IMG/VR virus record: IMGVR_UViG_2541047759_000001
Reading direction: 5' to 3' (one strand)
Length of the DNA stretch: 64,000 bases
DNA from: a virus
Lineage: Duplodnaviria > Heunggongvirae > Uroviricota > Caudoviricetes
In this document: positions 1 through 64,000 of the stretch, piece after piece
How the letters are laid out: the number at the start of each line of letters is the position of its first letter
Position numbering within the stretch: position 1 is the stretch's first letter
Notes under the pieces: model-generated
What the model was told of the DNA's origin: nothing
The model's database searches: none
The model's input: the letters and a program-made list of their open reading frames with translations, nothing else
Program-made: the position numbers and the translations under genes

Positions 1-1119
1 TCAAATAACCAACTTAACCCATTCCTGACCTCGAGTATCGTTATAGCGATCGGTGGTTGCCTGGACTTTATGTCCTAGTAATGTTTTTGTATCGATACCC
101 TGTGCACGGTACAGCCGTTCTGATAGAGAGCGTTGTTCATGAAATGTTGGCGAAGTTTTTCCTGCTGGTGGAATTATCCCAGCCAGATCCCGTGCTTTGG
201 CAAAGTAGTCGCTCAGGTTGTCTTTACTCATCGGCTTCGGTTGTTTCTGGTGCCGACTATGGATTAGATATGGACTTAATATTCTGTCTCGGCACCCATC
301 AATAACTTCTTTTAACGTTATCCCAATGGCATCACAGCGTAGTGTAAGCGGTAACGCCAGACGCATTCCGGTTTTTCCCTGGGTGATATGCAAGTGTTCG
401 TTCCACACATCTGAAAAACGCATGTGGCAAATGTCATCACGGCGCTGACCAGTAACAATCGCAAGAAGCATTGCGTTACGGATAAAGTGTTTTTCAGGCG
501 TTGCATTGTAAATTTTTTGCCAGTCTTCCATGGTGAGCCTGGCTCTGGTTACTTTAGGGATCGGTTTACGGGTAGCCTCCGGAGGATTCCATCCAGGAGG
601 AACTTCCCCTGCATGCTGTGCTTCTTTATAAATATCAACCCATAATCCACGATTTACTCTCGCTGTGCTGACCATGTCTTTATCCAGCCACTCATCCAGT
701 ATTAATGCAAAGTCTCTTACTTCCAGTTCTTTCAATGGGTGGTTTCCCAGACGGGAAACCAGGTATGCAGCCATTCGAGTTTTTTCTTTGTGAGTTGTAG
801 CTGCAATATCTCCATTTTTCAGTCGCGTGTCCTGTATTTTCAGATATCGATCAACCCATGCCTTTAATCTGATACCCCGACGTTTTGTTGCTGACGGACT
901 TTCATCAATTTTGCGCATGAAATATTCAGCTTCTGCTGCAGCTATTCGCTGATTGGCTGTGGAAGCGATTTTTTCTGCCTTACCTTTGTCTGTTCCGAGT
1001 CCGTGAAATTTTCCAGTCACAGGATTTTTATACTGGTAGTAAACTCTGCCAGTTCTGCGATCAAACTTTTCGTAAAGACCGGCTACGTCAGTGCTGTTTT
1101 TTCGTGGCCTCGGTGACAT
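1..1119 (-). CDS. int: Tyrosine recombinase, phage integrase
   Basis: 372-aa ORF, stop at window bases 1-3; GGAG RBS 10 nt upstream of ATG at 1119; first gene at prophage edge. Confidence 0.88.
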   Translation of the reverse strand: MSPRPRKNSTDVAGLYEKFDRRTGRVYYQYKNPVTGKFHGLGTDKGKAEKIASTANQRIAAAEAEYFMRKIDESPSATKRRGIRLKAWVDRYLKIQDTRLKNGDIAATTHKEKTRMAAYLVSRLGNHPLKELEVRDFALILDEWLDKDMVSTARVNRGLWVDIYKEAQHAGEVPPGWNPPEATRKPIPKVTRARLTMEDWQKIYNATPEKHFIRNAMLLAIVTGQRRDDICHMRFSDVWNEHLHITQGKTGMRLALPLTLRCDAIGITLKEVIDGCRDRILSPYLIHSRHQKQPKPMSKDNLSDYFAKARDLAGIIPPAGKTSPTFHEQRSLSERLYRAQGIDTKTLLGHKVQATTDRYNDTRGQEWVKLVI

Positions 1120-1357
1120 GAGTTAAAATCTCCTTCAGTGCATCATCATCGCCAGTATGAATTTCCGGCGCAATTCCCGTTTCACCAGGCCCAACAAATA
1201 CTGCTCGGCGATCTATCAGCCAACGCCCACGAATTTTTTGTGGCCTTGGAACGATGTATCCTAGTTTTCCGTATTTCACCAGGGTAGTGTTTGTTATTGG
1301 GAGACTGAACCGTTTTGGTTTCCACTCGTCGAGCGTTATCAGGTACTGTTCGCTCAT
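1088..1357 (-). CDS. xis: Excisionase-like small DNA-binding protein
   Basis: Small ORF immediately upstream of and overlapping int; GGAG 8 nt before ATG at 1357; 'YLITLDEW' resembles the lambda Xis N-terminus. Confidence 0.65.
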   Translation of the reverse strand: MSEQYLITLDEWKPKRFSLPITNTTLVKYGKLGYIVPRPQKIRGRWLIDRRAVFVGPGETGIAPEIHTGDDDALKEILTHVTEATKKQH

Positions 1358-1418
1358 GGCTATCACTCCGGAACGCGCCAGTTGCAGAATATCAACGACA
1401 ACTGGCGACGGTTGAACA

Positions 1419-3860
1419 TTAAAAATCAGCCTGACTCGGGATCAGTTTTTGCCAGATAACTGAAACGTATTTTGCCTGGTAACGGGCGTCATCAAGTGCA
1501 TTATGGCGCTCACCTTCGAATGGAATAGCCGTTCTGGCATCGAAGTCTATGGCTTTCCCCAGCTCAACGATTGTGCGTACATCGCGATCGTTGTAGTAAC
1601 GCCACGGGCAGGGGATCCCCTGCCGTTCGTATGAACGGCGCAAAATCGTGTTGTCGAAGTTGGCTCCATTTCCCCAGACCTGAACAAAAAATTCACCGGA
1701 GTTTTCGTCGATAAATTCCCGCAATTGTAACAGTGCATCATCTAACGGGATTTCATCGGTCATAATGGCAGATTGCGCTTCGCGTGATTGCTTAAGCCAC
1801 CATTTAATGGTGTCCCGATCAATGACTCCGCCAGCAGTTTCCAGATCGATAGTCTTACTAAATTCCGGTCCCATATCTCCGGTTTGCGGATCGAAAAATA
1901 TTGCACCTATTGAGATGATCGGGGCATCAGGATTTTTTCCCATGGTTTCAAGGTCGATCATTAGATGGTCACACGTCCTGCTGGTGGATGTGATTTCTTG
2001 ATGACCGTTCACCTTAATTGAGTGATCTGCCGTCTCGCCAGTTTCATTATCGCTATCGTGATGCTGATTGCCGCCAGTGTTCTCCTTGTGTGGATGTTCA
2101 GCGCCTTCCATTTCCTCCGGATCATCTTCCTGAACTTCAACCTGATACTCTTCATCGAATGTTTCCTGGTATGTTGCGTCGCCCATCACCGCGCCACAAT
2201 CAGGGCAGTTGCCGCCGCCGGTCTGACCGCAGGCGGTGCAGACTTTTTCCACTTCCTGTTGCGCCACTGGTTCGGATTGTTTCGTTTCTGGCTCGTTTTG
2301 TAACGCATTTGGGCTGTTTTGTTCCGCTTTTTGGTCGTTCCGTTCCGATTCATGCTGGTTCTGGTTCACAGAATCGCGAGTCTGGATCCCTTTGACCCAT
2401 TTCGGATCATTAGGGTCGCTAATCCCCTCAACAAATTCACCACGCGATACAGCAAGTAACTTATCGGCGTCAGGCTGGCTGATATTGGCTGCCTGCATAA
2501 TTTTGTTTACTTCGTCAGCGGTGACTTTTACTTGGTTAGCGGAACTCACCTGCGACTGAGCATCCAGCGACTGCGCGTTCTGGCCATGTTCAGTTGTATC
2601 CGGTTCCATTGTTTCAGTTGTTGCCTGTTCACCTGCCATTGCGTCAGATGGTTGTGGTTTTTCTTCTTCTGTTTCACGCTCAGTAACCACCTCGCGGTTA
2701 ATTTCTTCCAGGATATCTTTTTCCGGCGTATGCCGGGCAGCTGTGAGAGTTTCCTTGCTGGGGTTCTCGTGATCAGTTTCCGTCAAATAGGCGTTGATAT
2801 ACCCCTGAAGGCGTCCCGGGTAGTGATAAAATTCAGGGTGTGCGCTTCGGATAAGTGCAAAAATAGCGGCGCGGGAATAGTCCAGAATACCCGGGGTTGC
2901 ACGAAGTGCTGCGGACCATTCTTTGAACGGACTTTCTTTGTTCAGGACTACTTCTTTTGCGCGACGATAAACGCTGCCCGGAATTTCATAAATATTAAAA
3001 TCCATCGGAAGTGTGGCTGCTGCAATCTCCACATCCAGTGTGTCGAGGGTGTGTACTAAATTCGGATTGCGATCGGTTTTGTTCCCACCGCCAGCATTAG
3101 CACCGGAAGCCGTGCGGGTGATGCGTGAAACACGATTTCCTTTCATCCACTCTTTTGTCAGCAAACCCCGATCAGTGTAGTCAGCGTCTAGGTATGCTTC
3201 GAAAAAAGCAGTTATTAGTCCCAGGTCTGAATTACCAGGATTAGGGAAAACTTTGTCAGTGTCACGAACCAGTTTGTGGAGGTCGCGAATCTCCAGCGAG
3301 TCGAGCAGACTGGTTTTATGCGAAATAGCCAGGGCAGTAACAGCCGGTAGTTCTTCAGCCCGTGCAATGTGTAATGCCTGGAGTTCGTCGCGTGAAACGT
3401 GCGTTACTGGTTTTTCGCTGCCGTGTTGAGCAAGCCAACGAATGGGCAGTTCCTGACCGGAGACAGGCAGAAGCATGCTCTCCTCAATCTCAGTCATGGC
3501 TTCGCCGTTGATGTTGGTATTGTCAGTGCTGGCTGGTTTGTCCTGAACAGAGGGGGAAGGGCCGATAAATGTCATTGTGATGCCATCTTTCCCGCCTTTT
3601 TCATAGCGATTGCAGAATTCAGTATCAAACACGCCTTCTGGCGGAAGGTCGTCAACAACGGGCAAATTGACGCGGACGGGTTTTTTAAAGTCGTCTTCAT
3701 CATAATCGTTGTCATCCATTGCGGTAATGCAGCGGGAGATTGCAACAGATAATTTTTTTGCTGTAGTCCAGTAAAAACCACCTTTAATTCCTAGGCGTTT
3801 TCTTACTTTGTCATTTTTTGCTTCGCAATATAGTGCAAATTCTTCTTTATCAGTGCTCAT
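1419..3860 (-). CDS. Large exonuclease with C-terminal DnaQ/DEDDh 3'-5' exonuclease domain
   Basis: 813-aa ORF; C-terminal motifs 'MIDLETMG', 'WGNGANFD', 'HNALDDA' fit DEDDh; acidic low-complexity N-terminal region. Confidence 0.8.
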
Positions 3861-3953
3861 TATTGGTAAACCTCATCACAGATTTAAGGGTGAACAAATC
3901 TCTGCCATTGCTGACATATAAGAATGAAACTGGATATTTATTACGGTGCTGTT

Positions 3954-4145
3954 TTAAAATCCTGCCGGGATTTCGTTATTATCCTGGTGAATAACTTTAT
4001 CGACCGGATAACAGTTGCCTGGAATTTTCTGTTCGGTTGCTGCTGCCATACATTCCTGCATTGTTCTGTGAACACTGACTGCAATATCAACTGACTCTCC
4101 GGAAACAAGAAAAACCGTCAGAATAAGTGCAAATACTGGATTCAT
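3954..4145 (-). CDS. Small hypothetical protein with hydrophobic N-terminus (possible signal peptide)
   Basis: ATG at 4145 overlaps upstream stop in an ATGA arrangement; 'MNPVFALILTVFLVSG' hydrophobic start; Cys residues. Confidence 0.45.
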   Translation of the reverse strand: MNPVFALILTVFLVSGESVDIAVSVHRTMQECMAAATEQKIPGNCYPVDKVIHQDNNEIPAGF

Positions 4146-4330
4146 TGTGCACATCCTTTTGGCATCAGACGTAAACGGGCCAGCATTGAAACAATGCATA
4201 CTTTATTTAATAACTCCCGTTCGTGTTTTCTTTTGTTAATGGCATCTTCAGTAAATACAGGATTACTGATAGTGACACCAATTTCAAAACAACCTTCAGA
4301 CGTATTAACGTTTGGTAATAACGTTTTCAT
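4142..4330 (-). CDS. Hypothetical small protein
   Basis: 62-aa ORF with GAGGG RBS upstream of ATG at 4330; translationally coupled to the downstream small gene. Confidence 0.35.
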   Translation of the reverse strand: MKTLLPNVNTSEGCFEIGVTISNPVFTEDAINKRKHERELLNKVCIVSMLARLRLMPKGCAQ

Positions 4331-4898
4331 TATCGCGCCCTCAACAATGAGTTTTGTGATGCGGTGCCTGGTGCCTCCAGGTGACGTTAACCAGTTAACA
4401 ATTAACGCCGGATACAGAGAATCCACCCATAACACTGTTTTTGGTTTTAACTGTTCCGCGTGCGCTTAGCCGCATTCACCGCATCACAAAATTCACTTTA
4501 AAAAGGGCGGCAGAGCAGTCACGGAGTAAAACTGATACCGCCAAACGTCACCAGAAAATTGATAACAGAGGGCGTTGCAGTGGGGTTGTCACTTAAGCGT
4601 ATGGTCAACCTGACAACCCGGTGTCCTCAACGGGGGAAGGAATAACCCCGCCATACTTACCGCCGCGCCATTTCGCGGATTGCCACAACCGGAAGCGCAC
4701 GGTCGACGAAAATTTAACGACAGGCTATCTATGAACCAGCTACCTCGCCGTGCGCTTTCGCGTTATGGTCTGACTTTTCAGGGAAATATCCTTTCAGTAA
4801 ACTGTCAGTGCCGGATGCTCACCCGTGTCCGGCGCACGCACTCCACCTCACCCGTGGAGAACTCCTTAATTACCAACCTTAGCTTCGTTGGTTATCTA

Positions 4899-5117
4899 TT
4901 AACGCGGGTATGTAATCATTCTGGCAATGCTTAATGCCGCTGCTTTTTCCAGCCTGGTGATATCCTGCTCCAGAGCGGACAGATTTTCAGCCTGCTTAGC
5001 TCTGGCTTCATTAGCCCATTTCAGATCCTGCGCTGCATTAATTTTCTGGCGCATCCACTCATAAAGTTCATCATCGGTATAGTCTGGCGCGATGATGACG
5101 GGTTCTCGTTTCTGCAT
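4899..5117 (-). CDS. Hypothetical early-leftward-operon protein
   Basis: 72-aa ORF in leftward operon downstream of the cI-side regulatory region. Confidence 0.5.
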   Translation of the reverse strand: MQKREPVIIAPDYTDDELYEWMRQKINAAQDLKWANEARAKQAENLSALEQDITRLEKAAALSIARMITYPR

Positions 5118-5146
5118 ACTGATTCCTCGCGGTGCTGTTTCGCTTA

Positions 5147-5275
5147 TCAGCCGTTAGATTTTGCCGAACTGGAAAGCGCCTGTTTAAATTCGTTGAAGCT
5201 GTGAGCTTCTTCGCCTTCGGCAAGGCCTTCGAAGTATTCTTCGTAAGCCTTTTCCATGATTGTGTCAAAATCCAT
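5147..5275 (-). CDS. Small acidic hypothetical protein (42 aa)
   Basis: AGGTGAG RBS 5 nt upstream of ATG at 5275, 1 nt after the upstream gene stop; below the 60-aa ORF-track cutoff. Confidence 0.45.
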   Translation of the reverse strand: MDFDTIMEKAYEEYFEGLAEGEEAHSFNEFKQALSSSAKSNG

Positions 5276-5276
5276 A

Positions 5277-5513
5277 TCACTCACCTGAGTTTCTTTCCAG
5301 CCAGCGACGGGCACCATTTTCGGTTTTAAACGTTTTGCTTTTTGTATACGTCATTGCGGTGAAGGTGCCGTCCTGGTTTGGAAACACGCCGTACACCAGA
5401 GATTCGTTGTTGCCAAGATCGATAGTATCCATGCTGACCTCATTTCCCCTTAACGCCGGGGTAGCGGAACAAAAACCTGCTGCATAGTTATTAAAGTTGA
5501 ACCCTGCCGTCAT
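5277..5513 (-). CDS. Hypothetical early-leftward-operon protein
   Basis: 78-aa ORF, first gene of the leftward operon. Confidence 0.5.
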   Translation of the reverse strand: MTAGFNFNNYAAGFCSATPALRGNEVSMDTIDLGNNESLVYGVFPNQDGTFTAMTYTKSKTFKTENGARRWLERNSGE

Positions 5514-5638
5514 GTTCTTACGCCTCGGGCTGGCTACTTAACCCCTGACCACTGCCTGGTAACTCGAAGTATTGCCCTGCATTCTGTAGGATGGGGTGAG
5601 GGAATGAATGAAGTTTAGAAAAACGAACTTTTCAGGTC

Positions 5639-5660
5639 AATGTTTTTTTATCAAAACATT
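5639..5660. promoter_or_regulatory. Putative left operator palindrome AATGTTTT-N6-AAAACATT
   Basis: Perfect 8-bp inverted repeat between the cI 3' end and the leftward operon; same half-site as the palindrome at 6362-6380. Confidence 0.45.
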
Positions 5661-5724
5661 TTAAGCAGGCAGCTGTTAAGCCATCACCACGATGGCATAC
5701 AGTTAATCAAATAGATGAGGTTGG

Positions 5725-6363
5725 TTAAATATCTTGTTGAATTTTAAAGCATACGCCCAATATGCAAGATAGATCATCCAGCATAATTGAAGGGTAGCGA
5801 GGATTCGTGGGGACTAAAAGAATATCCGGCCCTTCTATCTCCAGTTTACGAATGACAGGTGTTGTGGTCCCTTTGGGTAAGGCAAGGACAATATTTCCTG
5901 GTTGTACGGTTCGATCGGGATCAACAAAAACTGTTGAACCATTTGGGATGGAAACTCCCCCACCAGATGTTGACATACTGTCACTCTCTAGAACAACTGC
6001 AAAGGTATTGACCGGGATTTCTCCGACAAGCTGCACACAAGAGGTTATTGAGGAATTTTTCATATAATCACTCCAGCTTGCTGCCTGCTGAAGTGATAGT
6101 AGCGGAACCGTTTTTATCGGCGGTAAAGATAGATCAAGCGAATCACCTGTATTTAACTCTCCTCCATTAAGAAGCCAATTTTCGTTTACTTTCAATATTT
6201 TTGCCAGTGAACTTATGTAACGCGAGGACGGCGCTCCTCCACCGTTCATCCATTGACTTACGGAGCCTTTTGATGCGCCAGTGCCATTGACAAGGTCTTT
6301 GCCTTTCAGGTTTAGCGCATGCATACGTTGGGTTATGCGTTCAGATATAGTTTGCTTGCTCAT
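5725..6363 (-). CDS. cI: CI-like repressor, N-terminal HTH plus C-terminal S24 LexA-like peptidase domain
   Basis: 212 aa; HTH-like 'GASKGSVSQWMNG'; C-terminal region with Ser and Lys consistent with a self-cleaving S24 domain; divergent from cro. Confidence 0.8.
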   Translation of the reverse strand: MSKQTISERITQRMHALNLKGKDLVNGTGASKGSVSQWMNGGGAPSSRYISSLAKILKVNENWLLNGGELNTGDSLDLSLPPIKTVPLLSLQQAASWSDYMKNSSITSCVQLVGEIPVNTFAVVLESDSMSTSGGGVSIPNGSTVFVDPDRTVQPGNIVLALPKGTTTPVIRKLEIEGPDILLVPTNPRYPSIMLDDLSCILGVCFKIQQDI

Positions 6364-6380
6364 GTTTTGATTTTAAAACA
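6362..6380. promoter_or_regulatory. Putative right operator palindrome ATGTTTT-N5-AAAACA overlapping the cI start
   Basis: Inverted repeat sharing half-sites with the 5639-5660 palindrome; lies in the cI-cro divergent intergenic region. Confidence 0.45.
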
Positions 6381-6396
6381 CAGATGGTTTTGTTTC

Positions 6397-6424
6397 TTGA
6401 CTTTCTTTGGTTTTGATTATTAAA
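6397..6424 (+). promoter_or_regulatory. Candidate pR-like promoter for cro
   Basis: TTGACT at 6397-6402 and TATTAA at 6419-6424, 16-bp spacer, about 30 nt upstream of the cro ATG. Confidence 0.35.
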
Positions 6425-6454
6425 CTTTTGACGTTCAGTTTTATGGAGCGACTC

Positions 6455-6697
6455 ATGAAAAAATCAGAAGTATTAGGCTATTTTGGCGGAGTTGTTAAAA
6501 CAGCCGCAGCTCTAGGAACGTCAAAAACCACAGTCAGCATGTGGGGGGAAGAGGTTCCGTGGAAATGGGCGTTGCTAATTCAGGCAGTCACTGCCGGGGC
6601 GCTCAAATATGAGTTACACATACCGACGGTTGTCATTCCCGGTTCTGATCATAATCCGCCTTCTAACCAAGGGGGGATTCATGAAAATCAAGCATGA
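6455..6697 (+). CDS. cro: Cro-like HTH regulator
   Basis: GGAG 6 nt upstream of ATG at 6455; 'GYFGGVVKTAAALGTSKTTVSMW' HTH; divergent from cI. Confidence 0.7.
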   Translation: MKKSEVLGYFGGVVKTAAALGTSKTTVSMWGEEVPWKWALLIQAVTAGALKYELHIPTVVIPGSDHNPPSNQGGIHENQA

Positions 6698-7106
6698 ACA
6701 CATCCGCATGGCGATGAATGCCTGGGCGCATCCGGACGGCGAAAAAGTACCGGCTGCGAAAATTACCAAAGCGTATTTCGAGCTGGGAATGACGTTCCCG
6801 GAACTGTATGACGACAGCCATCCGGAAGCCCTGGCTCGCAATACCCAGAAAATTTTCCGCTGGGTAGAGAAAGACACCCCTGATGCAGTTGAAAAAATTC
6901 AGGCGTTGTTACCAGCGATCGAAAAGGCAATGCCACCTTTGCTGGTGGCCAGAATGCGCAGCCACAGTTCAGCTTATTTTCGGGAGCTGGTGGAGACGCG
7001 GGAGCGACTGGTGAGAGACGCTGATGATTTTGTCGCAGTGGCAATCGCCGGTTTCAATCAGATGAACCGTGGTGGCCCGGCAGGAAATGCTGTGGCAGTA
7101 CATTGA
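6681..7106 (+). CDS. Early regulatory protein, YdaT/CII-position protein
   Basis: 141-aa ORF directly downstream of cro, overlapping its end; function assigned by position only. Confidence 0.5.
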   Translation: MKIKHEHIRMAMNAWAHPDGEKVPAAKITKAYFELGMTFPELYDDSHPEALARNTQKIFRWVEKDTPDAVEKIQALLPAIEKAMPPLLVARMRSHSSAYFRELVETRERLVRDADDFVAVAIAGFNQMNRGGPAGNAVAVH

Positions 7107-7177
7107 CTGACAATAGCCATATCGAATCGCTTCCGGCAACTCGTGAGTAAAAAGATTCGGTATCAGAAGAGGTGAGT

Positions 7178-8248
7178 ATGGCTAACGCCTGGCTCAGATT
7201 ATGGCATGACATGCCAAATGACCCTAAGTGGCGAACAATTGCCAGGGTGTCAGGGCAGCCAATTGCAACAGTGATGGCAGTGTATATCCACCTCCTGGTG
7301 AGCGCGTCACGAAATGTCACGCGAGGTCACATTGATGTCACGACAGAAGATTTGGCAAGTGCGCTCGACGTGACAGAAGAGGTAATTGATTCAATTTTGC
7401 AGACGATGCAGGGGCGGGTACTTGATGGTGATTTAATCACTGGATGGGAAAAACGCCAGGTGCTGAAAGAGGACAACGGCAATATTTCGCAAACCGCAAA
7501 ATCTCCGGCAGAGCGCAAGAGGGCGCAGCGAGAGAGGGAAAGAAAGCGGGAACAAAATGGCGATTGTCACGGCGAGTCACGAAATGTCACGCACATGTCA
7601 CGACGAGTCACGACAGATAAAGATACAGATAAAGATACAGATCAAGAAGATCAAAACACTATGGTCCATGGCGTAAAAAACGCCACGAACCAGGCAGGGG
7701 ATGTTCAGACCGTCACTCCTGGCCAGCCCGCAGGCACGACACCGGAAGCCGATTCAGCGTATGCGCTGAAAGCCGATTCGGGCGCTGTGCAGCAGGTGAT
7801 GACCGCAAGGCAGGAGCAATCACACCAACTTCAGCAGCCTGAAGCCGATTCCGCCATTCAGCGGGAAGCCGATCGGGTAGTCCCGGAAAACACCGGGCAG
7901 CCTGTGGGACGAGTGGATTATCCTGATGTGTTCGAACAGGTCTGGCGGGAATACCCGTTGCGTGCCGGGGCAAACCCGAAGAAATCCGCTTTCAGTGCCT
8001 GGAAAGCCAGATTACGCGAGGGGGTGCCACCAGAGGCCATGCTGGATGGCGTGAGGCGTTACGCAAGATACCTTGCGGCTACCGGGAAAACGGGAACGGA
8101 ATTTGTTCAGCGAGCGACGACGTTTTTTGGACCGGACCGGAATTTTGAAAACCCCTGGCTGCTCCCGGTAAGCGGCACGAACAACCAGCGTTGTGTGAAT
8201 CATATTTCTGAACCGGATAACGAAATTCCGCCGGGCTTCAGGGGGTAA
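7178..8248 (+). CDS. Replication initiator, replisome-organiser type, with internal iterons
   Basis: AGAGGTGAG RBS; N-terminal 'WLRLWHDMPNDPKW' domain; two clusters of GTCACG repeats inside the coding region, as in lambda O. Confidence 0.75.
   Translation: MANAWLRLWHDMPNDPKWRTIARVSGQPIATVMAVYIHLLVSASRNVTRGHIDVTTEDLASALDVTEEVIDSILQTMQGRVLDGDLITGWEKRQVLKEDNGNISQTAKSPAERKRAQRERERKREQNGDCHGESRNVTHMSRRVTTDKDTDKDTDQEDQNTMVHGVKNATNQAGDVQTVTPGQPAGTTPEADSAYALKADSGAVQQVMTARQEQSHQLQQPEADSAIQREADRVVPENTGQPVGRVDYPDVFEQVWREYPLRAGANPKKSAFSAWKARLREGVPPEAMLDGVRRYARYLAATGKTGTEFVQRATTFFGPDRNFENPWLLPVSGTNNQRCVNHISEPDNEIPPGFRG
7306..7650. repeat. Origin-like iteron clusters (GTCACG at about 10-bp spacing) followed by AT-rich GATAAAGATACAG repeats
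   Basis: Cluster 1 at 7306-7345 (4 copies), cluster 2 at 7566-7615 (5 copies), AT-rich repeat at 7616-7650. Confidence 0.65.
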
Positions 8249-8288
8249 GTGTTAATTTCTGGTCATGAGGTAATTTTCAGGAGGGCTT

Positions 8289-8711
8289 GTGGCAAAAGTT
8301 TTTACACAAGAAGAGCGGGAAAAAATTAAAGGACAGGTTCTTGAACTCGTACGCCAGAGTGGGCGCGAGACGTTACGACAACTGGAAGCTAAAACTGGGG
8401 CAACAAGATATCTGATGAGCGTTCTGGCCAGAGAGCTGGTTGCCAGTGGCGATGTATACAATTCTGGCTACGGGTTATTCCCGTCTGAACAGGCTCGTAA
8501 AGACTGGCAAAATGCCCGCAAAAAATTATCGAGGGCAAAGCTGAAGAAACCGGTTGTGGTTGATCCGGACCTTATCTGGTCGTTACCTGACGGAGAAATA
8601 CGTCGCTACGACAGTCGCCTAAACATAATCTGTCGCGAGTGCCGGAAGAGTGAAGCTATGCAGCGTGTACTGGCTTTCTATCAGGGTAATTTTCAGGAGG
8701 CGGTACTGTGA
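8289..8711 (+). CDS. Hypothetical phage protein
   Basis: 140-aa ORF with AGGAGG RBS before a GTG start. Confidence 0.55.
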   Translation: MAKVFTQEEREKIKGQVLELVRQSGRETLRQLEAKTGATRYLMSVLARELVASGDVYNSGYGLFPSEQARKDWQNARKKLSRAKLKKPVVVDPDLIWSLPDGEIRRYDSRLNIICRECRKSEAMQRVLAFYQGNFQEAVL

Positions 8712-8768
8712 GTGAAATTAGCTATCAGGCTTCAATTACCGCTGGCATTCGCATCAAAGGAGAGGAGC

Positions 8769-9125
8769 ATGGAAATAAAACCAGAGGATGAGTTAAGCAA
8801 TATCGTTTTATTTCCGGTAAAAGAGGATGACCCTCGTAATCAGGTTAATTTTCTTTATGAGCCATCGGAAAGACCATATTGTCATCACGCCTCTGTCCGG
8901 GTTGACGAAAAAGAGCGTCAGGTCCGCTGTAAAATCTGCGGTGCAGTTGTGGAGCCATTTGACTGGATGCTCTCTGTGGCGAAAAGAGAAAGCAGACTGG
9001 CAGATGATGTAAGGCTCTTGCGTCAGGAGGAGCGGGAAAGGCGAAAAAATATAGAAAAGCTAATTCAGATTGAGCGTAACGCGAAAGCGCGGATACGCAG
9101 GGCGACAAAATCCAGAACTGAATAA
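8769..9125 (+). CDS. Hypothetical zinc-ribbon protein
   Basis: AGGAGAGGAG RBS before ATG; 'CHH...CKICG' Cys/His cluster. Confidence 0.55.
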   Translation: MEIKPEDELSNIVLFPVKEDDPRNQVNFLYEPSERPYCHHASVRVDEKERQVRCKICGAVVEPFDWMLSVAKRESRLADDVRLLRQEERERRKNIEKLIQIERNAKARIRRATKSRTE

Positions 9126-9218
9126 TTAAATTTAGCTCTGTTAAAAATTTAATCCTTAACCGGAGGGATTTCTGCACCCTCAGAACATCAGGAGGCCGCC
9201 CGAAAGGGCGGTAGTTAA

Positions 9219-9401
9219 ATGCGAAAGTTTAAAATAATTATTGAAACGGGAATAGCCGGTGGAGATTTCGAGGATGAATTCGAAGTGGATGATGATGCGA
9301 CGCCTGATGAAATACATGACGAAGCAAAAGATATTTTCTTTAACTACTGCAATTACTCATATCACGAAATAAAAGACAAAGAGGAAGAACAAAATGGCTG
9401 A
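9219..9401 (+). CDS. Small acidic hypothetical protein
   Basis: 60-aa ORF, strongly acidic. Confidence 0.4.
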   Translation: MRKFKIIIETGIAGGDFEDEFEVDDDATPDEIHDEAKDIFFNYCNYSYHEIKDKEEEQNG

Positions 9402-9570
9402 TTTTGGTTCAACTAAATACAACGTCAGTTTTGAAGAATGGCATGAACTGTTAATGGACTATGCAGAGTTACGTGGTGGCAGTGCTGCTGATGCTGAAGC
9501 ATGGCGTGATGATTATGAAGCAGGAAAAACTCCGGTCGAAGCATATTGTGATGAGTGGGGCGATGAATGA
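9394..9570 (+). CDS. Small acidic hypothetical protein (58 aa)
   Basis: ATG at 9394 overlaps the upstream stop; ORF read directly from sequence, below the track cutoff. Confidence 0.4.
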   Translation: MADFGSTKYNVSFEEWHELLMDYAELRGGSAADAEAWRDDYEAGKTPVEAYCDEWGDE

Positions 9571-10053
9571 GCGAGGTTAATTATCAGGAAGGGCATGAAA
9601 CGGCGGGGCAAGCAAAAACAGTGGCATGGCGATATCGCTACGTGAAAAAAAAGGCGTTACGGACTTTCAGGGGAAGTAGTGGTCTGGTGACTGGAAATAT
9701 GTACCGAAAAAAGAGGATTGTAACGACAGGCCGAACTATGAAATTCAGGCCTTATTCACTGCCTCGCCAGTCCCGGTTACATCAGAAGAACTGGTTAAAG
9801 CTGTGCACTTTTATGAACAACTAAAACGCGAAAATCCACCAGCATCCGGAAACCTGATTACAGATTCCCAGATAAGGCAATGAGCTACCTGGCGCAGAAC
9901 GGGCTGATAAGTATGGGGAATGTTTTACGATGAATATTTAGACTAAAGAGTTTGTAACGCTATGTAAGTGATTTTTTCTGGTTTAGATATTTATATGTCC
10001 GGCCAAACTGAGGTGTGTTTAAATGTAATTGCACATTGATTGTAGGAGGAATA

Positions 10054-10233
10054 ATGAAAAACGCATTGCAGTTTTTGTTTGTTGCGTTCTGGTTGTTCGT
10101 ATCATGTATGCCCATCATCTTCACAGCAAGGTATATGGAAAAAGTTGATGTTTTGATATTAATATTTGGATATATAAATGCCCTTTTTTTAGGGGTGTTC
10201 ATGGCGGTCATGTGCATTGAATACTGGCGGTAA
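10054..10233 (+). CDS. Small hydrophobic membrane protein in AT-rich segment
   Basis: AGGAGG RBS 5 nt upstream of ATG at 10054; two predicted hydrophobic helices; low-GC surroundings. Confidence 0.5.
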   Translation: MKNALQFLFVAFWLFVSCMPIIFTARYMEKVDVLILIFGYINALFLGVFMAVMCIEYWR

Positions 10234-10491
10234 ATACAGCGAACGCCATTGGTTTAGTTGGATATTTACTGTGCCGGACAAAAACGGTTTGCGGGGAAAT
10301 CTTAGTTAAGTAGAATGACTGCGGGTGCTTGAGGCTATCTGTCTCAGGCATGAACACCAAAAGGCAGATAGAGAAAAGCCCCAGTTAACATTACGCGTCC
10401 TGCAAGACGCTTAACATTAATCTGAGGCCATATCTATGCGACACATAGAGATTAGCCTCTTACGGACCGAAAGGTCAAGGAGAAGCAGGCT

Positions 10492-10647
10492 ATGAAGCAG
10501 CAAAAGGCGATGTTAATCGCCCTGATCGTCATCTGTTTAACCGTCATAGTGACGGCACTGGTAACGAGGAAAGACCTCTGCGAGGTACGAATCCGAACCG
10601 GCCAGACGGAGGTCGCTGTCTTCACAGCTTACGAACCTGAGGAGTAA
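10492..10647 (+). CDS. hok: Hok/Gef family type I toxin
   Basis: 51-aa translation MKQQKAMLIALIVICLTVIVTALVTRKDLCEVRIRTGQTEVAVFTAYEPEE matches the Hok/Gef family; structured leader upstream and terminator downstream. Confidence 0.85.
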   Translation: MKQQKAMLIALIVICLTVIVTALVTRKDLCEVRIRTGQTEVAVFTAYEPEE

Positions 10648-10717
10648 GAGACCTGGCGGGGGAGAAATCCCTCGCCACCTCTGATGTGTCAGGCATCCTC
10701 AACGCACCCGCACTTAA

Positions 10718-10742
10718 CCCGCTTCGGCGGGTTTTGTTTTTT
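10718..10742 (+). terminator. Intrinsic terminator after hok
   Basis: CCCGCTTCGGCGGG hairpin followed by TTTTGTTTTTT. Confidence 0.7.
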
Positions 10743-10814
10743 CCTGGCATTCTGGTTTACAATTCGCACGTCAGCCTGAACACCTGACACCTGCTGCGCC
10801 AGCAGAGAAAACAG

Positions 10815-11087
10815 ATGGCGCACAAAACCAAATTTCACAATTCTGATACCGACCTTGCCATCCGGCATGAGCGGCGTTCACACGCATTTAAAACCGACTG
10901 GTACCAACACCCACCATGTACTGAAGAACAGGCCGAATGGCTGATTCATTCTTACCGCAGGCGCGGGTTCGAGGTTAAGAAAGCTCTCAGTCTCGACTAT
11001 CGGCACTGGATAATCTCTGTCAGGCTGCCTTATTCCGAACGCCCACCACGTCCGTCCCGCACTTTCCAGCAACGGATCTGGAGGTAA
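10815..11087 (+). CDS. Hypothetical phage protein
   Basis: 90-aa ORF directly upstream of the DUF968 gene. Confidence 0.55.
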   Translation: MAHKTKFHNSDTDLAIRHERRSHAFKTDWYQHPPCTEEQAEWLIHSYRRRGFEVKKALSLDYRHWIISVRLPYSERPPRPSRTFQQRIWR

Positions 11088-11088
11088 C

Positions 11089-12147
11089 GTGCGGGTATTA
11101 CTTAGACCTGTTCTGGTGCCTGAGCTTGGGCTGGTGGTCCTTAAGCCGGGCCGTGAATCCATACAGATATTTCATAATCCTCGAGTGCTGGTGGAGCCGG
11201 AACCGAAAAGCATGTGCGGCCTGCCATCCGGAGTCGTCCCTGCCGTTCGCCAGCCGCTGGCGGAGGATAAATCATTACTGCCATTTTTCAGCAATGAGCG
11301 TGTGATTCGTGCTGCTGGCGGCGCTGGTGCACTGTCTGACTGGCTGTTGCGCCATATTAAATCCTGCCAGTGGCCACACGGTGATTATCACCACAGTGAA
11401 ACCGTCATTCACCGTTATGGTACCGGCGCAATGGTGTTGTGCTGGCACTGCGACAACCAGTTGTGTGACCAGACCTCAGAATCACTTGAGCAACTTGCTC
11501 ACCAAAACTTGTCAGCATGGATGATTGACGTCATCCGTCACGCAATCAGCGGTACGCAGGAGAGGGAGTTATCGCTGGCCGAATTATCCTGGTGGGCGGT
11601 CTGCAATCAGGTGGCTGATGCGCTTCCGGAGTCTGTATTGTGTCGTTCACTGGGATTACCGGTGGAAAAAATCCGCTCCGTATACCGTGAGAGTGACATC
11701 GTACCGGGAGAACAGACTGCCACCAGCATACTGAAGCAGCGCACAAAAAATATTGCGCTGCCACTTCACGTCCACCAGCAACAGCCCCCACTCCAGGAAA
11801 AGACGTTAGTAAGCATCGCCGTTGATCCGGAGTCTCCGGCTCAGTATCTCCAGCGCCAGAAACCACAACGGGAAGAGATGCCTGTATACACGCGCTGGGT
11901 AAAAACGCAGAAATGCATGACGTGCGGTAATCAGGCAGATGATCCGCATCACATCATTGATCATGGCCTGGGAGGTATGGGAACAAAGGCTGATGATTTG
12001 TTTGTTATTCCGCTGTGCCGTAAATGTCATAACGAACTGCACGCCGGGGTAAAAGATTTTGAAGAAAAACACGGCAGCCAGCTGTTGTTGCTGATTCGTT
12101 TTTTAATGCACGCGAGAAATTCGGGTGTCCTGAAGTGGAAAGCATGA
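11089..12147 (+). CDS. DUF968-type phage protein with C-terminal Cys/His cluster
   Basis: 352 aa; C-terminal 'CMTCGN...HHIIDHG...CRKCHNELH' zinc-binding or HNH-like motif; GGAGG RBS with GTG start. Confidence 0.7.
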   Translation: MRVLLRPVLVPELGLVVLKPGRESIQIFHNPRVLVEPEPKSMCGLPSGVVPAVRQPLAEDKSLLPFFSNERVIRAAGGAGALSDWLLRHIKSCQWPHGDYHHSETVIHRYGTGAMVLCWHCDNQLCDQTSESLEQLAHQNLSAWMIDVIRHAISGTQERELSLAELSWWAVCNQVADALPESVLCRSLGLPVEKIRSVYRESDIVPGEQTATSILKQRTKNIALPLHVHQQQPPLQEKTLVSIAVDPESPAQYLQRQKPQREEMPVYTRWVKTQKCMTCGNQADDPHHIIDHGLGGMGTKADDLFVIPLCRKCHNELHAGVKDFEEKHGSQLLLLIRFLMHARNSGVLKWKA

Positions 12148-12510
12148 ATGACTGAACGCATAGAATTTGTTTTGCCTTACCCGCCGACGGTGAATACCTA
12201 CTGGCGACGTCATGGCAATACGTATTTCATCTCGGAGGCCGGAAAGCGTTATCGCCGTGATGTGGCGCTAATTGTTCGCCAGCAGCGGCTGAAATTAAAC
12301 CTGTCCGGAAGGCTGGCGATAAAGGTGATTGCAGAGCCACCGGATAAGCGTCGTCGCGACCTGGACAATATCCTGAAAGCACCGCTGGATGCGCTGACGC
12401 ATGCGGGAGTGTTAATGGACGATGAGCAGTTTGATGAAATCAATATCGTTCGTGGTCAGCCAGTATCTGGTGGACGTCTGGGGGTGAAGATTTACCCCAT
12501 AATGCATTAA
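12148..12510 (+). CDS. rusA: Holliday junction resolvase RusA
   Basis: 120 aa; 'FVLPYPPTVNTYWR' and 'RRDLDN' motifs characteristic of RusA. Confidence 0.85.
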   Translation: MTERIEFVLPYPPTVNTYWRRHGNTYFISEAGKRYRRDVALIVRQQRLKLNLSGRLAIKVIAEPPDKRRRDLDNILKAPLDALTHAGVLMDDEQFDEINIVRGQPVSGGRLGVKIYPIMH

Positions 12511-12524
12511 GAGCAGGTCAAAAA

Positions 12525-13346
12525 ATGAAACTGGAAGATTTACCGAAATACTACTCCCCAAAATCCCCTGGCCTGACCGATGCATCGGCCTCAACGTCAA
12601 AAGATGCGCTGAGTATCACTGATGTGATGGCCGCGCAGGGCATGACACAGAATCGGGCTGAGATGGGTTTTTCTGCGTTCCTGGGGAAAATGGGCATCAG
12701 TATGAATGACAGGGCGCGGGCAACAGAATTACTGGCAGATTATGCACTCAGTCGGTGCGATCGTGTGGCGGCGTTGAGAAAACTTCCGGCAGAAATAAAA
12801 CCGGTAGTGATGCGCATTATGGCTTCGTACGCTTTTGAGGATTATGCCCGCAGCGCAGCGAGTAAAAAGCAGTGCCCTTGTTGCTATGGGGAAAAATTTA
12901 TTGAAAGCGTAGTTTTTACAAACAAGGTCCAGTATCCGGATGGTAAGCCGCCGGTATGGGCAAAGTGTACGAAAGGTGTGTATTCGTCTTACTGGGAAGA
13001 ATGGAAAAAAGTCAGGGAGGTGGTAAAAGTTGCCTGTCCGGAGTGTGGCGGAAAGGGTGAGGTTTCCACCGCCTGTAAGGATTGCCGTGGGCGTGGTGTC
13101 GCCATTCATCGTGAAGAGTCGGTAAAACGTGGTATGCCTGTTATCAGAGACTGCCAGCGTTGTGGTGGTCGTGGCTATGAAAGACTACCATCAACGGAGG
13201 CATTTAATGCTATATGCGAGGTGACAAACCAGATAACACGCGCGTCATGGGAAAAAACAGTTAAGAAATTCTATGATGCGCTGGTGACCCGGTTTGATAT
13301 TGAAGAAGCATGGGCTGAGCGGCAGTTAAAAAAGGTAACTAGGTAA
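12525..13346 (+). CDS. Late gene antiterminator Q-like protein
   Basis: 273 aa with several CxxC zinc-finger pairs; sits immediately upstream of the pR'/tR' unit and tRNAs. Confidence 0.75.
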   Translation: MKLEDLPKYYSPKSPGLTDASASTSKDALSITDVMAAQGMTQNRAEMGFSAFLGKMGISMNDRARATELLADYALSRCDRVAALRKLPAEIKPVVMRIMASYAFEDYARSAASKKQCPCCYGEKFIESVVFTNKVQYPDGKPPVWAKCTKGVYSSYWEEWKKVREVVKVACPECGGKGEVSTACKDCRGRGVAIHREESVKRGMPVIRDCQRCGGRGYERLPSTEAFNAICEVTNQITRASWEKTVKKFYDALVTRFDIEEAWAERQLKKVTR

Positions 13347-13351
13347 CAAGG

Positions 13352-13379
13352 TTGATTTTTCCGGAATCTGTGGTAAATT
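13352..13379 (+). promoter_or_regulatory. Candidate late promoter pR'
   Basis: TTGATT and TAAATT with 16-bp spacer directly after Q; short transcript to the tR' hairpin. Confidence 0.5.
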
Positions 13380-13427
13380 CGTCATAACAATGGGCTTTTT
13401 ATGCCTGACGTTAGAAGAGTTTCTACA

Positions 13428-13455
13428 ACCCGCCGCCGAGCGGGTTTTTTATTGC
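13428..13455 (+). terminator. tR'-like intrinsic terminator
   Basis: ACCCGCCGCCGAGCGGGT hairpin followed by TTTTTTATT. Confidence 0.7.
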
Positions 13456-13489
13456 GGAATTAATTACGGACCGTTATTATTCTGCTCCC

Positions 13490-13565
13490 GGCCCTTTAGC
13501 TCAGTGGTGAGAGCGAGCGACTCATAATCGCCAGGTCGCTGGTTCAAATCCAGCAAGGGCCACCA
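13490..13565 (+). tRNA. ileZ: tRNA with CAU anticodon, tRNA-Ile2 (lysidine) type
   Basis: 76-nt cloverleaf with GGCCCTT/AAGGGCC acceptor stem, CTCATAA anticodon loop, GGTTCAAATCC T-loop, encoded CCA. Confidence 0.85.
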
Positions 13566-13665
13566 TCACAAACCGCCATTAGCTTATCAGGAAGAGCAGA
13601 CGACACGATAACAGGGTTGTTGGTGCGGGGGCGGGTCCCCGATGGCGGTCCATTATCGGTATTCA

Positions 13666-13739
13666 GCGTTGTTAGCTCAGCCGGACAGAGCAATTGCCTT
13701 CTAAGCAATCGGTCACTGGTTCGAATCCAGTACAGCGCG
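13666..13739 (+). tRNA. tRNA-Arg (UCU anticodon), phage-type
   Basis: Acceptor stem with one G-U pair, CTTCTAA anticodon loop, GGTTCGAATCC T-loop; no encoded CCA. Confidence 0.7.
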
Positions 13740-13852
13740 CTATATTCATTCTTCCAGATTCCTTCCGGCAGAGCCTTATACTGAAATATACCTGGCTCAG
13801 GATATTGTTGAAAATATTTTATGTTTGTCAAAAATAAAAGTTCTGTTAAGTA

Positions 13853-14206
13853 TTGATTGAGTGTTTGTTATACGGTCTAATGGTTTTTTCAGCATTAAAT
13901 ATTTATCATTCATATGGTGTGGGTAGAGTGAATATTGATGAGGCGTCGGGGTGTTTCATCCTTAGGCAGCGTATTGATATAGTCAATGCAGGACGAGCAA
14001 AGGCCTTCAGCCGTTTGACAGTTTTGTTCTGTACTCCTGATCGTCTTTCGGGAAGAGACGTTATTATTCTGAATAGTGATGCTATACAGAGGGTTTGCGA
14101 TGAGTTCATGGTTGCTAATTCAGAATTATTTGCTCTTGTTCAGGAGTACAACAGAATAGCCAGTACCTGTGGTATGGATGAACTTCGGATTACTCATCTG
14201 GGGTAG
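13853..14206 (+). CDS. Hypothetical protein in low-GC cargo region (start uncertain, possibly 13880)
   Basis: 117-aa ORF in AT-rich DNA between the tRNAs and the esterase gene. Confidence 0.35.
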   Translation: MIECLLYGLMVFSALNIYHSYGVGRVNIDEASGCFILRQRIDIVNAGRAKAFSRLTVLFCTPDRLSGRDVIILNSDAIQRVCDEFMVANSELFALVQEYNRIASTCGMDELRITHLG

Positions 14207-14653
14207 ATACATATCTGGATTATCACTTGTTACGGTAAAAAGTGATTGCTTACTGTTTTTGTGAGTGGCATTGCAGCAGCCGGATAATGTCAGTGCTGGC
14301 TGACGGTGTGCTGGTGGCGGGTGTGGTGGTTGTTGCTTTCCCGTTGCTGAAAAAGAAAACGCCAGACTGTTAGCCGGGTATCAGTTAGCGGGAGAAATTT
14401 TTAAATACTTCACAATTCAGGCGGTTGACTGTTGTCTGGTTTGCGGGGAGTTTGTTAAAAGAAACTGGCATGGTGAATCCCCCTGTGCGGAGGGGCAATC
14501 AGCGAGTAGGTATATGGGATAATCGCGGATTCAGGTGCTGGTACTGAATTCACCGGGAGGCACCCGGCACCATGCAATGGCACATAGCGCCACTCTCCAG
14601 CCCCTCTCCGGAGGGGCTGTTTATATTGATTTTGTCAGATGTGAGTAAACTCC

Positions 14654-14989
14654 TTATGGACTTTGTTGTTTTAGTCCATAAGGACATATTTGCAGAGTGC
14701 AACGGTTATTAAAGCATTCATTCAATACGTTATCTGTATTTGTAGGACATTCCTGGCTGTTTTTGATTAAATTCCAGAATGTTTTATTGAATGGTGCTAC
14801 GTTGTAAATGGTTACAGGTAGCACTTTGTTATTGAGCATGATACCTGTGTGAGTCAGTGTAAATATACTTTCAGGAGGTAAGAAAGCATCCGATTGATAC
14901 CAGATTATTAATTTTATTTTACTCCATATGACTGAAAAAGATATTCCGCATGATGGCTGGATAACTGTATCAATCACAATCCACTTCAT
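14654..14989 (-). CDS. Hypothetical protein in low-GC cargo region
   Basis: 111-aa ORF; 3' end runs through a 10-bp inverted repeat at 14652-14683, so gene reality is uncertain. Confidence 0.3.
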
Positions 14990-15249
14990 TTAGTTTCCTT
15001 GTTTATGTCTTGCTGGTGATGTTCTGAAAAGTATAAATGATATTTTTGAATGTAAACCATAGAGCAGAATTATTTTTCTGATGTTGTTTATTGTTTATTT
15101 AAATGCAGGGTGGTTTATATCTCGTCTTGTAGTTTATCCATGCATATCTGCTTGATGATGAGGTTTTTATTTAAGGTATGGTTTTGTGTTTTTTCTGTAT
15201 TACATGTCAGGTATTTTAAAGAATTATTTTTCAGATGGTGGAAAGAACC

Positions 15250-17211
15250 ATGGCATTTAAACACTATGATGTTGTCAGGGCGGCATCGCCGTCAGACCTT
15301 GCGAAACGACTGACACAAAAACTGAAGGAGGGGTGGCAGCCATTTGGCAGTCCGGTGGCCATCACGCCTTATACCCTGATGCAGGCCATTGCGGCGGAAG
15401 GTGATGTCACCACACCTGTGGTGGTGAAGCCGTCGGATGGAGAAGGCGCAGTTATCAGCACCACCAGCAACCCGGAGTATTACTTTGTTGTTGCCCTGGC
15501 CGGGCAGTCAAACGGTATGGCGTATGGTGAAGGGCTTCCGCTGCCGGAGACATATGACCGTCCGGACCCGCGTATTAAACAGCTGGCGCGTCGCAGCACT
15601 GTCACGCCGGGTGGTGCGTTCTGTAACTACAATGACATTATTCCTGCGGACCACTGCCTGCATGATGTTCAGGATTTGAGTAAGTTTTCACACCCGAAAG
15701 CCAGTGCAGCTCAGTATGGATGCGTGGGGCAGGGATTACATATCGCGAAGAAATTGTTGCCGTTTATTCCGGCGAATGCCGGTATTCTTCTGGTTCCGTG
15801 CTGCCGTGGTGGTTCTGCATTTTTGGCGGGCGATGAAGGTACCTTCAGCGAATCCACCGGCGCAAGCGAGACCTCGGCACGCTGGGGTGTAGATAAGCCA
15901 CTGTACAAGGACCTGCTTACCCGTACTCAGGCCGCACTGAAGGCCAACCCTAAAAATATTCTGCTTGCAGTGGTCTGGATGCAGGGCGAGTTTGATTTGA
16001 AACAGGGTGCATACGCCACCCAGCCGGGGCTGTTTGATTCCATGGTGGAAAAATATCGTTCTGACCTGTCGGAATTCGGAGGTCAGTGTCTCGGGGGCTC
16101 TCCGTCATCGGTTCCCTGGATTTGTGGCGACACGACCTACTACTGGAAGCAGACTTATTCTTCGCAATACGATGCGGTGTATGGTGCATACAAGACGAAA
16201 TCCGCAAAAAAAATCTTCTTTGTGCCGTTTATGACGGATGAAAACGGGCGAAATGTGGGTACCAACGAGCCGTCAGAAGATCCGGATGTTGCGGATATTG
16301 GGTATTACGGAGCCGGTGGTCGAACGGACGCCAAAACCTGGACGACGGCTGACCGTAAAACGCATTTTGGATCATGGGCACGTCGTGGGATTATTTCCGA
16401 CCGTCTGGCAACGGCGATTCTTGTGCATGCCGGGAGAAACGCTGAATTCATTACCGGAAAACAGCCTGATACGGTGAAGCCCACCGGACCTTCCGGTGAA
16501 GGTACGGAGAGAGAGCCGGAAGCCCCGGTCAGTAACCGAACCCTGATGAGTCTGCTGGCGTCCGGCGAAGACCTGGCATCACAGGGCTGGCGCTATTATC
16601 ACAAACCGGCGAGCGGAGACAATGTTAACAAAAACATTGCTGAAGCGGTGGTCAGTGATGCGGGGGCTACGGGAGGTAAGGCCCTGCAACTGAATAAACC
16701 GGAAAACCACATCTGGTTTCTGGAGCATGATGCAGCCGGACAGGGAGTGGAGTTACTGAAGAAGGGGGGACGTGTGAGCGTACGGTTTAAGTTGCCGGGT
16801 TCACTGGTGCCGAATCAGTTTGCCCTGGGCATTTACTGGCAGTTGTCGTCCCTGCCGGAGGGAGTGACGCTGGCAGAGGAAGGCAACGACATGCTGATGT
16901 CCTTCTTTCTGCAGACGGATGCGACGAACCTGAACGCGATGCACCACAAGAAGCCGAATGCGAAGCTGGAAACGTTCGGGGTCTTTGATAACGGATGGCA
17001 CACACTGGCTTTTGAGTTTGCCGGAAACAACAGCATTCAGGTGACGCCGGTACTGGATGAGAAACGGGGGACGCCGTTCACACTGGTGAAATCTCCGGCA
17101 TCAGGGGCGGCGGACAAACTGCAACTGACAGGCATATCAAAGGCGGCGACATATACGCTGCTGATTGACAGTGTGAAGGTGGAAGTGAACAACGCGGACA
17201 TCGCGGCATGA
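15250..17211 (+). CDS. Phage NanS-p-like protein: N-terminal DUF1737 plus SGNH-type esterase domain
   Basis: 654 aa; N-terminus 'MAFKHYDVVRAASPSDLAKRL...EGWQPFGSP' as in Stx-phage NanS-p esterases. Confidence 0.75.
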   Translation: MAFKHYDVVRAASPSDLAKRLTQKLKEGWQPFGSPVAITPYTLMQAIAAEGDVTTPVVVKPSDGEGAVISTTSNPEYYFVVALAGQSNGMAYGEGLPLPETYDRPDPRIKQLARRSTVTPGGAFCNYNDIIPADHCLHDVQDLSKFSHPKASAAQYGCVGQGLHIAKKLLPFIPANAGILLVPCCRGGSAFLAGDEGTFSESTGASETSARWGVDKPLYKDLLTRTQAALKANPKNILLAVVWMQGEFDLKQGAYATQPGLFDSMVEKYRSDLSEFGGQCLGGSPSSVPWICGDTTYYWKQTYSSQYDAVYGAYKTKSAKKIFFVPFMTDENGRNVGTNEPSEDPDVADIGYYGAGGRTDAKTWTTADRKTHFGSWARRGIISDRLATAILVHAGRNAEFITGKQPDTVKPTGPSGEGTEREPEAPVSNRTLMSLLASGEDLASQGWRYYHKPASGDNVNKNIAEAVVSDAGATGGKALQLNKPENHIWFLEHDAAGQGVELLKKGGRVSVRFKLPGSLVPNQFALGIYWQLSSLPEGVTLAEEGNDMLMSFFLQTDATNLNAMHHKKPNAKLETFGVFDNGWHTLAFEFAGNNSIQVTPVLDEKRGTPFTLVKSPASGAADKLQLTGISKAATYTLLIDSVKVEVNNADIAA

Positions 17212-17567
17212 TAAAAAAAGCCGCCAGCGGCAGGAATGGAAGCTGGCGGAGGTAATCCCAATGGAGAATGTAAAGAAAAGATGCTTTCGACATCAATCAT
17301 TTCTAAATGAAAACAGTTCTCATTGTCAACCATAACGGTAAGAAATTATGACATTTATTCATCAGGTAATGCTGTACTTCTGTATGGCAGTCTGTGTTAT
17401 GTATCTTCTTTCGGGTGGGTACAGGGCAGTGCGCGATTTCTGGCGCAGGCAGATTGATAAAAGGGCCGCTGAGAGAATCAGCGCCAGTCAGTCAGCCGGA
17501 AGCAAACCCGAAGATCCGCTCATTCCGTAGTCACTTTCTTGACAACACCTTTCAACGAGAAAATCCC

Positions 17568-17813
17568 ATGTCAGAAATCACATCCCTGGTCACTGCTGAG
17601 GCAGTGAAGGAAGTCCTGCGCTCTGAAGAAGTCCTGAGCGCACTGAAACAGAAACTCCGCCAGAACCTTGAGTCGCGTCTTGATGCAGAAGTGGATGCCA
17701 TTCTGGATGAGCTGCTGGGCGTACCAGCGGTTCCGGAGCCGGAAGGTATCGCGGGTGACGGGAGTGCTTCAGATGGCGGTGAACCCACACCTGACAGCGA
17801 CATGATGATGTAA
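17568..17813 (+). CDS. Small acidic hypothetical protein
   Basis: 81-aa ORF between the esterase and holin genes; weak RBS. Confidence 0.4.
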
Positions 17814-17889
17814 GCCTGCGCAAGGGACCATCGGTGTGTGCCGGTGGTCTTTATATTGTTGTGAGCTTCCGGATAACGGGAGACGGGGT

Positions 17890-18105
17890 ATGTACCAGAT
17901 GGAAAAAATCACAACAGGTGTGTCATACACCACGTCAGCGGTGGGAACGGGCTACTGGTTCCTGCAGTTGCTGGACAGGGTTTCCCCGTCTCAGTGGGCG
18001 GCAATAGGCGTGCTGGGGAGTCTGCTGTTTGGGCTGCTGACGTACCTGACTAACCTGTATTTCAAAATCAAAGAGGACCGGCGTAAGGCGGCGCGGGGAG
18101 AGTAA
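17890..18105 (+). CDS. S: Class II holin, S21-type pinholin with dual start
   Basis: Two close Met starts (MYQMEKI); '[51 protein letters not shown]' matches the S21 family. Confidence 0.75.
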
Positions 18106-18109
18106 AGTG

Positions 18110-19000
18110 ATGAATAAAAAATATGAACTGGTTGTTAAGGGGATAAATAATTACGGGGATAAGGTTACTGTTACTGTGAAGTCGGAAGGTGACGGGCAAG
18201 CGTCGCTGTTGTTGCCAGATGTGGCGATTAGTCTTGACCGTACTGAAGGTGCCACGCTGGAGTTTTACGAAGCTGAGGCGAAAAAGCAGGCGAAGCAGTT
18301 TTTCATGGATGTTGCTGCCGGGTTATGTGAATGGAACGAACCGTTGCCGGAAAAGCGCCCCGTAATTTTAGAGGCGCAGGATGTGTTGATAACCTACAAA
18401 GGAAAGCTACCGGGAAGAATTACTTGTTCTCTGAAGATGCCGCCGTCAACACTGCGGTCAGAAAAAGATGATGTTGAATCACGTATTGAAAAACTGGAGA
18501 GCTACGTCGTTGAGCTGAATAAGAAATGGTCGATATTGGTGCCTTCTGGCGATGAAAAGCAGTTTGCTGCGTTTGACGATTATTGTCGGAAAGTGATGAG
18601 CAGAAATCTCGCAGAGTGTTTCAGTATTCATAATGATAATTTCAGTGACCCGGAATGGGAGTGTAACCGGCCATCCTTTGTTGTATCCGGTGATGCTGGG
18701 AAAATAACCATCTCAGAAAATGGGAAAGTAACACCTCCATCGCACCAGCACAGTGAGGAGCTCATTGAATTTGCCATTGATTACCTGAAGAACAATAAAA
18801 AGCAGGGGCTGATGAAGCGCGTTGGCCGTTGCATGGGATATCTTCAGGTAGCCGCTGAGATTGAAGCGCTGGCCAGTGGTGCTGATAAGGATGCAATTGT
18901 GCGGGAGGCTCTTCTTCGTGATTTTAATACTCCACCCTTTAAAAAAGTGCCGGCTTACTGGCTTCATCCGGGGCTGACTTATCTTAAAGTGCGTATTTAG
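18110..19000 (+). CDS. Unrecognised 296-aa soluble protein inserted between holin and endolysin
   Basis: GGGGAGAG RBS, ATG 5 nt after the holin stop; no TM segment or signal peptide; no family recognised. Confidence 0.7.
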   Translation: MNKKYELVVKGINNYGDKVTVTVKSEGDGQASLLLPDVAISLDRTEGATLEFYEAEAKKQAKQFFMDVAAGLCEWNEPLPEKRPVILEAQDVLITYKGKLPGRITCSLKMPPSTLRSEKDDVESRIEKLESYVVELNKKWSILVPSGDEKQFAAFDDYCRKVMSRNLAECFSIHNDNFSDPEWECNRPSFVVSGDAGKITISENGKVTPPSHQHSEELIEFAIDYLKNNKKQGLMKRVGRCMGYLQVAAEIEALASGADKDAIVREALLRDFNTPPFKKVPAYWLHPGLTYLKVRI

Positions 19001-19036
19001 TGGGCCAGGGACAGCGGCTGAATATTTAATATATCC

Positions 19037-19570
19037 ATGAACACCAAAATCAAATACGGCCTGTCGGCTGCCGTTCTGGCGCTGATTGCCGCTGGTGCGC
19101 CTGCGCCTGACATTCTCGACCAGTTTCTGGATGAAAAGGAAGGCAACCACACCACGGCATACCGTGATGGTGCAGGTATCTGGACCATCTGCCGTGGTGC
19201 CATCATGGTGGATGGCAAACCTGTCGTTCCGGGCATGAAGTTGTCGAAGGAAAAATGCGACCAGGTTAACGCCATTGAGCGTGATAAAGCGCTGGCGTGG
19301 GTGGAGAAAAACATCAGAGTGCCGCTGACCGAACCCCAGAAAGCGGGGATCGCGTCATTCTGTCCGTACAACATTGGTCCCGGTAAGTGTTTCCCGTCGA
19401 CGTTTTACAGACGAATTAATGCTGGTGATCGAAAAGGTGCCTGCGAAGCGATTCGCTGGTGGATTAAGGACGGTGGCAGAGACTGCCGTATTCGTTCAAA
19501 CAACTGTTACGGTCAGGTATCCCGTCGTGACCAGGAGAGCGCGCTGGCGTGCTGGGGTATCGACAGATAA
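19037..19570 (+). CDS. R: SAR endolysin (phage lysozyme with N-terminal signal-anchor-release domain)
   Basis: 'GLSAAVLALIAAGAPA' SAR segment then 'DEKEGNHTTAYRDGAGIWTICRG' lysozyme catalytic region. Confidence 0.85.
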   Translation: MNTKIKYGLSAAVLALIAAGAPAPDILDQFLDEKEGNHTTAYRDGAGIWTICRGAIMVDGKPVVPGMKLSKEKCDQVNAIERDKALAWVEKNIRVPLTEPQKAGIASFCPYNIGPGKCFPSTFYRRINAGDRKGACEAIRWWIKDGGRDCRIRSNNCYGQVSRRDQESALACWGIDR

Positions 19571-19726
19571 GCAGAATATTTTGCTGAAAAATGAGGAATG
19601 GCCACGCGGGCGGATAACACGAAATCCTGCGAACTGGCGAAACGTAAGTGAATAAAAGTAAAAACCCCGTTTGTTGGCACCAAGCGAGGTTTTGTGTTTC
19701 TGACCTTGAGTAAGGCAAGGGAGAAC

Positions 19727-19909
19727 ATGGCGAAGTGTAAACGAATTCTGTTGAGGTTGACTATGAAAAATGGCCTTGAACTGAAAGCGCCTGTAACTGA
19801 TGACATCAGCAGAGCACTGGCTTTTGCCATTAAGTGGGTGGCGGTCGGTGTTGCTGTGTCCCCGATGCTGTATGGGCTGGCAAAACTGGTCATTGCGTTG
19901 AAATCGTGA
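19727..19909 (+). CDS. Small protein with C-terminal hydrophobic segment, between endolysin and Rz
   Basis: AAGGGAG RBS before ATG at 19727; C-terminal '[22 protein letters not shown]' hydrophobic stretch. Confidence 0.5.
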
Positions 19910-19923
19910 AGGGAGGATTAAGC

Positions 19924-20055
19924 ATGTCAGACAAACTCATAACGCTGGCGAAGATCCTCTGTGTAATTGTCGGCATTTCATTTTCACTAATGCTGGTTGC
20001 TCTTTTTCTTTCCATGGCCTGGATGATGTTGTCTTCGTCGGGGTTGCTGGGGTGA
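19924..20055 (+). CDS. Small membrane peptide (43 aa), between endolysin and Rz
   Basis: GGGAGG RBS before ATG at 19924; single TM '[26 protein letters not shown]'. Confidence 0.5.
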
Positions 20056-20525
20056 ACATAAACCGAATGCTTTCCGCGTTTATCGTTATTCTGCTGGTGG
20101 CCTGTGGTGCGCTGTGGATGGCAACAGACCATTACCGTGATAACGCGATTACCTACAAAGCGCAGCGCGATAACAAAGCCAGTGAACTGAAGCTGGCGAA
20201 CGCAACCATTACTGATATGCAGGTGCGCCAGCGCGATGTTGCTGCGCTCGATGCAAAATACTCGAGGGAATTAGCCGATGCGAGAGCTGAAAATGAAACT
20301 CTTCGCGCTGACGTTGCCGCTGGTCGTAAGCGCCTGCGGATCAACGCCACCTGTCCAGGCTCCGTGCGTGAAGCCCCCACCACCTCCGGCGTGGATAATG
20401 CAACCGGCCCCCAACTGGCAGACACCGTTACACGGGATTATTTCACCCTCAGAGAGCGGCTGATGACGATGCACAAGCAACTGGAAGGGGCACAGGACTA
20501 TATCCGCACTCAGTGCCTGAAATAA
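20052..20525 (+). CDS. Rz: Rz i-spanin (start may be the ATG at 20067)
   Basis: N-terminal TM then '[14 protein letters not shown]...[25 protein letters not shown]' matching lambda Rz. Confidence 0.85.
20278..20463 (+). CDS. Rz1: Rz1 o-spanin lipoprotein, embedded in Rz in the +1 frame
   Basis: Lipobox 'LVVSAC', proline-rich '[22 protein letters not shown]' as in lambda Rz1. Confidence 0.8.
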
Positions 20526-20835
20526 GTTTTGTTGATGCGCCGTATCGTCGCTATATTCCCTCATTAACAGAGACCGCAGCCCGACAGGGAGACTCCTCTG
20601 CGCGAGTGTGCGGGGATAATTAAAAACGATGCACACCGGGTTTTTACCGCGTTAATGATTCGCGGGTTTATCCCGGTGCGATGGTGGAAGAAACAGGAAG
20701 CTGTATTACAGAAAGTGCTACTACTGTATCCCGATGCGATGTATGTAATGTGAGTCAGATAATGGCACAGGATGTGGTGATGTGGCAGTCTGGAACACAG
20801 GATATATTGTCAGAATAAGACCCGTAGGAATAAAA

Positions 20836-21162
20836 ATGAAAAGACGCCTTTTACTACTTTTTCTGTTATCTGTCCTGGCAGTGGGATGCTCGCAGCAAAA
20901 AGCTGATGAGCCCCGGCAATTAGTGACGGTGTATCCACGATATCCGGAATATGCTGCAGCAAATTATATCAAGGGGCTGGTTGAGGTTAAGTTCGATATT
21001 GGTGCTGATGGGACTGTGACACGGATCGTTTTTCTCCGCTCAGAGCCTCATAATTTGTTTCGTGATGAAGTGGTGAAGGCCATGGCGAAATGGCGATTTG
21101 AAAAGAATCGCCCCTGTCAGGGAGTGAAGAGACAATTTATCTTTACGCCGTCACGTCCTTGA
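20836..21162 (+). CDS. Lipoprotein moron downstream of the lysis cassette
   Basis: Signal peptide with lipobox 'LAVGCSQ'; 108 aa. Confidence 0.6.
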   Translation: MKRRLLLLFLLSVLAVGCSQQKADEPRQLVTVYPRYPEYAAANYIKGLVEVKFDIGADGTVTRIVFLRSEPHNLFRDEVVKAMAKWRFEKNRPCQGVKRQFIFTPSRP

Positions 21163-21284
21163 TGCTTCCAGGTAGAGAGGGGCTGGACGCAGGAGAAAAA
21201 TGAAAGAGCCAGCGGTTATATTTTTGTCATGGCTGACGAGGAATGATGGAAGAAGGCGTTGTATGCCACACAACGCCTCACTGT

Positions 21285-21464
21285 TCATTTCTTCTTTTTC
21301 TCTGGTGGAACCCGATGAATAAGAGTTGCACTGGTTTCCGATGAGATGGCGATATACTCGGGCAAAGTATGCTGGCAGTTTTCCAACTGGTCAAAAATAC
21401 CTGCTCTCGTCTGTTGCAATGCCTGCAGCATGCGGCGGCAATGCGCCTTGCTTTTACTAACCAT
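21285..21464 (-). CDS. Small hypothetical protein
   Basis: GAGGAAGGA RBS directly upstream of ATG at 21464; 59 aa. Confidence 0.4.
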   Translation of the reverse strand: MVSKSKAHCRRMLQALQQTRAGIFDQLENCQHTLPEYIAISSETSATLIHRVPPEKKKK

Positions 21465-21525
21465 CTTTCCTTCCTCTATCAGTCGCTGCGTGAACTCATC
21501 ATGTAATACCAGGTAAATGCGGATG

Positions 21526-21780
21526 TTATCGGTTTTGGCTACGCAGCATAGTACAAAACGGACAGGTGCATCCCGGGACGGGGGAGGCGTCACATGTCCC
21601 TGTGATGGTTGTTCCGGGTAATGCACTGTGTGGGGCATAAAAATGTCCGATAATTTTACTTTCTACCGCAGTTAGTTGATTCGTTGGTCCTGGTAGCACA
21701 TTGGGCGAGGATTTAAATGCCAGGCAACTGAAGGATGATGTTGCAAGGGAGATAGCGAGAATATTTCTGATTTTCATTTG
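21526..21780 (-). CDS. Small secreted hypothetical protein
   Basis: N-terminal signal peptide 'MKIRNILAISLATSSFSCLA'; Cys-rich C-terminus. Confidence 0.4.
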   Translation of the reverse strand, partial: QMKIRNILAISLATSSFSCLAFKSSPNVLPGPTNQLTAVESKIIGHFYAPHSALPGTTITGTCDASPVPGCTCPFCTMLRSQNR

Positions 21781-21925
21781 ATGATGCCTCTGTGTGAAAT
21801 GACGGTAAACGACGCACTTGTGCCGGCACATAATAGCAAGCACCATAATAGATCAGATTCGATTCTTGCTGTAAGTGATAATTATTCTCGTTTTCGGGTC
21901 CTTTCCGTCGATCCAACAGGTTACG

Positions 21926-21937
21926 GGGCGGCGACCT
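21926..21937 (+). other. Lambda-type cosN (GGGCGGCGACCT) with flanking cosQ-like and cosB-like sequence
   Basis: Sequence 'CAGGTTACGGGGCGGCGACCTCGCGGGTTTTCGCTATTTATGAAAATTTTCCGG' matches the lambda cohesive-end region as I recall it; lies upstream of nu1. Confidence 0.85.
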
Positions 21938-22120
21938 CGCGGGTTTTCGCTATTTATGAAAATTTTCCGGGAACCATGTCCGGTTTCTCTTCAAGTTAAC
22001 TATATGAAAAATAAAAAAAGAGGTCTTCTGTGAACCGGGCATGCACAAAAAATAGACATGTAAGCCGGACATGACCGGTTTTGTTGTGATTGTGAAGTGA
22101 GAGTTTTTGCGAGGTGAGGA

Positions 22121-22630
22121 GTGGCTACGCAGACTGAAGTTGCCAGGCATTTAAGTCTGACCGATCGCCAGCTTCGCAGATTGCAGAAATTGCCGGGTGC
22201 CCCGATATCGAATAAGCGAGGGCAACTGGATCTGGATGCCTGGCGCGATTTTTACATATCGTATCTGAGAAGAAGTAAAAACGATGTGCCTGATGGCGAT
22301 AGCGAAGACGACTATGAGGAGAAATTGCTTATTGCCAGATGGGAACTGACAGCAGAACAGGCTGTTACACAGCAGTTAAAAAATGAGGTGTCAAAAGGAA
22401 AACTTATTGATACCGGGTTCTGTATTTTTGCTCTCAGCAAGCTGGCAATGGCGTTATCCAGTACGCTTGATTCCATCCCTTTATCCATGCAGCGACAGTT
22501 TCCTGATTTAACACCGCGCCATCTTGACCATCTGAAAACCCTTATTGCGAAGGGGGCAAATCAGTGTGCGCGGGCGGGGGATAAATTACCGGATTTACTC
22601 GATGAATATATCAGAGCAACAACTGAATAA
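22121..22630 (+). CDS. nu1: Terminase small subunit, Nu1-like
   Basis: N-terminal HTH and 'FCIFALSKLAMALSSTLDSIPLSMQRQFPDL' resemble lambda Nu1; GTG start with GAGGTGAGGA RBS. Confidence 0.8.
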   Translation: MATQTEVARHLSLTDRQLRRLQKLPGAPISNKRGQLDLDAWRDFYISYLRRSKNDVPDGDSEDDYEEKLLIARWELTAEQAVTQQLKNEVSKGKLIDTGFCIFALSKLAMALSSTLDSIPLSMQRQFPDLTPRHLDHLKTLIAKGANQCARAGDKLPDLLDEYIRATTE

Positions 22631-24530
22631 TATGATGAGTGCTGTCACAACAGCATTACAGCCCCTGATAAGGGCATTGCCGGTGACGCCAGTTGAATGG
22701 GCTGATCAAAATTATTATCTGCCTAAAGAATCTTCATATGGTGAGGGAGAATGGAAAACGCTGCCGTTCCAGATCGCCATCATGAACAGCATGGGGAATG
22801 ATCAGATCCGGACTGTTAATCTGATTAAATCTGCCCGTGTTGGCTATACAAAGATGTTGCTGGGGGTGGTCGGGTATTTTATTGAGCATAAATCCCGAAA
22901 CAGTCTGCTTTTTCAGCCCACGGATTCTGCCGCTGAAGATTTTATGAAGTCTCACGTGGAGGCGACGATTCGGGATGTTCCCTGCCTGAAAAAACTTTCT
23001 CCATGGCTGGGGCGTAAACATCGTGACAATACTCTCACGCTGAAACGCTTTTCATCGGGTGTGGGCTTCTGGTGCCTGGGCGGCGCTGCCGCCAAAAACT
23101 ACCGTGAAAAATCCGTGGACGTGGTCTGCTATGACGAACTTTCCTCGTTCGAACCGGATGTCGAAAAAGAGGGTTCGCCAACCCTGCTTGGGGATAAACG
23201 TATTGAGGGCTCTGTATGGCCCAAATCCATTCGCGGCTCGACGCCTAAAATCAAAGGCACCTGCCAGATCGAAAAAGCGGCCAACGAGTCGGCGCATTTC
23301 ATGCGTTTTTATGTGCCCTGCCCACACTGTGGGGAGGAGCAGTATCTGAAATTTGGCGATGAATCCACGCCTTTTGGCCTTAAATGGGAGAAGGACAGCC
23401 CCGAAAGCGTTTTCTACCTCTGTGAACATCATGGCTGCGTGATCCATCAGTCTGAGCTTGACCAGAGCAACGGGCGGTGGATCTGTGAAAACACGGGGAT
23501 GTGGACCCGTGACGGTCTGACGTTTTTCAGCGCCGCGGATAATGAAATTCCGCCGCCGCGCTCCATCACGTTCCATATCTGGACAGCGTACAGTCCATTC
23601 ACCACCTGGGTACAGATAGTCTATGACTGGCTGGATGCACTGAAAGATCCCAACGGCCTGAAAACCTTTGTGAACACCACGCTGGGCGAGACCTGGGAAG
23701 AGGCCGTGGGCGAAAAACTCGATCACCAGGTACTGATGGATAAGGTCGTGCATTACACGGCGGCGGTGCCTGCCCGGGTGGTTTATCTGACGGCGGGCAT
23801 TGACTCGCAGCGAAACCGTTTTGAGATGTATGTCTGGGGATGGGCACCGGGAGAGGAAGCTTTTCTGGTGGATAAAATCATCATTATGGGGCGTCCTGAT
23901 GAGGAAGAGACGCTGTTACGTGTGGATGCGGCGATCAACAAAAAATACCGCCATGCGGATGGCACCGAAATGACCATTTCCCGTGTCTGCTGGGACACCG
24001 GGGGGATCGATGGTGAAATCGTCTACCAGAGGTCAAAAAAACACGGTGTTTTCCGTGTGCTGCCGGTAAAAGGCGCGTCTGTCTATGGCAAGCCGGTGAT
24101 CACCATGCCGAAAACCCGCAATCAGCGGGGCGTTTATCTGTGTGAAGTGGGGACGGACACCGCAAAAGAAATTCTCTATGCCCGTATGAAAGCCGAGCCC
24201 ACGCCTGCGGATGAAGCCACGTCGTATGCCATCCGTTTTCCTGATGATCCGGAGATTTTTTCGCAGACAGAGGCGCAGCAACTGGTCGCGGAAGAGCTTG
24301 TGGAGAAGTGGGAAAAAGGAAAGATGCGTCTGCTGTGGGATAACAAAAAGCGGCGTAACGAAGCGCTGGACTGCCTGGTGTATGCCTACGCGGCATTACG
24401 TGTGTCCGTGCAACGCTGGCAGCTTGATCTGGCTGTACTGGCAAAATCCCGGGAAGAAGAGACGACCCGGCCAACCCTTAAAGAACTGGCAGCGAAGCTG
24501 TCCGGAGGAGTGAATGGTTACAGTCGCTGA
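22602..24530 (+). CDS. A: Terminase large subunit, lambda A-like
   Basis: Extensive similarity to lambda gpA, e.g. 'WADQNYYLPKESSYGEGEWKTLPFQ', 'FMRFYVPCPHCGEEQYLKFGDE'. Confidence 0.9.
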   Translation: MNISEQQLNNMMSAVTTALQPLIRALPVTPVEWADQNYYLPKESSYGEGEWKTLPFQIAIMNSMGNDQIRTVNLIKSARVGYTKMLLGVVGYFIEHKSRNSLLFQPTDSAAEDFMKSHVEATIRDVPCLKKLSPWLGRKHRDNTLTLKRFSSGVGFWCLGGAAAKNYREKSVDVVCYDELSSFEPDVEKEGSPTLLGDKRIEGSVWPKSIRGSTPKIKGTCQIEKAANESAHFMRFYVPCPHCGEEQYLKFGDESTPFGLKWEKDSPESVFYLCEHHGCVIHQSELDQSNGRWICENTGMWTRDGLTFFSAADNEIPPPRSITFHIWTAYSPFTTWVQIVYDWLDALKDPNGLKTFVNTTLGETWEEAVGEKLDHQVLMDKVVHYTAAVPARVVYLTAGIDSQRNRFEMYVWGWAPGEEAFLVDKIIIMGRPDEEETLLRVDAAINKKYRHADGTEMTISRVCWDTGGIDGEIVYQRSKKHGVFRVLPVKGASVYGKPVITMPKTRNQRGVYLCEVGTDTAKEILYARMKAEPTPADEATSYAIRFPDDPEIFSQTEAQQLVAEELVEKWEKGKMRLLWDNKKRRNEALDCLVYAYAALRVSVQRWQLDLAVLAKSREEETTRPTLKELAAKLSGGVNGYSR

Positions 24531-24720
24531 ACTGCAGGCGCTGCGTCAGGCGCGCCTTGATTTATTAACCGGTAAACGGGTGGTGTCTGTCCAGAAAGAT
24601 GGACGAAGAATTGAATATACGGCGGCCTCTCTGGATGAGCTTAACCGGGCGATCAATGATGCGGAGTTGGTACTGGGGACAACCCGCCGTCGCCGTCGTC
24701 CGCTGGGAGTGAGGTTATGA
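24514..24720 (+). CDS. W: Head-tail joining protein W
   Basis: 68 aa; 'LTGKRVVSVQKDGRRIEYTAASL' matches lambda gpW. Confidence 0.8.
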   Translation: MVTVAELQALRQARLDLLTGKRVVSVQKDGRRIEYTAASLDELNRAINDAELVLGTTRRRRRPLGVRL

Positions 24721-26309
24721 AACGAACGCCTGTCCTGATTGATGTGAACGGCGTTCCGCTTCGTGAGAGTCTCAGCTACAACGGGGGCGGCGCAGGATTT
24801 GGCGGGCAAATGGCGGAGTGGTTGCCACCGGCGCAGAGTGCCGATGCAGCCCTGCTGCCTGCGTTGCGTCTGGGGAATGCCCGGGCAGATGATCTGGTGC
24901 GCAATAACGGGATAGCGGCTAATGCGGTGGCCCTGCATAAGGATCATATTGTCGGGCATATGTTTCTGATCAGCTACCGTCCGAACTGGCGCTGGCTGGG
25001 GATGCGGGAGACTGCGGCAAAAAGTTTTGTCGATGAGGTGGAGGCGGCCTGGTCGGAATACGCCGAAGGGATGTTTGGCGAGATCGACGTGGAAGGGAAA
25101 CGCACGTTTACGGAATTTATCCGTGAAGGTGTGGGCGTTCATGCGTTTAACGGCGAAATCTTTGTGCAGCCGGTCTGGGATACGGAAACCACGCAGTTAT
25201 TCCGTACGCGTTTTAAAGCCGTGAGTCCGAAACGGGTGGACACGCCAGGACACGGTATGGGGAACCGTTTTCTGCGGGCCGGTGTGGAGGTCGATCGATA
25301 TGGTCGTGCCGTTGCGTACCATATCTGTGAGGATGATTTTCCGTTCTCTGGTAGTGGACGATGGGAACGGATCCCGCGTGAACTTCCCACCGGGCGTCCG
25401 GCCATGCTGCATATTTTCGAGCCGGTGGAGGACGGGCAGACCCGTGGGGCTAATCAGTTTTACAGCGTCATGGAACGGCTGAAGATGCTCGATTCCCTGC
25501 AGGCAACACAGCTTCAGTCGGCCATAGTGAAGGCGATGTATGCAGCGACGATTGAAAGTGAACTTGATACCGAAAAGGCCTTTGAATATATCGCCGGCGC
25601 GCCACAGGAGCAGAAGGATAATCCGCTTATTAATATTCTGGAGAAGTTCTCCAGCTGGTATGACACGAATAACGTGACACTGGGCGGTGTCAAAATTCCG
25701 CACCTTTTCCCTGGTGATGATCTGAAACTACAGACAGCGCAGGATTCAGACAATGGATTTTCTGCGCTTGAACAGGCGCTGCTGCGGTATATCGCCGCCG
25801 GTCTTGGCGTTTCCTACGAACAGTTGTCCCGTGATTACTCGAAGGTCAGTTACTCAAGTGCCCGCGCCTCCGCCAATGAGTCGTGGCGCTATTTTATGGG
25901 GCGGCGAAAATTTATTGCGTCCCGGCTGGCCACGCAGATGTTTTCCTGCTGGCTGGAAGAGGCACTTCTTCGGGGGATTATTCGTCCGCCACGGGCACGT
26001 TTTGATTTTTATCAGGCGCGATCAGCCTGGTCACGGGCTGAGTGGATTGGAGCCGGAAGAATGGCCATTGACGGGCTCAAGGAGGTTCAGGAATCAGTGA
26101 TGCGCATTGAGGCCGGACTGAGCACGTATGAGAAAGAGCTGGCGCTGATGGGCGAGGATTATCAGGACATTTTCCGCCAGCAGGTCAGGGAATCTGCAGA
26201 GCGGGAAAAAGCCGGACTCTCACGTCCGGTGTGGATAGCGCAGGCGTATCAGCAGCAGATAGCGGAGAGTCGCAGGCCGGAAGAGGAGACAACACCACGT
26301 GAGACGTAA
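24717..26309 (+). CDS. B: Portal protein, lambda B-like
   Basis: 530-aa ORF in the lambda B position between W and C. Confidence 0.85.
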   Translation: MKRTPVLIDVNGVPLRESLSYNGGGAGFGGQMAEWLPPAQSADAALLPALRLGNARADDLVRNNGIAANAVALHKDHIVGHMFLISYRPNWRWLGMRETAAKSFVDEVEAAWSEYAEGMFGEIDVEGKRTFTEFIREGVGVHAFNGEIFVQPVWDTETTQLFRTRFKAVSPKRVDTPGHGMGNRFLRAGVEVDRYGRAVAYHICEDDFPFSGSGRWERIPRELPTGRPAMLHIFEPVEDGQTRGANQFYSVMERLKMLDSLQATQLQSAIVKAMYAATIESELDTEKAFEYIAGAPQEQKDNPLINILEKFSSWYDTNNVTLGGVKIPHLFPGDDLKLQTAQDSDNGFSALEQALLRYIAAGLGVSYEQLSRDYSKVSYSSARASANESWRYFMGRRKFIASRLATQMFSCWLEEALLRGIIRPPRARFDFYQARSAWSRAEWIGAGRMAIDGLKEVQESVMRIEAGLSTYEKELALMGEDYQDIFRQQVRESAEREKAGLSRPVWIAQAYQQQIAESRRPEEETTPRET

Positions 26310-27804
26310 TCTTTCACACATTATTGCAGCAGCATTCAATGAACCGCTGCTTCTGGAGCCCGCCTATGCGCGGGTTTTCTTTTGCGCGCTCGGGCGCGAG
26401 ATGGGGGCAGCAAGTCTTTCGGTACCACAACAGCAGGTACAGCTTGATGCACCCGGAATGCTGGCTGAAACGGACGAGTACATGGCCGGAGGTAAACGAC
26501 CGGCCCGTGTTTACCGGGTGGTGAACGGTATTGCGGTACTGCCGGTGACCGGCACGCTGGTGCACCGGCTGGGGGGGATGCGGCCATTTTCCGGAATGAC
26601 TGGCTATGACGGCATTGTCGCCTGTCTTCAGCAGGCAATGGCAGATAGCCAGGTGCGGGGCATACTGCTGGACATTGACAGTCCGGGCGGGCAGGCCGCC
26701 GGCGCGTTTGACTGCGCTGACATGATTTACCGCCTCCGGCAGCAGAAGCCGGTCTGGGCACTGTGTAATGACACGGCCTGTTCTGCAGCCATGCTGCTGG
26801 CGTCGGCCTGCTCCCGACGGCTGGTTACCCAGACATCCCGTATCGGCTCCATTGGCGTGATGATGAGCCATGTCAGCTATGCCGGTCATCTGGCGCAGGC
26901 CGGTGTGGATATCACGCTGATTTATGCCGGGGCGCACAAGGTGGATGGCAATCAGTTTGAAGCGTTGCCGGCAGAGGTTCGCCAGGACATGCAGCAGCGG
27001 ATTGATGCGGCGCGCCGGATGTTTGCCGAAAAAGTGGCGATGTATACCGGTCTGTCTGTTGATGCCGTCACGGGAACAGAGGCTGCCGTTTTTGAAGGTC
27101 AGTCCGGCATTGAGGCCGGGCTGGCGGATGAATTAATCAATGCGTCGGATGCCATCAGTGTGATGGCCACGGCGCTGAACAGTAATGTCAGAGGAGGCAC
27201 TATGCCGCAATTAACTGCAACGGAAGCCGCCGTGCAGGAGAACCAGCGAGTGATGGGGATCCTGACATGCCAGGAAGCGAAAGGACGTGAACAGCTTGCC
27301 ACGATGCTGGCAGGGCAACAGGGCATGAGCGTTGAACAGGCCCGGGCGATTCTGGCCGCGGCGGCACCGCAGCAGCCGGTGGCATCCGCACAGAGTGAAG
27401 CCGATCGCATTATGGCGTGTGAAGAAGCGAACGGTCGTGAACAACTGGCAGCAACGCTGGCGGCGATGCCGGAGATGACGGTGGAAAAAGCCCGCCCGAT
27501 CCTGGCTGCTTCACCGCAGGCGAATGCCGGGCCCTCACTTCGTGATCAGATCATGGCACTGGATGAGGCAAAAGGGGCTGAGGCGCAGGCTGAACAGCTG
27601 GCTGCCTGCCCGGGAATGACTGTGGAGAGCGCCCGGGCTGTGCTGGCTGCGGGATCAGGTAAGGCAGAACCGGTCTCTGCATCCACAACCGCCCTGTTTG
27701 AACATTTCATGGCGAACCATTCACCGGCTGCGGTCCAGGGGGGCGTGTCACAGGCGTCAGAAGACGGTGATGCGGACGTGAAAATGCTCATGGCCATGCC
27801 ATGA
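26299..27804 (+). CDS. C: Head maturation protease/scaffold, lambda C-like, with three tandem repeats in the C-terminal domain
   Basis: S49-type protease core 'VLPVTGTLVHRLGG...DSPGG'; three roughly 40-aa repeats of 'IMAxxEAKGxEQLAxxLAxxxGMxVEQARAILAA'. Confidence 0.8.
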   Translation: MRRNLSHIIAAAFNEPLLLEPAYARVFFCALGREMGAASLSVPQQQVQLDAPGMLAETDEYMAGGKRPARVYRVVNGIAVLPVTGTLVHRLGGMRPFSGMTGYDGIVACLQQAMADSQVRGILLDIDSPGGQAAGAFDCADMIYRLRQQKPVWALCNDTACSAAMLLASACSRRLVTQTSRIGSIGVMMSHVSYAGHLAQAGVDITLIYAGAHKVDGNQFEALPAEVRQDMQQRIDAARRMFAEKVAMYTGLSVDAVTGTEAAVFEGQSGIEAGLADELINASDAISVMATALNSNVRGGTMPQLTATEAAVQENQRVMGILTCQEAKGREQLATMLAGQQGMSVEQARAILAAAAPQQPVASAQSEADRIMACEEANGREQLAATLAAMPEMTVEKARPILAASPQANAGPSLRDQIMALDEAKGAEAQAEQLAACPGMTVESARAVLAAGSGKAEPVSASTTALFEHFMANHSPAAVQGGVSQASEDGDADVKMLMAMP

Positions 27805-27840
27805 AGTCAGTGCTGAACATCAATACGAGGTTTTAACAAT

Positions 27841-28188
27841 ATGGTGACGAAAACCATCACTGAACAGCGTGCGGAAGTACGTATTTTTGCCGGTAATGAT
27901 CCGGCTCACACCGCCACAGGCAGCAGCGGGATTTCCTCGGCAACACCGGCACTGACACCCCTGATGCTGGATGGGGCCACCGGGAAACTGGTGGTCTGGG
28001 ACGGACAGAAAGCCGGTAGTGCGGTTGGCATACTGGTACTGCCGCTTGAAGGCACAGAGGCGGTGCTGACGTATTACAAGTCGGGGACCTTTGCGACGGA
28101 GGCAATCCGCTGGCCTGAAAGTGTGGATGAACACAAAAAGGCCAACGCCTTTACCGGCAGTGCCCTGAGTCACGCGGCGCTGCCGTAA
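27841..28188 (+). CDS. D: Head decoration protein, lambda D-like
   Basis: 'GNDPAHTATGSSGISSATPALTPLMLD...KLVVWDG' matches lambda gpD. Confidence 0.85.
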   Translation: MVTKTITEQRAEVRIFAGNDPAHTATGSSGISSATPALTPLMLDGATGKLVVWDGQKAGSAVGILVLPLEGTEAVLTYYKSGTFATEAIRWPESVDEHKKANAFTGSALSHAALP

Positions 28189-28245
28189 CACGTTATCAGG
28201 CCACCGCGTTGGCCTGACTGATTTCTTAATGAAAGGAACTGATTT

Positions 28246-29274
28246 ATGGGATTGTTTACGACCCGCCAGTTACTCGGTTATACCGAACAAAAAGTTAAAT
28301 TCCGTGCGCTGTTTCTGGAGCTGTTTTTCCGCCGCACGGTGAATTTCCACACCGAAGAGGTGATGCTGGACAAAATTACCGGAAAAACGCCGGTGGCGGC
28401 CTATGTCTCCCCGATCGTTGAAGGAAAAGTGCTTCGCCATCGCGGTGGTGAAACCCGCGTGTTACGTCCGGGCTACGTCAAGCCCAAACACGAATTTAAT
28501 TACCAGCAGGCGGTTGAGCTCCTTCCTGGTGAAGATCCGGCTCAGCTGAACGACCCGGCCTACCGTCGTCTGCGTATCATTACCGATAACCTCAAACAGG
28601 AAGAGCACGCCATTGTCCAGGTGGAAGAAATGCAGGCGGTGAATGCCGTGCTGTATGGCAAATACACCATGGAAGGGGATCAGTTTGATACTGTCGAGGT
28701 GGATTTCGGGCGCTCTGAAGGAAATAACATTGAGCAGGCTGACGGTAAAAAATGGTCTGAGCAGGACCGTGATACGTTTGATCCGACGCATGATATTGAC
28801 CTCTACTGCGATCAGGCCAGCGGCCTTGTGAATATCGCCATTATGGACGGTACGGTCTGGCGTCTGCTGAATGGCTTTAAGCTGTTCCGCGAAAAACTGG
28901 ATACCCGTCGCGGCTCAAATTCACAACTCGAAACGGCAGTGAAAGACCTGGGGGCGGTGGTGTCCTTCAAGGGGTATTACGGCGATCTGGCCATTGTGGT
29001 GGCGAAAACGTCTTATGTGGCAGAGGACGGTACCGAAAAACGTTATCTGCCGGAGGGCACACTGGTCCTGGGGAATACGGCAGCAGAGGGCATTCGTTGC
29101 TATGGTGCCATTCAGGATGCGCAGGCGTTGTCCGAAGGTGTGGTGGCCTCTTCCCGTTATCCGAAACACTGGCTGACTGTGGGCGATCCGGCCCGTGAAT
29201 TCACCATGACGCAGTCCGCACCGCTGATGGTGCTGCCGGATCCGGATGAGTTTGTGGTGGTACAGGTGAAATAA
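28246..29274 (+). CDS. E: Major capsid protein, lambda E-like
   Basis: Strong similarity to lambda gpE across the length, e.g. 'YVSPIVEGKVLRHRGGETRVLRPGYVKPKHE', 'DPAREFTMTQSAPLMVLPDPDEFV'. Confidence 0.9.
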   Translation: MGLFTTRQLLGYTEQKVKFRALFLELFFRRTVNFHTEEVMLDKITGKTPVAAYVSPIVEGKVLRHRGGETRVLRPGYVKPKHEFNYQQAVELLPGEDPAQLNDPAYRRLRIITDNLKQEEHAIVQVEEMQAVNAVLYGKYTMEGDQFDTVEVDFGRSEGNNIEQADGKKWSEQDRDTFDPTHDIDLYCDQASGLVNIAIMDGTVWRLLNGFKLFREKLDTRRGSNSQLETAVKDLGAVVSFKGYYGDLAIVVAKTSYVAEDGTEKRYLPEGTLVLGNTAAEGIRCYGAIQDAQALSEGVVASSRYPKHWLTVGDPAREFTMTQSAPLMVLPDPDEFVVVQVK

Positions 29275-29325
29275 TCCGTGAGCGGGGGCGAAATGCCCCC
29301 GTGTCTTTTTTCACAGGAGGCTGAG

Positions 29326-29709
29326 ATGGCAACAAAAGAAGAAAATCTGAATCGTCTTCGTCAACTGGCTGGCCTGCTGGGGCGCGAGGCGGATATGTCG
29401 GGGAGTGCTGCGGATATTGCTCAACGTGTGTCTGAGTGGGAAGAGGAGCTTGCTGTTTCCCCGGAGGGCATTATGCACTCTGATGAGAGCGGGGCTGATC
29501 AAAATCACACAGACGATGGTGAGCAGTTGAACAACACGGATGCTCCGGATGATGTTAAAGCCGTCCGGGGACGGAAGTGCCTGCAAGTAATGGGGTATTG
29601 CCCGGAGACAGGTCGTCCCGTTGAGCTGGCGTTACGGGGTATGCGTGTTCTGGTGCCATCATCACTGGCAACGGCCATGATACAGCACGGAACGGCTGAA
29701 TATGCGTGA
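29326..29709 (+). CDS. FI: DNA packaging protein FI-like
   Basis: AGGAGG RBS; position between E and FII; acidic middle region. Confidence 0.65.
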   Translation: MATKEENLNRLRQLAGLLGREADMSGSAADIAQRVSEWEEELAVSPEGIMHSDESGADQNHTDDGEQLNNTDAPDDVKAVRGRKCLQVMGYCPETGRPVELALRGMRVLVPSSLATAMIQHGTAEYA

Positions 29710-30055
29710 TTTTCAGAATGCCTTTGATGCTGCCCTCGCCGGGGTGGACAGTACGATCGTTGAAGTGATGGGGCTCTGTGCGCAGTTCACCTCCGGAGCA
29801 CAACGTGGCGGCGAAGTTCAGGGGGTTTTTGACGATCCGGAGTCGCTGGGTTTTGCCGGTGGCGGGGTCCGTATTGAAGGAAGCAGCCCGTCATTATTTG
29901 TGCGGACGGATACGGTGCGTGCCGTGCGGCGTGGTGACACGCTGACCATTAACGGCGAGATGTTCTGGGTGGATCGTGTTTCTCCGGATGACGGGGGCAG
30001 CTGTTATCTCTGGCTCAACCGTGGTCAACCACCCGCAGTTAACCGGCGACGATAA
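29702..30055 (+). CDS. FII: Head-tail joining protein FII
   Basis: 'GVRIEGSSPSLFVRTD...RRGDTLTI...FWVDRVSPDDGGSCYLWL...PPAVNRRR' matches lambda FII. Confidence 0.85.
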   Translation: MRDFQNAFDAALAGVDSTIVEVMGLCAQFTSGAQRGGEVQGVFDDPESLGFAGGGVRIEGSSPSLFVRTDTVRAVRRGDTLTINGEMFWVDRVSPDDGGSCYLWLNRGQPPAVNRRR

Positions 30056-30070
30056 ACGCAGGGTGAAATT

Positions 30071-30604
30071 ATGGCGATAAAAGGGCTTGATCAGGCGATT
30101 GACAATCTGAGCCGGGTTCGTAAAAACGCCATTCCGGCGGCTTCAGCAATGACGATTAACCGCGTGGCCACAACGGCGATTAATCAGTCTTCATCACAGG
30201 TTGCCCGGGAGACAAAGGTACGCCGGAAACTGGTTAAGGAACGGTCCAGACTGAAACTGGCCACGGTCAGAAATCCGAATGCCAGAATTATCGTTAACCG
30301 CGGTGATCTCCCTGTGATTAAGCTGGGGATCAGGATGCTGGGGCGTCGCCCGAACAGCATACTTAAAGCCGGTCAGCATCGGTATCAGCGGGCATTTATT
30401 CAGCGATTAAAAAATGGTCGCTGGCATGTCATGCAGCGTGTGGCCGGGAAAAACCGTTACCCCATTGATGTGGTGAAAATCCCGATGGCGGCCCCACTGA
30501 AACAGGCATTTGATGAGAATGTTGACCGTATCCGGCGTGAACGCCTGCCTAAAGAACTGGCATCCGCGCTGAAACAACAACTGAGGATTGCAATAAAACG
30601 ATGA
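30071..30604 (+). CDS. Z: Minor tail protein Z
   Basis: 'MAIKGLDQAIDNLSR...QVARETKVRRKLVKER' matches lambda Z. Confidence 0.85.
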   Translation: MAIKGLDQAIDNLSRVRKNAIPAASAMTINRVATTAINQSSSQVARETKVRRKLVKERSRLKLATVRNPNARIIVNRGDLPVIKLGIRMLGRRPNSILKAGQHRYQRAFIQRLKNGRWHVMQRVAGKNRYPIDVVKIPMAAPLKQAFDENVDRIRRERLPKELASALKQQLRIAIKR

Positions 30605-30996
30605 AACACACTGACATTCGTGCCGCAGTGCTGGATGCACTCGAGCAGCATGAACACGGGGCGACGCTGTTTGATGGTCGCCCCGTTGTTTTTGACGAAG
30701 AGGATTTTCCTGCGATCGCGGTTTATCTGACGGATGCAGAGTATACCGGTGAAGAGCTGGATGCAGATACCTGGCGGGCCACGCTGCATATTGAGGTGTT
30801 TTTACCGGCACAGGTACCGGATTCAGAGCTTGATCAGTGGATGGAAAGCCGGATTTACCCGGCGATGACCGCGATCCCGGCACTGGCAGGACTGATTACC
30901 ACGATGGTTACGCAGGGCTATGAGTATCGTCGTGATGACGATATGGCGTTATGGAGTTCTGCAGATCTGACTTATTCCATTACATACGAGATGTGA
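30601..30996 (+). CDS. U: Tail terminator protein U
   Basis: 131-aa ORF in the lambda U position. Confidence 0.8.
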
Positions 30997-31003
30997 GGAC
31001 GAT

Positions 31004-31756
31004 ATGGCAACACCAAATCCCCTTGAGCCGGTAAAAGGTGCCGGTACCACTCTGTGGGTTTACAACGGCAAGGGTGATGCTTATGCAAACCCGTTGTCAG
31101 ACGATGACTGGCAGCGACTGGCTAAGGTGAAGGATCTGACGCCGGGCGAGATGACGGCAGAATCCTACGATGATAACTACCTGGATGATGAAGACGCGGA
31201 CTGGACCGCGACCGGGCAGGGACAGAAATCTGCAGGTGATACCAGTTTTACGCTGGCCTGGAAACCGGGAGAGGAAGGCCAGAAAGGGCTTATAGGCTGG
31301 TTTGAAAGCGGCGATGTCCGGGCCTATAAAATCCGTTTTCCGAATGGCACGGTGGATGTGTTTCGTGGCTGGGTCAGCAGTATCGGTAAGGCCGTGACGG
31401 CGAAAGAAGTGATCACCCGCACGGTGAAAGTCACTAACGTGGGTAAACCTTCTGTAGCGGAAGAACGCAGCAAAATTACGCCGGTCAGTGCGATTAAGGT
31501 GACGCCGACATCCGGTACGGTGGCAAAAGGGAAAACAACCACCCTGACGGTTTCTTTTGAGCCGGAAAGTGCAACCGACAAGACGTTCAGAGCGGTTTCC
31601 GCCGATCCGTCGAAAGCCACCATTAGTGTGAAAGATATGACAATTACGGTAAACGGCGTGGCGACAGGTAAGGTGCAGATCCCTGTGGTGAGCGGAAATG
31701 GTCAGTTCGCCGCAGTGGCTGAAGTCACCGTTACTGAAGCGGGCGCTGCAGGGTAA
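31004..31756 (+). CDS. V: Major tail protein V with C-terminal Ig-like domain
   Basis: 250-aa ORF in the lambda V position; C-terminal '[22 protein letters not shown]' Ig-like repeat. Confidence 0.85.
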
Positions 31757-31769
31757 ACGGAGGTAATAC

Positions 31770-32201
31770 ATGTTTCTGAAAACAGAACAATTTGAATATA
31801 ACGGTGTGTCTGTCACGCTTTCCGAATTGTCTGCGCTGCAGCGTATCGAGCATCTTGCCCTCCTGAAACGGCGTGCAGAACAGGCAGAATCCAGCGGCAA
31901 CCTGCAGGTAAGTGTGGAAGATCTCGTCAGAACCGGCGCGTTTCTGGTGGCGATGTCCCTGTGGCATAACCATCCACAGAAAACGCAGTCACCGTCAATG
32001 AATGAGGCCGTGATGAAGATAGAGCAGGAAGTGCTCACTACCTGGCCTGCCGATGCCATTGCCCGGGCGGAAGACGTGGTGTTGTGCCTGTCCGGGATGA
32101 TCGAAGCTGTTCGTCCGGATACTGATATTACTGAAGTGGCGAAAAATAACACGCTGACTGATGATGATTTTTCTGCGGGAAAGTCTTCGACGGCGAGCTG
32201 A
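31770..32201 (+). CDS. G: Tail assembly chaperone G
   Basis: 143-aa ORF in the lambda G position; ends just after the GGGAAAG slippery site. Confidence 0.8.
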   Translation: MFLKTEQFEYNGVSVTLSELSALQRIEHLALLKRRAEQAESSGNLQVSVEDLVRTGAFLVAMSLWHNHPQKTQSPSMNEAVMKIEQEVLTTWPADAIARAEDVVLCLSGMIEAVRPDTDITEVAKNNTLTDDDFSAGKSSTAS

Positions 32202-32641
32202 ACTTTGCCCTCAGACTGGCGCGTGAGATGGGGAGACCCGACTGGCGCGCCATGCTTGCCGGGATGACATCCACCGAATATGCCGACTGGCACCGTTTTT
32301 ACCGCACGCATTATTTTCAGGATACCCAGCTGGATATGCATTTTTCCGGGCTGACGTACGCTGTACTCAGCCTGTTTTTTTGCGATCCGGATATGCATCC
32401 CTCTGATTTCAGTCTGCTTGTCCCCCGGCATGAGGAAGAGCAGGTGGAGAGGCCGGATGAGGACAAAATGCTGATGCAGAAAGCGGCAGGACTTGCCGGA
32501 GGCGTCCGGTTCGGTGGGGACGGAGGGCGCGATATTTTATCGTCTGCGGATGTGGCGGATGTCATGGTGGATGATGCCGCATTAATGATGGCTTCAGCGG
32601 GGATTCCGGGAGGTGTGAGATATGTCCCAGCCGGTTGGTGA
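31770..32641 (+). CDS. G-T fusion produced by programmed -1 ribosomal frameshift
   Basis: GGGAAAG heptamer near 32175; the -1 frame continues open to 32641 and overlaps the H start. Confidence 0.7.
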
Positions 32642-35201
32642 TCTTGTTATTGACCTTAGTCTGGATGCTGTCCGTTTCGATGAGCAGATGAGCCGGGTAA
32701 GGCGTCATTTTTCAGGTCTGGATACCGACGCCAGAAAAACCGCCAGTGCTGTTGAACAGGGCCTGAGCCGCCAGGCGCTGGCTGCACAAAAAGCCGGGAT
32801 TTCCGTCGGGCAGTATAAAGCGGCCATGCGAACCCTGCCCGCACAGTTTACGGATATCGCCACGCAGCTTGCCGGTGGTCAGAATCCCTGGCTGATCCTG
32901 CTGCAACAGGGCGGTCAGGTGAAGGACTCCTTCGGCGGGATGATCCCCATGTTCAGGGGGCTTGCCGGTGCGATCACCCTGCCGATGGTCGGGGTCACCT
33001 CGCTGGCGGTGGCGACAGGTGCGCTGGTGTACGCCTGGTACCAGGGAGATTCCACGCTTTCAGCGTTTAATAAAACCCTGGTTCTTTCCGGTAATCAGTC
33101 CGGACTGACTGCCGATCGTATGCTGACTCTCTCAAGAGCCGGGCAGGCAGCAGGGCTGACGTTTAACCAGGCGAGAGAGTCACTGGCAGCCCTGGTGAAT
33201 GCCGGTGTGCGTGGTGGTGAACAGTTTGATGCCATCAACCAGAGTGTCGCGCGTTTTGCGTCTGCATCCGGTGTGGAGGTGGATAAAGTCGCTGAAGCCT
33301 TCGGGAAGCTGACCACTGACCCGACGTCGGGACTGATGGCGATGGCGCGCCAGTTTCGTAACGTGACGGCAGAGCAGATTGCGTATGTTGCACAACTGCA
33401 GCGTTCCGGAGACGAGGCCGGAGCCTTACAGGCGGCGAACGATATCGCCACGAAAGGCTTTGATGAGCAGACCCGTCGCCTGAAAGAAAACATGGGAACA
33501 CTGGAGACCTGGGCGGATAAAACAGGGAAGGCATTCAAATCGATGTGGGATGCCATTCTGGATATCGGTCGTCCGGAATCCTCAGCGGATATGCTCGCCA
33601 GTGCGCAGAAGGCATTTGATGAGGCGGATAAAAAATGGCAGTGGTACCAGAGCCGGAGCCAGCGCCGGGGAAAGACCTCCTCTTTTCGTGCGAACCTTCA
33701 GGGGGCATGGGATGACCGGGAAAATGCCCGTCTGGGTCTGGCAGCGGCCACGCTGCAGTCGGATATGGAAAAAGCCGGTGAACTGGCGGCAAGGGACCGG
33801 GCTGAGCGTGAGGCGTCACAGCTGAAGTATACCGGAGAGGCGCAGAAGGCGTATGAGCGTCTGCTGACGCCACTGGAGAAATATACTGACCGGCAGGAAG
33901 AGCTGAATAAGGCCCTGAAAGACGGGAAAATCCTGCAGGCGGATTACAACACGCTGATGGCGGCGGCGAAAAAGGACTATGAAGCGACGCTGAAAAAGCC
34001 GAAACAGTCCGGCGTGAAGGTGTCTGCGGGCGATCGTCAGGAAGACAGTGCTCATGCTGCCCTGCTGACGCTTCAGGCTGAACTCCGGACGCTGGAGAAG
34101 CATGCCGGAGCAAATGAGAAAATCAGCCAGCAGCGCCGGGATTTGTGGAAGGCGGAGAGTCAGTTCGCGGTACTGGAGGAGGCGGCGCAACGTCGCCAGC
34201 TGTCTGCACAGGAGAAATCCCTGCTGGCGCATAAAGATGAGACGCTGGAGTACAAACGCCAGCTGGCTGCACTTGGCGACAAGGTTACGTATCAGGAGCG
34301 CCTGAACGCGCTGGCGCAGCAGGCGGATAAATTCGCACAGCAGCAACGGGCAAAACGGGCCGCCATTGATGCGAAAAGCCGGGGGCTGACTGACCGGCAG
34401 GCAGAACGGGAAGCCACAGAACAGCGCCTGAAGGAACAGTATGGCGATAATCCTCTGGCGCTGAATAACGTCATGTCAGAGCAGAAAAAGACCTGGGCGG
34501 CTGAAGACCTGCTTCGCGGGAACTGGATGGCAGGCCTCAGGTCCGGCTGGAGCGAGTGGAAAGAGAGTGCCACGGACAGTATGTCGCAGGTTAAAAGTGC
34601 TGCCACGCAGACCTTTGATGGTATTGCGCAGAATATGGCGGCGATGCTGACCGGCAGTGAGCAGAACTGGCGCAGCTTCACCCGCTCCGTGCTGTCCATG
34701 ATGACAGAAATTCTGCTTAAGCAGGCAATGGTGGGGATTGTCGGGAGTATCGGCAGCGCCATTGGCGGGGCTACCGGTGGCGGCGCATCAGCGTCAGGCG
34801 GTACAGCCATTCAGGCTGCGGCGGCGAACTTCCATTTCGCGACCGGGGGATTTACGGGAACCGGTGGCAAATATGAGCCAGCGGGGATTGTCCACCGCGG
34901 GGAGTTTGTCTTCACGAAGGAGGCAACCAGCCGGATTGGTGTCGGGAACCTGTACCGCCTGATGCGGGGCTATGCGGAAGGGGGGTATGTGGGTGCTGCC
35001 GGAAGTCCGGCGCAGATGCGGCGGGCCGAAGGCATTAATTTTAATCAGAACAATCACGTGGTGATTCAGAACGACGGTATCAACGGACAGGCGGGGTCGC
35101 AGCTGATGAAGGCGGTGTATGACATGGCCCGCAAGGGGGCACAGGATGAACTCCGGCTGCAGTTGCGTGATGGCGGTCTGTTATCAGGGAGCGGTCGATG
35201 A
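32622..35201 (+). CDS. H: Tail tape measure protein H
   Basis: 859-aa coiled-coil-rich ORF in the lambda H position. Confidence 0.85.
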   Translation: MSQPVGDLVIDLSLDAVRFDEQMSRVRRHFSGLDTDARKTASAVEQGLSRQALAAQKAGISVGQYKAAMRTLPAQFTDIATQLAGGQNPWLILLQQGGQVKDSFGGMIPMFRGLAGAITLPMVGVTSLAVATGALVYAWYQGDSTLSAFNKTLVLSGNQSGLTADRMLTLSRAGQAAGLTFNQARESLAALVNAGVRGGEQFDAINQSVARFASASGVEVDKVAEAFGKLTTDPTSGLMAMARQFRNVTAEQIAYVAQLQRSGDEAGALQAANDIATKGFDEQTRRLKENMGTLETWADKTGKAFKSMWDAILDIGRPESSADMLASAQKAFDEADKKWQWYQSRSQRRGKTSSFRANLQGAWDDRENARLGLAAATLQSDMEKAGELAARDRAEREASQLKYTGEAQKAYERLLTPLEKYTDRQEELNKALKDGKILQADYNTLMAAAKKDYEATLKKPKQSGVKVSAGDRQEDSAHAALLTLQAELRTLEKHAGANEKISQQRRDLWKAESQFAVLEEAAQRRQLSAQEKSLLAHKDETLEYKRQLAALGDKVTYQERLNALAQQADKFAQQQRAKRAAIDAKSRGLTDRQAEREATEQRLKEQYGDNPLALNNVMSEQKKTWAAEDLLRGNWMAGLRSGWSEWKESATDSMSQVKSAATQTFDGIAQNMAAMLTGSEQNWRSFTRSVLSMMTEILLKQAMVGIVGSIGSAIGGATGGGASASGGTAIQAAAANFHFATGGFTGTGGKYEPAGIVHRGEFVFTKEATSRIGVGNLYRLMRGYAEGGYVGAAGSPAQMRRAEGINFNQNNHVVIQNDGINGQAGSQLMKAVYDMARKGAQDELRLQLRDGGLLSGSGR

Positions 35202-35527
35202 AAACCTTTCGCTGGAAAGTGAAGCCGGATATGGAGGTGAACTCGCAGCCATCGGTGCGTGAAGTGCGTTTTGGTGACGGGTACTCACAGCGTATGGCGG
35301 CAGGGCTGAATGCTGACCTGAAAACATACAGGGTGACGCTTTCCGTGACCCGGGAGGAGGCCCGGCATCTGGAAGCGTTCCTGGCAGAGCACGGGGGCTG
35401 GAAGGCATTTTTGTGGAAGCCACCCTATGCATACCGGCAGATAAAGGTGACCTGTGCCGGGTGGTCTGCGCGGGTCGGGATGTTGCGCGTTGAGTTCAGC
35501 GCGGAGTTTAAGCAGGTGGTGAACTGA
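35198..35527 (+). CDS. M: Minor tail protein M
   Basis: 109-aa ORF in the lambda M position. Confidence 0.8.
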   Translation: MKTFRWKVKPDMEVNSQPSVREVRFGDGYSQRMAAGLNADLKTYRVTLSVTREEARHLEAFLAEHGGWKAFLWKPPYAYRQIKVTCAGWSARVGMLRVEFSAEFKQVVN

Positions 35528-36225
35528 TGCAGGATATTCACGAAGAAAGTCTGAACGAGTCGGTTAAATCAGAGCAGTCACCGCGGGTGGTACTCTGGGA
35601 AATCGACCTGACGGTACAGGGCGGTGAGCGGTATTTTTTCTGTAATGAGCTGAATGAAAAAGGGGAGCCGGTCACCTGGCAGGGGCGTAAGTATGAGGCA
35701 TACCCGATTGACGGCAGCGGCTTTGAGATGAACGGCCGGGGCAGCAGTGCCCGCCCGTCGCTGACGGTGTCCAATCTGTTTGGCCTTGTCACCGGGGTGG
35801 CGGAGGACCTGCAGAGTCTGGTGGGGGCCACGGTGGTCCGCCGCCGGGTGTATGCCCGTTTTCTGGATGCGGTGAATTTCGTTGCGGGCAATCCGGCGGC
35901 GGACCCGGAGCAGGAGTTGAGTGACCGCTGGGTGGTGGAGCAGATGTCGCAGCTGACAGCCATGACGGCCTCGTTTGTGCTGGCCACACCGACCGAGACG
36001 GACGGGGCGCTGTTTCCCGGTCGTATCATGCTGGCGAACACCTGTATGTGGACCTACCGCTCTGATGAGTGTGGTTACACGGGCGAGGCTGTGGCGGATG
36101 AGTTCGATAAACCCACCACGGATATCCGTAAGGACAGATGCAGCAAGTGCATGCGCGGGTGTGAACTGCGCAGGAATGTCGGCAATTTTGGCGGTTTCCT
36201 TTCCATTAATAAACTTTCGCAGTAA
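35527..36225 (+). CDS. L: Minor tail protein L
   Basis: 232-aa ORF in the lambda L position; C-terminal Cys cluster. Confidence 0.8.
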   Translation: MQDIHEESLNESVKSEQSPRVVLWEIDLTVQGGERYFFCNELNEKGEPVTWQGRKYEAYPIDGSGFEMNGRGSSARPSLTVSNLFGLVTGVAEDLQSLVGATVVRRRVYARFLDAVNFVAGNPAADPEQELSDRWVVEQMSQLTAMTASFVLATPTETDGALFPGRIMLANTCMWTYRSDECGYTGEAVADEFDKPTTDIRKDRCSKCMRGCELRRNVGNFGGFLSINKLSQ

Positions 36226-36235
36226 ATCCCGGTTT

Positions 36236-36979
36236 ATGACACAGACTGAATCAGCGATTCTGGCGCATGCCCGGCGGTGTGCGCCTGCGGAGGCGTGCGG
36301 CTTCGTGATAAGCACGCCGGAGGGGGAGTGGTATATCCCTTGTGTGAATATTTCTGCAGAGCCGGAGGCGTATTTTCGTATCGCACCGGAAGACTGGCTG
36401 CGGGCAGAGATGCAGGGGGAGATTGTGGCGCTGGTCCACAGTCATCCCGGTGGTCTGCCCTGGCTGAGCGAGGCGGACCGGCGGCTGCAGATAAAGAGCG
36501 CACTGCCCTGGTGGCTGGTCTGCCGGGGGGCGATTCATAAGTTCCGCTGTGTGCCGCATCTCACCGGGCGGCGCTTTGAGCACGGGGTGACGGACTGTTA
36601 CACGCTGTTCCGGGACGCTTACCATCTGGCGGGGACTGAGATGCCGGACTTTCATCGTGAGGATGACTGGTGGCGTAACGGCCAGAATCTCTATCTTGAT
36701 AATCTGGAGGCCACAGGGCTGTATCAGGTGCCGTTGTCAGCGGCGCAGCCGGGCGATGTGCTGCTGTGCTGTTTTGGTTCATCGGTGCCGAACCATGCCG
36801 CCATTTACTGCGGCAACGGTGAGCTGCTTCACCATCTGCCTGAACAACTGAGTAAACGGGAGAGGTATTCCGAAAAATGGCAACGACGAACGCATTCTGT
36901 CTGGCGTCACCGCCACTGGCACGCATCTGCCTTCACGGGGATTTGCAACGATTTGGCCGCCGCCTCAGCCTGTATGTGA
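36236..36979 (+). CDS. K: Tail assembly protein K (JAB/MPN plus NlpC/P60 domains); 3' end overlaps I
   Basis: 'MTQTESAILAHARRCAPAE...HSHPGG' matches the lambda K N-terminus; ATG at 36236. Confidence 0.8.
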   Translation: MTQTESAILAHARRCAPAEACGFVISTPEGEWYIPCVNISAEPEAYFRIAPEDWLRAEMQGEIVALVHSHPGGLPWLSEADRRLQIKSALPWWLVCRGAIHKFRCVPHLTGRRFEHGVTDCYTLFRDAYHLAGTEMPDFHREDDWWRNGQNLYLDNLEATGLYQVPLSAAQPGDVLLCCFGSSVPNHAAIYCGNGELLHHLPEQLSKRERYSEKWQRRTHSVWRHRHWHASAFTGICNDLAAASACM

Positions 36980-37557
36980 ACACGGCAGCGGAAGCCATCC
37001 GTGCCCTGTCGTTACAGGTGCCGGGCTTTCGCCGTCAGATGAACGAAGGCTGGTACCAGATACGTATTGCCGGTGATGACACGGCACCGGAGGCGGTGTA
37101 CGCCCGTCTTCACGAACAGCTGGGTGAGGGAACGGTCATCCACATTGTGCCGCGACTGGCCGGAGCCGGAAAGGGCGGACTGCAGATTGTGCTGGGGGCG
37201 GCAGCCATCGTGGGCTCTTTCTTCACGGCCGGTGCCTCGATGGCGTTATGGGGTTCAGCCCTGGCAGCCGGTGGTTTTTCTGCCACCACGATGCTGTTTT
37301 CACTGGGGGCCAGCATGATACTGGGCGGTGTGGCACAGATGCTGGCCCCGAAGGCAAAAACACCGGATTACCGCGTAACGGATAACGGCAGACAGAACAC
37401 GTACTTTTCCTCGCTGGATAACATGATTGCCCAGGGGAACCCGATGCCGGTGCCTTACGGGGAAATGCTGGTTGGCTCCCGCCGTATATCCCAGGACATC
37501 AGCACCCGTGATGAAGGCGGGGGCGGAAAGGTCGTGGTTATCGGGCGGCAGGGGTAA
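36877..37557 (+). CDS. I: Tail assembly protein I
   Basis: 'ARICLHGDLQRFGRR...IRIAGDD...HIVPRLAGAG' matches lambda I. Confidence 0.85.
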   Translation: MATTNAFCLASPPLARICLHGDLQRFGRRLSLYVNTAAEAIRALSLQVPGFRRQMNEGWYQIRIAGDDTAPEAVYARLHEQLGEGTVIHIVPRLAGAGKGGLQIVLGAAAIVGSFFTAGASMALWGSALAAGGFSATTMLFSLGASMILGGVAQMLAPKAKTPDYRVTDNGRQNTYFSSLDNMIAQGNPMPVPYGEMLVGSRRISQDISTRDEGGGGKVVVIGRQG

Positions 37558-37560
37558 AAA

Positions 37561-37596
37561 GAATAAAAAAATCCCGCAGAGTTGCGGAGCTGCGGG
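37561..37596 (-). terminator. Minus-strand intrinsic terminator in the I-J gap
   Basis: CCCGCAG...CTGCGGG hairpin at 37573-37596 followed on the minus strand by TTTTTTATTC. Confidence 0.6.
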
Positions 37597-37656
37597 AGCG
37601 TTACGAAGATCAACTATAGATAATTATTCTTATGTCACGACAAAAAAAATTAACGC
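37562..37656 (-). ncRNA. Candidate small RNA of about 95 nt, defined by a promoter and terminator
   Basis: Minus-strand TTCACA (plus 37685-37690), 16-bp spacer, TATAAT (plus 37663-37668), then the intrinsic terminator; no start codon in the transcript. Confidence 0.4.
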
Positions 37657-37760
37657 AGAGAAATTATAAGTGCCACAGGGATTTTGTGAAAATGTGAAGA
37701 TATTCAGAATTTTTATGCCATTACCGGTTTTAACCAACAGGATTATCGGTGGGCATGAAA

Positions 37761-37798
37761 GAAAACCCCGGTATCTGCTGATACCGGGGTTTCTCTTT
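37761..37798. terminator. Bidirectional hairpin terminator
   Basis: CCCCGGTATC...GATACCGGGG stem flanked by T-rich runs on both strands. Confidence 0.55.
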
Positions 37799-37895
37799 AG
37801 CATGGCAGAAATGTGTTTCATGCTTTTCGGGCGAAGGATATCCGACTTCTGTACGGAATGGCAAGTGGCGGTTAATTTATTCAGGGGAAGGCTGT

Positions 37896-40800
37896 ATGGG
37901 AAAAGGTGGCGGTAAGGCACACACGCCTCGTGAGGCGAAGGATAATCTCAAATCCACGCAGATGATGAGTGTGATTGATGCGATTGGTGAGGGACCGATA
38001 GAAGGTCCGGTGAAGGGACTGCAGAGTATCCTGGTGAACAAAACCCCGCTGACGGACACGGACGGTAATCCCGTGATACACGGTGTGACCGCGGTCTGGC
38101 GTGCCGGGGAGCAGGAGCAGACACCACCGGAAGGCTTTGAGTCCTCCGGAGCTGAAACCGGACTGGGCGTGGAAGTGACGAAGGCAAAACCGGTGACGCG
38201 CACCATTACGTCCGCGAACATTGACCGCCTGCGGGTTACCTTCGGGGTGCAGTCACTGGTGCAGACCACGTCAAGGGGCGACCGTAATCCTTCCTCTGTC
38301 CGGATTCTGATTCAGTTACAGCGTAATGGCCGCTGGGTGACGGAAAAGGACGTCACCATTAACGGCAAGACCACCTCACAGTTCCTGGCCTCGGTGATTC
38401 TGGATAATCTGCCTCCCCGGCCCTTTAACATCCGGATGGTCAGGGAGACGGCGGACAGCACCACGGACCAGCTGCAGAATAAGACGCTGTGGTCGTCATA
38501 CACCGAAATCATCGATGTGAAACAGTGCTACCCGAACACGGCCATTGTGGGGCTGCAGGTGGATGCGGAGCAGTTCGGCGGCCAGCAGATGACGGTGAAC
38601 TACCATATCCGCGGTCGCATCATCCAGGTGCCGTCAAACTATGACCCGGAAAAACGCACGTACAGTGGTATCTGGGACGGCAGTCTGAAACCGGCATACA
38701 GCAACAACCCGGCCTGGTGCCTGTGGGACATGCTGACTCACCCGCGCTACGGCATGGGAAAACGTCTGGGGGCGGCGGATGTGGACAAGTGGGCGCTGTA
38801 TGCCATCGGGCAGTACTGCGACCAGACGGTCCCGGATGGTTTCGGGGGGACCGAGCCGCGGATGACCTTTAATGCGTACCTGGCACAACAGCGTAAGGCG
38901 TGGGACGTTCTCAGTGATTTCTGCTCTGCGATGCGCTGTATGCCGGTATGGAACGGTCAGACGCTGACGTTCGTTCAGGACCGCCCGTCGGATGTGGTGT
39001 GGCCGTACACCAACAGCGATGTGGTGGTGGATGATAACGGCGTGGGGTTCCGCTACAGCTTCAGTGCCCTGAAGGACCGGCACACGGCGGTGGAGGTGAA
39101 TTACACCGACCCGCAGAACGGCTGGCAGACCTCCACGGAACTGGTGGAAGACCCGGAAGCCATACTGCGCTACGGACGCAACCTGCTGAAGATGGACGCG
39201 TTCGGCTGTACCAGCCGCGGTCAGGCCCACCGTGCCGGGCTGTGGGTGATAAAGACCGAACTGCTGGAAACGCAGACGGTGGATTTCACGCTCGGGTCAC
39301 AGGGGCTGCGTCACACACCCGGTGACATCATTGAAATCTGTGATAACGACTATGCCGGAACCATGACCGGCGGACGTGTCCTGTCCATCGATGCCGCCAG
39401 CCGTACCCTGACGCTGGACCGGGAGGTGACACTGCCGGAGACCGGCACGGCCACTGTTAATCTGATTAACGGCAGCGGTAAGCCGGCGAGCGTGGCCATC
39501 ACCGCACACCCCGCGCCTGACCGGATACAGGTCAGCACCCTGCCGGATGGTGTGGAGACATACGGTGTGTGGGGACTCTCCCTGCCGTCACTGCGCCGTC
39601 GCCTGTTCCGCTGTGTCTCCATCCGGGAAAACACGGACGGCACCTTTGCCATCACGGCGGTGCAGCACGTACCGGAAAAAGAAGCCATCGTGGATAACGG
39701 TGCCCGCTTTGAGCCGCAGTCAGGCTCCCTGAACAGCGTCATCCCACCGGCAGTACAGCACCTGACGGTGGAGGTGAGCGCAGCTGACGGCCAGTATCTG
39801 GCGCAGGCTAAATGGGACACGCCGCGGGTGGTGAAGGGCGTGCGCTTCAGTCTGCGCCTGACCAGTGGTAAGGGAACGGATGCCAGACTGGTGACCACCG
39901 CCATCACCGCAGACACGGAGCACCGTTTCAGTGGCCTGCCACTGGGGGAATACACCCTGACGGTGCGGGCGATAAACAGTTATGGCCAGCAGGGTGAACC
40001 TGCCACCACCACCTTCCGGATTAACGCACCTGCAAAACCCGCCACCATTGAGCTGACGCCGGGGTATTTTCAGATAACGGCGGTCCCGCGTCTTGCGGTG
40101 TATGATCCGACGATACAGTTTGAATTCTGGTTCTCAGAAAAACGCATCACGAACACGGCACAGGTGGAAAAATCTGCCCGTTATCTGGGGTCCGGCAGTC
40201 AGTGGACTGTCCAGGGGAGCCGGATTAAGCCGGGGACGGATTTCTGGTTTTACGTGCGAAGCGTCAACCTGGTGGGAAAATCTGCTTTTGTGGAAGCCAG
40301 CGGGCAGCCCAGCAATGATGGTGAAGGGTATCTGGAAATTTTCCGGGGGCTGATAGATGAGACGCTTCTGGGTCAGGCACTGAAAGAGCGCATTGATGCT
40401 TCAGCGCTGCGTACGGAGGTCACGCAACTGGAAGAAGACATCCGTCAGCGGATGGACACGGATATCGCAGAAGTGACCCGGAAAATCGGGGAGGCGGAAA
40501 ACAGCCTCACGCAGCTGGTTGCGAAAAAGAATGAGGACCAGACACTGGCCATCGCGCAGATGAGCCAGAAAGTGGACCGGGTTAGCAGTGAAATCTCACA
40601 GACTGTCAGCCAGGGGCAGTCAGAAAACGCCCGACAGATAGCACAGGTCCGCCAGTACGTGGATAAAAAAGGGAGTGAAATTACCTCGACCACGGATAAA
40701 AAACTGGGTGACCAGGCCGTGACCATACAGCAAATCCAGCGGGTTCAGTCAGACACGCGCAATGAGCTGAATGCCATGTATATGCTGAAGGTGCAGAAAA

Positions 40801-41588
40801 CAAAAAACGGTATTCCCTATGTGGCCGGGATTGGCGTGGGGATTGAGGATGTTGATGGTCAGACCCTGAGTAACATTCTGCTGCAGGCTGACCGTATCGC
40901 GATGATTACCCCGGAGAATGGCAACACCACGCCGCTGTTTGTGGCGCAGGGGAATCAGCTGTTCATGAACGACGTGTTCCTGAAGCGACTGTTTGCGGTG
41001 AGCATCACGTCATCCGGCAATCCTCCGACGTTTTCCCTGACGCCGGATGGCAGGCTGACAGCCCGCAATGCGGATATCAGTGGAGCCATCACGGCGAATA
41101 CCGGCACGCTCAATAATGTCACCATTAACGAGAACTGTGTCATCAGAGGGAAACTGTCTGCAAACCAGATTGAAGGCGATCTCGTTAAAACAGTGGGTAA
41201 GGCTTTCCCCCGTGACTCCCGTGCACCGAAGCGTTGGCCATCAGGAACCATTACCGTCAGGGTTTATGACGATCAGCCGTTTAACCGGCAGATTGTTATT
41301 CCGGCGGTGGCTTTCAGCGGTGCCAGACATGAGCGGGAGAACAGCGATACTTATTCGTCATGCCGCCTGATAGTGAAGAAAAACGGTGCTGAAATTTATA
41401 ACCGTACCGCGATGGATAATACGCTGGTTTACAGTGGTGTTATTGATATGCCTGCTGGTCGCGGCCACATGACGCTGGAGTTTTCTGTATCAGCATGGTG
41501 GGTAAATGGCTGGTATCCCACAGCAAGTATCAGCGATTTGCTGGTTGTTGTGATGAAGAAAGCCACTGCAGGCATCACGATTAGCTGA
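37896..41588 (+). CDS. J: Central tail fiber / host specificity protein J
   Basis: 1230 aa; N-terminus '[39 protein letters not shown]' matches lambda J. Confidence 0.9.
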
Positions 41589-41655
41589 ATTTTATAACCC
41601 CAATACGGGCGCCAGAAATGGCGCCTTTTTTATTGCAGAAAAGCGAGAGGTAATT

Positions 41656-42255
41656 ATGCGTAAATTATGTGCTGTTATTCTGTCCGCAGTAGTCTGGCTG
41701 GTTGCCGCTGGTACGCCAGCGAGCGCAGCAGAGCATCAGTCCACACTAAGCGCCGGGTATCTTCAGACCCATACTGATATGCCTGGCAGCGATGATCTGA
41801 ACGGGATTAACGTGAAATACCGTTATGAGTTTACGGACACGCTGGGGCTGGTGACGTCATTCAGTTATGCCAATGCCAAAGATGAGCAAAAAACGCATTA
41901 CAGCGATACCCGCTGGCATGAAGATTCCGTGCGTAACCGCTGGTTCAGCGTAATGGCGGGGCCGTCTGTGCGCGTGAATGAATGGTTCAGTGCTTATGCG
42001 ATGGCAGGTGTGGCTTACAGCCGTGTGTCGACTTTCTCCGGGGATTATCTCCGCGTAACTGACAACAAGGGGAAAATGCACGACGTGCTGACCGGAAGTG
42101 ATGACGGTCGCCACAGCAATACCTCTCTGGCGTGGGGAGCTGGCGTGCAGTTTAACCCGACCGAATCCGTGGCCATTGATATTGCTTATGAAGGCTCCGG
42201 CAGTGGCGACTGGCGAACGGATGCATTTATTGTTGGTATCGGATACCGTTTCTGA
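41656..42255 (+). CDS. lom: Lom/Ail family outer membrane beta-barrel protein
   Basis: Signal peptide; alternating beta-strand pattern; C-terminal 'FIVGIGYRF'. Confidence 0.85.
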   Translation: MRKLCAVILSAVVWLVAAGTPASAAEHQSTLSAGYLQTHTDMPGSDDLNGINVKYRYEFTDTLGLVTSFSYANAKDEQKTHYSDTRWHEDSVRNRWFSVMAGPSVRVNEWFSAYAMAGVAYSRVSTFSGDYLRVTDNKGKMHDVLTGSDDGRHSNTSLAWGAGVQFNPTESVAIDIAYEGSGSGDWRTDAFIVGIGYRF

Positions 42256-42406
42256 CAACAGACGCCGATTTATCTTCTGTAAATATTGTTATGATACGCA
42301 GGTTCATCCGCCTTATGGGGTGAACTGCGTTTGAGGAAACGTAAAGTTACACTGTCCTGAAGCCCGTGGCGTCACTGCTGCGGGCTTTTTTTATTGGTGG
42401 AAAAGT

Positions 42407-44470
42407 ATGACAGTAAAAATTTCTGGCGTGCTTAAAGATGGCACAGGAAAACCAGTACAGAACTGCACCATTGTGCTGAAGGCCAGACGGACCAGCAGCA
42501 CGGTGGTGGTGAACACGGTGGCCTCTGAAAATCCGGATGAAGCCGGGCGTTACAGCATGGATGTTGAGTATGGCCAGTACAGCGTCACCCTGCTGGTTGA
42601 AGATTTTCCGCCTTCACATGCCGGGACCATTACCGTCTATGAAGGTTCCAGACCAGGTACGCTGAATGATTTTCTCGGCGCCATGACGGAAGATGATGTC
42701 ATGCCGGAGGCACTGCGCCGTTTTGAGCTGATGGTGAATGAAGTGGCACGTCATGCCGGAGCATCATCACAGAGCGCAGCGGCAGCAAAGAAATCCGAAA
42801 CGGCAGCGGCATCATCGAAGAACGCGGCGAAAACCTCAGAAACGAATGCAGCTAACAGCGCACAGGCGGCAGCGGCCTCGCAGACTGCATCGGCAAACTC
42901 CGCGACAGCAGCCAAAAAATCAGAAACCAGCGCGAAAAATAGCGAGACAGCCACAAAGGCCAGCGAAAAAAACGCAAAATCCAGCCAGACGGCAGCGAAA
43001 ACCAGTGAGACGAATGCCAAAGACAGTGAAGCCAACGCAAAGGTGAGCGAAACAGCGGCGGCGAACTCGGCGAAAGCATCGGCAGCAAGCCAGACGGCAG
43101 CAAAAGCAAGTGAAGATGCTGCCAGAGAATACGCAAACCAGACAGCAGAGCCGTACAGATATGTTTTACAGCCGCTGCCGGATGTGTGGATACCCTTTAA
43201 TGATTCGCTGGATATGATTACGGGCTATTCTCCGGGTTATAAAAAAGTGAAGATTGGTGATAATGTGGTTCAGGTTGCCAGTGATAAACAGGTTAATTTC
43301 AGTCGCGCATCAACGGCAACATATATCAACAAATCTGGCGAACTGAAAACGGCGGAAATTAATGAGCCACGATTTGAGTGTGATGGCCTGCTTATTGAGG
43401 GGCAAAGAACGAACTTCTTCCCGAACAGTACAGACCCTTCGAAGTGGAATAAGTCAACTTCACTGGACGTTACAGAAACAGGCACAGATAGTTTCGGGTT
43501 TAATTATGGCCGGTTTGTCGTACAGGATTCGATTGTTGGTACAAGTAAAGCGCATACCATTATCGGACTGTATTCGAGTACCGGAGGGGTTGATACTTCA
43601 GGGGACGAAAAGCATGTAACTATATCCTGTCGGGTAAAAAGTGAAGTTGATAATATCGCCGTTCGTATTTTATTTGAACATTATGATGGGGAGGTAAGGA
43701 CATCAATAGGAGCAGCAAACCTGAACCTTACCACCCGCATAATTAGCAAGACAGGTCAGACAAGCCGTGTTACAGCAAGGTCTGTTAAGGATGATGCAAC
43801 TGGCTGGATATTTTTTGAGGCTACATTAAAAGCAGATACAACAGAAAATACGGTTGGTGGTTTTGTCCAGTATTCTCCGGATACAGGGCAGATGGTTGCA
43901 TCAGGGGATTATCTCGATGTAACCACTCCACAGATTGAGGCTGGTACAGGCGCATCATCTTTTATTGTTACGGGGACGGCACCGGTAACGCGGGCAAGCG
44001 ATATGGTTACAGTTCCGATTAAGAATAATCTTTATAATCTTCCTTTTACGGTTCTTTGTGAGGTACATAAGAACTGGTATAAAACGCCAAATGCAGCACC
44101 GCGTGTTTTTGACACATACCGGCATCAGGCAGATGCGGGGATCGTAATGGGGTTTGGTTCATCAGGTGGGTACGACGGTTTTCCGTATTGTGATATAGGT
44201 GGTTCAGACCGACGAATAAATGAAAATGCCGGGCTGGAAAAAATGCTTATTGGTATGCGGGTAAAGTCCGAACGGTCCACATGTGTAGTCAGTAACGGTA
44301 AGTTAAGCAGCGAAACTAAAACCAAATGGGAATATATCCGGAGTACAGCAACCATTCGCATTGGTGGACAAACTACAGCAGGATTACGCCATTTATTTGG
44401 GCATGTGAGGAATTTTCGTCTCTGGCATAAAGAGCTAACAGATGCGCAGCTTGGGGAGGTTGTGGAGTGA
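42407..44470 (+). CDS. stf: Side tail fiber protein with Ala/Ser-rich repeat region
   Basis: N-terminus 'MTVKISGVLKDGTGKPVQNCTI' matches lambda Stf; 'AAKTSETNA' repeats at about 42760-43140. Confidence 0.85.
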   Translation: MTVKISGVLKDGTGKPVQNCTIVLKARRTSSTVVVNTVASENPDEAGRYSMDVEYGQYSVTLLVEDFPPSHAGTITVYEGSRPGTLNDFLGAMTEDDVMPEALRRFELMVNEVARHAGASSQSAAAAKKSETAAASSKNAAKTSETNAANSAQAAAASQTASANSATAAKKSETSAKNSETATKASEKNAKSSQTAAKTSETNAKDSEANAKVSETAAANSAKASAASQTAAKASEDAAREYANQTAEPYRYVLQPLPDVWIPFNDSLDMITGYSPGYKKVKIGDNVVQVASDKQVNFSRASTATYINKSGELKTAEINEPRFECDGLLIEGQRTNFFPNSTDPSKWNKSTSLDVTETGTDSFGFNYGRFVVQDSIVGTSKAHTIIGLYSSTGGVDTSGDEKHVTISCRVKSEVDNIAVRILFEHYDGEVRTSIGAANLNLTTRIISKTGQTSRVTARSVKDDATGWIFFEATLKADTTENTVGGFVQYSPDTGQMVASGDYLDVTTPQIEAGTGASSFIVTGTAPVTRASDMVTVPIKNNLYNLPFTVLCEVHKNWYKTPNAAPRVFDTYRHQADAGIVMGFGSSGGYDGFPYCDIGGSDRRINENAGLEKMLIGMRVKSERSTCVVSNGKLSSETKTKWEYIRSTATIRIGGQTTAGLRHLFGHVRNFRLWHKELTDAQLGEVVE

Positions 44471-44745
44471 GAGATTTCACGTTGCGTTTCAGTGATAAAG
44501 CAGATTTCAGGGCATTTCTCAGGAAACTTAACTGGGAAGAGGACGAAGAGCTGCAGAATGCCGTTCTGGTTGATGAGATTGGTTTTACGTTCAGTGAGTC
44601 AGGTGTTTCTGCTGACGGGGAGCCTGAATACACGCGAGACGAAGGGTACTTTGTTAATATTCGTCTTCTTGACGATGGCTTTGATGAATCCGTGTTCCGT
44701 GAGTGGGTGGTTACACCAGAGCGCCCGCTAAGGGAGTGGTTTTAA
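44467..44745 (+). CDS. Hypothetical protein downstream of the tail fiber
   Basis: GGGGAGG RBS, GTG start overlapping the stf stop; 92 aa, acidic. Confidence 0.5.
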   Translation: MRDFTLRFSDKADFRAFLRKLNWEEDEELQNAVLVDEIGFTFSESGVSADGEPEYTRDEGYFVNIRLLDDGFDESVFREWVVTPERPLREWF

Positions 44746-44754
44746 GGGGAGCAG

Positions 44755-45048
44755 ATGGATATCACGTCGATACTTCATGCGCTTTGTGCCGTGGCGGTGC
44801 AGGTACTGGCTGGTCTTTTTACCGGAAACTGGGCTTACGGGGCGATAGCCGGTTGTACGTTCTTCATTGCGCGTGAACACACCCAGGCAGAATATCGCTG
44901 GATTGAAATGTTCGGGCATGGCAAGCGGATTAACATGCCGTGGTGGGGCGGTTTTGATCCACGTGCATGGGATGTGGCAAGCCTGATGGATTTTGCTGTG
45001 CCGGTGGTGGCGTGTCTGCTGGTCTGGCTGTTGGTTAATCGTGGGTGA
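44755..45048 (+). CDS. Small membrane protein
   Basis: GGGGAG RBS; hydrophobic segments at both ends; 97 aa. Confidence 0.5.
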   Translation: MDITSILHALCAVAVQVLAGLFTGNWAYGAIAGCTFFIAREHTQAEYRWIEMFGHGKRINMPWWGGFDPRAWDVASLMDFAVPVVACLLVWLLVNRG

Positions 45049-45059
45049 AAAAGGTGAGC

Positions 45060-45190
45060 AGTATATGCAACGAAGGAGGAAACATCATTGCTGGCGGCAT
45101 GGAAGGCATGCAGGGTGTTGCTGAACCGTGTTGATACATCAACTGCACCTGATATTGAGTGGCCTACGAACCCTGTCAGGGAGTAATCAT
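45060..45190 (+). pseudogene. Remnant of a tail fiber assembly (tfa) gene 3' end
   Basis: Encodes '...[31 protein letters not shown]' with no start codon; near-duplicate of the 45966-46232 C-terminus. Confidence 0.5.
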
Positions 45191-45240
45191 TGGGATTATG
45201 CCGCAGCACGTCTTAAGCAAGAACGTGCTGCGGTTGGATG

Positions 45241-45909
45241 CTATTTTTTCCCTGAAGCGGAAAACATTACTACAGTACCTTGAACCTTGGTTTTAACATT
45301 CTCGAAATGCTCTGAGAGTATATGTGTTAAGCCTTCTTCGGAATCTTTTGTGTTTGAAAAGATGCCTTTCTGATTGTAAATGCGCATCAGTTTTTGACCG
45401 AAGCTATTGTGCACAACTCCATCGCCAAGAATTGTGGCTCCGTATAGAGTTCCATCGTCAGTTAAGGCCTGCGCCGCATTGCGTATTACACAGCTTTTTG
45501 TAGATATATTTCCAGGCAGGCAGTGAAGAAGGTAAAACATGGAAATGGAATCAAATTGACCATGTAACGCCGCGGGATAAGGTTCAAAAACATCATGGCT
45601 AATTTTATGTTTAATTTTTGATTCCCCTGCCCTTGTAGATGCCGCGTTCAGGCTAGCTTCGTTCAAATCCATTAAAGATATCAGACTACTCTCAGGTACG
45701 TGAGTAAGGTAAAACCCAGTTCCAACACCAATATCCAGATGGTTGTTACCTAAATGTTCCAGAAAGTGTGGAAGAAGGTGTTCCTTTGTAGGACATCCCC
45801 ATGCAAGCCGATTTGATACTCCCAAAACCCACCAGTCATAAAGCTTTAGGGTAAGTGGTGTGTAAATTTTAGCCCCATCATCTGTGTTTTTTTTCATTAA
45901 TTTCACCAT
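45241..45909 (-). CDS. Class I SAM-dependent methyltransferase, low-GC cargo
   Basis: 'LDIGVGTG' motif I; low-GC gene between duplicated tfa 3' ends; start may be the ATG at 45897. Confidence 0.7.
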   Translation of the reverse strand: MVKLMKKNTDDGAKIYTPLTLKLYDWWVLGVSNRLAWGCPTKEHLLPHFLEHLGNNHLDIGVGTGFYLTHVPESSLISLMDLNEASLNAASTRAGESKIKHKISHDVFEPYPAALHGQFDSISMFYLLHCLPGNISTKSCVIRNAAQALTDDGTLYGATILGDGVVHNSFGQKLMRIYNQKGIFSNTKDSEEGLTHILSEHFENVKTKVQGTVVMFSASGKK

Positions 45910-45965
45910 GTTATAGTTTTATTTATGAATTAAATCAATTATGGCGATGAATTACAAGGGGTTAA

Positions 45966-46232
45966 ATGCTGCCGCAGCATAGCGATATTGAAATAGCCTG
46001 GTATGCTTCGATACAGCAGGAGCCGAATGGCTGGAAGACCGTCACCACACAGTTCTACATCCAGGAATTCAGTGAGTATATTGCGCCACTGCAGGATGCT
46101 GTAGATCTGGAAATCGCAACGGAGGAAGAAAGATCGTTGCTGGAGGCATGGAATAAATATCGGGTATTGTTGAATCGTGTTGATACATCAACTGCACCTG
46201 ATATTGAGTGGCCGACTTCACCTGCAGAGTAA
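45966..46232 (+). CDS. Tail fiber assembly protein C-terminal fragment
   Basis: 88 aa ending '...[30 protein letters not shown]', a conserved Tfa C-terminal region; N-terminal half absent. Confidence 0.5.
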
Positions 46233-46463
46233 TCAACGGCGCAGGGATGATATTTTGTGCTTGAAGTGCCTCCCCGACCATTCAGATAGTCGGGGAGGGG
46301 TATTGGGATTATACGCAATCAGTTTTAGTTAAAGACCGAAGCTCTCGAAAAATCTTTCTCCAAAACCAGAATGGAATTGATTGATTTTGATAGGATCTAT
46401 AACGTCGTTACCTTAAACGGCAAAACCACTCAAAAACAAACTTAATGCATTGAATATAAAGGA

Positions 46464-47327
46464 TTAATCATCTAATTCGCTCACCTTCTTATTCAGCAGA
46501 CGAGAAGCGCGCCAGTAAACCAGCAACATCAGGCCCATTACGATAGTCAGCGTAATGCTGGTGGCTGCACCAAACGGCCAGTCACGAATATTGAGGAACT
46601 GTACCTTGATGACGTTACCGATCAGCAGGTTTTTCGCACCGCCCATCAGGTCGGACACATAGAACAGGCCCATCGCTGGCAGCATCACCAGCAGACATCC
46701 GGCAATAATTCCCGGCATCGTTAGTGGGATAATGATGCGGATAAAGGTCTGCAACTTGCTGGCACCGAGATCGCGCGCCGCCTCAAGCAACGGCTTATCC
46801 AGTTTTTCGATACTGGAGTACAGCGGCATCACCATAAACGGCAGCAGAATGTAAACCAGACCGATAATCACCGCACTAGGCGTGAACATGATGCGAATTG
46901 GTGTATCGATAACGCCCAGCCAGAGCAAAAACTCGTTGAGATAGCCTTTGGTGCTGAGGAAAATTTTCAGCCCGTAAATACGAATCAATGAGTTGGTCCA
47001 GAACGGAACAATCAGCAGAAACAGCAGCAGCGGACGCACCTTGTGTGGCAGCTTCGCCAGAAACCAGGCAAAAGGATAGCCCAGCACCAGGCTGGCGAGG
47101 GTGGCGATCAGCGCCATATTCAGCGAGTGCAATAGCACTTCAAAATAGAGCGGATCGAGCAGACGCGTGTAGTTATCCAGCGTAAAGACCATTTTGACGA
47201 AACTGGCGTCGTCGCGGGTCAAAAAGCTGGTGCCAATGATCATCAGGTTGGGCAGAAAGACAAACAACACAAGCCAACCGACAATAGTGACAATCACTAC
47301 ATTCTGGAACTTACTTGTGTTCTTCAT
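46464..47327 (-). CDS. potB: Spermidine/putrescine ABC transporter permease PotB
   Basis: Recognised E. coli PotB sequence; followed by potA in operon order. Confidence 0.9.
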
Positions 47328-48447
47328 CAGCCAGTACGACCTCCCAGCTTTCTACCCAATTAATGGCCATTTTTTGGTCGAGAGAGTGGTCAAAGTCAGG
47401 ATCGTCTTCATTGAAGAATTCGCTGACCATCACCATCTTGCCATTTTCCAGCTCAACAACCGACTCCAGCGTCATGCCTTTGTAGTTACGCTCGCGAACG
47501 TAACCAATCAGCCCTTCGGCGTGGTTGTCGTCGTTAATCTCTTCAACACGTAAGTCTTCCGGGCGCAGCAGAACATGCAGTTTTTGCCCCGGTTCAACGG
47601 CGAAGTTAACGTAGATATTACATTCGCGGCCTTCAACGTTGGCGCGTACGCGCTGCTCGTCGAGACGTTCGATGACAGTGGCGTTAAACATATTGATTTC
47701 GCCAATAAACCCGGCAACAAACAGGTTTTTCGGCTCTTCGTAGATTTCACGCGGCGTGCCGTCTTGCTCAATGCGACCATCGCGCATCACCACGATCCTG
47801 TCCGACATAGTAAGTGCTTCTTCCTGGTCGTGAGTTACGAACACGAATGTAATGCCAAGCTTACGCTGTAACGCTTTCAGCTCGTTCTGCATTTGCTTGC
47901 GCAGTTTGTAATCCAGCGCTGAGAGCGACTCATCCAGCAACAACAGACGAGGCTTGTTAACCACCGCGCGGGCAATGGCGACGCGTTGCTGTTGACCACC
48001 AGAGAGCTGATGCGGTTTGCGTTGAGCGAAGGTTTCCAGCTGCACCATCCGCAGGGCTTCCATCACGCGGGGCGTAATTTCAGCAGCGGGGGTTTTTTGC
48101 ATGCGCAACCCAAAGGCCACATTTTCGAACACGGTCATGTGGGGGAAAAGTGCGTAGCTTTGGAAAACAGTGTTCACGTAGCGGTTTTCCGCCGGAACGT
48201 GGGTGATGTCCTCGTTATCCAACATGATGCGTCCGGAATCAACAGTTTCCAGACCTGCAATCAGGCGAAGAACGGTTGTTTTACCGCAGCCAGAAGGGCC
48301 AAGCAGCGTGAGGAACTCGCCATTGTTGATAGTCAGATCCAGCTGGGGAATGACCTCTTTACCATCAAAGCATTTGCGAATTCCCGCCAATTGCACCAGC
48401 GGTGAAAGCGAACTCGGTTGTTTATTCAATTTTTTACTCTGTCCCAT
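47311..48447 (-). CDS. potA: Spermidine/putrescine ABC transporter ATPase PotA
   Basis: Walker A 'GPSGCGKTT', ABC signature 'LSGGQQQR'; recognised E. coli PotA. Confidence 0.92.
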
Positions 48448-48696
48448 GTAAACGCAACGGATGGCTTACCGATGCGGGGTTTGTGGTTAACCACCTTGGT
48501 GACTCTTAATGAGGGCGGTAATTCTACGGCAAACCGCTTGAATCGCCAATCTTTGTTGTGAATTACTGGCTTAGCTTTATATTCATTAAGGTAATGCTGA
48601 TAAATATTCCCGCTTGCAGGGGTAAAAGTGACCTGACGCAATATTTGTCTTTTGTTGCTTCTTAATAATGTTGTCACAAAAAGTGAGGGTGACTAC

Positions 48697-49923
48697 ATGG
48701 ATAAACTACTTGAGCGATTTTTGAACTACGTGTCTCTGGATACCCAATCAAAAGCAGGGGTGAGACAGGTTCCCAGCACGGAAGGCCAATGGAAGTTATT
48801 GCATCTGCTGAAAGAGCAGCTCGAAGAGATGGGGCTTATCAATGTGACCTTAAGTGAGAAGGGAACTTTGATGGCGACGTTACCGGCTAACGTCCCTGGC
48901 GATATCCCGGCGATTGGCTTTATTTCTCATGTGGATACCTCACCGGATTGCAGCGGCAAAAATGTGAATCCGCAAATTGTTGAAAACTATCGCGGTGGCG
49001 ATATTGCGCTGGGTATCGGCGATGAAGTTTTATCACCGGTTATGTTCCCGGTGCTGCATCAGCTACTGGGTCAGACGCTGATTACCACCGATGGTAAAAC
49101 CTTGTTAGGTGCCGATGACAAAGCAGGTATTGCAGAAATCATGACCGCGCTGGCGGTATTGCAACAAAAAAACATTCCGCATGGTGATATTCGCGTCGCC
49201 TTTACCCCGGATGAAGAAGTGGGCAAAGGGGCGAAGCATTTTGATGTTGACGCCTTCGATGCCCGCTGGGCTTACACCGTTGATGGTGGTGGCGTCGGCG
49301 AACTGGAGTTTGAAAACTTCAACGCCGCGTCGGTCAATATCAAAATTGTCGGTAACAATGTTCACCCGGGCACGGCGAAAGGAGTAATGGTAAATGCGCT
49401 GTCGCTGGCGGCACGTATTCATGCGGAAGTTCCGGCGGATGAAAGCCCGGAAATGACAGAAGGCTATGAAGGTTTCTATCACCTGGCGAGCATGAAAGGC
49501 ACTGTTGAACGGGCCGATATGCACTACATCATCCGTGATTTCGACCGTAAACAGTTTGAAGCGCGTAAACGTAAAATGATGGAGATCGCTAAAAAAGTGG
49601 GCAAAGGGTTACATCCTGATTGCTACATTGAACTGGTGATTGAAGACAGTTACTACAATATGCGCGAGAAAGTGGTTGAGCATCCGCATATTCTCGATAT
49701 CGCCCAGCAGGCGATGCGTGACTGCGATATTGAACCGGAACTGAAACCGATCCGCGGCGGTACCGACGGCGCGCAGTTGTCGTTTATGGGATTACCGTGC
49801 CCGAACCTGTTCACTGGCGGTTACAACTATCATGGTAAGCATGAGTTTGTGACTCTGGAAGGTATGGAAAAAGCGGTGCAGGTGATCGTCCGTATTGCCG
49901 AGTTGACGGCGCAACGGAAGTAA
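48697..49923 (+). CDS. pepT: Peptidase T (tripeptidase)
   Basis: '[21 protein letters not shown]' N-terminus; M20-family motifs; recognised E. coli PepT. Confidence 0.9.
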
Positions 49924-49971
49924 GCAAAAAGGGATGCGGCATGTGATGCCGCATCCGGCTTAAATCCAAAC

Positions 49972-51093
49972 TTACCCTTCGAAGAACCAGTATCCGCTAT
50001 TGACCAGCGCCGCGAGCATCGCGAGGAATGACGGATCTTCCAGCGCATCGCCAAAATTCTCCGCGGTCAGCGCAATGTTGCTGGCGAGTGCATCCAGTGC
50101 CGGACGGTGCGGGGAATCGATTTTCTCACCATTGGCATACACGTCGTCGCCAATGCGCAATACGCGCAGACCCCCCAGGCGCACCAGCACATCACCTTGT
50201 TTCAGCGCATCGTAGATTTCATCCGGCTGATAAGGCGGCTCTGGCGGCGCGATATCCAGTTCATGACGTGACTGGGATATAAACTCGCCAAACCATTGCT
50301 TAAAGTGTTCCGGCTGGTTGATCAATTCGAGCATCATCTCACGCAGTTTATCCATCTCTTGCGGCAGAACGTCCGCAGGATGAGCGCGAGGTGGAACATC
50401 AGGATCGCTGTAGTAGTTGCCGCCCAGTTCACGTTGCAGCACATAATCGGCAAATCCGCTAATCAGTTCCCGCGTATTCGGCGCGCGAAAACCCACGGAA
50501 TAGTTCATCGCATTTTCCAGCGCGTAGCCTTCATGCGGGAATCCTGGCGGAATATAAAGAATATCGCCAGGCTCCAGCTCTTCATCGATGATGGCTTCGA
50601 ACGGATCGACCTGTAACAGATCCGGGTGCGGGCAGTGCTGTTTCATTTGCAGCTTTTCACCCACTCGCCAGCGACGACGACCGGTACCCTGAATGATAAA
50701 CACGTCGTACTGATCGAGATGCGGGCCGACGCCGCCGCCCGGTACAGAAAAAGAGATCATCAGATCATCAATACGCCAGTCCGGTAGTTCACGGAACGGT
50801 CGCATTAGCGCAGCGGTCGGCTCATGCCAGTGGTTCACTGCTTGCACTAACAATGACCAGTTAGTTTCTCCGAGATGATCGTAGCTTTCGAATGGACCGT
50901 GGCTGACCTGCCATTTGCCATCCTGATGACTGACCAGTCGACTGTCGACTTCGCTTTCCATCGCCAGACCCGCCAACTCGTCTGGAGAGATTGGGTCAAT
51001 AAAATTATTAAAGCCGCGTTTTAACACCACCGGGCGTTTCTGCCAGTGACGTTCAAGAAAATCGGGCCAGTTAAGAGTGAGTTGGTATTCCAT
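49972..51093 (-). CDS. roxA: Ribosomal protein L16 arginine hydroxylase RoxA (YcfD), JmjC family
   Basis: 'MEYQLTLNWPDFLERHWQKRPVVLKRG' N-terminus; recognised E. coli YcfD. Confidence 0.9.
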   Translation of the reverse strand: MEYQLTLNWPDFLERHWQKRPVVLKRGFNNFIDPISPDELAGLAMESEVDSRLVSHQDGKWQVSHGPFESYDHLGETNWSLLVQAVNHWHEPTAALMRPFRELPDWRIDDLMISFSVPGGGVGPHLDQYDVFIIQGTGRRRWRVGEKLQMKQHCPHPDLLQVDPFEAIIDEELEPGDILYIPPGFPHEGYALENAMNYSVGFRAPNTRELISGFADYVLQRELGGNYYSDPDVPPRAHPADVLPQEMDKLREMMLELINQPEHFKQWFGEFISQSRHELDIAPPEPPYQPDEIYDALKQGDVLVRLGGLRVLRIGDDVYANGEKIDSPHRPALDALASNIALTAENFGDALEDPSFLAMLAALVNSGYWFFEG

Positions 51094-51284
51094 GTTAAGC
51101 ATCCACAGGCTGGTATCTGCAACCGATTATAACGGATGCTTAACGTAATGCGTGAAGTATGGACATATTTTATCAATTAGTGTTTTTTGCCGTTTCATAA
51201 TGTTTCAGGTTGTTCATTATGTTTTTGATTATAAACAGATTTGTGATTTTCCTTGTTCCAGCTTGTTTCACGTTGTAGCCCTTT

Positions 51285-51315
51285 GTGCAACGATCGGTGT
51301 AGTTAATGGTGTAGT
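51285..51315. repeat. attL direct repeat GTGCAACGATCGGTGTAGTTAATGGTGTAGT
   Basis: Identical 31-bp copy at 62437-62467; sits 26 bp upstream of the integrase gene. Confidence 0.8.
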
Positions 51316-51341
51316 TAATTGTGATGACCGGAATCAAAATT

Positions 51342-52571
51342 ATGAGCAGAGCACTTAACAAACTGAGCGATACACAGCTGAGGAAAATCAACGGCACACC
51401 CGCCCAAAAAACAGCCTTTCTTAATGACGGTGGAAACCTGAGCGTCAGGCATTCAACCAGTGGCCTTTTAACCTGGTATTTCACTTACAGGGCCGGAACG
51501 GGAAGGGGGGCACCACCGGAACGCATTAAGCTGGGAAATTATCCTGATCTGAGCCTGAAATCAGCCAGGGAAAAAGCCGCCCAGTGTCGCGCATGGCTGG
51601 CAGAGGGGAAAAATCCACGTCATGAAATGAATTACACCGTACAGGAAGCGTTAAAGCCGGTAACGGTTGGCGATGCGCTCACCTACTGGCTTGAGTCGTA
51701 CGCAAAGGAAAACCGCGTGGATTATGCCGCCCTGAAAAAGCGCCTTAATAATCACGTAATACAGCACATTGGTGCTATGCCGCTGGATAAATGCGAGCTA
51801 CGGCACTGGCTGGCCTGTTTTGACCAGGTGGCAAAGCGAACGCCTGTTACTGCCGGATTCTTGCTACAGACGTGCAAACAGGCGCTTAAGTTCTGCCGGA
51901 GGCGGCGCTATGCAATCAGCAACGTTCTTGATGATATGAGTGTGGCGGACGTTGGGAAAAAACCGGATATAAGCGAGCGCGTCTTAAGCACCAAAGAACT
52001 TGGCGAATTATTGCAGGCACTGGACAAAAAAATATTTTCCCCTTACTACGTCGCACTAATCCGCCTCCTGATTGTTTTCGGATGCCGGACGGTAGAACTG
52101 AGGTTATCGGAGATCAGCGAGTGGGATTTTACCGAAATGCTCTGGACCGTGCCGAAAGAACACAGCAAAACGAAGGTGGCAATATTCCGGCCCATACCGG
52201 AAGCAATACTGCCGTTCGTCACGCAGCTGGTGGAGCAGAACAGGCACACGGGCTTATTGCTGGGGGAAGTGAAACAGGAAACAAGCGTGTCGCAGTACGG
52301 CAGATTAGCGCACAGGAGGCTAAAACACCCTCACTGGTCACTGCATGACATCCGGCGCACCTTTACAACGATGCTGAACGATTTAGGCGTGGATCCTCAC
52401 GTCGTGGAGCAGCTTACAGGTCATCAGATGCCAGGGATGCAACGAGTCTATAACCATTCCCGTTATCTGGATGCGAAACGTGACGCGCTGGATATGTGGA
52501 CGGAGCGGTTAGGGATACTGGCGGGAACACATGAAAACGTAACCACATTGCCAATAGCCAGAGAAATATAA
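51342..52571 (+). CDS. int: Tyrosine integrase, P4-like family
   Basis: 409 aa; C-terminal 'HDIRRTF...GHQ...RVYNHSRY' catalytic region; adjacent to attL. Confidence 0.88.
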   Translation: MSRALNKLSDTQLRKINGTPAQKTAFLNDGGNLSVRHSTSGLLTWYFTYRAGTGRGAPPERIKLGNYPDLSLKSAREKAAQCRAWLAEGKNPRHEMNYTVQEALKPVTVGDALTYWLESYAKENRVDYAALKKRLNNHVIQHIGAMPLDKCELRHWLACFDQVAKRTPVTAGFLLQTCKQALKFCRRRRYAISNVLDDMSVADVGKKPDISERVLSTKELGELLQALDKKIFSPYYVALIRLLIVFGCRTVELRLSEISEWDFTEMLWTVPKEHSKTKVAIFRPIPEAILPFVTQLVEQNRHTGLLLGEVKQETSVSQYGRLAHRRLKHPHWSLHDIRRTFTTMLNDLGVDPHVVEQLTGHQMPGMQRVYNHSRYLDAKRDALDMWTERLGILAGTHENVTTLPIAREI

Positions 52572-52936
52572 TTTTTTTTGCGATTTTTCAGGATGCGGAC
52601 AACGTGAAACAACGAGACACAACGACGAACAACAAGGAACAAAATGGAACAACGGGTTAAAAATCAGCCATCGTAATAACCATTTGATTTTTATAGGTGT
52701 ACTGTTTTTTTATACACTGGCGAATCACTCTTAAAAATATGTAAAAAAGGCGTAAAAGTAAAATTTTATGCCTTTGCATCATAATGAATTAAAAGAGTTT
52801 TTATTCTCATTTCCCCTGCTTCTGTAAAACGACCGCCGCCAGTGTTTGCCATTCCACAAACACCCTGACACAATCCGACACAACCCAACCCAATAATCCA
52901 CCCAATGACTCTTTAAGAAACAACAAAGGGGGAATT

Positions 52937-53125
52937 GTGTTAAGCACAGATCGCTTTATACGTGAAAAAGAATGTCAGCAACTTACAGGCCTGAGCCGCT
53001 CATGTCGGTACCGCCTGGAAAAAGCCGGACAATTCCCATCACGGCGTAAGCTGGGCGGTCGTTTCGTTGGCTGGTCTTTATCCGAAGTTCTGGCATGGAA
53101 GGACAGCTGCGAGGCAGTTCACTAA
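52937..53125 (+). CDS. alpA: AlpA-family transcriptional regulator
   Basis: 62 aa; 'IREKECQQLTGLSRSCRYRLEKAGQFPSRRKLGGR...GWSLSEVLAW' typical of AlpA. Confidence 0.85.
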   Translation: MLSTDRFIREKECQQLTGLSRSCRYRLEKAGQFPSRRKLGGRFVGWSLSEVLAWKDSCEAVH

Positions 53126-53542
53126 TCAGGCTGGCGGCACACAGCCGCCACCCATCCACTAATACAGAGATCTAACCATGAATACTGGATATTCTCCCGA
53201 ACAAGGGCGGGGCTTCGTTCGTCCTGAAAAACAGAATCTGCAAAATTTTGCCGAAATTATTCCGGTTATTTCCGGCCTTACTGGCGGGAGTGAAACCAAT
53301 ATTGTTAACGCCAGAGCGTTGCAGATGTTTGATGATAAAAAGGGAGTAAATTTAACTTACACCCCTGACGGCAATCAGAATATGAGCATTATCTCTGAGT
53401 CAGGTTTCTACAAACTAATAAAAACAAAAAGCGCCCCGTTGCCGGAGCGCCTTTGTGAACAATTAACCTACTGCGCAAAAAATGAATCTGAGCAGTGGGA
53501 TTATATCAACCATGTGGAGAAGCGCCACAATTGCCGAATAAC

Positions 53543-53574
53543 GGGCAAAACAAAGGCCACCCGCTACGGTGGCC
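53543..53574 (-). terminator. Minus-strand intrinsic terminator ending the divergent regulator operon
   Basis: GGCCACC...GGTGGCC hairpin followed on the minus strand by TTTGTTTTGCCC. Confidence 0.6.
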
Positions 53575-53653
53575 CCTCGACACAAGCTACACGTTATCCC
53601 CAACGCATGAGCATTGCCAACAATGCCACATTTGCGGCTGGTGGGCAATGCAA

Positions 53654-53842
53654 TCAGTCAGGTTCAGTTCGTTGCCATACCTGCAATGAGCGCTTTTCCC
53701 TGTACTCTTTAAGGAATTGCTCAAGGGCAAAAGCACATGGCGCGAATCTTTCTGATTCATGCTCTATCTTTCTGCGCCGTCTTTTCCGTGCCGGTGATAA
53801 TGTTTTGGTCAATTCTTTATCGGTCATTGTGTTGTCCTGCAT
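53654..53842 (-). CDS. Small basic hypothetical protein
   Basis: 62-aa ORF downstream of the RHH gene on the minus strand; 'ARKRRRRK' basic patch. Confidence 0.4.
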   Translation of the reverse strand: MQDNTMTDKELTKTLSPARKRRRRKIEHESERFAPCAFALEQFLKEYREKRSLQVWQRTEPD

Positions 53843-53884
53843 AGCAATGCGCCGTAGTTACTCACACCACGGCGCTGGTGATGG

Positions 53885-54064
53885 TTACTCCTGCTCTTTG
53901 GCCTTGCGGCGCTGGCGGCGTTTGATCTCGCCTTGCATTGACGCAATGATGAATTGTGATGTGCTTTCGCCTGATTCTTTCACTGATTCCATGGCGTTTA
54001 CTATTTCGTGTGGTACACGAGCCTTTAGAGCTTGTGATTTTGCGTTTGTTGTACCCGTTGCCAT
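53885..54064 (-). CDS. Ribbon-helix-helix (Arc/CopG-like) DNA-binding protein
   Basis: 59 aa; 'LKARVPHEIVNAMESVKESGESTSQFIIASM' fits the RHH pattern; divergent from the rightward promoter. Confidence 0.6.
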   Translation of the reverse strand: MATGTTNAKSQALKARVPHEIVNAMESVKESGESTSQFIIASMQGEIKRRQRRKAKEQE

Positions 54065-54125
54065 TTCTATTCCTCTGTTGGATTGGTGGGGGACAGTATA
54101 CACAGAAAAAGCACAAATAAAACCC

Positions 54126-54166
54126 TTGACGTGGGCCACACCTAAAGCATATAGTGGGCCACACCT
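54126..54166 (+). promoter_or_regulatory. Rightward promoter with two GTGGGCCACACCT operator-like direct repeats
   Basis: TTGACG at 54126-54131, 18-bp spacer, TATAGT at 54150-54155; 13-bp repeats at 54131-54143 and 54154-54166. Confidence 0.55.
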
Positions 54167-54263
54167 TGAGATTATCAAGGTGCATAAATGCAAAGCCCCG
54201 CAAGTGTCGTTACCACTCGCAGGGCTTCTAACCACCAACGATAGCGAAAGTATCGAGGTAGCT

Positions 54264-54464
54264 ATGTTAAATCATACCACACACCCGCAAGGGCGGGACT
54301 CGCACAACCTGAATAAATACATCTGGCGTTTTATCGCCCTGAGCACGGCACAACCGCGCGTGATTACCATTGAGGCCACCAGCGAACAGGAAGCACGCCA
54401 GCAATCTCCGGCTGGCTGCGTGATGGTATTTGCTGCCCGTATTCGTCAGGGGGTAGGCTTATGA
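54264..54464 (+). CDS. Small hypothetical protein, first gene of the rightward satellite operon
   Basis: GAGGTAG RBS 5 nt upstream of ATG at 54264; 66 aa. Confidence 0.5.
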   Translation: MLNHTTHPQGRDSHNLNKYIWRFIALSTAQPRVITIEATSEQEARQQSPAGCVMVFAARIRQGVGL

Positions 54465-54691
54465 GCCAGGAAATCACACTACAACAGGCAGCAGAACGCG
54501 CCCACCAAATCGAAGTTATTTGCGCACTGGCAGAGGATTACCCTGGCATGATGACCGACAGCGAATCAGGGGCAATCATCGGCTTACTTAAACGCCTTAG
54601 CGGTGAGGTCTGCGTATTCCTGAGCGATGAACAGGAAAGAAGAACGCTTATTTCTAACGAAAAAAAATGCGGAGGGGTACATGTGCAATAA
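54461..54691 (+). CDS. Small hypothetical protein
   Basis: 76-aa ORF, start overlapping the upstream stop. Confidence 0.5.
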   Translation: MSQEITLQQAAERAHQIEVICALAEDYPGMMTDSESGAIIGLLKRLSGEVCVFLSDEQERRTLISNEKKCGGVHVQ

Positions 54692-55115
54692 AACCACACC
54701 GGACGCAGCCGCCGCCGCACTCACTACGCTGATGCACGCGCTTATTGATATTGAATGCACGGCAGAGCTTGCGCAGGGAGAAGAACAGAAAGACCGGACA
54801 CAGTTCGCCCTGGAATGTATCCGATACATCGCAACGCGGTCGCTGAATGACGCTAAAAATATTCTTGTTGCTGATTGTGAAAATGGGGGGGTTATGCGTG
54901 ATGATCGTTTTAATTCCCTGAAACAGGAATTTTCCGGCGTTCCTGATGATGCGGCTGATGCGCTTTCGTCAATGCCAGAGCTTATTAGAGCGGATTTTTT
55001 CTTACTTTCCACGAGAGAATATAAATCAACGGGGCTTGATGTACTGAATATCGCCGCCGATTATGCTGATTTCGTGACAGAGGTTATTTTAAGAAAAACG
55101 ACGGACGGGGATTAA
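54681..55115 (+). CDS. Hypothetical protein
   Basis: GGAGGGG RBS before ATG at 54681; 144 aa. Confidence 0.55.
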   Translation: MCNKTTPDAAAAALTTLMHALIDIECTAELAQGEEQKDRTQFALECIRYIATRSLNDAKNILVADCENGGVMRDDRFNSLKQEFSGVPDDAADALSSMPELIRADFFLLSTREYKSTGLDVLNIAADYADFVTEVILRKTTDGD

Positions 55116-55116
55116 T

Positions 55117-55350
55117 ATGCGTGATATTTACCACGAAACAATAGACCGCGCATTTCTTGCACTTTCTCACAGTGAAAATATGTTGGAAATATTGCGCATA
55201 TGTCTTGAAACGCTTGGAGATAATGAACGTGATAAACAGAAATCAAGGATTGTCACGGCATTAATAACGCTTCTTGAGCCTGTAATAAATGAGTTGCAGG
55301 AAATAGAGACATTACACGACCAGTATAAAGCGCCCCACACCGGAGAATAA
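55117..55350 (+). CDS. Small hypothetical protein
   Basis: 77-aa ORF starting 2 nt after the upstream stop. Confidence 0.5.
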   Translation: MRDIYHETIDRAFLALSHSENMLEILRICLETLGDNERDKQKSRIVTALITLLEPVINELQEIETLHDQYKAPHTGE

Positions 55351-55355
55351 AAATA

Positions 55356-55655
55356 ATGAAACTTAAATATTCTGGCTTAACTGCCAGTGGCAAAACTCGC
55401 ACTAAATTCATGCGCGGTGATATTTACCGCGATAAGTACGGCGGCACGGTAATGATTAAGGGCGTGGAGGAACGGCGCGTAACCTACCGTCGTGAAGGCT
55501 ACGAATATGATTGCGTGATGCCTGTTTATCAGTTCGACCGTGATTTTTCTCTTGTGCAGGCCGTACCGCGTAACGTGCCCACCAGCAGGGAGAAAGCACG
55601 CGCCAATATTCAGAAGATGAAAACCATGATTAAAGGATTCAGGGGTAAAAAATGA
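55356..55655 (+). CDS. Small basic hypothetical protein
   Basis: 99-aa ORF overlapping the primase start. Confidence 0.5.
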   Translation: MKLKYSGLTASGKTRTKFMRGDIYRDKYGGTVMIKGVEERRVTYRREGYEYDCVMPVYQFDRDFSLVQAVPRNVPTSREKARANIQKMKTMIKGFRGKK

Positions 55656-57406
55656 AACTGGCACCGAACGTAAAACAGCAGTCACGCGGCATAAAACACA
55701 AAGGAACAGAAGTCATTATTTTTGCGGGTAGTGATGCCTGGGCACACGCGAAACAATGGCAGGAACATGATGCGCGTATGGCCGGAGATAATGAGCCTCC
55801 TGTGTGGCTTGGGGAGCAGCAGTTATCAGAACTGGATAAGCTGCAAATTGTGCCGGAAGGCAGAAAATCCGTGCGCATATTCAGGGCCGGATATCTTGCG
55901 CCAGTAATGATAAAGGCGATTGGCCAGAAGCTGGCGGCGGCAGGCGTACAGGATGCAAATTTTTACCCTGATGGTATGCACGGTCAGAAGGTGGAGAACT
56001 GGCGCGAATATCTGGCCCGTGAGCGCCAGAATCTTTCTGATGGTCTGGTCATTGAGCTTCCGGTAAAGCAAAAGGCGCAACTTTCGCAGATGGCGGACAG
56101 TGAGCGCGCGCAGCTGCTTGCCGATCGCTTTGATGGCGTTTGCGTACATCCTGAAAGTGAAATCGTTCACGTATGGCGCGGCGGGGTATGGTGTCCGGTC
56201 AGCACAATGGAACTTAGCCGCGAAATGGTGGCGATCTATTCAGAGCACAGGGCCACTTTCAGCAAGCGCGTAATCAATAACGCCGTGGAAGCGTTAAAAG
56301 TTATTGCCGAACCAATGGGCGAGCCGTCCGGCGATTTGCTGCCGTTCGCCAATGGTGCGCTTGACCTGAAAACGGGGGGATTTTCCCCGCACACGCCGGA
56401 GAACTGGATCACCACGCACAACGGCATTGAGTACACGCCACCAGCACCAGGGGAGAACATCCGCGATAACGCGCCAAACTTTCATAAATGGCTTGAGCAC
56501 GCAGCCGGAAAAGACCCGCGCAAGATGATGCGTATATGTGCCGCGCTGTACATGATTATGGCGAACCGGTACGACTGGCAGATGTTTATTGAGGCCACCG
56601 GAGACGGCGGGAGCGGTAAAAGTACATTCACGCACATAGCCAGCCTTCTGGCAGGGAAACAGAACACGGTAAGCGCTGAAATGACATCGCTTGATGATGC
56701 TGGTGGACGTGCGCAGGTTGTCGGGAGTCGTCTTATCGTCCTGGCTGACCAGCCGAAATATACAGGCGAAGGAACGGGCATCAAGAAAATCACGGGCGGT
56801 GACCCCGTGGAAATTAACCCGAAATACGAAAAGCGTTTCACGGCTGTAATCAGGGCGGTGGTGCTGGCGACCAACAATAACCCGATGATATTCACCGAAC
56901 GGGCCGGAGGTGTGGCACGTCGTCGCGTGATTTTCCGTTTCGACAATATCGTCAGTGAGGCCGAAAAAGACAGGGAGCTACCGGAAAAGATCGCGGCTGA
57001 AATCCCTGTCATTATCCGCCGATTGCTGGCGAACTTTACCGACCCTGAGAAGGCACGGGCTTTACTACTGGAACAGCGTGACGGTGATGAAGCACTGGCA
57101 ATAAAGCAACAGACGGATCCGGTTATTGAGTTTTGCCAGTTCCTGAATTTTCTGGAGGAAGCGCGCGGCCTGATGATGGGGGGCGGTGGCGATTCAGTGA
57201 AGTACACGACCAGGAACAGCCTTTACCGCGTCTATCTGGCGTTTATGGCATACGCAGGCAGGAGCAAACCGCTAAACGTAAATGACTTTGGAAAGGCTAT
57301 GAAGCCTGCCGCAAAAGTTTACGGACATGAATATATTACGCGGAAAGTTAAGGGGGTAACGCAGACTAACGCAATAACAACAGACGAGTGCGACGCGTTT
57401 TTATAA
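55652..57406 (+). CDS. Primase-helicase (P4 alpha / D5-type, P-loop NTPase)
   Basis: 584 aa; Walker A 'GDGGSGKST'; N-terminal primase-like region; followed by the iteron origin. Confidence 0.85.
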   Translation: MKLAPNVKQQSRGIKHKGTEVIIFAGSDAWAHAKQWQEHDARMAGDNEPPVWLGEQQLSELDKLQIVPEGRKSVRIFRAGYLAPVMIKAIGQKLAAAGVQDANFYPDGMHGQKVENWREYLARERQNLSDGLVIELPVKQKAQLSQMADSERAQLLADRFDGVCVHPESEIVHVWRGGVWCPVSTMELSREMVAIYSEHRATFSKRVINNAVEALKVIAEPMGEPSGDLLPFANGALDLKTGGFSPHTPENWITTHNGIEYTPPAPGENIRDNAPNFHKWLEHAAGKDPRKMMRICAALYMIMANRYDWQMFIEATGDGGSGKSTFTHIASLLAGKQNTVSAEMTSLDDAGGRAQVVGSRLIVLADQPKYTGEGTGIKKITGGDPVEINPKYEKRFTAVIRAVVLATNNNPMIFTERAGGVARRRVIFRFDNIVSEAEKDRELPEKIAAEIPVIIRRLLANFTDPEKARALLLEQRDGDEALAIKQQTDPVIEFCQFLNFLEEARGLMMGGGGDSVKYTTRNSLYRVYLAFMAYAGRSKPLNVNDFGKAMKPAAKVYGHEYITRKVKGVTQTNAITTDECDAFL

Positions 57407-57419
57407 TTTTTTGTAATTG

Positions 57420-57650
57420 CTGTCTACCCTGTCTACCTGAGTAAAGAAAAATACATTTAATTCAGTGCATTAAGTTAGGTAGATAGCCTTTTTTTACTGT
57501 CTACCCACTATCTACCCTCTCTACCTGATTTTACCTGAATCAGACAGGGAGGTAGACACGGGGTAGATAGTGGATAAAAGCACTCTACCCCGCTGAAAGC
57601 CGCGCCATTACTGGCATGAGGGCCACTAAGGTAGATAAGGTAGACAAGGG
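57420..57650. repeat. Satellite origin of replication: about 11 copies of the GGTAGA(C/T) iteron in both orientations
   Basis: Copies of GTCTACC / GGTAGAC / GGTAGAT immediately downstream of the primase-helicase gene. Confidence 0.75.
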
Positions 57651-57694
57651 GAGGCACAACTCAAAACTTTTTAAACGAGGGGGTAAAAATAAAT

Positions 57695-57973
57695 ATGCAC
57701 ACTTCAGGGAAATTTAATAAATCACTCAAAAAACGCAGAGACAGAACAGAACCGAAATATCGCGCGTTAGACATGACAGAGCACGCTTTAAAGGTGGCAA
57801 TCAGAACGATAGACCGCCACGCGGGGGAAGGATACGCGAAAGCACATCCCGAACTGATAAGCGCATTCATGACCACGACGGCGGCAAATTTTGCCACGCT
57901 GACAGAGCGGGAGATTGCCGAAGCGGAACAGGTAACAACCATCAACGTTAAAACCGGAGAGGTGGAATCATGA
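57695..57973 (+). CDS. Hypothetical protein
   Basis: GAGGGGG RBS upstream; 92 aa. Confidence 0.45.
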   Translation: MHTSGKFNKSLKKRRDRTEPKYRALDMTEHALKVAIRTIDRHAGEGYAKAHPELISAFMTTTAANFATLTEREIAEAEQVTTINVKTGEVES

Positions 57974-58392
57974 CAGCACAGATAGCAGCTTACGGGCGGC
58001 TGGTGGACGACCCGCAGGTAAAACAGACCAGCAAGGGCACACCGATGACGCTGGCGCGTATGGCGGTCCCCCTTCCGTGCAGCCAGGCAGATGACGGAAC
58101 GGCGACGATGTGGTTATCCGTCCTGGCATTTGGCAGACAGGCCGAAGCACTGGAAAGGCACCGCAAGGGTGAACTCCTGAGCGTGGCGGGTAACATGCAG
58201 ATCAGCCAGTGGACTGGGCAGAACGGAGAAACGCGGCAGGGCTGGCAGGTTATCGCAGACAGTGTAATCAGTGCGCGAACGGCGCGACTGGGCGGCAAAA
58301 AAGGTCAACAGGGCCAGGCTACTGACGCGCTGAACAGGGCAAAACAACAGGCGGGGAATGATGATCCGTACGGGGATAACATACCGTTTTAA
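57970..58392 (+). CDS. ssb: Single-stranded DNA-binding protein
   Basis: OB-fold N-terminus, Gly/Gln-rich linker, acidic C-terminal tip 'DDPYGDNIPF'. Confidence 0.85.
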   Translation: MTAQIAAYGRLVDDPQVKQTSKGTPMTLARMAVPLPCSQADDGTATMWLSVLAFGRQAEALERHRKGELLSVAGNMQISQWTGQNGETRQGWQVIADSVISARTARLGGKKGQQGQATDALNRAKQQAGNDDPYGDNIPF

Positions 58393-58408
58393 GCGACGAG
58401 AGACAGAA

Positions 58409-58430
58409 GCCGGAGCAATCCGGCTTTTTT
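58409..58430 (+). terminator. Intrinsic terminator after ssb
   Basis: GCCGGAGCAATCCGGC hairpin followed by TTTTTT. Confidence 0.75.
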
Positions 58431-58807
58431 ACGGGGCCTCCTGGCGGGGTGGGCCTGAACACGGGGCGGGAAGCGCGGAAAAAAGCGCATTTTTGTGATT
58501 TTATCGTCATCATCATCATGAGCGTAATTTATTGTTTTTAATTGTTTTGATGCAAAAAAGATGATGGTTGTGGTTAATTTTTGTTCGACATCTTTGCAGG
58601 CAGATAAAAAAGCCCGATAAGGTCAGAGGTGGCTTATCGGGCTTTTGCATATGAGGCTTTTTGGTGCACTGACACACATGATCGGGATAATCATTTCATA
58701 ATTTGCAACACAACTCAATATCATTGCACAAAATGCAATCCTGATTATAATCAGAGCTGGATGAACATCCAGTTATGATTTTTTAAGTCAAAGAGGAATT
58801 TCTTACT

Positions 58808-59014
58808 ATGGCTGAAGAGAAAAAAGGCGGTATTTCGGTGTACATAAGCCCCGACATCGTGAAGGCGCTCAAGGAACGCCACCAGCAGAACGTAAAAGCA
58901 GGCATTGCGGCAGGACTTGATCCGCTGGCGATGGTTGAGCCGTCAACAGGCTGGCAGGTACGCGCCTATTTACGCGCGGCGCTGGGTATGAATCAGGTTC
59001 ACGGGGGTGAATAA
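58808..59014 (+). CDS. Small hypothetical protein preceding the satellite capsid gene
   Basis: AAGAGGAA RBS; 68 aa; stop overlaps the capsid gene start. Confidence 0.5.
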   Translation: MAEEKKGGISVYISPDIVKALKERHQQNVKAGIAAGLDPLAMVEPSTGWQVRAYLRAALGMNQVHGGE

Positions 59015-60069
59015 TGACAGTAAAAGCAATGGCACTTAACACTAACCAGCTTTTTGCGTACCTGAATCGCGGGGATATTGCGGAATTTAAATTCAGTCCG
59101 CTGTTTACCACGCTGTTTTTCCCGAACGTGGCGACATTCAGCACGCAAAACATCATGCTGGATACCCTGGACATTGAAGAAGTCACCATGTCGGCGTTTT
59201 GTTCGCCTATGGTGGGTAGCCAGGTTCAGCGCGATAAAGGGTACGAAACCAGCACGATTAAACCTGGCTACATGAAGCCAAAGCACGAAATCGATCCAAC
59301 GAAAACCATCATGCGCATGGCTGGAGAAGATCCGGCACAGCTTAACGACCCTACCTATCGCCGTATGCGCCTGATTACTGGCAATATGCGCCGCCAGATA
59401 AACGCCATAAAAGCGCGCGTGGAATGGCTGGCGGTAAATGCGGTAACGACCGGAAAAAACATCATTGAAGGCGAAGGCATAGAGCGCTATGAAATCGACT
59501 GGAAGATACCGGAAAAAAACATCATAGAGCAGGCCGACGGGAAAAAATGGTCAGAGCAGGACAAAGAAACCCACGATCCAATCTATGATATCGAACTATA
59601 CGCCGATCAGGCTGGTTGCCCCGCAAACGTCATGATTATGGGCGCTGAGGTATGGCGAACGTTACGCAGCTTTAAAAAATTCCGTGAGCTGTACGATCTT
59701 TCCCGTGGTTCAGAGTCCGCCGCAGAGCTGGCCTGTAAAAACCTGGGCGAAGTGGTGAGCTTTAAAGGCTATCTGGGCGATATTGCCCTTATCGTCTATT
59801 CCGGCAAATACACTGACAGCGACGGCACAGAAAAATATTTCCTTGAGCCTGATTTGCTTGTCCTGGGCAACACCAACAATAAAGGGCTGGTGGCCTATGG
59901 TGCGATTATGGATCAGGACGCAGTAAGAACGGGCGCAACGCAAAACATGTTTTACCCGAAAAACTGGATTGAGGACGGCGATCCGGCGATTGAGTACGTG
60001 CAGACGCACAGCGCACCGCAGCCGGTTCCGGCAGATATTCGCAAATTTGTTACCGTCAAAATTGGTTAA
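59014..60069 (+). CDS. Major capsid protein, divergent lambda E homologue
   Basis: Shared blocks with the prophage E: 'EDPAQLNDPxYRRxRxIT', 'NIIEQADGKKWSEQD', 'VVSFKGYxGDxAxxV', 'DGTEK...LVLGNT'. Confidence 0.85.
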   Translation: MTVKAMALNTNQLFAYLNRGDIAEFKFSPLFTTLFFPNVATFSTQNIMLDTLDIEEVTMSAFCSPMVGSQVQRDKGYETSTIKPGYMKPKHEIDPTKTIMRMAGEDPAQLNDPTYRRMRLITGNMRRQINAIKARVEWLAVNAVTTGKNIIEGEGIERYEIDWKIPEKNIIEQADGKKWSEQDKETHDPIYDIELYADQAGCPANVMIMGAEVWRTLRSFKKFRELYDLSRGSESAAELACKNLGEVVSFKGYLGDIALIVYSGKYTDSDGTEKYFLEPDLLVLGNTNNKGLVAYGAIMDQDAVRTGATQNMFYPKNWIEDGDPAIEYVQTHSAPQPVPADIRKFVTVKIG

Positions 60070-60080
60070 CGGGGGATTCT

Positions 60081-60416
60081 ATGGACACTCCATACATTGA
60101 GTTATTTGCAGGCAGTCAGCAGGTCGCCACGACGCTGGTACATTTTGCCGCTGATGCTGGCGTTATTCAGGAATTTACCCCGCTGATGCTGGCGGACAAT
60201 GGCGAGTTTAAGCCGTGGGATGGTAAGGAATCTGGCAAGGCTGTTTATCTGACCTCGTACCCTGTGGACACGTCAAAGCAGAAATCAGCACAGTGTTACA
60301 AGACGGGGATATTCAATATTGCCGCCGTTAACTGGCCTGAGAGCGTCGACACCGATGCGAAAAAATGCGCCGCCTTTGCGGGTTCCGGCGTATCCGTTCA
60401 GCCGCTGGCCCGATAA
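60081..60416 (+). CDS. Head decoration protein, divergent lambda D homologue
   Basis: 111 aa immediately after the E-like gene; 'VNWPESVDTDAKKCAAFAGS' resembles the D C-terminus. Confidence 0.7.
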   Translation: MDTPYIELFAGSQQVATTLVHFAADAGVIQEFTPLMLADNGEFKPWDGKESGKAVYLTSYPVDTSKQKSAQCYKTGIFNIAAVNWPESVDTDAKKCAAFAGSGVSVQPLAR

Positions 60417-60428
60417 GCAGGGGGAACG

Positions 60429-60842
60429 ATGGCAACGAATGAAAGCATCATGACGCTACCGCTGGCGAGTAAATTTAAAGCCGAAGCGCGGGCAATGGCT
60501 GACAGAGGTTTATCAACCTATGAGGCCGTATATCAACTAAACAAACTGGAAGAGCAGGACAAGCCGCGCGCTGATGCGATTATGGCGCTTCATGAGCATA
60601 AAGACTATCAGCCGCTGTTACGTGCAATGGCAAACGTGCCATGTATTAGCGTCGATAATGCTCGTGAAATCCTGAACATGACCATAGAGCAGGAGCGCCC
60701 AAAGGTTGCACCAGAGCTTACCGCAGCCTTTGAAAACTTTATGGACATGCACAGCCCGCAAGCCGTATCAGCTGGCATGGCATACGATGGCAGAAACCAG
60801 GGCGATGACGGCGACATCGATCGCATACTGAAAACCATCTGA
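60429..60842 (+). CDS. Scaffold-like protein related to the C-terminal (Nu3-like) domain of the prophage C gene
   Basis: 'ADAIMALHEHKDYQPLLRAMANVPCISVDNAREILNM' and 'FENFMDMHSPQAV' parallel the C-protein repeats and its C-terminus. Confidence 0.6.
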   Translation: MATNESIMTLPLASKFKAEARAMADRGLSTYEAVYQLNKLEEQDKPRADAIMALHEHKDYQPLLRAMANVPCISVDNAREILNMTIEQERPKVAPELTAAFENFMDMHSPQAVSAGMAYDGRNQGDDGDIDRILKTI

Positions 60843-60848
60843 GACAAG

Positions 60849-60870
60849 GCCGGAGAAATCCGGCTTTTTT
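60849..60870 (+). terminator. Intrinsic terminator after the scaffold-like gene
   Basis: GCCGGAGAAATCCGGC hairpin followed by TTTTTT. Confidence 0.75.
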
Positions 60871-60902
60871 ACGGGTCCTTCCTGGAATTATGGCCCGTTA
60901 CG

Positions 60903-60914
60903 GGGCGGCGACCT
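60903..60914 (+). other. Satellite cos copy 1: cosN GGGCGGCGACCT with cosQ-like upstream and partial cosB
   Basis: 'GGGTCCTTCCTGG...GTTACGGGGCGGCGACCTCGCGGGTTTTCGCTATTTATGA' is near-identical to the prophage cos at 21926; no ATGTCCGG repeats downstream. Confidence 0.8.
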
Positions 60915-61003
60915 CGCGGGTTTTCGCTATTTATGACGTTTTTCCGTGAAGGTGACACCACCACCACTTGATTAATATTTAACCATGCAGTTAAGGTAAC
61001 ATT

Positions 61004-61438
61004 ATGATTGATAAAGCTTGTTTTGTAAGTCAGCAGGAAATAGCTGAACATTTCAAGGTTAACAGAACCACTATTCGCGCATGGACCAAACAGGGGATGC
61101 CGTATCTTAATGCGGATCGCGGAAAGTCTGGCGGTTATCACATCGGGCATACATTGCTTTGGTCTTCAGGTAAAAGCCGTCTTGAGGCCATCAGATATCA
61201 CGTAGAAACCAGTGCGCTGGAAAAAATTATGTTTGCCAGGCTGCTTTCATCTGAGCGTGACGAGTACTCCAGTGAAGAAACAGAACATCGATTTGATGAA
61301 GGTTTGCAGATTTACGGCTATTCACCGGAAGATGTGAGCAAGGCACGAAATAAAATGGCTGGCTTTCTGGCTGGGTGGCGTCATGCCGTAAGCGTTCGCC
61401 GTGCCAGCATGGAGCAATCAGCCGATACAGAACAGTAA
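61004..61438 (+). CDS. Nu1-like small terminase or packaging-redirection protein with N-terminal HTH
   Basis: AAGG RBS; 'QQEIAEHFKVNRTTIRAWTKQGMPY' parallels the lambda Nu1 N-terminal HTH; lies between two inverted cos copies. Confidence 0.6.
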   Translation: MIDKACFVSQQEIAEHFKVNRTTIRAWTKQGMPYLNADRGKSGGYHIGHTLLWSSGKSRLEAIRYHVETSALEKIMFARLLSSERDEYSSEETEHRFDEGLQIYGYSPEDVSKARNKMAGFLAGWRHAVSVRRASMEQSADTEQ

Positions 61439-61641
61439 AGCCGATAACTTGTTAATCACTCGCAGCAATGCATGTGATTTGTGCACACTTTCGGTTAACT
61501 GGTTCGATGTCCGGTTTTAGTGTCTGTTTTTTGCGCATGTCCGGTTCATGGAAAGCATGTTTTTATATTTTTCATATGGTTAACTTGCAGAGAAACCGGA
61601 CATGGATCCCGAAAAATTTTCATAAATAGTGAAAACGCGCG

Positions 61642-61653
61642 AGGTCGCCGCCC
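61642..61653 (-). other. Satellite cos copy 2, inverted: cosN plus full cosB-like region with three ATGTCCGG repeats
   Basis: Reverse complement of 61530-61690 matches the prophage cos from cosQ through 'CATGTCCGGTTTCTCT' and beyond. Confidence 0.75.
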
Positions 61654-61717
61654 CGTAACGGGCCATAATTCCAGGAAGGACCCGACGACACCAGACTATC
61701 AGAACGATGGGGGCACA

Positions 61718-61999
61718 ATGACAGAAGCCGAAATACTGCGATTAATCCGCCGCGTTGCCGGAATCAGCCAGCAGGCCGACGAACAGACCACGCAGCCGGA
61801 CAGCGTGACCGCCGAAAATTATGTTCGTGTGGTTGCTGAGGTGATTCGCCGTAATGGTATCCAGCTTAATGATGTGGATATGCGCAACATACGGATCCGC
61901 GTTCTTGAAATGCTGGCCTACAATCGCCGCGTGGCACTGTATCGGGAAACGGAGAAAATTACGTACCACTGGAAGAAGCCGGAGCGGTTGCGGCGGTAA
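61718..61999 (+). CDS. Hypothetical protein
   Basis: 93-aa ORF starting at ATG 61718 just after cos copy 2. Confidence 0.45.
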   Translation: MTEAEILRLIRRVAGISQQADEQTTQPDSVTAENYVRVVAEVIRRNGIQLNDVDMRNIRIRVLEMLAYNRRVALYRETEKITYHWKKPERLRR

Positions 62000-62170
62000 C
62001 TGGTTGATATTTTCGAAATTCGCCAGCGGCGAACATCGGGGAAACCAGCCTAACCCGTTGATATTTTCGGGAACCTCAAATTGAAGAGGTCGGAAACATA
62101 ACCCGTCATATTCTGGATGCTGATAATTACCACGCAGCCCATTAAGGCCTAACCCGTTGATTCTTCCACA
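62000..62170. repeat. Four direct repeats of about 19 bp (TAACCCGTTGATATTTTCG-like) near attR
   Basis: Copies at about 62001, 62050, 62098 and 62149; followed by palindromes at 62174-62227. Confidence 0.6.
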
Positions 62171-62436
62171 ATCCCCCATTGGGGGAGGCTGGGCGGCCTG
62201 CTGTGGGCTTTTCCACCATTGGTGGAAAGGCGCACATCTGGATCATCATTACGGTGATCAAGGGTATGTAAAACCCACCAGCCTGATTGACATTTAACCG
62301 GAAAAAAGCCAGGTAGCCCCGTTATGGGGATCCCCATATCGACATTAACGCCCCTCATGAATTGGCGCGCTTCCCCCTGGAAAGATGACCCGCCTGTATA
62401 TTTCTTGTGTCTATTTGTTCCACGTTGTTTCATACA

Positions 62437-62467
62437 GTGCAACGATCGGTGTAGTTAATGGTGTAGT
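62437..62467. repeat. attR direct repeat GTGCAACGATCGGTGTAGTTAATGGTGTAGT
   Basis: Identical to 51285-51315; weaker similarity extends about 25 bp further upstream. Confidence 0.8.
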
Positions 62468-62553
62468 CAATTTGCGATTTTTAGCACTTTTTGCAGTGCA
62501 AATCATTTAATTAAATCAATGGCTTGCCTTGATGTAGTGATAAAAGGACATAT

Positions 62554-64000
62554 TTATTCATCTTTCGGTGCAGAATGCTGGCGACCAAAAATCACTTCCA
62601 TCCGCGCACCGCCCAGCATGCTCTCTCCGGCGACGATTTTACCCTCATATTGCTCGGTGATTTCGCGGGCTACCGCCAGCCCCACACCTTGCCCAGGGCG
62701 TAAAGTATCAACCCGTTGACCACGGTCGAAAATGACCTCTCGCTTGCTTAATGGAATACCGGGGCCATCATCCTCGACCACAATATAGAGATGCTCGTCG
62801 GTTTGCCTTGCAGAAATTTCGACAAATTCGAGGCAATATTTACAGGCATTATCCAGCACATTACCCATCACCTCGACAAAATCGTTCTGCTCACCAACAA
62901 AGCTGATCTCTGGCGAAATATCGAGAGAGATATTGACCCCTTTGCGTTGATACACTTTGTTCAGCGCCGAGGTGAGATTGTCCAACAGTGGGGCGACCGG
63001 ATGCAGCTCGCGGCTAAGCAATGTCCCGCCGCGCATACTGGCACGATGCAGGTAGTAGCCAATTTGCTGTGAAATGCGGCTGATTTGCTCCAGCATTACC
63101 GGCTCAGCATCACTGACGCTCATCTTCTCACTACGCAGAGAACGCAGCGTACTTTGCAGCACCGCCAGTGGCGTTTTCAGACTATGGGTCAGGTCGGTGA
63201 GCGTCGTACGATATTTGTCGTAACGTTCGCGTTCACTTTTTAACAGTCGGTTCAGGTTTCGTACCAGACTGGTCAGTTCTCGCGTTGTGGCTGGATTGAG
63301 CAATTCACGGTTATGTTCTTCCAGTTCGCGGACTTCTTTTGCCAGGGCTTCGATGGGGCGTAAACTCCACCAGGCGGCGACCCACAGCAGCGGGATCACT
63401 AACAGCAGATTGGCTGAGAGCACATAGATAAACCAGCTCCAGACCATATAGGAACTTTTTAGCTCCACCGGAATGGTATCCACCACCACAATGGTTAACT
63501 TTGGCATCCGCGATGTTGCCGGGTAGACGTTTACCGCCACCGAGTGGGTCATCTCCGCGTCGTCATCATCTTCCCGCACTTCCTGCAACTGTTGCTGTAT
63601 CGAATGATCTCCACTCAGCAAGAGGCTGGTATCGTTAACATCCGCTTCAATTTCATGAAAACCATTCGATTTCAGCCAGTCAGGCTGGATCATCTTCATC
63701 AGCCAGGGCACGTCACGTTGCGCCCATAAAAGCTGCCCGTTCTCATCATAAATTAGTGTCATCGTGGGGCTTTGCTTGTCGATATTTTCGGGTAACTCGA
63801 CATGCAACTTATTGTTTTCCCACTTCGCAAGGGTATAGAACAGATTGCTCTCGCCACGTAACAGCCGAAACGTGGTTTTATCGAAACTGACGCTATAACC
63901 GATCAGCGCAACCATTCCGTAGGCAAGCGAAAGCACCAATACTACTGCTGCCGTTGCTAACAGAAAACGTACCCGCAGCGAGAGCGGGAAAAAAAGATGC
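62554..64000 (-). CDS. phoQ: Sensor histidine kinase PhoQ, 5' end cut by the window edge
   Basis: Recognised E. coli PhoQ; ORF runs to the last base of the window with the start codon just outside. Confidence 0.9.

Follow-up and report, generated by a model that had tools for sequence, protein, structure and literature searches.

The closest described relative of the gene analysed here is ydfR (b1555, P76160) of the cryptic prophage Qin in Escherichia coli K-12, which lies between essQ and rrrQ and codes for a protein of 103 amino acids consisting of an N-terminal DUF1327 domain and a short helix. The only experimental information on the YdfR family comes from a single study (Göpel et al., RNA Biol 2026, PMC13232886). 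In this work, YdfR was found by a two-hybrid screen, and residues 1–72 were enough for an interaction signal with both Rne and Rng. Rne(1-598) and DNase-resistant nucleic acid were recovered together with purified Strep-YdfR, and over-production of YdfR changed few transcripts and left growth unaffected (PMC13232886). The interaction with RNase E was demonstrated for the 103-aa K-12 protein only and under over-expression (PMC13232886). Additionally, ydfR was flagged in an envelope-integrity screen of the Keio library (Paradis-Bleau 2014, as cited in PMC13232886).

Longer members of the family are encoded by Stx phages. The 329-aa protein of the Stx2a phage Stx2_95 and gp05 of Stx2 phage 86 (268 aa) both belong to phrog_1085 and have the same arrangement of N-domain, linker and C-domain as the protein studied here, from which they differ in linker length through insertions and deletions. 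They occupy the same position between holin (S) and lysozyme (R), and their C-domains are 83–94% identical to that of the window protein. In phage 86 and Stx2_12E129, R is preceded by an additional small gene of convergent orientation (phrog_1853), which was also looked for in the window and is absent there. Proteins of Salmonella enterica (P0237, 305 aa; P0147, 266 aa) have the same two domains with all seven invariant residues of the C-domain and are likewise encoded in a late operon next to a holin gene. They differ by an overall identity of about 28%, an N-domain too diverged for the Pfam model, and a location between Q or toxin-antitoxin genes and the holin.

Modulators of RNase E are known from virulent phages, namely the T7 gp0.7 kinase, T4 Srd and phiKZ Dip, which are made from genes of the early or middle class and for the most part act on the C-terminal scaffold of the enzyme. 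If the RNase E lead holds for the gene described here, the outcome would be of the same kind, with a host decay enzyme being bound and mRNA turnover being changed, whereas YdfR binds the N-terminal catalytic half and belongs to the late genes of temperate phages. With the late morons of lambdoid phages (stx, nanS-p, bor, lom) the gene shares a deviant G+C content, variable presence, several sites of occurrence and a presumably Q-dependent late expression as an accessory gene. Classic morons, however, as a rule carry a promoter and a terminator of their own and are active in the lysogen, whereas the 296-aa gene lacks both signals and appears to be coupled to the holin.

The lysis cassette and the start and expression of the gene

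The window, a stretch of 64,000 nucleotides of Caudoviricetes DNA (IMG/VR record IMGVR_UViG_2541047759_000001), contains the late region of a lambdoid prophage, and the studied reading frame lies within its lysis cassette (Table 1). No stx gene was found when it was looked for in this prophage, which is a further difference from the Stx phages mentioned above. The holin begins with MYQMEK, with Met codons at positions 1 and 4; an identical protein is present in PhiR5_1 and near-identical ones in BP-4795 and Stx2 phage 86. The lysozyme can be assigned to the SAR endolysins, since its hydrophobic, Gly/Ala-rich N-terminus (MNTKIKYGLSAAVLALIAAGAPAP) and an E-x8-D-x5-T motif, both read directly from the sequence, fit this class. 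At the position of Rz/Rz1, a 'lysis protein' is annotated in the identical prophage of strain 7/2. An antiholin idea, by which a holin start with MYQM, lacking the Lys of MKSM, would be tied to the presence of YdfR, was dropped, as both holin variants carry YdfR genes.

Table 1. Features of the late region and of the 296-aa gene, in positions of the window
Feature	Position	Strand	Remarks
Q antiterminator-like ORF	12525-13346		First of the listed late-region features
tRNA-Met and tRNA-Arg	13490-13740		
IraM gene	14654-14989	-	IraM as annotated in strain 7/2 is 99% identical
NanS-p-type esterase	15235-17211		DUF1737, SASA and DUF6645; the cassette comes after it
Phage-21-type class II holin (pinholin family)	17890..18105	+	71 aa; Pfam PF04971, E=7e-33; PHROG phrog_20/9876 'holin'
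Shine-Dalgarno sequence GGGGAGAG	18093..18100	+	Embedded in the last codons of the holin; read from sequence
296-aa gene, assigned to the long form of the YdfR family	18110..19000	+	296 aa and stop; between holin and lysozyme; phrog_1085, PF07041, RefSeq name
N-domain, aa 1-75	18110..18334	+	DUF1327/YdfR core; three beta-strands and a long helix in the model; AF2 pLDDT 74-95
Variable linker, aa 76-181	18335..18652	+	Low confidence in 76-111, then a predicted helical hairpin (H112-146, H149-172)
C-domain, aa 182-296	18653..18997	+	Three short strands and four helices in the model; AF2 pLDDT 69-95; without Pfam model
SAR-type endolysin of the T4 lysozyme family	19037..19570	+	177 aa; PF00959, E=2e-24; phrog_7 endolysin
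Rz-type i-spanin with embedded Rz1 o-spanin	20052..20525 / 20278-20463	+	From the ORF list; end of the cassette

The frame of the studied gene is intact and runs on the plus strand from a GTG at 18107 or an ATG at 18110 through 19000, which corresponds to 297 or 296 amino acids. As homologues have similar N-termini (MNKKYEL, MKKKYEL or MTQNYEL), the ATG at 18110 was taken as the start and the product as 296 aa long. This ATG follows 4 nt beyond the holin stop codon (TAA, 18103-18105), and the gene ends 36 nt ahead of the lysozyme gene. The same type of junction, with GGGGAGAG, GAGGAGAG or GGGGAGAT followed by the stop codon, 3–5 nt and the ATG, is kept in all seven relatives inspected, including essQ-ydfR of K-12 with the same 4-nt spacing. 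In these seven relatives, the junction is of this type whether the downstream reading frame opens with the N-domain or with the C-part.

A scan of the plus strand between S and R revealed no sigma-70-like promoter and no convincing terminator. Because signals of its own are absent, the 296-aa gene would be expressed only with the late operon, and the natural inference is that it is transcribed solely as a part of the late, Q-dependent message, with its translation coupled to that of the holin. As a consequence of this coupling, the gene should be silent in the lysogen. The 296-aa protein contains no transmembrane segment (maximal Kyte-Doolittle mean over 19 residues, 0.75) and no signal peptide, has a GRAVY of -0.41 and a pI of 5.95, and is predicted to be soluble. 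An earlier note on this DNA had described a real reading frame between an S21-type holin and a SAR endolysin, tightly coupled to the former, expressed late and giving a soluble product, and this description holds, the late expression as a natural reading of the missing signals. The G+C content of the gene is 0.45–0.48, compared with about 0.55 in the flanking genes.

Family membership and domain architecture

The same note recognised no domain in the protein, which has to be revised. Residues 1–100 match the Pfam family PF07041 (DUF1327/YdfR) with 137.9 bits at a gathering cut-off of 25 (E=1.3e-40; positions 1–88 of the 93 of the profile). The family phrog_1085 (PHROGs v4, unknown function) is matched from end to end, residues 1–296 aligning to all 296 positions of the profile (E=3.1e-190), and all nine PHROG matches of the protein are annotated as 'unknown function'. 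RefSeq copies at 100% nucleotide identity are labelled 'YdfR family protein', a name that is also given to proteins of 296 aa. In identical copies, the annotation by RefSeq PGAP is limited to the first 336 nt, which are given as a pseudogene 'missing C-terminus', and the remainder is unannotated.

Judged from these matches, the gene almost certainly belongs to the YdfR/DUF1327 family as a long form with two domains. Its place in a lambdoid prophage, flanked by genes for a class II holin and for a lysozyme (17890-19570), is the one expected for this family. A single domain of about 100 aa, which is also characteristic of it, does not describe the window protein with its added linker and C-domain. 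Since RefSeq applies the family name to 296-aa proteins, the extra length is a long-form architecture of the YdfR family and no ground for exclusion. The gene was already known as a member of a catalogued family of unknown function, and identical sequences are present in hundreds of genomes.

The domain boundaries were taken from alignments and from an AF2 model of moderate quality (mean pLDDT 70.9, pTM 0.41). With an alignment of E. coli sequences only, the mean pLDDT was 51.6, and the value of the model used was reached after relatives from Salmonella had been added. The N-domain carries the signature DR.EGA.LEFYEAEA and is 47% identical to K-12 YdfR over residues 1–74. The linker is an indel-rich mosaic with alternative segments among alleles, and neither its helical hairpin nor the C-domain of 115 aa is present in the K-12 protein. 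In alignments down to 28% identity, seven residues of the C-domain are invariant (G239, R240, P276, K278, W284, P287 and Y291), and its motif reads MKRxGRCMGxLQVAAEIEA ... DFDNPPFK..P..W..PG..YLK.R. Pairwise dN/dS was 0.16–0.40 for the C-domain, 0.09–0.65 for the N-domain and 0.3–1.1 for the linker. By these measures the C-domain is a distinct module under purifying selection. An internal duplication, considered for the strand-strand-strand-helix order in both domains, was rejected, as hhalign gave a probability of 0.7% for the N- against the C-domain.

The modules also occur in other combinations. Forms with the N-domain only are found in K-12, BP-4795 and the locus L023, and the 211-aa protein of PhiR5_1 consists of N-domain and linker. 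Forms with the C-part only (185–213 aa) lie directly 3' of the holin gene in L006, L024 and Stx2_12E129, and in P0057 and P0151 the N-domain is fused to unrelated C-termini. Pfam scans of these alternative C-termini and of the Salmonella relatives yielded nothing besides DUF1327. The sister family of Salmonella enterica, labelled 'hypothetical protein', keeps the architecture of N- and C-domain at the low identity given above, so the fused two-domain form is old and not the product of a local read-through. In total, 204 database homologues of the 296-aa protein were collected, and this number, the invariant residues and the dN/dS values below 1 together make the frame coding far beyond chance. 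Neither the conservation of the two-domain architecture from Escherichia to Salmonella, nor the C-domain as a distinct selected module lacking a Pfam model, nor the recurrent convergent phrog_1853 gene was found in the literature searched.

Distribution and position among relatives

A megablast survey of 5,426 complete E. coli genomes found any part of the gene at 6,175 places in 2,703 genomes, and at least 80% of it in 496 genomes. The C-terminal domain occurred at 952 places (777 genomes), and the holin type of the window at 8,848 places (2,452 genomes). Among deposited phage records, the N-domain was detected by tblastn in 100, and the C-domain is present in 5. As the stretch from S to R was matched in 368 phage records by megablast, many similar S/R cassettes must lack a gene of the YdfR type. 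Members of the family are carried by many phage records with Stx1a and Stx2c and by some with Stx2a. They are common in commensal and laboratory E. coli as well, half of the complete genomes having them regardless of pathotype.

Taxonomically, the family is very narrowly distributed. An exhaustive HMMER search returned 112 representatives from 1.84 billion proteins, and scans of contigs for relatives gave three loci in genome contigs and one and none in two scans of viral contigs. All matches of the C-domain that bear an organism name come from Escherichia, Shigella or Salmonella, and a profile search with the C-domain added no further named taxa and no new fusions.

The position between holin and lysozyme is shared by K-12 Qin (essQ-ydfR-rrrQ), BP-4795 (S-ORF47-R), Stx2 phage 86 (gp05) and Stx2_95. 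The earlier note had seen an unusual insertion at a place where holin and endolysin are normally adjacent and had proposed a survey of related prophages; with these examples and the counts above, a gene between S and R is the usual state in this class of E. coli prophages and no odd insertion. The note had also named two outcomes that would take away the interest of the gene, and one of them, a common conserved phage protein, essentially applies; for the other, a routine lysis accessory protein, no profile match was obtained. A survey of the lysis cassettes of Stx phages does not discuss the gene between S and R.

In other relatives the position differs. The homologues in Salmonella lie between Q, accompanied by ParE or HicAB modules, and the holin gene, which overlaps with that of the lysozyme, and a more distant relative has the same layout with the homologue 5' of the holin. 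One IMG/VR phage carries two DUF1327-like genes ahead of an unrelated holin and endolysin, and in other lambdoid prophages short DUF1327 proteins of 72–76 aa are encoded among the tail genes, with M on one side and L on the other. What stays constant among relatives are the sites of the late operon that take up accessory genes and not one particular lysis neighbour. The convergent phrog_1853 gene follows the C-domain gene repeatedly, in Stx phages of E. coli, in Salmonella and in the distant relative, with partners that are 30–50% identical to one another. It is facultative: in E. coli it was found at 100 places, compared with 952 for the C-domain, and about 90% of the C-domain loci are without it.

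The 296-aa gene is accessory ('moron'-type) cargo of the late operon of lambdoid prophages and probably neither lysis machinery nor a toxin. This reading follows from the varied late-operon sites of its relatives, the low G+C content, the mosaicism and the lack of the gene in many similar S/R cassettes. Moreover, no SAR sequence, lipobox, muralytic domain or match to a lysis profile was detected in the protein, DUF1327 being its only hit in Pfam. On the other hand, genes of this type lie close to holins from three different families, and this tight, conserved neighbourhood would also fit a role in lysis.

Possible functions

Searches for a function gave no further match. NCBIfam gave no match to the 296-aa gene, sequence profile searches of the PDB returned nothing below E=0.07, and Foldseek comparisons of the AF2 model with PDB and BFVD, the check by structure that had been suggested for this protein, found no fold or enzyme match, so that no similarity to anything in the PDB was seen in either sequence or fold. 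The conserved Gly, Arg, Pro, Lys, Trp and Tyr residues of the C-domain look like a binding surface and not like a catalytic centre. Binding rather than catalysis is suggested because a conserved set of acidic, Cys or Ser residues is missing and no enzyme fold was matched.

With its late, coupled expression and no transmembrane segment, the protein would be a cytoplasmic one synthesised at the end of the lytic cycle. As a possible mode of action, it would act inside the dying host by binding host macromolecules instead of catalysing a reaction. The N-domain, 47% identical to the 72-residue segment through which K-12 YdfR contacts the catalytic half of RNase E, may dock on RNase E or RNA. The helical hairpin of the linker may serve to oligomerise the protein, and the conserved C-domain would add a second binding or regulatory activity. 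The net effect would be a changed RNA turnover late in infection. For the long form, this RNase E mechanism is a lead and not a result, and a tentative one. When the family assignment and the mechanism are taken together as one explanation, its chances are rated somewhat below even. The separate occurrence of N- and C-modules described above speaks against the RNase E model, since the C-domain cannot depend on docking by the N-domain if both are found apart. In its most far-reaching version, the long YdfR form would be a bipartite factor by which temperate phages of the lambdoid and Stx kinds take over the host late in infection, and in which the N-domain docks on the catalytic half of RNase E and the C-domain reprogrammes RNA decay, and with it the stability of transcripts of late genes and the Stx operon, in the minutes before lysis. 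This version is considered doubtful.

A late factor that does not target RNase E but serves host takeover, anti-defence or exclusion, for instance by blocking an abortive-infection system that responds to late proteins or the superinfection of the cell being lysed, is an unlikely alternative that nevertheless agrees with several properties of the gene. Low G+C content, shuffled modules, several alternative C-termini and several late-operon insertion sites are moron-like features, and the restriction to few taxa together with fast evolution would suit such a factor. The frequent pairing of the C-domain gene with convergent phrog_1853 in relatives is reminiscent of antagonist pairs, but the partner is absent from the window and from most E. 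coli loci. A search of the PADLOC-DB 2.0 defence models also lacked a weighty match; the best one was PbeC at chance level (E=0.018, 11 bits), confined to the helical linker. Known anti-defence genes are, furthermore, mostly early genes. The coupling to the holin argues against expression in the lysogen and hence against a defence by lysogenic conversion.

A regulator of lysis timing would be made in a fixed ratio with the holin and bind either the charged cytoplasmic C-terminal tail of the pinholin or the SAR endolysin before its release, and in this way tune the time of membrane depolarisation. For such a role one would expect the gene to follow the stop codon of the holin directly, with the coupling junction conserved, as is the case, and the presence of family members within about 0.5 kb of three kinds of holin genes (in E. 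coli, in Salmonella and in the IMG/VR phage) would fit as well. This reading is nevertheless improbable: the protein has no membrane segment or signal peptide and matches no lysis family in PHROG or Pfam, many S/R cassettes of the same type do without the gene, S and R overlap in Salmonella with the homologue upstream, and the short DUF1327 proteins of the tail module are encoded far from lysis genes. The envelope phenotype of ydfR in the Keio screen, as cited in PMC13232886, fits a role in lysis, but it could have arisen through polarity on rrrQ, the lysozyme gene that lies downstream.

It is very unlikely that the gene has no function and is a mosaic remnant in which decaying reading frames were fused by read-through and are kept only by lying between two selected genes. 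The pseudogene call of RefSeq PGAP, the highly mosaic region and its many shortened variants would point in this direction. Against it stand the intact frame of 296 codons, the low dN/dS of the C-domain, the two domains with seven invariant residues kept in Salmonella, and at least 444 genomes with the C-domain at 99% identity or more. The suggestion of the earlier note that the product is a cargo released at lysis like Shiga toxin, acting outside the cell on competitors or the animal host, is scarcely credible: late synthesis would free it at lysis, and the same late-operon region holds stx and nanS-p in related phages, but no secretion signal, receptor-binding, toxin or enzyme domain or structural relative, as expected of an exotoxin or AB5 toxin, was found in the protein, its conserved residues do not resemble a catalytic set, members of the family occur in K-12 and, whatever the pathotype, in half of the complete E. 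coli genomes, and the short homologue YdfR binds a cytoplasmic host enzyme (PMC13232886).

With the reading as accessory late-operon cargo of the YdfR family, the value as a discovery is small, as the gene and the name of its family, like the place between holin and endolysin, were already present in databases and in K-12. The gap lies in the biology of the family, which occurs in about half of the complete E. coli genomes without a known function and would be expressed at the moment of toxin release. Hundreds of genomes in RefSeq contain the C-domain unannotated or have the gene called a pseudogene. Because of the wide distribution, the recent lead to RNase E and a C-domain still to be characterised, a small experimental study of the gene would be reasonable. 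Should the long form act on RNase E as well, this may have a bearing on the stability of late transcripts, including those of stx, and on lysis and burst dynamics in pathogenic E. coli. Should the bipartite takeover reading be true, YdfR would represent a new class of RNase E modulators, and a first function would be given to a gene found in about half of E. coli.

Annotation of the long YdfR gene and its relatives at other sites

In strain 7/2, which carries the identical prophage, and in other RefSeq genomes with the identical sequence, PGAP marks just the first 336 nt of the 296-codon open reading frame, calling them a pseudogene ("YdfR family protein, incomplete, missing C-terminus"). No PGAP annotation covers the other ~555 nt of this intact reading frame (window 18446-19000, corresponding to 9337-9891 of locus L001) in identical copies. 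The C-domain was found at an identity of 99% or higher in at least 444 genomes, and in all seven sample matches listed from this band no feature was annotated there. The truncated pseudogene call looks like an annotation artefact, with the family model spanning the N-domain only.

Short DUF1327 genes occur in other lambdoid prophages, flanked by two minor tail genes, M (Phage_min_tail) and L (Phage_tail_L), and the YdfR N-domain is therefore also found in a part of the late operon distant from the lysis genes. A sister family in Salmonella enterica shares the two-domain architecture of the window gene at ~28% identity, has no Pfam match and is labelled "hypothetical protein" throughout. Its genes have the Q antiterminator on one side and the holin on the other, and they adjoin ParE or HicA/HicB toxin-antitoxin modules.

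Features in the window and at loci with relatives (L numbers, own coordinates)
Feature	Location	Strand	Remark
tRNA-Met	window 13490-13565		
tRNA-Arg	window 13666-13740		
IraM anti-adapter gene	window 14654-14989	-	99% identical to annotated IraM of strain 7/2
"TonB family protein", lipoprotein-like, 108 aa	window 20836-21162		100% identical to annotated strain 7/2 protein
Short DUF1327 protein (72-76 aa)	L016 4001-4231		between M and L
Short DUF1327 protein (72-76 aa)	L019 4001-4219		between M and L
Salmonella sister gene	L008 5001-5918		
Salmonella sister gene	L010 5001-5801		
phrog_1853 ORF	L010 5807-6124	-	
phrog_1853 ORF	L013 2585-2899	-	
phrog_1853 ORF	L014 2464-2778	-	
phrog_1853 ORF	L021 436-759	-	

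Holin start and accessory genes

The window holin begins M-Y-Q-M (17890-17901) and has two start codons, as does the S21 71/68 pair, whereas essQ of the K-12 prophage Qin and the holin of locus L006 start MKSM, with a Lys that the window holin lacks; YdfR-type genes lie downstream of both variants. The late transcript also includes a terminator-like hairpin (17823-17852) that precedes the holin start by about 40 nt and has a 13-bp stem followed by a T-rich tract. This hairpin may be antiterminated by Q, or it may act in RNA processing or stability.

The interval from Q to nanS-p (13490-15230) is the stx site in Stx phages, and it contains no stx here. The "TonB family protein" holds the place that Bor has in lambda, after Rz/Rz1.

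Convergent partners and base composition

In relatives, a convergent ORF of 105-107 aa (phrog_1853) often lies behind the long YdfR or C-domain gene, with 30-50% identity across E. coli Stx phages, Salmonella and one distant relative; the window has none. Another convergent type (phrog_2572, annotated "DUF1823") lies behind the gene of PhiR5_1, a relative with N-domain and linker only, and at one Salmonella locus. The pairing suggests that the convergent gene is a functional partner, although phrog_1853 is present at only ~10% of E. coli C-domain loci.

The YdfR-type gene (18110-19000) has a G+C of 0.45-0.48 and a GC3 of 0.44-0.51, and holin, lysozyme, Rz and nanS-p are clearly above it (G+C 0.55, GC3 0.59-0.71). 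This difference in base composition points to a separate origin of the YdfR-type gene module.

Follow-up and report, generated by a model that had tools for sequence, protein, structure and literature searches.

Conserved, separately mobile genes for tiny membrane proteins between the endolysin and spanin genes of lambdoid lysis cassettes

Within the DNA analysed here, a stretch of 64,000 nt referred to below as the window, is a lambdoid E. coli prophage in whose lysis cassette two small ORFs separate the endolysin gene from the spanin genes, and the question raised by this locus is what such genes do there. An earlier note, made from the sequence of the window, had described the two ORFs as small membrane proteins preceded by strong ribosome binding sites, and had proposed lysis regulators, antiholin-like factors or small membrane toxins. 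The coordinates and lengths that it gave (60 and 43 codons) are correct, and the ribosome binding sites are present as described, with GGGAG lying 3 nt before ATG19727 of the first ORF (A) and GGGAGGA lying 7 nt before ATG19924 of the second (B). The genes for the S21-type holin, the DUF1327 protein, the lysozyme, A, B and Rz/Rz1 follow one another on the same strand (Table 1), and the sequence between positions 19500 and 20200 is 100% identical to that of many E. coli chromosomes.

Table 1. Features of the lysis cassette, with positions in the window
Feature	Position	Strand	Match or remark
S21-type class II holin	17890-18105	+	PF04971, E=6.5e-33; first gene of the cassette
DUF1327/YdfR-family protein, 297 aa	18107-19000	+	PF07041, E=1.3e-40; full-length match to phrog_1085
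R21-like phage lysozyme (endolysin R)	19037-19570	+	PF00959, E=2.4e-24
R-A spacer, 156 nt	19571-19726		
Terminator-like hairpin with T-rich tail	19660-19699	+	within R-A spacer; one mismatch in the window allele
ORF A, 60 codons	19727-19909	+	phrog_1115
ORF B, 43 codons	19924-20055	+	phrog_4906
Rz i-spanin	20052 or 20067 to 20525	+	PF03245, E=2e-47
Rz1 o-spanin lipoprotein	20278-20463	+	PF06085, E=4.4e-20; inside Rz, other frame

The holin gene has a dual start, with Met codons at 17890 and 17899 (MYQMEK), and in RefSeq the ORF at an identical locus is labelled 'class II holin family protein'. The endolysin begins with a Gly/Ala-rich, SAR-like segment (YGLSAAVLALIAAGAPAP) that has a hydropathy maximum of 1.99 over residues 9-23. 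As a matter of context, the DUF1327 gene is itself an insertion between holin and endolysin.

A and B are real, conserved genes for small membrane proteins. Both are already catalogued as hypothetical proteins in RefSeq (WP_001446668.1 for A and WP_001280932.1 for B), and the observation is more general than the earlier note had it. From ~245 related loci we obtained 35 distinct alleles of A and 33 of B, every one of which keeps its frame open with no internal stop or frameshift. Pairwise Nei-Gojobori comparison across the alleles gave dN/dS values in the proposed frame of 0.19 for A and 0.32 for B, against 0.75-2.2 in the remaining two sense frames; in the phase-matched antisense frame the values were 0.37 (A) and 0.34 (B), with stops in 9 of the 33 alleles in the case of B. 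As calibration, R and holin at the same loci each gave 0.09 and Rz 0.44. A lack of conservation, together with a lack of translation, had been named at the outset as grounds for dismissing the ORFs; purifying selection on uniformly open frames was found instead.

The match of A to phrog_1115 spans residues 1-60, its full length (E=3.7e-42). An AlphaFold model (pLDDT 74) contains two helices, at residues 2-14 and 23-59, from which A is predicted to be tail-anchored, with a short basic cytoplasmic head that carries the motif MKNGLE..AP and with helix 23-59 as its C-terminal anchor. The hydropathy maximum of this anchor, 2.11, is close to that of the SAR-like segment of the endolysin and to that of the holin helix (2.09). 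The conserved core comprises residues 22-60, and dN/dS is 0.76 over codons 1-12 and 0.14 over codons 13-60. Met13 (ATG19763) has a GAGG of its own 6 nt upstream and is the first residue of many database entries for A; in a Salmonella relative, VEAN replaces LRLT ahead of the equivalent Met, which is still preceded by GGAGG. Since codons 1-12 are near-neutral, the Shine-Dalgarno sequence of Met13 is kept and many entries start there, the main product of A is probably a protein of 48 aa that begins at Met13 and ends ...ALKS. The C-terminal membrane segment originally described for A is thus the predicted anchor helix, while the length of 60 aa is probably too great. A holin-like dual start at Met1 and Met13 was also considered, as both are preceded by a Shine-Dalgarno sequence, and was rejected on the dN/dS of codons 1-12, which leaves a regulated long form of A unsupported.

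B is matched over residues 1-43, again its full length, by phrog_4906 (E=2.1e-23). Its model is a single helix, residues 2-38 (pLDDT 89), with a KD(15) hydropathy maximum of 2.85 and some 5-12 residues beyond it, such that B is predicted to be essentially one 37-residue hydrophobic helix, in agreement with the single TM first described for its 43 aa. Residues 1-28 are nearly invariant. The stop codon of B overlaps GTG20052 of Rz (GTGA), an overlap that recurs in more than 100 related loci and through which B would be made together with the i-spanin. GTG20052 is the likely start of Rz; RefSeq starts Rz at ATG20067, and the GTG start gives it an arginine ahead of its membrane helix. In Stx phages 7 nt separate the stop of a B variant with the C-terminus ...RVLTLSGLVG from the ATG of an Rz that starts MNRVLCVV, and in phiP27-like cassettes a B-like gene of 44 aa ends 4-5 nt before a gene for a 60-aa lipoprotein; at every locus surveyed, the stop of B either overlaps the next envelope gene or sits 4-7 nt away from it. 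The C-terminal type of B co-travels with the N-terminal type of Rz, the remainder of Rz recombining freely, and the G-rich stretch that precedes the Rz start lies in the 3' end of B. That B arose by duplication of the 5' end of Rz was examined and rejected as unsupported: the two share a [KR][IV]LCV[IV] stretch, but the hhalign probability is 0.65%, p values in protein shuffles ranged between 0.001 and 0.88 according to the pair compared, and the DNA similarity was equalled by 77% of codon-shuffled controls.

PHROGs 1115 and 4906, to which 4493 and 3246 are related, are both clusters of unknown function, so membership says nothing on mechanism. Neither A nor B, nor three of the small proteins encoded beside them at other loci (Y, a 49-aa neighbour and the 60-aa lipoprotein), matched anything in Pfam, NCBIfam or PADLOC, and a literature search found no paper on A or B. 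When 1.84 billion representative proteins were searched exhaustively with an HMM profile of A, only 21 were returned; as these relatives are all tiny and laid out identically, the search gave A no link to a characterised family. Within its own family, A has diversified into small paralogues, namely A, A', Y and members ending RWW, and members at ~40-50% identity retain the architecture and motifs. A' is a 38-aa A core whose GTG start overlaps the B stop, and Y is a 28-aa gene (MSAELIRAMAFAIRIVAIAVLVWAIRWW) that is paralogous to A (hhalign 87%, E=4e-6). A and B are not paralogues of each other by the same comparison (probability 4%). Database 'long forms' of 83-90 aa (among them P0091, P0094, P0097 and P0100) were considered as a two-helix ancestral protein and discarded: those of 90 aa arise when gene callers read the A' frame through B, which is in another frame, and those of 83 aa are rare B-A' frameshift fusions.

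The locus had first been thought unusual in that R and Rz are usually adjacent. This holds for prototypes such as K-12 Qin, in which the gap is empty and R and Rz abut, but an occupied gap proved to be common: among 5426 complete E. coli genomes, B-like DNA is present in 1750 (4658 places, up to 11 per genome) and A in 1598 (1913 places), and about one-third of the genomes carry A or B. By tblastn, B was found in 276 phage records, mostly of Stx-converting phages and in many cases unannotated. A was found in only 12, among them the PhiR12 and PhiR5 phages, which carry both genes; their recorded hosts are K-12 or E. coli C, and phages with both A and B are therefore viable. In protein databases A occurs in Escherichia and Salmonella, with one partial entry labelled Pseudomonas, and B in E. 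coli only. A scan of one genome per species confirmed nothing, so these taxonomic ranges rest on the names in protein databases and on the loci that were fetched.

The contents of the R-Rz gap vary, with at least six architectures in otherwise similar cassettes. Besides the empty gap of Qin, these include A-B (~490 nt), which is the common E. coli form; an antirepressor gene (Ant) followed by B (~1000 nt) in Stx phages, where B always lay after Ant and before Rz at the loci examined; X-B-A'-Y in vB_EcoS-569R3; A-B-A'-Y and A-Y at IMG/VR loci; and A alone in Salmonella. The A-B block can be 97-100% identical while the adjoining Rz bodies drop to 55-72%. The earlier note had proposed conservation across S21-type cassettes as a check, and A-B does recur there; A or B genes occur also behind other holin and endolysin types. 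Relatives of A lie directly before Rz behind four other holin/endolysin combinations, and a fifth cassette type has A and no Rz. The contexts of the A family include an S21 holin with a PF00959 lysozyme in E. coli and, in Salmonella, a PF16080 holin with a PF00959 lysozyme, an S21-like holin with Ant, a PF05106 holin with a GH19 endolysin, and a prophage remnant in which little is left but an A-like gene and Rz. In the phiP27-like cassettes (Phage_holin_8 and a GH108 endolysin) A follows the endolysin, Rz is absent, and downstream of A come a B-like gene, or a 49-aa gene with Y, and then the gene for the 60-aa lipoprotein. A and B assort independently of each other and of the type of holin, endolysin and Rz body. 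A distant, GC-rich metagenomic phage (L257) has a pinholin-like gene, an X-like gene and two A-like genes in the interval from the capsid gene to a SAR endolysin, directly upstream of the latter. A-family genes also occur far from lysis genes, at the ends of prophages and immediately behind tail-fibre or DUF4376 genes, and at one such Salmonella locus near tail-fibre genes (L246) the A relative is bracketed by terminator-like hairpins. B was seen nowhere outside lysis cassettes.

A crude consensus scan found no sigma-70-like promoter in the spacer between R and A, and no promoter-like site on the minus strand between 19600 and 20100. The spacer does hold a terminator-like hairpin, which stands before A rather than after B. 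The energy of the window allele is -12.0 kcal/mol; most related loci have a perfect stem of 13-15 bp (-19 to -21.6 kcal/mol), with loop bases that vary among alleles, and in Stx phages the equivalent spot is occupied by a different hairpin. No Rfam family matched in the spacer, and the folding of the spacer and leader is not unusual (z = -1.1). On this layout A and B would be transcribed only by read-through of Q-modified polymerase from pR' across the hairpin after R; as the promoter scan was a crude consensus search, they may nevertheless also be expressed in lysogens.

Two systems in which very small membrane proteins act in lysis offer a comparison. Lcc6 (SO_4795) of the lambda-like Shewanella phage LambdaSo is a 65-aa single-pass TM protein of a pinholin/SAR-endolysin/Rz-Rz1 system; it is strictly required for lysis at the inner-membrane (pinholin) step and is harmless when expressed alone (10.1101/2024.01.23.576932). 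It has a TM at residues 5-22 and a cytoplasmic tail of 43 aa, and is encoded near int/xis, far from the lysis genes (10.1101/2024.01.23.576932). Like A and B, Lcc6 is a very small single-pass membrane protein, and it too had no known family. Compared by architecture only, its helix is N-terminal, whereas A has the reverse layout of a head and a C-terminal anchor, and B has nearly no soluble part. Lcc6 is also essential, which A and B cannot be, because cassettes without A or B exist. The releasin gp25 of Mu (DUF2730) is membrane-tethered and mostly cytoplasmic, is required for release of the SAR endolysin, is encoded beside the SAR endolysin and spanins, and belongs to a family that also occurs with cytoplasmic endolysins (PMC9239132). 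A resembles gp25 in being predicted as a membrane-tethered cytoplasmic peptide encoded next to a SAR endolysin, here one with two lysines in its cytoplasmic tail (MNTKIKY). The anchor of gp25 is N-terminal and that of A C-terminal, and Mu has no holin whereas the present cassette has a complete S21-type holin. The releasin is also longer than A. A third parallel comes from P2, whose lysis genes are ordered Y-K-lysA-lysB-lysC: between its endolysin gene and the genes for its Rz/Rz1-like spanins lies that of LysA, a non-essential membrane protein with a reported effect on the timing of lysis. LysA is larger than A or B and has several membrane helices.

None of the known lysis protein families accommodates A or B. 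Neither matched PF04971 at E<=1, as would an S21-type holin or antiholin, each has one helix and no charged C-terminal tail, and the place of the S21 holin in the cassette is already filled by its first gene. Nor was there a DUF2730 match at E<=1 for a releasin, the anchor of A being C-terminal and B almost all helix. As spanins they lack a PF03245 or PF06085 match and a lipobox, and at most 12 residues follow the helix in B and 1-3 in A. By profile they are not type I toxins, as neither PF01848 nor another toxin family matched. An S21-specific antiholin, one form of the antiholin-like role that the earlier note had suggested, is unlikely because the partner holin varies between cassettes (PF16080/PF00959, PF05106/GH19, Phage_holin_8/GH108) and because the S21 holin keeps an antiholin start of its own.

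What can be stated of A and B is that they are separately mobile, belong to the late operon and encode tiny inner-membrane proteins that span the membrane once. As to what they do there, we tentatively favour, at somewhat less than even confidence, an auxiliary, non-essential function in those steps of lysis that involve the membrane. Both proteins would insert N-in, C-out and would act late in the lytic cycle on hole formation, release of the SAR endolysin or activation of the spanins, in a manner that may resemble Lcc6 of LambdaSo, the Mu releasin or P2 LysA; they would be neither core lysis proteins, nor S21-specific antiholins, nor toxins. In favour of this, lysis cassettes with quite different components contain the family again and again, and in the distant phage L257 it is found on the opposite side of the endolysin; B is seen only in lysis cassettes, where it is coupled to the spanin gene; both genes are on the same strand as the rest of the cassette, and no promoter that would serve them separately was found; and Lcc6, gp25 and P2 LysA provide precedents. 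Against it, sequence comparison reveals no homology with any characterised lysis protein, and since cassettes without A and B are complete, as in Qin, any lysis role must be dispensable. The independent assortment of the genes, their base composition (49% GC for A and 46% for B, compared with 54-56% for holin, R and Rz) and the presence of A-family genes at the tail-fibre ends of prophages, a placement typical of morons, also count against a lysis role and lead to the main alternative, in which A and B are moron-type cargo unrelated to lysis. We consider this possible if on balance unlikely; for an exclusion-type moron the likelihood is only a little below that of a role in lysis. In its leading version the proteins would cause superinfection exclusion at DNA entry or at a membrane step; in a variant they would modulate a host membrane protein, with the R-Rz junction merely tolerating insertions. 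The lambda morons bor and lom are likewise optional genes at late-region junctions, with deviant base composition and often encoding envelope proteins, and A and B show both the variable presence and the deviant base composition of morons. One site with changing contents (A-B, Ant-B, X-B-A'-Y, A-B-A'-Y, A-Y or A alone) is what cargo would produce, and in Stx phages the gap holds Ant, itself moron-like cargo, next to B. The tail-fibre end is a classical site of moron and exclusion genes, and the hairpins that flank the A relative of L246, the conserved terminator-like hairpin upstream of A-B and the splitting of the A family into many small paralogues fit as well. However, classical morons have their own promoter and a downstream terminator, whereas for A and B the crude scan found no promoter from which a lysogen could express them, the hairpin is upstream and B abuts Rz. 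The PADLOC defence models did not match either protein, B was seen in lysis cassettes only and is always packed against the next envelope gene, and in L257 the family sits within the holin-endolysin cluster.

Two further explanations were given less weight. The peptides themselves might matter little, B (and elsewhere Y) serving as a translated leader for the Rz start and A being a drifting relic carried along by recombination. The constancy of the GTGA overlap or 4-7 nt spacing, the location of the G-rich stretch before the Rz start within the 3' end of B, and a dN/dS for B far above that of holin or R are consistent with this, but we judge it improbable: dN/dS is well under 1 in the sense frame only and is lowest in codons 13-60 of A, both genes are free of stops and frameshifts in every allele, B hardly varies over its first 28 residues, distant A relatives keep their architecture and motifs, and Qin-type cassettes translate Rz without such a leader. 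Still more improbable, in our estimate, is that A and B are small membrane toxins, type I toxin-like or holin-like, which by themselves depolarize or permeabilize the inner membrane. Their size and hydrophobicity, above all that of B, are like those of small membrane toxins, and the anchor of A is moderately hydrophobic in the manner of the pinholin and SAR helices of the cassette. The suggestion of a toxin nonetheless finds no support in a match to Hok/Gef, to a holin family or to any other Pfam family, in an antisense promoter (by the crude scan), in an Rfam RNA or unusual leader folding, or in an antitoxin partner; each protein has one helix without the charged C-terminal tail typical of holins, and the cassette already contains a complete dual-start holin.

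A bolder form of the accessory lysis role, which we regard as doubtful, is that B and the A/Y family represent a new kind of tiny inner-membrane protein that regulates the final steps of lysis. In one version it would be an 'anti-spanin' or a chaperone of the spanins whose synthesis keeps pace with that of Rz, and in another a hole-formation cofactor like Lcc6; because B precedes Rz in the Stx-phage loci examined, it would help to determine when lysis occurs and how complete it is, and with this the release of Shiga toxin.

Lambdoid lysis cassettes have been treated as solved, with a holin, an endolysin and spanins, yet additional conserved genes for membrane proteins lie inside them, and the work on Lcc6 and the Mu releasin demonstrates that very small membrane proteins can decide lysis. 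Plaque-forming phages that grow on K-12 and carry both A and B are already in GenBank, such that tests would be cheap. If the two genes prove to be exclusion-type cargo, they would extend prophage-encoded phage resistance by a widespread family. If instead the lysis role is true, A and B would join the accessory small membrane proteins of phage late operons, and any tuning of lysis by them would matter both for when Shiga toxin is released and for how lysis modules based on phages are designed.

Relatives of A, the first of the two small membrane-protein genes lying between the endolysin gene R and the spanin gene Rz, were also found in a metagenomic phage and in a Salmonella prophage remnant. 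A GC-rich phage from a metagenome (L257) carries a run of five such small genes, two of them A-like, one encoding a pinholin-like protein of 59 amino acids, one a protein of 51 amino acids and one a 32-amino-acid protein resembling X, another small gene of the R-Rz gap. On two Salmonella chromosomes an A-like gene ends 2 nt before Rz in a prophage remnant that adjoins host genes; this remnant (3001-3601) has neither holin nor endolysin. Within the assembly collection, 1647 indexed blocks hold a protein of exactly this sequence. Several of the L257 small proteins terminate in RWW, as do Y (the 28-amino-acid paralogue of A) and distant A relatives; since this ending is common to all of these, RWW appears to be a motif at the protein level and not merely the ribosome-binding site of Rz.

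The start of Rz itself is probably the GTG that overlaps the stop codon of B, the second small gene. This start places an arginine ahead of the membrane helix, a feature that other Rz proteins share (MNR...), whereas the RefSeq start yields an Rz without any charged residue at this position.

The terminator-like hairpin that follows R is kept in related loci with varying loop bases (GGCACC, GGCTGC, GGCAGC and GGCCGC), and Stx phages have another hairpin at the equivalent position; a stem-loop directly 3' of the endolysin gene is thus retained irrespective of the cargo behind it.

The DUF1327/YdfR-family ORF aligns with phrog_1085 from end to end (296/296). In strain 7/2, where this locus is identical, RefSeq nevertheless records a YdfR-family pseudogene that is incomplete and spans no more than the first third; the gene occurs in many different lengths among related loci. 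The window and strain 7/2 differ at 15235-17530, where the latter has iraM. As in the window, a NanS-p-like esterase is also found upstream of the holin in Stx phages, and the neighbouring DUF1378 protein looks like a further small membrane protein, given its hydrophobic N-terminus. The TonB-domain lipoprotein stands downstream of Rz in the place that bor takes in lambda; it falls in PHROG 1267, labelled 'Rz-like spanin', which appears to be a mislabel.

The phiP27-type lysis cassette (L183 and L245) consists of Phage_holin_8, a second holin and an endolysin, and ends in a conserved lipoprotein (M.RKHWTHR...LVGC and two more cysteines); no recognisable Rz/Rz1 was found in it. The phiP27 record does not annotate this lipoprotein and calls gene L32 across its start in a different frame. 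The lipoprotein might be what carries out the outer-membrane step of lysis in phages of this type.

Features of the lysis cassette and of related loci
Feature	Position	Context	Details
NanS-p-like esterase	window 15235-17530 region	upstream of holin	658 aa; DUF1737 + SASA + DUF6645
DUF1378 protein	window 17348-17530	upstream of holin	60 aa
DUF1327/YdfR-family ORF	window 18107-19000	between holin and endolysin	297 aa; phrog_1085
Terminator-like hairpin	window 19660-19699	directly 3' of R	
Rz start candidates	within window 20052-20070		GTG20052 (overlaps B stop); ATG20067 (RefSeq)
TonB C-terminal-domain lipoprotein	window 20836-21162	downstream of Rz	PF03544; lipobox AVGC
phiP27-type lipoprotein	L183 3841-4023; L245 (phiP27) 3090-3278	last gene of cassette	60-62 aa
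Five tiny membrane-protein genes	L257 2501-3685	between capsid gene and SAR endolysin	JGI metagenome 3300007140
A-like gene	L260 / L261 3001-3601	Salmonella chromosomes, 4.55-4.59 Mb	49 aa; ends RWW
Joined B-like + A-like proteins	L003 805-1077; L005 3001-3252		83-90 aa; P0091, P0094, P0097, P0100

Database proteins combining B-like and A-like sequence fall into two kinds, wrong-frame read-through calls across B and rare frameshift fusions. These joined entries exaggerate the apparent diversity of the family.

What the first reader, a model, noticed from the sequence alone, without database searches (positions are those of the whole stretch)
37558..37895. Candidate small RNA in a 340-bp AT-rich insert between tail genes I and J
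I and J are normally adjacent. The insert has a minus-strand sigma70-like promoter (TTCACA, 16 bp, TATAAT) about 95 nt upstream of a strong minus-strand intrinsic terminator, with no start codon in between, plus a bidirectional hairpin terminator. This is a classic site for a prophage-encoded regulatory RNA.
Basis: seen in the sequence. Interest (0 to 1): 0.55.

Follow-up and report, generated by a model that had tools for sequence, protein, structure and literature searches.

The report
Divergent PasB-family prophage small RNA gene
The AT-rich spacer between the prophage tail genes I and J holds a real small-RNA gene, a divergent copy of the PasB / EcOnc22 family already shown by experiment in pathogenic E. 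coli, so the finding is correct but not new in kind.

Summary
A 338-bp AT-rich spacer separates gpI (36877-37557) from gpJ (37896-41588). On the minus strand it carries the only 11-of-12 sigma-70 promoter match in the whole 64-kb window. A 92-nt ATG-free stretch follows, then an 8-bp G+C-rich hairpin and seven U. A second, very stable hairpin lies upstream of the promoter.

It is not a new kind of element. PasB of EPEC E2348/69 (Northern-verified, Hfq-dependent, 37 RIL-seq interactions) lies at the same site, on the same strand and in the same orientation. EcOnc22/23/24 of EHEC Sakai (about 85 nt, destabilised without Hfq) map to the same spacer.

A covariance model built from 16 other alleles finds the window element full length (72.9 bits, E = 3.5e-12). 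The window allele is only about 73% identical to PasB. The published BLAST survey settings would miss it. It occurs in about 28 of 5,426 complete E. coli genomes, while 1,854 genomes carry some family member, none annotated in the rows listed.

The promoter block, an A-R-N run, a core (U/G)AUCUUC and the terminator are conserved. The body and the terminator loop are mosaic.

Most likely function: an Hfq-dependent trans-acting sRNA made by the lysogen, with allele-specific targets. Those targets are unknown.

The parts
37565..37656 (-). Predicted PasB-family small RNA, 92 nt, from the promoter-predicted +1 (G at 37656) to the end of the U tract. By alignment to the annotated PasB 5' end, the mature 5' end could instead lie near 37641.
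   Evidence: Covariance model R1, built from 16 other alleles, hits 37565-37656 minus strand at 72.9 bits, E = 3.5e-12, model positions 1-97 of 97. Alignment to E2348/69 PasB. Fold -21 kcal/mol, z = -2.4.
37663..37690 (-). Sigma-70-type promoter: -35 TTCACA (37690-37685), 16-nt spacer, -10 TATAAT (37668-37663).
   Evidence: Scan gives 11 of 12 matches. It is the only such site in 64 kb, and 23 of 2000 spacer shuffles reach it. In all 39 promoter-anchored alleles the last five bases of the -10, ATAAT, are kept (TATAAT, AATAAT, GATAAT; one allele has a 1-nt deletion). BLAST-retrieved and terminator-anchored members have weaker hexamers such as TATCAT and GACAGT. Mean -10 identity to the divergent members is 0.81.
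37693..37708 (-). Conserved dyad-like block TCTGA-N6-TCACA just upstream of and touching the -35, centred at about -44.5. Candidate binding site for an activator; it resembles a CRP site.
   Evidence: This is the most conserved part of the upstream region, with 0.91 identity to BLAST-retrieved divergent members. In the terminator-anchored sample, which is unbiased for the promoter, both half-sites are invariant in every copy that keeps a promoter. The 6-nt spacer varies: ATATCT, ATTTCT, AACTCT, AATTCT, TTTTCT, GTTTAT. The identity of the factor is inference only.
37623..37631 (-). A-R-N run AAGAAUAAU (RNA positions 26-34). Candidate contact for the distal face of Hfq.
   Evidence: All 39 distinct alleles have a run of 3 to 7 A-R-N triplets starting at RNA positions 21-33, even though this segment is poorly conserved in sequence. 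For the window allele P is about 0.03 against shuffles.
37605..37615 (-). Conserved core AGUUGAUCUUC (RNA positions 42-52). Candidate seed, or part of it.
   Evidence: Identity to divergent members is 0.82, against 0.46 for the body before it and 0.27 for the linker after it. Most alleles carry [TC][AG]ATCTT, but two tandem-array copies read GTTAGTCAAC instead. Zhu et al. place the proposed PasB seed in the single-stranded stretch just upstream of the terminator.
37565..37597 (-). Intrinsic terminator and probable Hfq proximal-face module: 8-bp stem (37597-37590 / 37579-37572), 10-nt loop, U7 (37571-37565).
   Evidence: Stem arms are 0.98-1.00 identical and the U tract 0.95 across divergent members, while the loop is 0.41. 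The 7 consensus pairs never vary, so there is no covariation either for or against the stem.
37758..37798 (.). Strong hairpin (stem 37763-37775 / 37780-37792) with T-rich runs after it on both strands. Terminator-like in both directions; a probable insulator between the sRNA promoter and J.
   Evidence: Fold energies are -32.2 and -28.7 kcal/mol, z = -6.6 and -5.9. It is part of a 189-nt 'long arm' found in roughly half of the 120 promoter-anchored IMG/VR loci. Other family members carry a different hairpin at the same place, CAGGCAYCC..GGRTGCCTG followed by TTGTTTTTG.
36877..37557 (+). Tail assembly gene I (context).
   Evidence: Pfam Lambda_tail_I, E = 5.7e-16.
37896..41588 (+). Tail tip / host specificity gene J (context).
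   Evidence: Pfam FNIII-A_GpJ, Phage-tail_3, Ig_J, Phage_Tail_Tip and Ig_GpJ_C.

Best explanation
The spacer carries a stand-alone small-RNA gene of the PasB / EcOnc22 family, a 'moron' inserted between tail genes I and J and read antisense to the late operon.

In the lysogen the late operon is silent. Host RNA polymerase with sigma-70 starts at about 37656 on the minus strand and stops at the hairpin plus U7 at 37565. The product is an RNA of roughly 80-92 nt.

The U tail, terminator hairpin and internal A-R-N run bind Hfq. The single-stranded stretch just upstream of the terminator, which includes the conserved GAUCUUC core, pairs with host or island mRNAs in trans.

The segments flanking the core differ from PasB (AUCUAUAGUUGAUCUUCGUAAC here, against CUCCUUCACAUUGAUCUUCAUUUGUC in PasB). 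This allele therefore probably has a partly different target set.

Shown here: the anatomy, homology, conservation pattern and distribution. Shown by others for homologues: expression, size, Hfq dependence and in vivo RNA partners. Inferred: expression of this allele, its 5' end, its seed and its targets.
For: - Same site, strand and orientation as PasB.
- Covariance model from 16 independent alleles: 72.9 bits, E = 3.5e-12, full length, and the only copy in the window.
- Promoter 11 of 12, unique in 64 kb.
- Terminator arms and U tract 0.95-1.0 conserved. Upstream block 0.91, -10 hexamer 0.81 and core 0.82, against body 0.46, linker 0.27 and loop 0.41. This is the pattern expected of a transcribed sRNA gene, not of neutral spacer.
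- A-R-N run in all 39 alleles.
- PasB: log2 fold change in the hfq mutant of -6.8 and -2.4; it is the second RNA in nearly all of its chimeras; partners include bfpB, bfpI, ftsZ, galE, ler, perB and rplX.
- EcOnc22: about 85 nt and destabilised without Hfq. It maps inside the Sp15 family member after calibrating coordinates with AgvB.
- The family occurs in 1,854 of 5,426 complete E. coli genomes, up to 11 places per genome, and in inducible Stx phages.
Against: - No transcript data exist for this allele or for any strain that carries it.
- Only the terminator helix is shared across the family, and it never varies, so there is no covariation support.
- In-silico duplexes of PasB, the Sakai allele and the window allele with three RIL-seq partners (ftsZ, galE, ler) were no better than shuffled RNAs. 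The seed is therefore not established.
- No phenotype or validated target has been published for any family member.
- The published PasB 5' end lies 15 nt downstream of the promoter-predicted start, so the true 5' end is uncertain.
Confidence: 0.75

Rival explanations
1. Cis-antisense regulator. The RNA's real partner is the late tail-operon transcript, to which it is perfectly complementary across the I-J spacer. Pairing would trigger cleavage or change the I:J expression ratio, damping leaky tail-gene expression in lysogens or timing J synthesis after induction.
For: The RNA is antisense to the late operon in every family member. The location is strictly conserved and abuts the I stop codon. 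No other site complementary to the core exists within the 64-kb window.
Against: The RNA overlaps neither the I coding sequence (ends 37557) nor the J ribosome-binding site or start (37896), and 239 nt separate its 5' end from J. PasB forms Hfq-bound chimeras with many unlinked mRNAs. The body is highly variable, which perfect cis pairing does not explain. Some phages carry a promoterless copy behind sodC, or up to three tandem paralogues.
Confidence: 0.1
2. Sponge or anti-sRNA. Like AgvB and AsxR, the RNA mainly sequesters a core-genome sRNA on Hfq rather than acting on mRNAs.
For: It shows the same design principle of a conserved 3' module with variable upstream sequence and an internal A-R-N motif, as Tree et al. 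describe for AgvB and AsxR. PasB gives a chimera with the RNA next to pasA.
Against: There is no Rfam AgvB or AsxR match. The insertion site is different. In the activating-condition RIL-seq list the partners are nearly all mRNA coding regions. No complementary core sRNA has been identified for the window allele.
Confidence: 0.08
3. Inert remnant. This rare allele is a decayed or silent copy, and the signals merely survive from an ancestral gene, or serve only as a terminator/insulator between I and J.
For: The allele is rare, at 99% identity or more in about 28 records. Promoter-disrupted copies exist elsewhere, with IS or sodC insertions.
Against: In the window every functional module is intact, and the promoter is the best-matching version seen in the family (TATAAT with a 16-nt spacer). 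The U7 tail and stem are identical to those of the expressed homologues.
Confidence: 0.05
4. Small protein gene. The spacer encodes a peptide, either the 96-aa minus-strand ORF at 37630-37920 or the 81-aa plus-strand ORF at 37670-37915.
For: Both ORFs are listed mechanically.
Against: Neither has a Pfam match. Both span the hairpin and the sRNA promoter. Natural variants of this arm differ by 1, 1, 5 and 47 nt, which would shift the reading frame. The arm is absent altogether from many family members.
Confidence: 0.02

Closest known systems
PasB (E2348CN_0006) of EPEC O127:H6 E2348/69, prophage PP6 (Pearl Mizrahi et al. 2021, PMC8550237; Zhu, Shabalina and Storz 2026 preprint)
   Same: Same I-J spacer, same antisense orientation, and the terminator abuts the I stop codon. 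The promoter block is nearly identical (a 25-nt exact match covering the dyad and the -35, plus TATAAT). The terminator stem and U7 are identical. Both share the core UUGAUCUUC and an A-R-N run at the same position.
   Different: Overall identity of the promoter-defined RNAs is about 73%. Body, linker and terminator loop differ. blastn with word size 28 finds nothing, and with word size 11 aligns only the 33-nt terminator, so the published survey criteria (word 28, coverage above 75%) exclude this allele. The arm between the promoter and J is 189 nt with a different, larger hairpin, against 87 nt in E2348/69.
EcOnc22 / EcOnc23 / EcOnc24 of EHEC O157:H7 Sakai prophages Sp15, Sp14 and Sp11 (Tree et al. 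2014, PMC4104026 table S2)
   Same: Hfq-CRAC peaks on the strand antisense to I and J, inside the I-J spacer. The Northern band is about 85 nt and is destabilised without Hfq. The covariance model hits Sp15 and Sp14 at 92.3 bits.
   Different: A different allele, with body GAUGCCUGAAAAAUAACUCCAUAACGUUAAUCUUCAUCG and a weaker -10 (AATAAT). Placing the CRAC peak inside the RNA rests on my calibration of old against new Sakai coordinates (+137 to +146 at AgvB1). PMC8550237 table S6 lists no EHEC homologue for PasB.
AgvB / AsxR anti-sRNAs (Rfam RF02702, RF02703)
   Same: Prophage-borne, Hfq-binding, short, with a conserved 3' module and a variable targeting part. [quoted passage not shown]
   Different: A different site (downstream of PR', not in the tail operon), no sequence relationship, and no Rfam match in the window spacer.
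DicF, also present in this window at 4505-4556 on the minus strand
   Same: A prophage-encoded, Hfq-dependent trans-acting sRNA. PasB, like DicF, gives Hfq chimeras with the ftsZ mRNA region.
   Different: An unrelated sequence and locus. DicF is processed from a longer transcript (my own knowledge), whereas this RNA has its own promoter.

Membership tests
PasB / EcOnc22 sRNA family (I-J intergenic sRNAs of lambdoid prophages) | Gene lies between tail genes I and J, antisense to them, with its terminator next to the I stop codon | tested here: met
   I ends at 37557, the RNA occupies 37565-37656 on the minus strand, and J starts at 37896. The layout is the same in E2348/69, Sakai Sp12, Sp14 and Sp15 and Stx phages.
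PasB / EcOnc22 sRNA family (I-J intergenic sRNAs of lambdoid prophages) | Sequence and structure homology to known members over the whole RNA | tested here: met
   Model R1, built from 16 alleles that exclude the window allele and its body class, scores 72.9 bits, E = 3.5e-12, positions 1-97 of 97. PasB itself scores 112.9 bits and the Sakai copies 92.3.
PasB / EcOnc22 sRNA family (I-J intergenic sRNAs of lambdoid prophages) | Own sigma-70 promoter and intrinsic terminator with a U tract of at least 6 | tested here: met
PasB / EcOnc22 sRNA family (I-J intergenic sRNAs of lambdoid prophages) | Accumulates as an RNA of about 80-90 nt | not testable with these tools
   The predicted length is 92 nt from the promoter, or about 77 nt if the 5' end matches the annotated PasB end. 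There are no expression data for this allele.
PasB / EcOnc22 sRNA family (I-J intergenic sRNAs of lambdoid prophages) | Binds Hfq and depends on it for stability | not testable with these tools
   Only sequence features are available: a U7 tail after a G+C-rich stem, and the A-R-N run AAGAAUAAU.
PasB as operationally defined in the 2026 survey (blastn, word size 28, query coverage above 75%) | Detectable with the E2348/69 PasB query under those settings | tested here: not met
   No hit at word size 28. At word size 11 or 7 only 33 of 83 nt align, at 90.9% identity. The element is therefore a divergent relative, not one of the near-identical PasB variants described there.
Any Rfam 15 family, including AgvB RF02702 and AsxR RF02703 | Match at or near the gathering score | tested here: not met
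   Nothing on the minus strand of the spacer. The best hit in the region was a sub-threshold plus-strand match driven by the terminator-like hairpin (SSRC34_2, 27.3 bits against a threshold of 48). PasB did not appear among the Rfam families matched.
Cis-antisense RNA | Overlaps the coding sequence or translation start of the opposite-strand gene | tested here: not met
   The RNA lies wholly within the intercistronic spacer, 8 nt from the I stop codon and 239 nt from the J start.

The most novel reading that the evidence does not exclude
The I-J junction of lambdoid prophages is a recombining sRNA cassette site.

An invariant scaffold is kept: a TCTGA-N6-TCACA operator for an unidentified (CRP-like?) activator, the RNA's 5' leader (GCGUUA plus a U run), an A-R-N Hfq motif, an AUCUU core and a fixed terminator stem. 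The seed-flanking modules and terminator loops are shuffled between phages. The gene can be multiplied to three tandem paralogues, or captured behind a sodC moron.

On this reading each allele, including the rare one in this window, rewires a different set of host mRNAs. The published picture of PasB as a nearly invariant sRNA greatly understates the family: 1,854 of 5,426 complete E. coli genomes carry a member, at 5,540 places.
Probability: 0.35. Interest if true: 0.5.

Novelty: new member of a known kind. Interest (0 to 1): 0.3.

Why it matters
The practical gain is annotation. In the rows listed, the sRNA module had no annotated feature under it in RefSeq. No Rfam model matched it. A third of complete E. 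coli genomes carry at least one copy.

Two experimentally detected RNAs, PasB in EPEC and EcOnc22-24 in EHEC, appear to be the same family; the PasB paper's table lists no EHEC homologue.

The family is much more diverse than the word-28 BLAST survey showed. If alleles differ in targets, prophage content would change host post-transcriptional regulation strain by strain. That would include urinary and commensal B2 strains such as ABU 83972, which carry the window allele.

No function is known for any member, so biological importance remains open.

Tried and rejected
- **Rfam**, E-value and gathering modes: no family matched the element.
- **Covariation on the family alignment:** only the terminator is shared, and its 7 pairs never vary, so this is uninformative. 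The window-specific closing helix GCGUUA/UAACGC is not kept in PasB.
- **Target and seed test:** RNAduplex of PasB, the Sakai allele and the window allele against the RIL-seq partner regions of ftsZ, galE and ler. Global duplexes were unrealistic (an earlier script timed out). Windowed local duplexes gave z between -0.8 and +0.7 against shuffles for the 8 pairs completed before the time limit. The PasB-ler pairing (CCUUCACA and AUCUUC against GAAGAU..UGUGAAGG) looks plausible but is not significant.
- **Complement of the window core** searched in the 64-kb window: it matches only the gene itself.
- **Coding hypothesis:** rejected.
- **Tree et al. table S2**, checked for a CRAC peak in the Sakai Sp12 I-J spacer, which carries the PasB-2 allele with the window-type long arm: none listed.
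- **Literature searches** for other names or functions of the family found only the two Pas papers and one review listing EcOnc22 with unknown targets.
- **CRP assignment of the conserved dyad:** considered but not adopted. The left half-site always has C where CRP prefers G, and the centre at -44.5 is not the canonical -41.5.

Full report
**1. The observation**

The window carries a lambdoid tail module. ORF 36877-37557 is Lambda_tail_I, and ORF 37896-41588 has the full set of GpJ domains. The two genes are separated by 338 bp. G+C in that spacer drops to 0.31-0.41, against 0.55-0.67 on either side. From my own knowledge, the I-J gap in phage lambda is about 60 bp, so this spacer is enlarged.

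On the minus strand the scan finds TTCACA, a 16-nt spacer and TATAAT at 37690-37663, 11 of 12 matches. It also finds a terminator-like hairpin with a T run at 37588-37573. The promoter is the only match of at least 11 of 12 on either strand of the whole 64-kb window. Only 23 of 2000 shuffles of the AT-rich spacer produce one.

Folding the 92 nt from the predicted start (G at 37656) to the end of the U tract (37565) gives an 8-bp stem UCCCGCAG/CUGCGGGA with a 10-nt loop, followed by U7. The total is -21 kcal/mol, z = -2.4. On the plus strand the same hairpin is not followed by T residues.

The RNA has no AUG. Its one GUG and two UUG are dead ends, as read from the sequence.

Its stem is 37763-37775 / 37780-37792, with energies of -32 and -29 kcal/mol and z of about -6. 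T-rich runs follow it on both strands.

**2. What it is**

A literature search turned up PasB, one of five 'pathogenicity-associated' sRNAs found by Hfq RIL-seq in EPEC E2348/69. Table S6 of that paper places PasB at NC_011601 1466343-1466261 on the minus strand, 83 nt, in prophage PP6. Its Northern probe is AATCCCGCAGTGATCGCGGAGCT. That probe nearly matches window 37571-37594.

The RefSeq record shows that PasB lies between the tail assembly protein (ending at 1466255) and gpJ (starting at 1466496). This is the same site, strand relationship and orientation as in the window.

Pairwise alignment shows the following:
- a nearly identical promoter block;
- an identical terminator stem and U tract;
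- a shared UUGAUCUUC;
- divergence everywhere else.

The promoter-defined RNAs are about 73% identical.

**3. Independent membership test**

Two scans of IMG/VR were used to collect relatives. One was anchored on the promoter 25-mer. The other was anchored on the terminator, and so is unbiased for the promoter. BLAST hits in phage and E. coli collections added further members.

I built a covariance model from 16 alleles. These included PasB, the Stx-phage alleles and the VT1-Sakai allele. They excluded the window allele and every allele sharing its 5' body.

The model finds one hit in the window: 37565-37656 on the minus strand, 72.9 bits, E = 3.5e-12, covering model positions 1-97 of 97. Rfam has no model that matches.

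**4. The EHEC link**

The same model hits the I-J spacers of Sakai prophages Sp15, Sp14 and Sp12.

Table S2 of Tree et al. lists three Hfq-CRAC peaks:
- EcOnc22, in Sp15, at 2902714-2902774 on the plus strand. The Northern band is about 85 nt and the RNA is destabilised in the hfq mutant.
- EcOnc23, in Sp14.
- EcOnc24, in Sp11.

Whichever Sakai coordinate version applies, the EcOnc22 and EcOnc23 peaks lie inside the 240-bp I-J spacers on the antisense strand.

I calibrated old against current coordinates using AgvB1. Its old peak is 1941783-1941835, and the Rfam hit in the current record is at 1941920-1941981. That gives an offset of +137 to +146. With this offset the peaks fall inside the model hits at 2902836-2902926 and 2676767-2676857.

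So the family has been seen as an Hfq-dependent RNA in two pathotypes. This step is inferred from the coordinate calibration, not read from the papers. The PasB paper's table S6 names no EHEC homologue for PasB.

**5. Conservation pattern**

I compared the window with the members retrieved by BLAST, which carry no promoter ascertainment bias.

| Segment | Identity to window |
|---|---|
| Terminator arms | 0.98-1.00 |
| U tract | 0.95 |
| Block upstream of the -35 | 0.91 |
| Core AGTTGATCTTC | 0.82 |
| -10 hexamer | 0.81 |
| 5' leader | 0.79 |
| Variable body | 0.46 |
| Terminator loop | 0.41 |
| Linker | 0.27 |

All 39 distinct alleles carry a run of 3 to 7 A-R-N triplets starting at RNA positions 21-33, although that segment is not conserved in sequence. 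[quoted passage not shown]

Across alleles, the body types, core variants and terminator-loop types occur in all combinations. For example, loop CTCCGCAACT occurs with both the GTCGTGA and the GCCCGAG bodies, and a loop ending in CCGCGATCA (CTCCGCGATCA or TTCCTGTCCGCGATCA) also occurs with both. The family is therefore mosaic.

The arm between the promoter and J is assorted independently. The 189-nt arm of the window also sits next to the PasB-2 allele in Sakai Sp12.

**6. Distribution**

The 161-nt promoter-plus-RNA module matches 1,854 of 5,426 complete E. coli genomes, at 5,540 places and up to 11 places per genome. No annotated feature lies under the match in any of the 12 rows listed.

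The window allele, at 99% identity or more, is in about 28 records. These include ABU 83972 and other strains, most of them human isolates.

The published survey used blastn with word size 28 and coverage above 75%, and described PasB variants as differing by only a few nucleotides. Under those settings the window allele is not found.

**7. Mechanism**

The best-supported reading is a lysogen-expressed, Hfq-dependent, trans-acting sRNA.

For PasB the published data show four things:
- strong loss in the hfq mutant (log2 fold change -6.8 and -2.4);
- a position as second RNA in nearly all of its chimeras;
- 37 interactions, including bfpB, bfpI, ftsZ, galE, ler, perB and rplX;
- higher expression in overnight static LB than in DMEM.

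Zhu et al. propose that the seed lies just upstream of the terminator. That is where the conserved core sits. In the window allele the residues on both sides of the core differ from PasB, so a shifted target set is likely.

I could not confirm any seed by computation. Duplex predictions with three RIL-seq partners were no better than shuffles.

A purely cis-antisense role is less likely, for three reasons. The RNA overlaps neither coding sequence nor the J start. The body is highly variable. PasB also has many unlinked partners.

**8. Promoter control (hypothesis)**

In every family copy that keeps its own promoter, the motif TCTGA-N6-TCACA is invariant in both half-sites. Its 6-nt spacer and the -35/-10 hexamers vary.

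The motif resembles a CRP site (AAAtTcTGA-N6-TCACATTT). PasB is lower in glucose-rich DMEM, which would fit.

Two points count against CRP itself. The C in the left half is invariant, and the centre at -44.5 is non-canonical. I record it as a candidate activator site of unknown factor.

**9. Verdict**

The element belongs to a family already discovered by experiment. It is a new, divergent and rare member, with function unknown.

Noticed in passing
L162 316-1229; L156 4418-4980; L158 1-704: Some phage contigs carry three tandem, mutually divergent copies of the sRNA gene, each with its own promoter and terminator. In L162 the three copies fill a 914-bp spacer between gpI (ending at about 315) and gpJ (starting at 1230).
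   Followed up: partly
L130 (Stx2a phage Stx2_EH1846, LC567840) and about 13 IMG/VR loci such as L140, L165 and L178: A sodC (Cu/Zn superoxide dismutase) moron with its own terminator hairpin sits on the sRNA strand, immediately upstream of the RNA body. It replaces the sRNA promoter and the dyad. The RNA copy there is promoterless and could only be made by read-through.
   Followed up: partly
window 37693-37708 (minus strand TCTGAATATCTTCACA): A dyad-like block with invariant half-sites and a variable 6-nt spacer across the family, centred at about -44.5. It resembles a CRP site but with a non-canonical left half and position. PasB is reported to be higher in overnight LB than in DMEM.
   Followed up: partly
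window 37758-37798, and L063: The big hairpin lies in a 47-bp segment flanked by the imperfect direct repeats GCATGAAAGAAA and GCATGGCAGAAA. One IMG/VR contig (L063) lacks exactly this segment. The hairpin may be a small inserted or deletable module.
   Followed up: no
short-arm family members, e.g. L001 1905-1960 and L133 1242-1265: Members without the window's long arm carry a different hairpin at the same place, CAGGCAYCC-loop-GGRTGCCTG followed by TTGTTTTTG. This reads as a terminator for the late-operon strand. It shows paired changes (CACCC/GGGTG against CATCC/GGATG). A terminator-like hairpin just upstream of J is therefore a constant feature of the locus.
   Followed up: partly
window 37835-37864, minus strand: A weak promoter-like site, TTGCCA-18-TATCCT (9 of 12 matches), lies about 35 nt upstream of the big hairpin. 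It could give a second short minus-strand transcript ending at that hairpin. There is no supporting evidence, and no CRAC peak is listed for the identical arm in Sakai Sp12.
   Followed up: no
L032, L122 (IS629-like) and L018: Insertion sequences interrupt the locus in some contigs. An IS629/IS1203-like end is inserted between the -35 and the -10 of the sRNA promoter (L032, L122). Another insertion sequence lies in the long arm (L018).
   Followed up: no
L122 (Asaia platycodi JCM 25414 contig, 546 bp) and L124 (Streptomyces flavalbus contig, 3408 bp): Genome assemblies of unrelated bacteria contain short contigs with this E. coli prophage spacer. These are most likely contamination of those assemblies.
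   Followed up: no
window 4505-4556 (-), 10323-10494 (+), 13490-13562 (+), 13666-13739 (+), 14439-14628 (+): Other RNA genes of the same prophage reach Rfam gathering scores: DicF, sok, two tRNAs and STnc100.
   Followed up: no
L136 21631-21728 (Sakai Sp12, NC_002695.2 2217630-2217727): Sakai also carries the PasB-2 allele (one nucleotide different from PasB), joined to the window-type long arm. Tree et al. list no Hfq peak there, although the Sp15, Sp14 and Sp11 alleles were detected.
   Followed up: partly

Follow-up and report, generated by a model that had tools for sequence, protein, structure and literature searches.

A ybcY-type methyltransferase gene between two tfa remnants at the right end of a lambdoid prophage, probably a DLP12-type cargo module

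The closest described counterpart of the locus considered here is in prophage DLP12 of Escherichia coli K-12, where tfaD (b0561), ybcY (b0562, a pseudogene) and tfaX (b0563) follow one another. The window, by which we mean the whole 64,000-nucleotide stretch of phage DNA that was analysed, has the same gene order and orientations and is collinear with K-12 from 45067 to 46212. The arrangement is therefore already known, and it is an ordinary one, found in most E. coli genomes. The two loci differ in that ybcY is intact in the window, that a 40-codon tfa stump behind a different tail-fibre module stands in place of full-length tfaD, that tfaX retains the tfa core as far as the natural stop whereas the K-12 copy ends at 61 aa, and that the site is potB rather than argU/ompT. 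The b region of lambda, with ea47 between tfa and attP, also has a reverse-oriented, hairpin-bounded accessory gene just past tfa. Lambdoid morons, a concept that reportedly goes back to Juhala and Hendrix in 2000, and exchangeable effector loci (EELs) likewise differ in content between otherwise similar phages; unlike them, the window has as cargo a methyltransferase and not ea47 or a T3SS effector, and a second tfa stump lies beyond it. In EHEC, it is the extreme end of a lambda-like prophage genome that carries the EEL (PMC8112680). The invertible segments of Mu (G/Gin), P1 (C/Cin) and e14 (P/Pin) share with the window the duplicated fibre or tfa ends near the right end of the late operon, and a Pin recombinase occupies the same slot in Tritos and in strain C7. 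However, the repeats in the window are direct and not inverted, no invertase lies in the slot, and a methyltransferase rather than alternative fibre ends is found between the repeats.

The window holds an apparently complete lambdoid prophage, with int at 1-1119 and a right end adjoining potB, which begins at 46464; the cassette is located in the variable region at that right end. The features of the region are as follows.

42407..44470, plus strand: side tail fibre gene (stf), N-terminus lambda-like, C-terminal domain different; start of the tail-fibre module
44467-44745, plus strand: orf92 (92 aa), tail-fibre module, full-length match to PHROG 1361 or 1443
44755-45048, plus strand: orf97, 97-aa putative membrane protein, tail-fibre module, full-length match to PHROG 1361 or 1443
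45067..45186, plus strand: left tfa 3' remnant, about 40 codons and a stop, no start codon (pseudogene); holds repeat copy 1
45200..45234, no strand assigned: GC-rich hairpin separating the stop codons of tfa and the methyltransferase; terminator-like, a recurrent cassette boundary
45241..45909, minus strand: ybcY-type class I SAM-dependent methyltransferase, 222 aa as annotated
45910..45965, minus strand: divergent promoter spacer with candidate sigma-70 promoters from a consensus scan
45966..46232, plus strand: tfaX-like chimeric ORF of 88 codons, non-tfa in codons 1-31, then a tfa 3' fragment
46233..46463, no strand assigned: prophage right end, attR-side spacer abutting the potB 3' end, with a second hairpin at 46269-46298 (by folding)

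The stf product matches Pfam phage_tail_N (E 1e-66), carries an NCBIfam GTA_spike_fiber domain at residues 329-530 and is named by PGAP a 'prophage tail fiber N-terminal domain-containing protein'. The orf92-orf97 pair, whose full-length matches are PHROG 1361 and PHROG 1443, follows stf also in phage 21, Tritos, PhiR49_2 and ev243.

The 222-codon ORF between the repeat copies is uninterrupted, and its true start is likely M5 at 45897, which would give a protein of 218 aa; residues 5-222 align to positions 1-218 of the PHROG 2132 profile (E 7.9e-157). With 99.1% nucleotide identity to K-12 ybcY, the gene belongs to the ybcY family (K-12 b0562; PHROG 2132), orthology being judged by sequence and by the flanking tfa/tfaX. 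The profile search proposed in the earlier note thus assigns a class I methyltransferase to a named family, and an identical protein is already annotated in RefSeq in many genomes (WP_000239881.1). The low GC content described there is likewise real (0.408 for the ORF vs 0.510 for the window) and is the kind of base composition, unlike that of its neighbours, by which morons are recognized, but the 3' half of stf is also at 0.42-0.46, so that low GC is not unique to the cassette. The ybcY-type gene is intact in six of the eight loci examined, and differs from that of A36 by 8 synonymous and 2 non-synonymous changes; the full-length protein cluster counts 6589 member sequences, the truncated clusters 445 and 30. 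It is frameshifted in Trh52 and in K-12, where 2 nt are missing from the run of eight A that follows the start codon (45887-45894 in the window). With the ORF also deleted in phage Ayreon and the cassette absent from about 29% of genomes, the gene is dispensable, and it could be a nearly neutral hitchhiker.

The cassette is present in 3838 of 5426 complete E. coli genomes (71%), in roughly 4900 copies altogether, the left tfa/methyltransferase junction in 3066 and the right junction in 3445, and it occurs in 14 phage records. These include the plaque-forming lambdoid phages ev243 and 2G7b, which have it between stf and a hydrolase-ompT-int segment; alpha/beta hydrolase, ompT and int there occupy the position of the window's attR-side spacer. 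Between ev243 and the window the identity is 98% over 42380-46190, a stretch that runs from stf to the cassette. In a representative library, the methyltransferase family comprises 1749 clusters at 50% identity.

The direct repeat that drew attention to this locus is exact over 38 bp, at 45127-45164 and 46176-46213 (offset 1049). The second copy lies where the earlier note had placed it; the first, which had been given as 45126-45163, is shifted by 1 nt. Around this core the two copies form a longer repeat of 101 nt with 85% identity (45067-45167 and 46116-46216). By our own arithmetic, about 1e-14 repeats of a 38-mer would be expected by chance in 64 kb, which argues for homology and not chance. 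More than 10 genomes assembled independently of one another share the same 2.1-kb stretch at 100% identity, and at least 80% of this query is covered in 233 genomes; the repeats are thus present and no assembly artefact. Both copies encode, as had been claimed, the C-terminus of Tfa (...[18 protein letters not shown]), and both tfa pieces match Pfam Caudo_TAP, the left one over profile positions 95-130 of 131 only and the right one over 75-131 of 131 only, behind 31 unrelated codons. Neither piece is a full-length Tfa with its variable N-terminal fibre-binding domain and conserved C-terminal domain, and PGAP flags both as incomplete, the left one as 'tail fiber assembly protein, incomplete'.

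The C-terminal domain of Tfa is conserved (PMC9608196), and the 38-bp core recurs unchanged in the tfa of lambda itself and in 35 phage records. The 38-mer is the conserved tfa core and not a duplication made by insertion. The junction of the left remnant with orf97 is found also in phages without the methyltransferase, and the right fragment accompanies the methyltransferase whatever lies on its left side, be it full-length tfaD, pin-ydfK or catalase genes. Judged from these junctions, the left remnant is part of the tail-fibre module, and the right fragment travels with the methyltransferase. In the latter, a joint at 46058/46059 connects 93 nt of non-tfa DNA (45966-46058, codons 1-31) to the tfa 3' fragment 46059-46232, which holds the second repeat copy; DNA homology to tfaD and to lambda tfa begins at 46059.

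Comparison with related phages lacking the insert, another check proposed earlier, finds the same stf-orf92-orf97-'tfa module followed by dinI in PhiR49_2, pinR in Tritos and sitABCD in phage 21. Such replacement between otherwise collinear phages, together with the deletion of the ORF in Ayreon, is what characterizes a moron. Other strains have catalase/ferritin-like genes or pin-ydfK on the left side of the cassette, and in strains C7 and 124 there is no adjacent left tfa. Homology to the window ends within or just beyond the left tfa copy at about 45123 in phage 21, at 45164 in Tritos and at 45240 in PhiR49_2; in the right copy, relatives part from the window at about 46140 (K-12), 46190 (ev243 and 2G7b) and 46213 (MS6198), the last retaining the tfa end and the hairpin in its right copy and hence having a longer flanking repeat. 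The left edge of the cassette is the methyltransferase stop codon beside the hairpin (45240/45241), outside tfa. The earlier idea that the gene is cargo recombined in through tfa homology is thus partly right, in that this is accessory cargo in a variable slot with mosaic joints inside both tfa copies. What is not supported is the insertion of a cassette between ends duplicated in the process: outside the core the tfa pieces share only 85% identity, their histories are separate, and the left edge lies outside tfa.

A predicted sequence with the segment between the 38-bp repeats deleted was compared with the 5426 genomes; none of the top-ranked matches was such an allele, all of them being two-piece with the insert still inside. 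Phage Ayreon was considered as an empty site and rejected: it keeps the last 12 methyltransferase codons (TVVMFSASGKK*) and part of the upstream spacer, which makes it a deletion derivative of about 663 bp and not a pre-insertion site. A transposable element or integron cassette was dismissed as well, the flanking repeats being 85% identical coding remnants and the 38-mer pre-existing in lambda tfa; no transposase next to the cassette and no terminal inverted repeats were found.

The hairpin at the left edge folds at -28.6 kcal/mol (z -4.35) on the plus strand and -25.4 (z -3.9) on the minus strand and, having no T-run on the methyltransferase strand, is terminator-like only; a scan for intrinsic terminator patterns returned none, and the hairpins emerged by folding alone. 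Two related copies flank ea47 in lambda, one copy lies past the pinR cargo in Tritos, and homology to strains C7 and 124 starts at this hairpin (45195-45201). On the other side of the gene, two sigma-70 candidates that could serve the methyltransferase, TTAACC-16-CATAAT (45965-45938) and TTGATT-17-TATAAC (45938-45910), come from a consensus scan whose promoter-like matches are not above the number expected from shuffled sequence. The spacer is near-identical to the K-12 ybcY/tfaX spacer, with 1-2 differences, and the latter holds a constitutive RpoD-holoenzyme promoter site, by in vitro binding, and an H-NS mark (PMC3946193).

As to the enzyme, Methyltransf_12 (37.6 bits against a cutoff of 30), _23, _25 and _11 are all above the Pfam gathering thresholds. 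The objection raised in advance, that the gene might be a remnant with disrupted motifs, fails: the SAM motifs are intact, with motif I HLDIGVGTGFY and an acidic strand-2 end, LMDLN, as in class I enzymes. D55, G57, G59, G61 and D77 are invariant among 38 homologues, in which HLDIGVGTG, LMDLN, HDVF and FDSxSMFYLLHCLPG are conserved motifs; invariant residues specific to the family are YDWWVL, W33, C35, the HC in LLHCLPG, and YNxKGIFSN. The AF2 model (pLDDT 91) is a single 218-aa domain with the predicted seven-stranded beta-sheet and alternating helices of the class I fold. Salmonella, Enterobacter and Yersinia have homologues with 56-70% identity, each a monocistronic gene of the chromosome outside any phage context; no conserved operon was found around them, the neighbours being unrelated.

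That the substrate is not evident from sequence, as first stated, still holds. Pfam, including its search of longer fusion proteins, returned generic methyltransferase domains, none substrate-specific, and NCBIfam gave sub-threshold matches only (CpaM, RquA, BioC, UbiE, NodS) for the protein and 10 distant relatives; no NCBIfam or specific Pfam family claims any of them. Weak matches in sequence search are JHAMT and UbiG, and the closest structural neighbours are overwhelmingly small-molecule or lipid methyltransferases. They include the bacterial phosphatidylethanolamine N-methyltransferase PmtA (8ys9), juvenile hormone acid MT (7ec0), Plasmodium phosphoethanolamine MT (3uj7), M. mazei MM_2633 (3dtn) and UbiG (4kdr), at identities of 11-21%, and among such class I neighbours none stands out. 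YbcY is probably a cytoplasmic SAM-dependent O-, N-, S- or C-methyltransferase acting on a small molecule or lipid and not on DNA.

We consider it likely that the locus is a DLP12-type tfa-ybcY-tfaX module, that is, a methyltransferase moron set between tfa relics of two different tail-fibre modules, with exchange taking place at the tfa core and hairpin linkers. The methyltransferase would be a single-gene moron with the character of a host (enterobacterial chromosomal) gene, whose GC is low and whose orientation is opposite to that of the late operon, most likely transcribed on its own in the lysogen and subject to H-NS, and its role would be lysogenic conversion benefiting the host rather than a virion function. 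The left tfa would be what remained after the stf-orf92-orf97 module had taken the place of an stf-tfa module, and the right tfa an older stump fused to foreign sequence and now carried with the methyltransferase. The 38-bp identity would then be due to the very strong conservation of the tfa 3' core, in which the conserved C-terminal domain is encoded, and this core with the adjacent hairpin would provide the shared homology through which lambdoid phages repeatedly exchange fibre modules to one side of it and cargo to the other. The positions of the mosaic joints suggest homologous recombination at tfa. Taken literally, the earlier note would imply a one-step entry of the cassette by tfa recombination, creating the flanking duplication of tfa 3' ends. 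Direct repeats do flank the gene, relatives do have joints inside both copies, and MS6198 with its longer flanking repeat would fit; we nevertheless hold this course of events to be unlikely, considering that the copies are 85% identical except in a core which lambda tfa has unchanged, that the left-remnant/orf97 junction exists without the methyltransferase, that the 93-nt non-tfa fusion of the right fragment goes with the gene in every left-hand context, that strains C7 and 124 have no adjacent left tfa, and that the left edge is outside tfa. It is exceedingly improbable that the right fragment and the methyltransferase do not belong to the present prophage and were left behind in the chromosome by an older one, tandem or nested, at the potB/potC site. 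The fragment does lie at the very end of the prophage, adjoining potB, and integration of prophage into prophage at the ends of lambda-like phages has been described (PMC8112680), but packaged, plaque-forming ev243 and 2G7b hold an identical methyltransferase-tfaX block internally, between stf and int, and the 98% identity of ev243 over 42380-46190 speaks against this origin too.

Other readings concern what the module does. A functionless, decaying hitchhiker, kept common only by being linked to the ancient DLP12/ompT region and to lambdoid phages that have been successful, would account for the frameshifts in K-12 and Trh52, the deletion in Ayreon, the H-NS mark on the K-12 spacer (PMC3946193), the clear decay of tfaX and the wild-type growth response of a K-12 ybcY mutant to Hha overexpression (PMC2408971). 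Yet the ORF is intact in most copies with the SAM-binding motifs and family-invariant residues all kept, synonymous changes exceed non-synonymous ones, and the family is intact across Enterobacterales at 56-70% identity and in 1749 clusters; we give this reading a low probability. Very unlikely, in our judgement, is a DNA or RNA methylase serving phage biology by anti-restriction, epigenetic marking or counter-defence. No Pfam DNA-methylase family matches the protein, a scan of the 222-aa sequence found no (D/N/S)PP(Y/F/W) and no C5 PCQ/ENV motif, 218 aa leave it without a target-recognition domain, and the structural neighbours named above as well as the stand-alone chromosomal homologues, away from phage or R-M contexts, point elsewhere. 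Among PADLOC defence models only mad2 was hit, insignificantly (E 0.0033, 14 bits), and the neighbouring small ORFs had no match; an anti-phage defence role was set aside on this ground. A more ambitious version of the moron scenario, which we regard as quite unlikely, would make the YbcY family a true lysogenic-conversion factor, controlled by H-NS and methylating an envelope lipid (PmtA-like PE N-methylation), a toxic small molecule or a host metabolite. If true, the properties of the membrane, the tolerance of drugs or toxins or the susceptibility to phages would be altered, and a family that about 70% of E. coli genomes carry, and that extends across Enterobacterales, would gain its first function.

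Our search of the literature on 'ybcY' found lists only (a promoter/H-NS table, a no-phenotype mutant, the ompT context) and no functional study. Since the family is intact in most copies and a pseudogene in K-12, K-12 is not the strain in which a ybcY phenotype should be sought. The locus is also a clear example of the reshuffling of cargo among lambdoid phages at short conserved linkers, here the tfa 3' core and a GC hairpin, one slot holding dinI, pinR, sitABCD, stress genes or a methyltransferase in different phages.

The tfaX-like ORF matches PHROG 2341 along its entire length and PHROG 3893 at its N-terminal part only, and it is probably a decaying remnant. A needed TfaX mini-chaperone was entertained and rejected, because the reading frame ends differently in the window, in K-12 (61 aa) and in ev243, and because phage 21, with the same fibre module and a tfa stump without the core, manages without tfaX. 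Inside this ORF, an Rfam IS009 match of 112.5 bits was observed at 45989-46192.

Positions 1 to about 46400 of the window, in E. coli host DNA, form an apparently complete lambdoid prophage carrying a lambda-type integrase gene (1-1119, minus strand), exonuclease VIII, an S24 repressor, terminase, portal, tape measure, J, lom and stf, and its right end adjoins potB. The locus considered here consists of the following elements:

45067-45186, left tfa stump, start codon absent
45241-45909, minus strand, class I SAM-dependent methyltransferase gene of the ybcY type, open 222-codon frame
45966-46232, right tfa piece, an 88-codon chimeric ORF with tfa homology from 46059

The earlier note saw in this locus a low-GC methyltransferase gene between duplicated tfa 3' ends, brought in as cargo by recombination through tfa homology; the analysis bears out the observation, and the interpretation in part. 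The ORF has a GC content of 0.408 where the window as a whole has 0.510, though the adjacent tail-fibre gene is likewise low over its 3' half, at only 0.42-0.46. The profile search agrees with the class I SAM-dependent methyltransferase assignment, four generic class I families scoring above the Pfam gathering scores. Had the gene been a decayed remnant, its motifs should be disrupted; the SAM-binding motifs are all intact. The family-invariant residues (YDWWVL, W33, C35, LLHCLPG, YNxKGIFSN) are kept, and the gene is intact in six of the eight extracted loci, with 8 synonymous and 2 non-synonymous differences from the most divergent intact copy. The cluster of the full-length protein has 6589 member sequences. 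Translation likely starts at M5 (45897), giving 218 aa; PHROG 2132 and most homologues are of this length.

The cassette layout is already known and very common, being that of the K-12 cryptic prophage DLP12, annotated as tfaD (b0561), ybcY (b0562, a pseudogene) and tfaX (b0563). K-12 is collinear with the window over 45067-46212, and its methyltransferase gene is 99.1% identical. The window's own arrangement is found in RefSeq in KE51, where WP_000239881.1 ('class I SAM-dependent methyltransferase') lies between two 'incomplete tail fiber assembly protein' pseudogenes. Of 5426 complete E. coli genomes, 3838 have the 777-bp core (45189-45965) at ≥95% identity; the left tfa/methyltransferase junction occurs in 3066 genomes and the right junction in 3445. 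Fourteen phage records carry the cassette, among them the isolated phages ev243 and 2G7b, where the tail-fibre genes lie on one side of it and alpha/beta hydrolase, ompT and int on the other; because phages carry it next to hydrolase-ompT-int, ybcY adjoins ompT in DLP12 and UPEC genomes (PMC6854850). In plaque-forming lambdoid phages, ompT and a hydrolase of roughly 494 aa lie between the methyltransferase-tfaX block and int (in the coordinates of the extracted loci, L003 from ev243, 7267-9891; L004 from 2G7b, 7260-9884; L017 from C7, 4256-6766). The K-12 ompT region looks like the fossil b region of an ompT-carrying lambdoid phage.

The longest exact direct repeat around the gene is indeed 38 bp, at 45127-45164 and 46176-46213 (offset 1049), the first copy having been placed one base off before, and it lies within an enclosing 101-nt repeat of 85% identity (45067-45167 and 46116-46216). 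The same in-frame peptide is read from both copies, as expected if each encodes the Tfa C-terminus, and of the 131-position Pfam profile Caudo_TAP only the C-terminal part is matched, 95-130 by the left piece and 75-131 by the right. Doubt whether the repeats would survive resequencing is answered by the 100% identity of the cassette stretch across many independently assembled genomes, which rules out an assembly artefact. Lambda's own tfa (orf-194) and 35 phage records contain the identical 38-mer, whose product is a segment of the conserved C-terminal Tfa domain (PMC9608196), so its exact duplication is a matter of conservation and not of an insertion event. Phages ev243 and 2G7b each have a single exact 38-mer, because the right copy there diverges at 46190. 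In MS6198 the right tfa fragment (L015, 3928-4097) retains the natural tfa end and hairpin, and the direct repeat flanking the methyltransferase is longer than the window's, about 170 nt at 87%.

By sequence comparison, the two tfa pieces do not share a single origin. The junction between the left stump and the 97-aa ORF is identical in the methyltransferase-free phages 21, Tritos and PhiR49_2, so the left stump is a scar of tail-fibre module replacement, belonging to the stf-orf92-orf97 module. The right piece stays with the methyltransferase in every left-hand context compared, namely full-length tfaD in K-12, pinR-ydfK-ynaM in C7, and stress genes of Mn-catalase and ferritin-like type in strain 124; for C7 and strain 124, window homology begins only at 45195-45201, in the hairpin at 45200-45234. 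The first 31 codons of the right ORF (45966-46058) have no relation to Tfa; they align with the N-terminal part of another phage family, PHROG 3893. Its frame terminates differently among genomes (61 aa in K-12, a frameshifted extension in ev243, another end in the window), and the piece is probably a decaying remnant. The Rfam candidate sRNA IS009 (RF02111) reaches 112.5 bits (gathering score 117) on the right piece (45989-46192, plus strand) and 47 bits on the left remnant (45046-45143, plus strand); tfa 3' gene fragments appear to be what this 'RNA family' was built from.

The proposal that cargo entered through tfa homology is supported in respect of a variable cargo slot with mosaic joints inside the tfa copies, and not in respect of the repeats, which are the conserved tfa core of two origins rather than an insertion duplication. 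Cargo directly after the tail-fibre module is reverse-oriented and very diverse among relatives. Examples come from three methyltransferase-free relatives and strain 124:

L020 (PhiR49_2), 3549-3797, dinI
L021 (Tritos), 4522-5695, pinR with regulator
L022 (phage 21), 4370-7819, sitDCBA metal transporter genes
L016 (strain 124), 337-2550, block of Mn-catalase, ferritin-like and general stress protein genes

On its left the cassette ends with the methyltransferase stop codon; in PhiR49_2 the match to the window runs through 45240 and gives way there to dinI. The joints to pinR in Tritos and sitDCBA in phage 21 are at 45164 and about 45123. The hairpin at 45200-45234 (-28.6 kcal/mol, z -4.4 by folding) is of a conserved GC-rich type (GCCGCAG...CTGCGG) that recurs as a boundary in lambda after tfa (L023, 3073-3110) and after ea47 (4662-4703), and beyond the pinR cargo in Tritos (L021, 6169-6218); it resembles a linker or terminator that lambdoid b regions share for exchanging cassettes. 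A joint also falls in the right tfa copy, with divergence from the window at about 46140 (K-12), 46190 (ev243, 2G7b, C7, strain 124) or 46213 (MS6198), beyond which lie attR/potB, hydrolase-ompT, IS66 or ompW, depending on the genome. This variation is classic lambdoid mosaicism, and it is similar to what is seen in the exchangeable effector loci that lie at the ends of lambda-like prophages of EHEC (PMC8112680). Among the top-ranked matches, no product of recombination between the two tfa copies was found; all were two-piece with the insert retained. Phage Ayreon, considered as an empty site, lacks the ORF but keeps its last 12 codons, and is therefore a deletion derivative.

As the earlier note held, the substrate of this YbcY-family enzyme is not evident from sequence, only generic families being matched, and neither the methyltransferase nor its distant relatives have a curated family. 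Sequence and Pfam searches of the protein gave no DNA-methylase motifs or domains, and the defence-model search no significant match. The confident AF2 model (pLDDT 91) has as its structural neighbours methyltransferases acting on small molecules or lipids (PmtA, JHAMT, phosphoethanolamine MT, MM_2633, BelI, RebM, DhpI, Coq5), at TM of only 0.55-0.68 and 11-21% identity without a clear winner; our best guess is a small-molecule or lipid substrate. This distinct family is of moderate size, with 1749 clusters at 50% identity (E ≤ 1e-3). In Salmonella, Enterobacter and Yersinia, homologues of 56-70% identity stand alone on the chromosome as single genes, in unrelated neighbourhoods outside phages, so the phage gene looks like captured host metabolism.

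A published list of constitutive RpoD-holoenzyme promoter sites includes the K-12 ybcY/tfaX spacer, assigns TTGATT-17-TATAAC to ybcY and gives the site an H-NS mark (PMC3946193). The window spacer differs from it at 1-2 positions. Transcription from another candidate promoter, TTAACC-16-CATAAT, would produce a leader of 34 nt that includes a GGTGA Shine-Dalgarno. From these we would expect monocistronic, H-NS-modulated expression of the methyltransferase in the lysogen, with the hairpin perhaps insulating the tail genes. During lytic growth, following established lambda biology, Q-antiterminated late transcription would pass the hairpin and run antisense over the gene.

A PGAP 45-aa ORF (45159-45296, plus strand) spanning the hairpin and the methyltransferase 3' end, labelled 'hypothetical protein' or, in genomes including K-12 derivatives, 'nucleocapsid protein', is almost certainly a spurious call. 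Both broken ybcY copies examined, K-12 (L001, 2-nt deletion) and Trh52 (L019, 1-nt deletion), are disrupted at one place, an A8 run at 45887-45894 (minus-strand ATGAAAAAAAAC) directly after the start codon, which might be a hot spot for slippage or serve as an on/off site. Elsewhere in the prophage, a 658-aa protein (15235-17211, plus strand) with DUF1737, SASA (sialate O-acetylesterase-type) and DUF6645 domains looks like a NanS-p-like esterase, a further accessory gene. The insertion point is directly 3' of potB (46464-47327, minus strand; spacer 46233-46463), cutting potAB off from the usual place of potC; the window's first base is the integrase gene edge, so the left attachment site and potC lie outside view.
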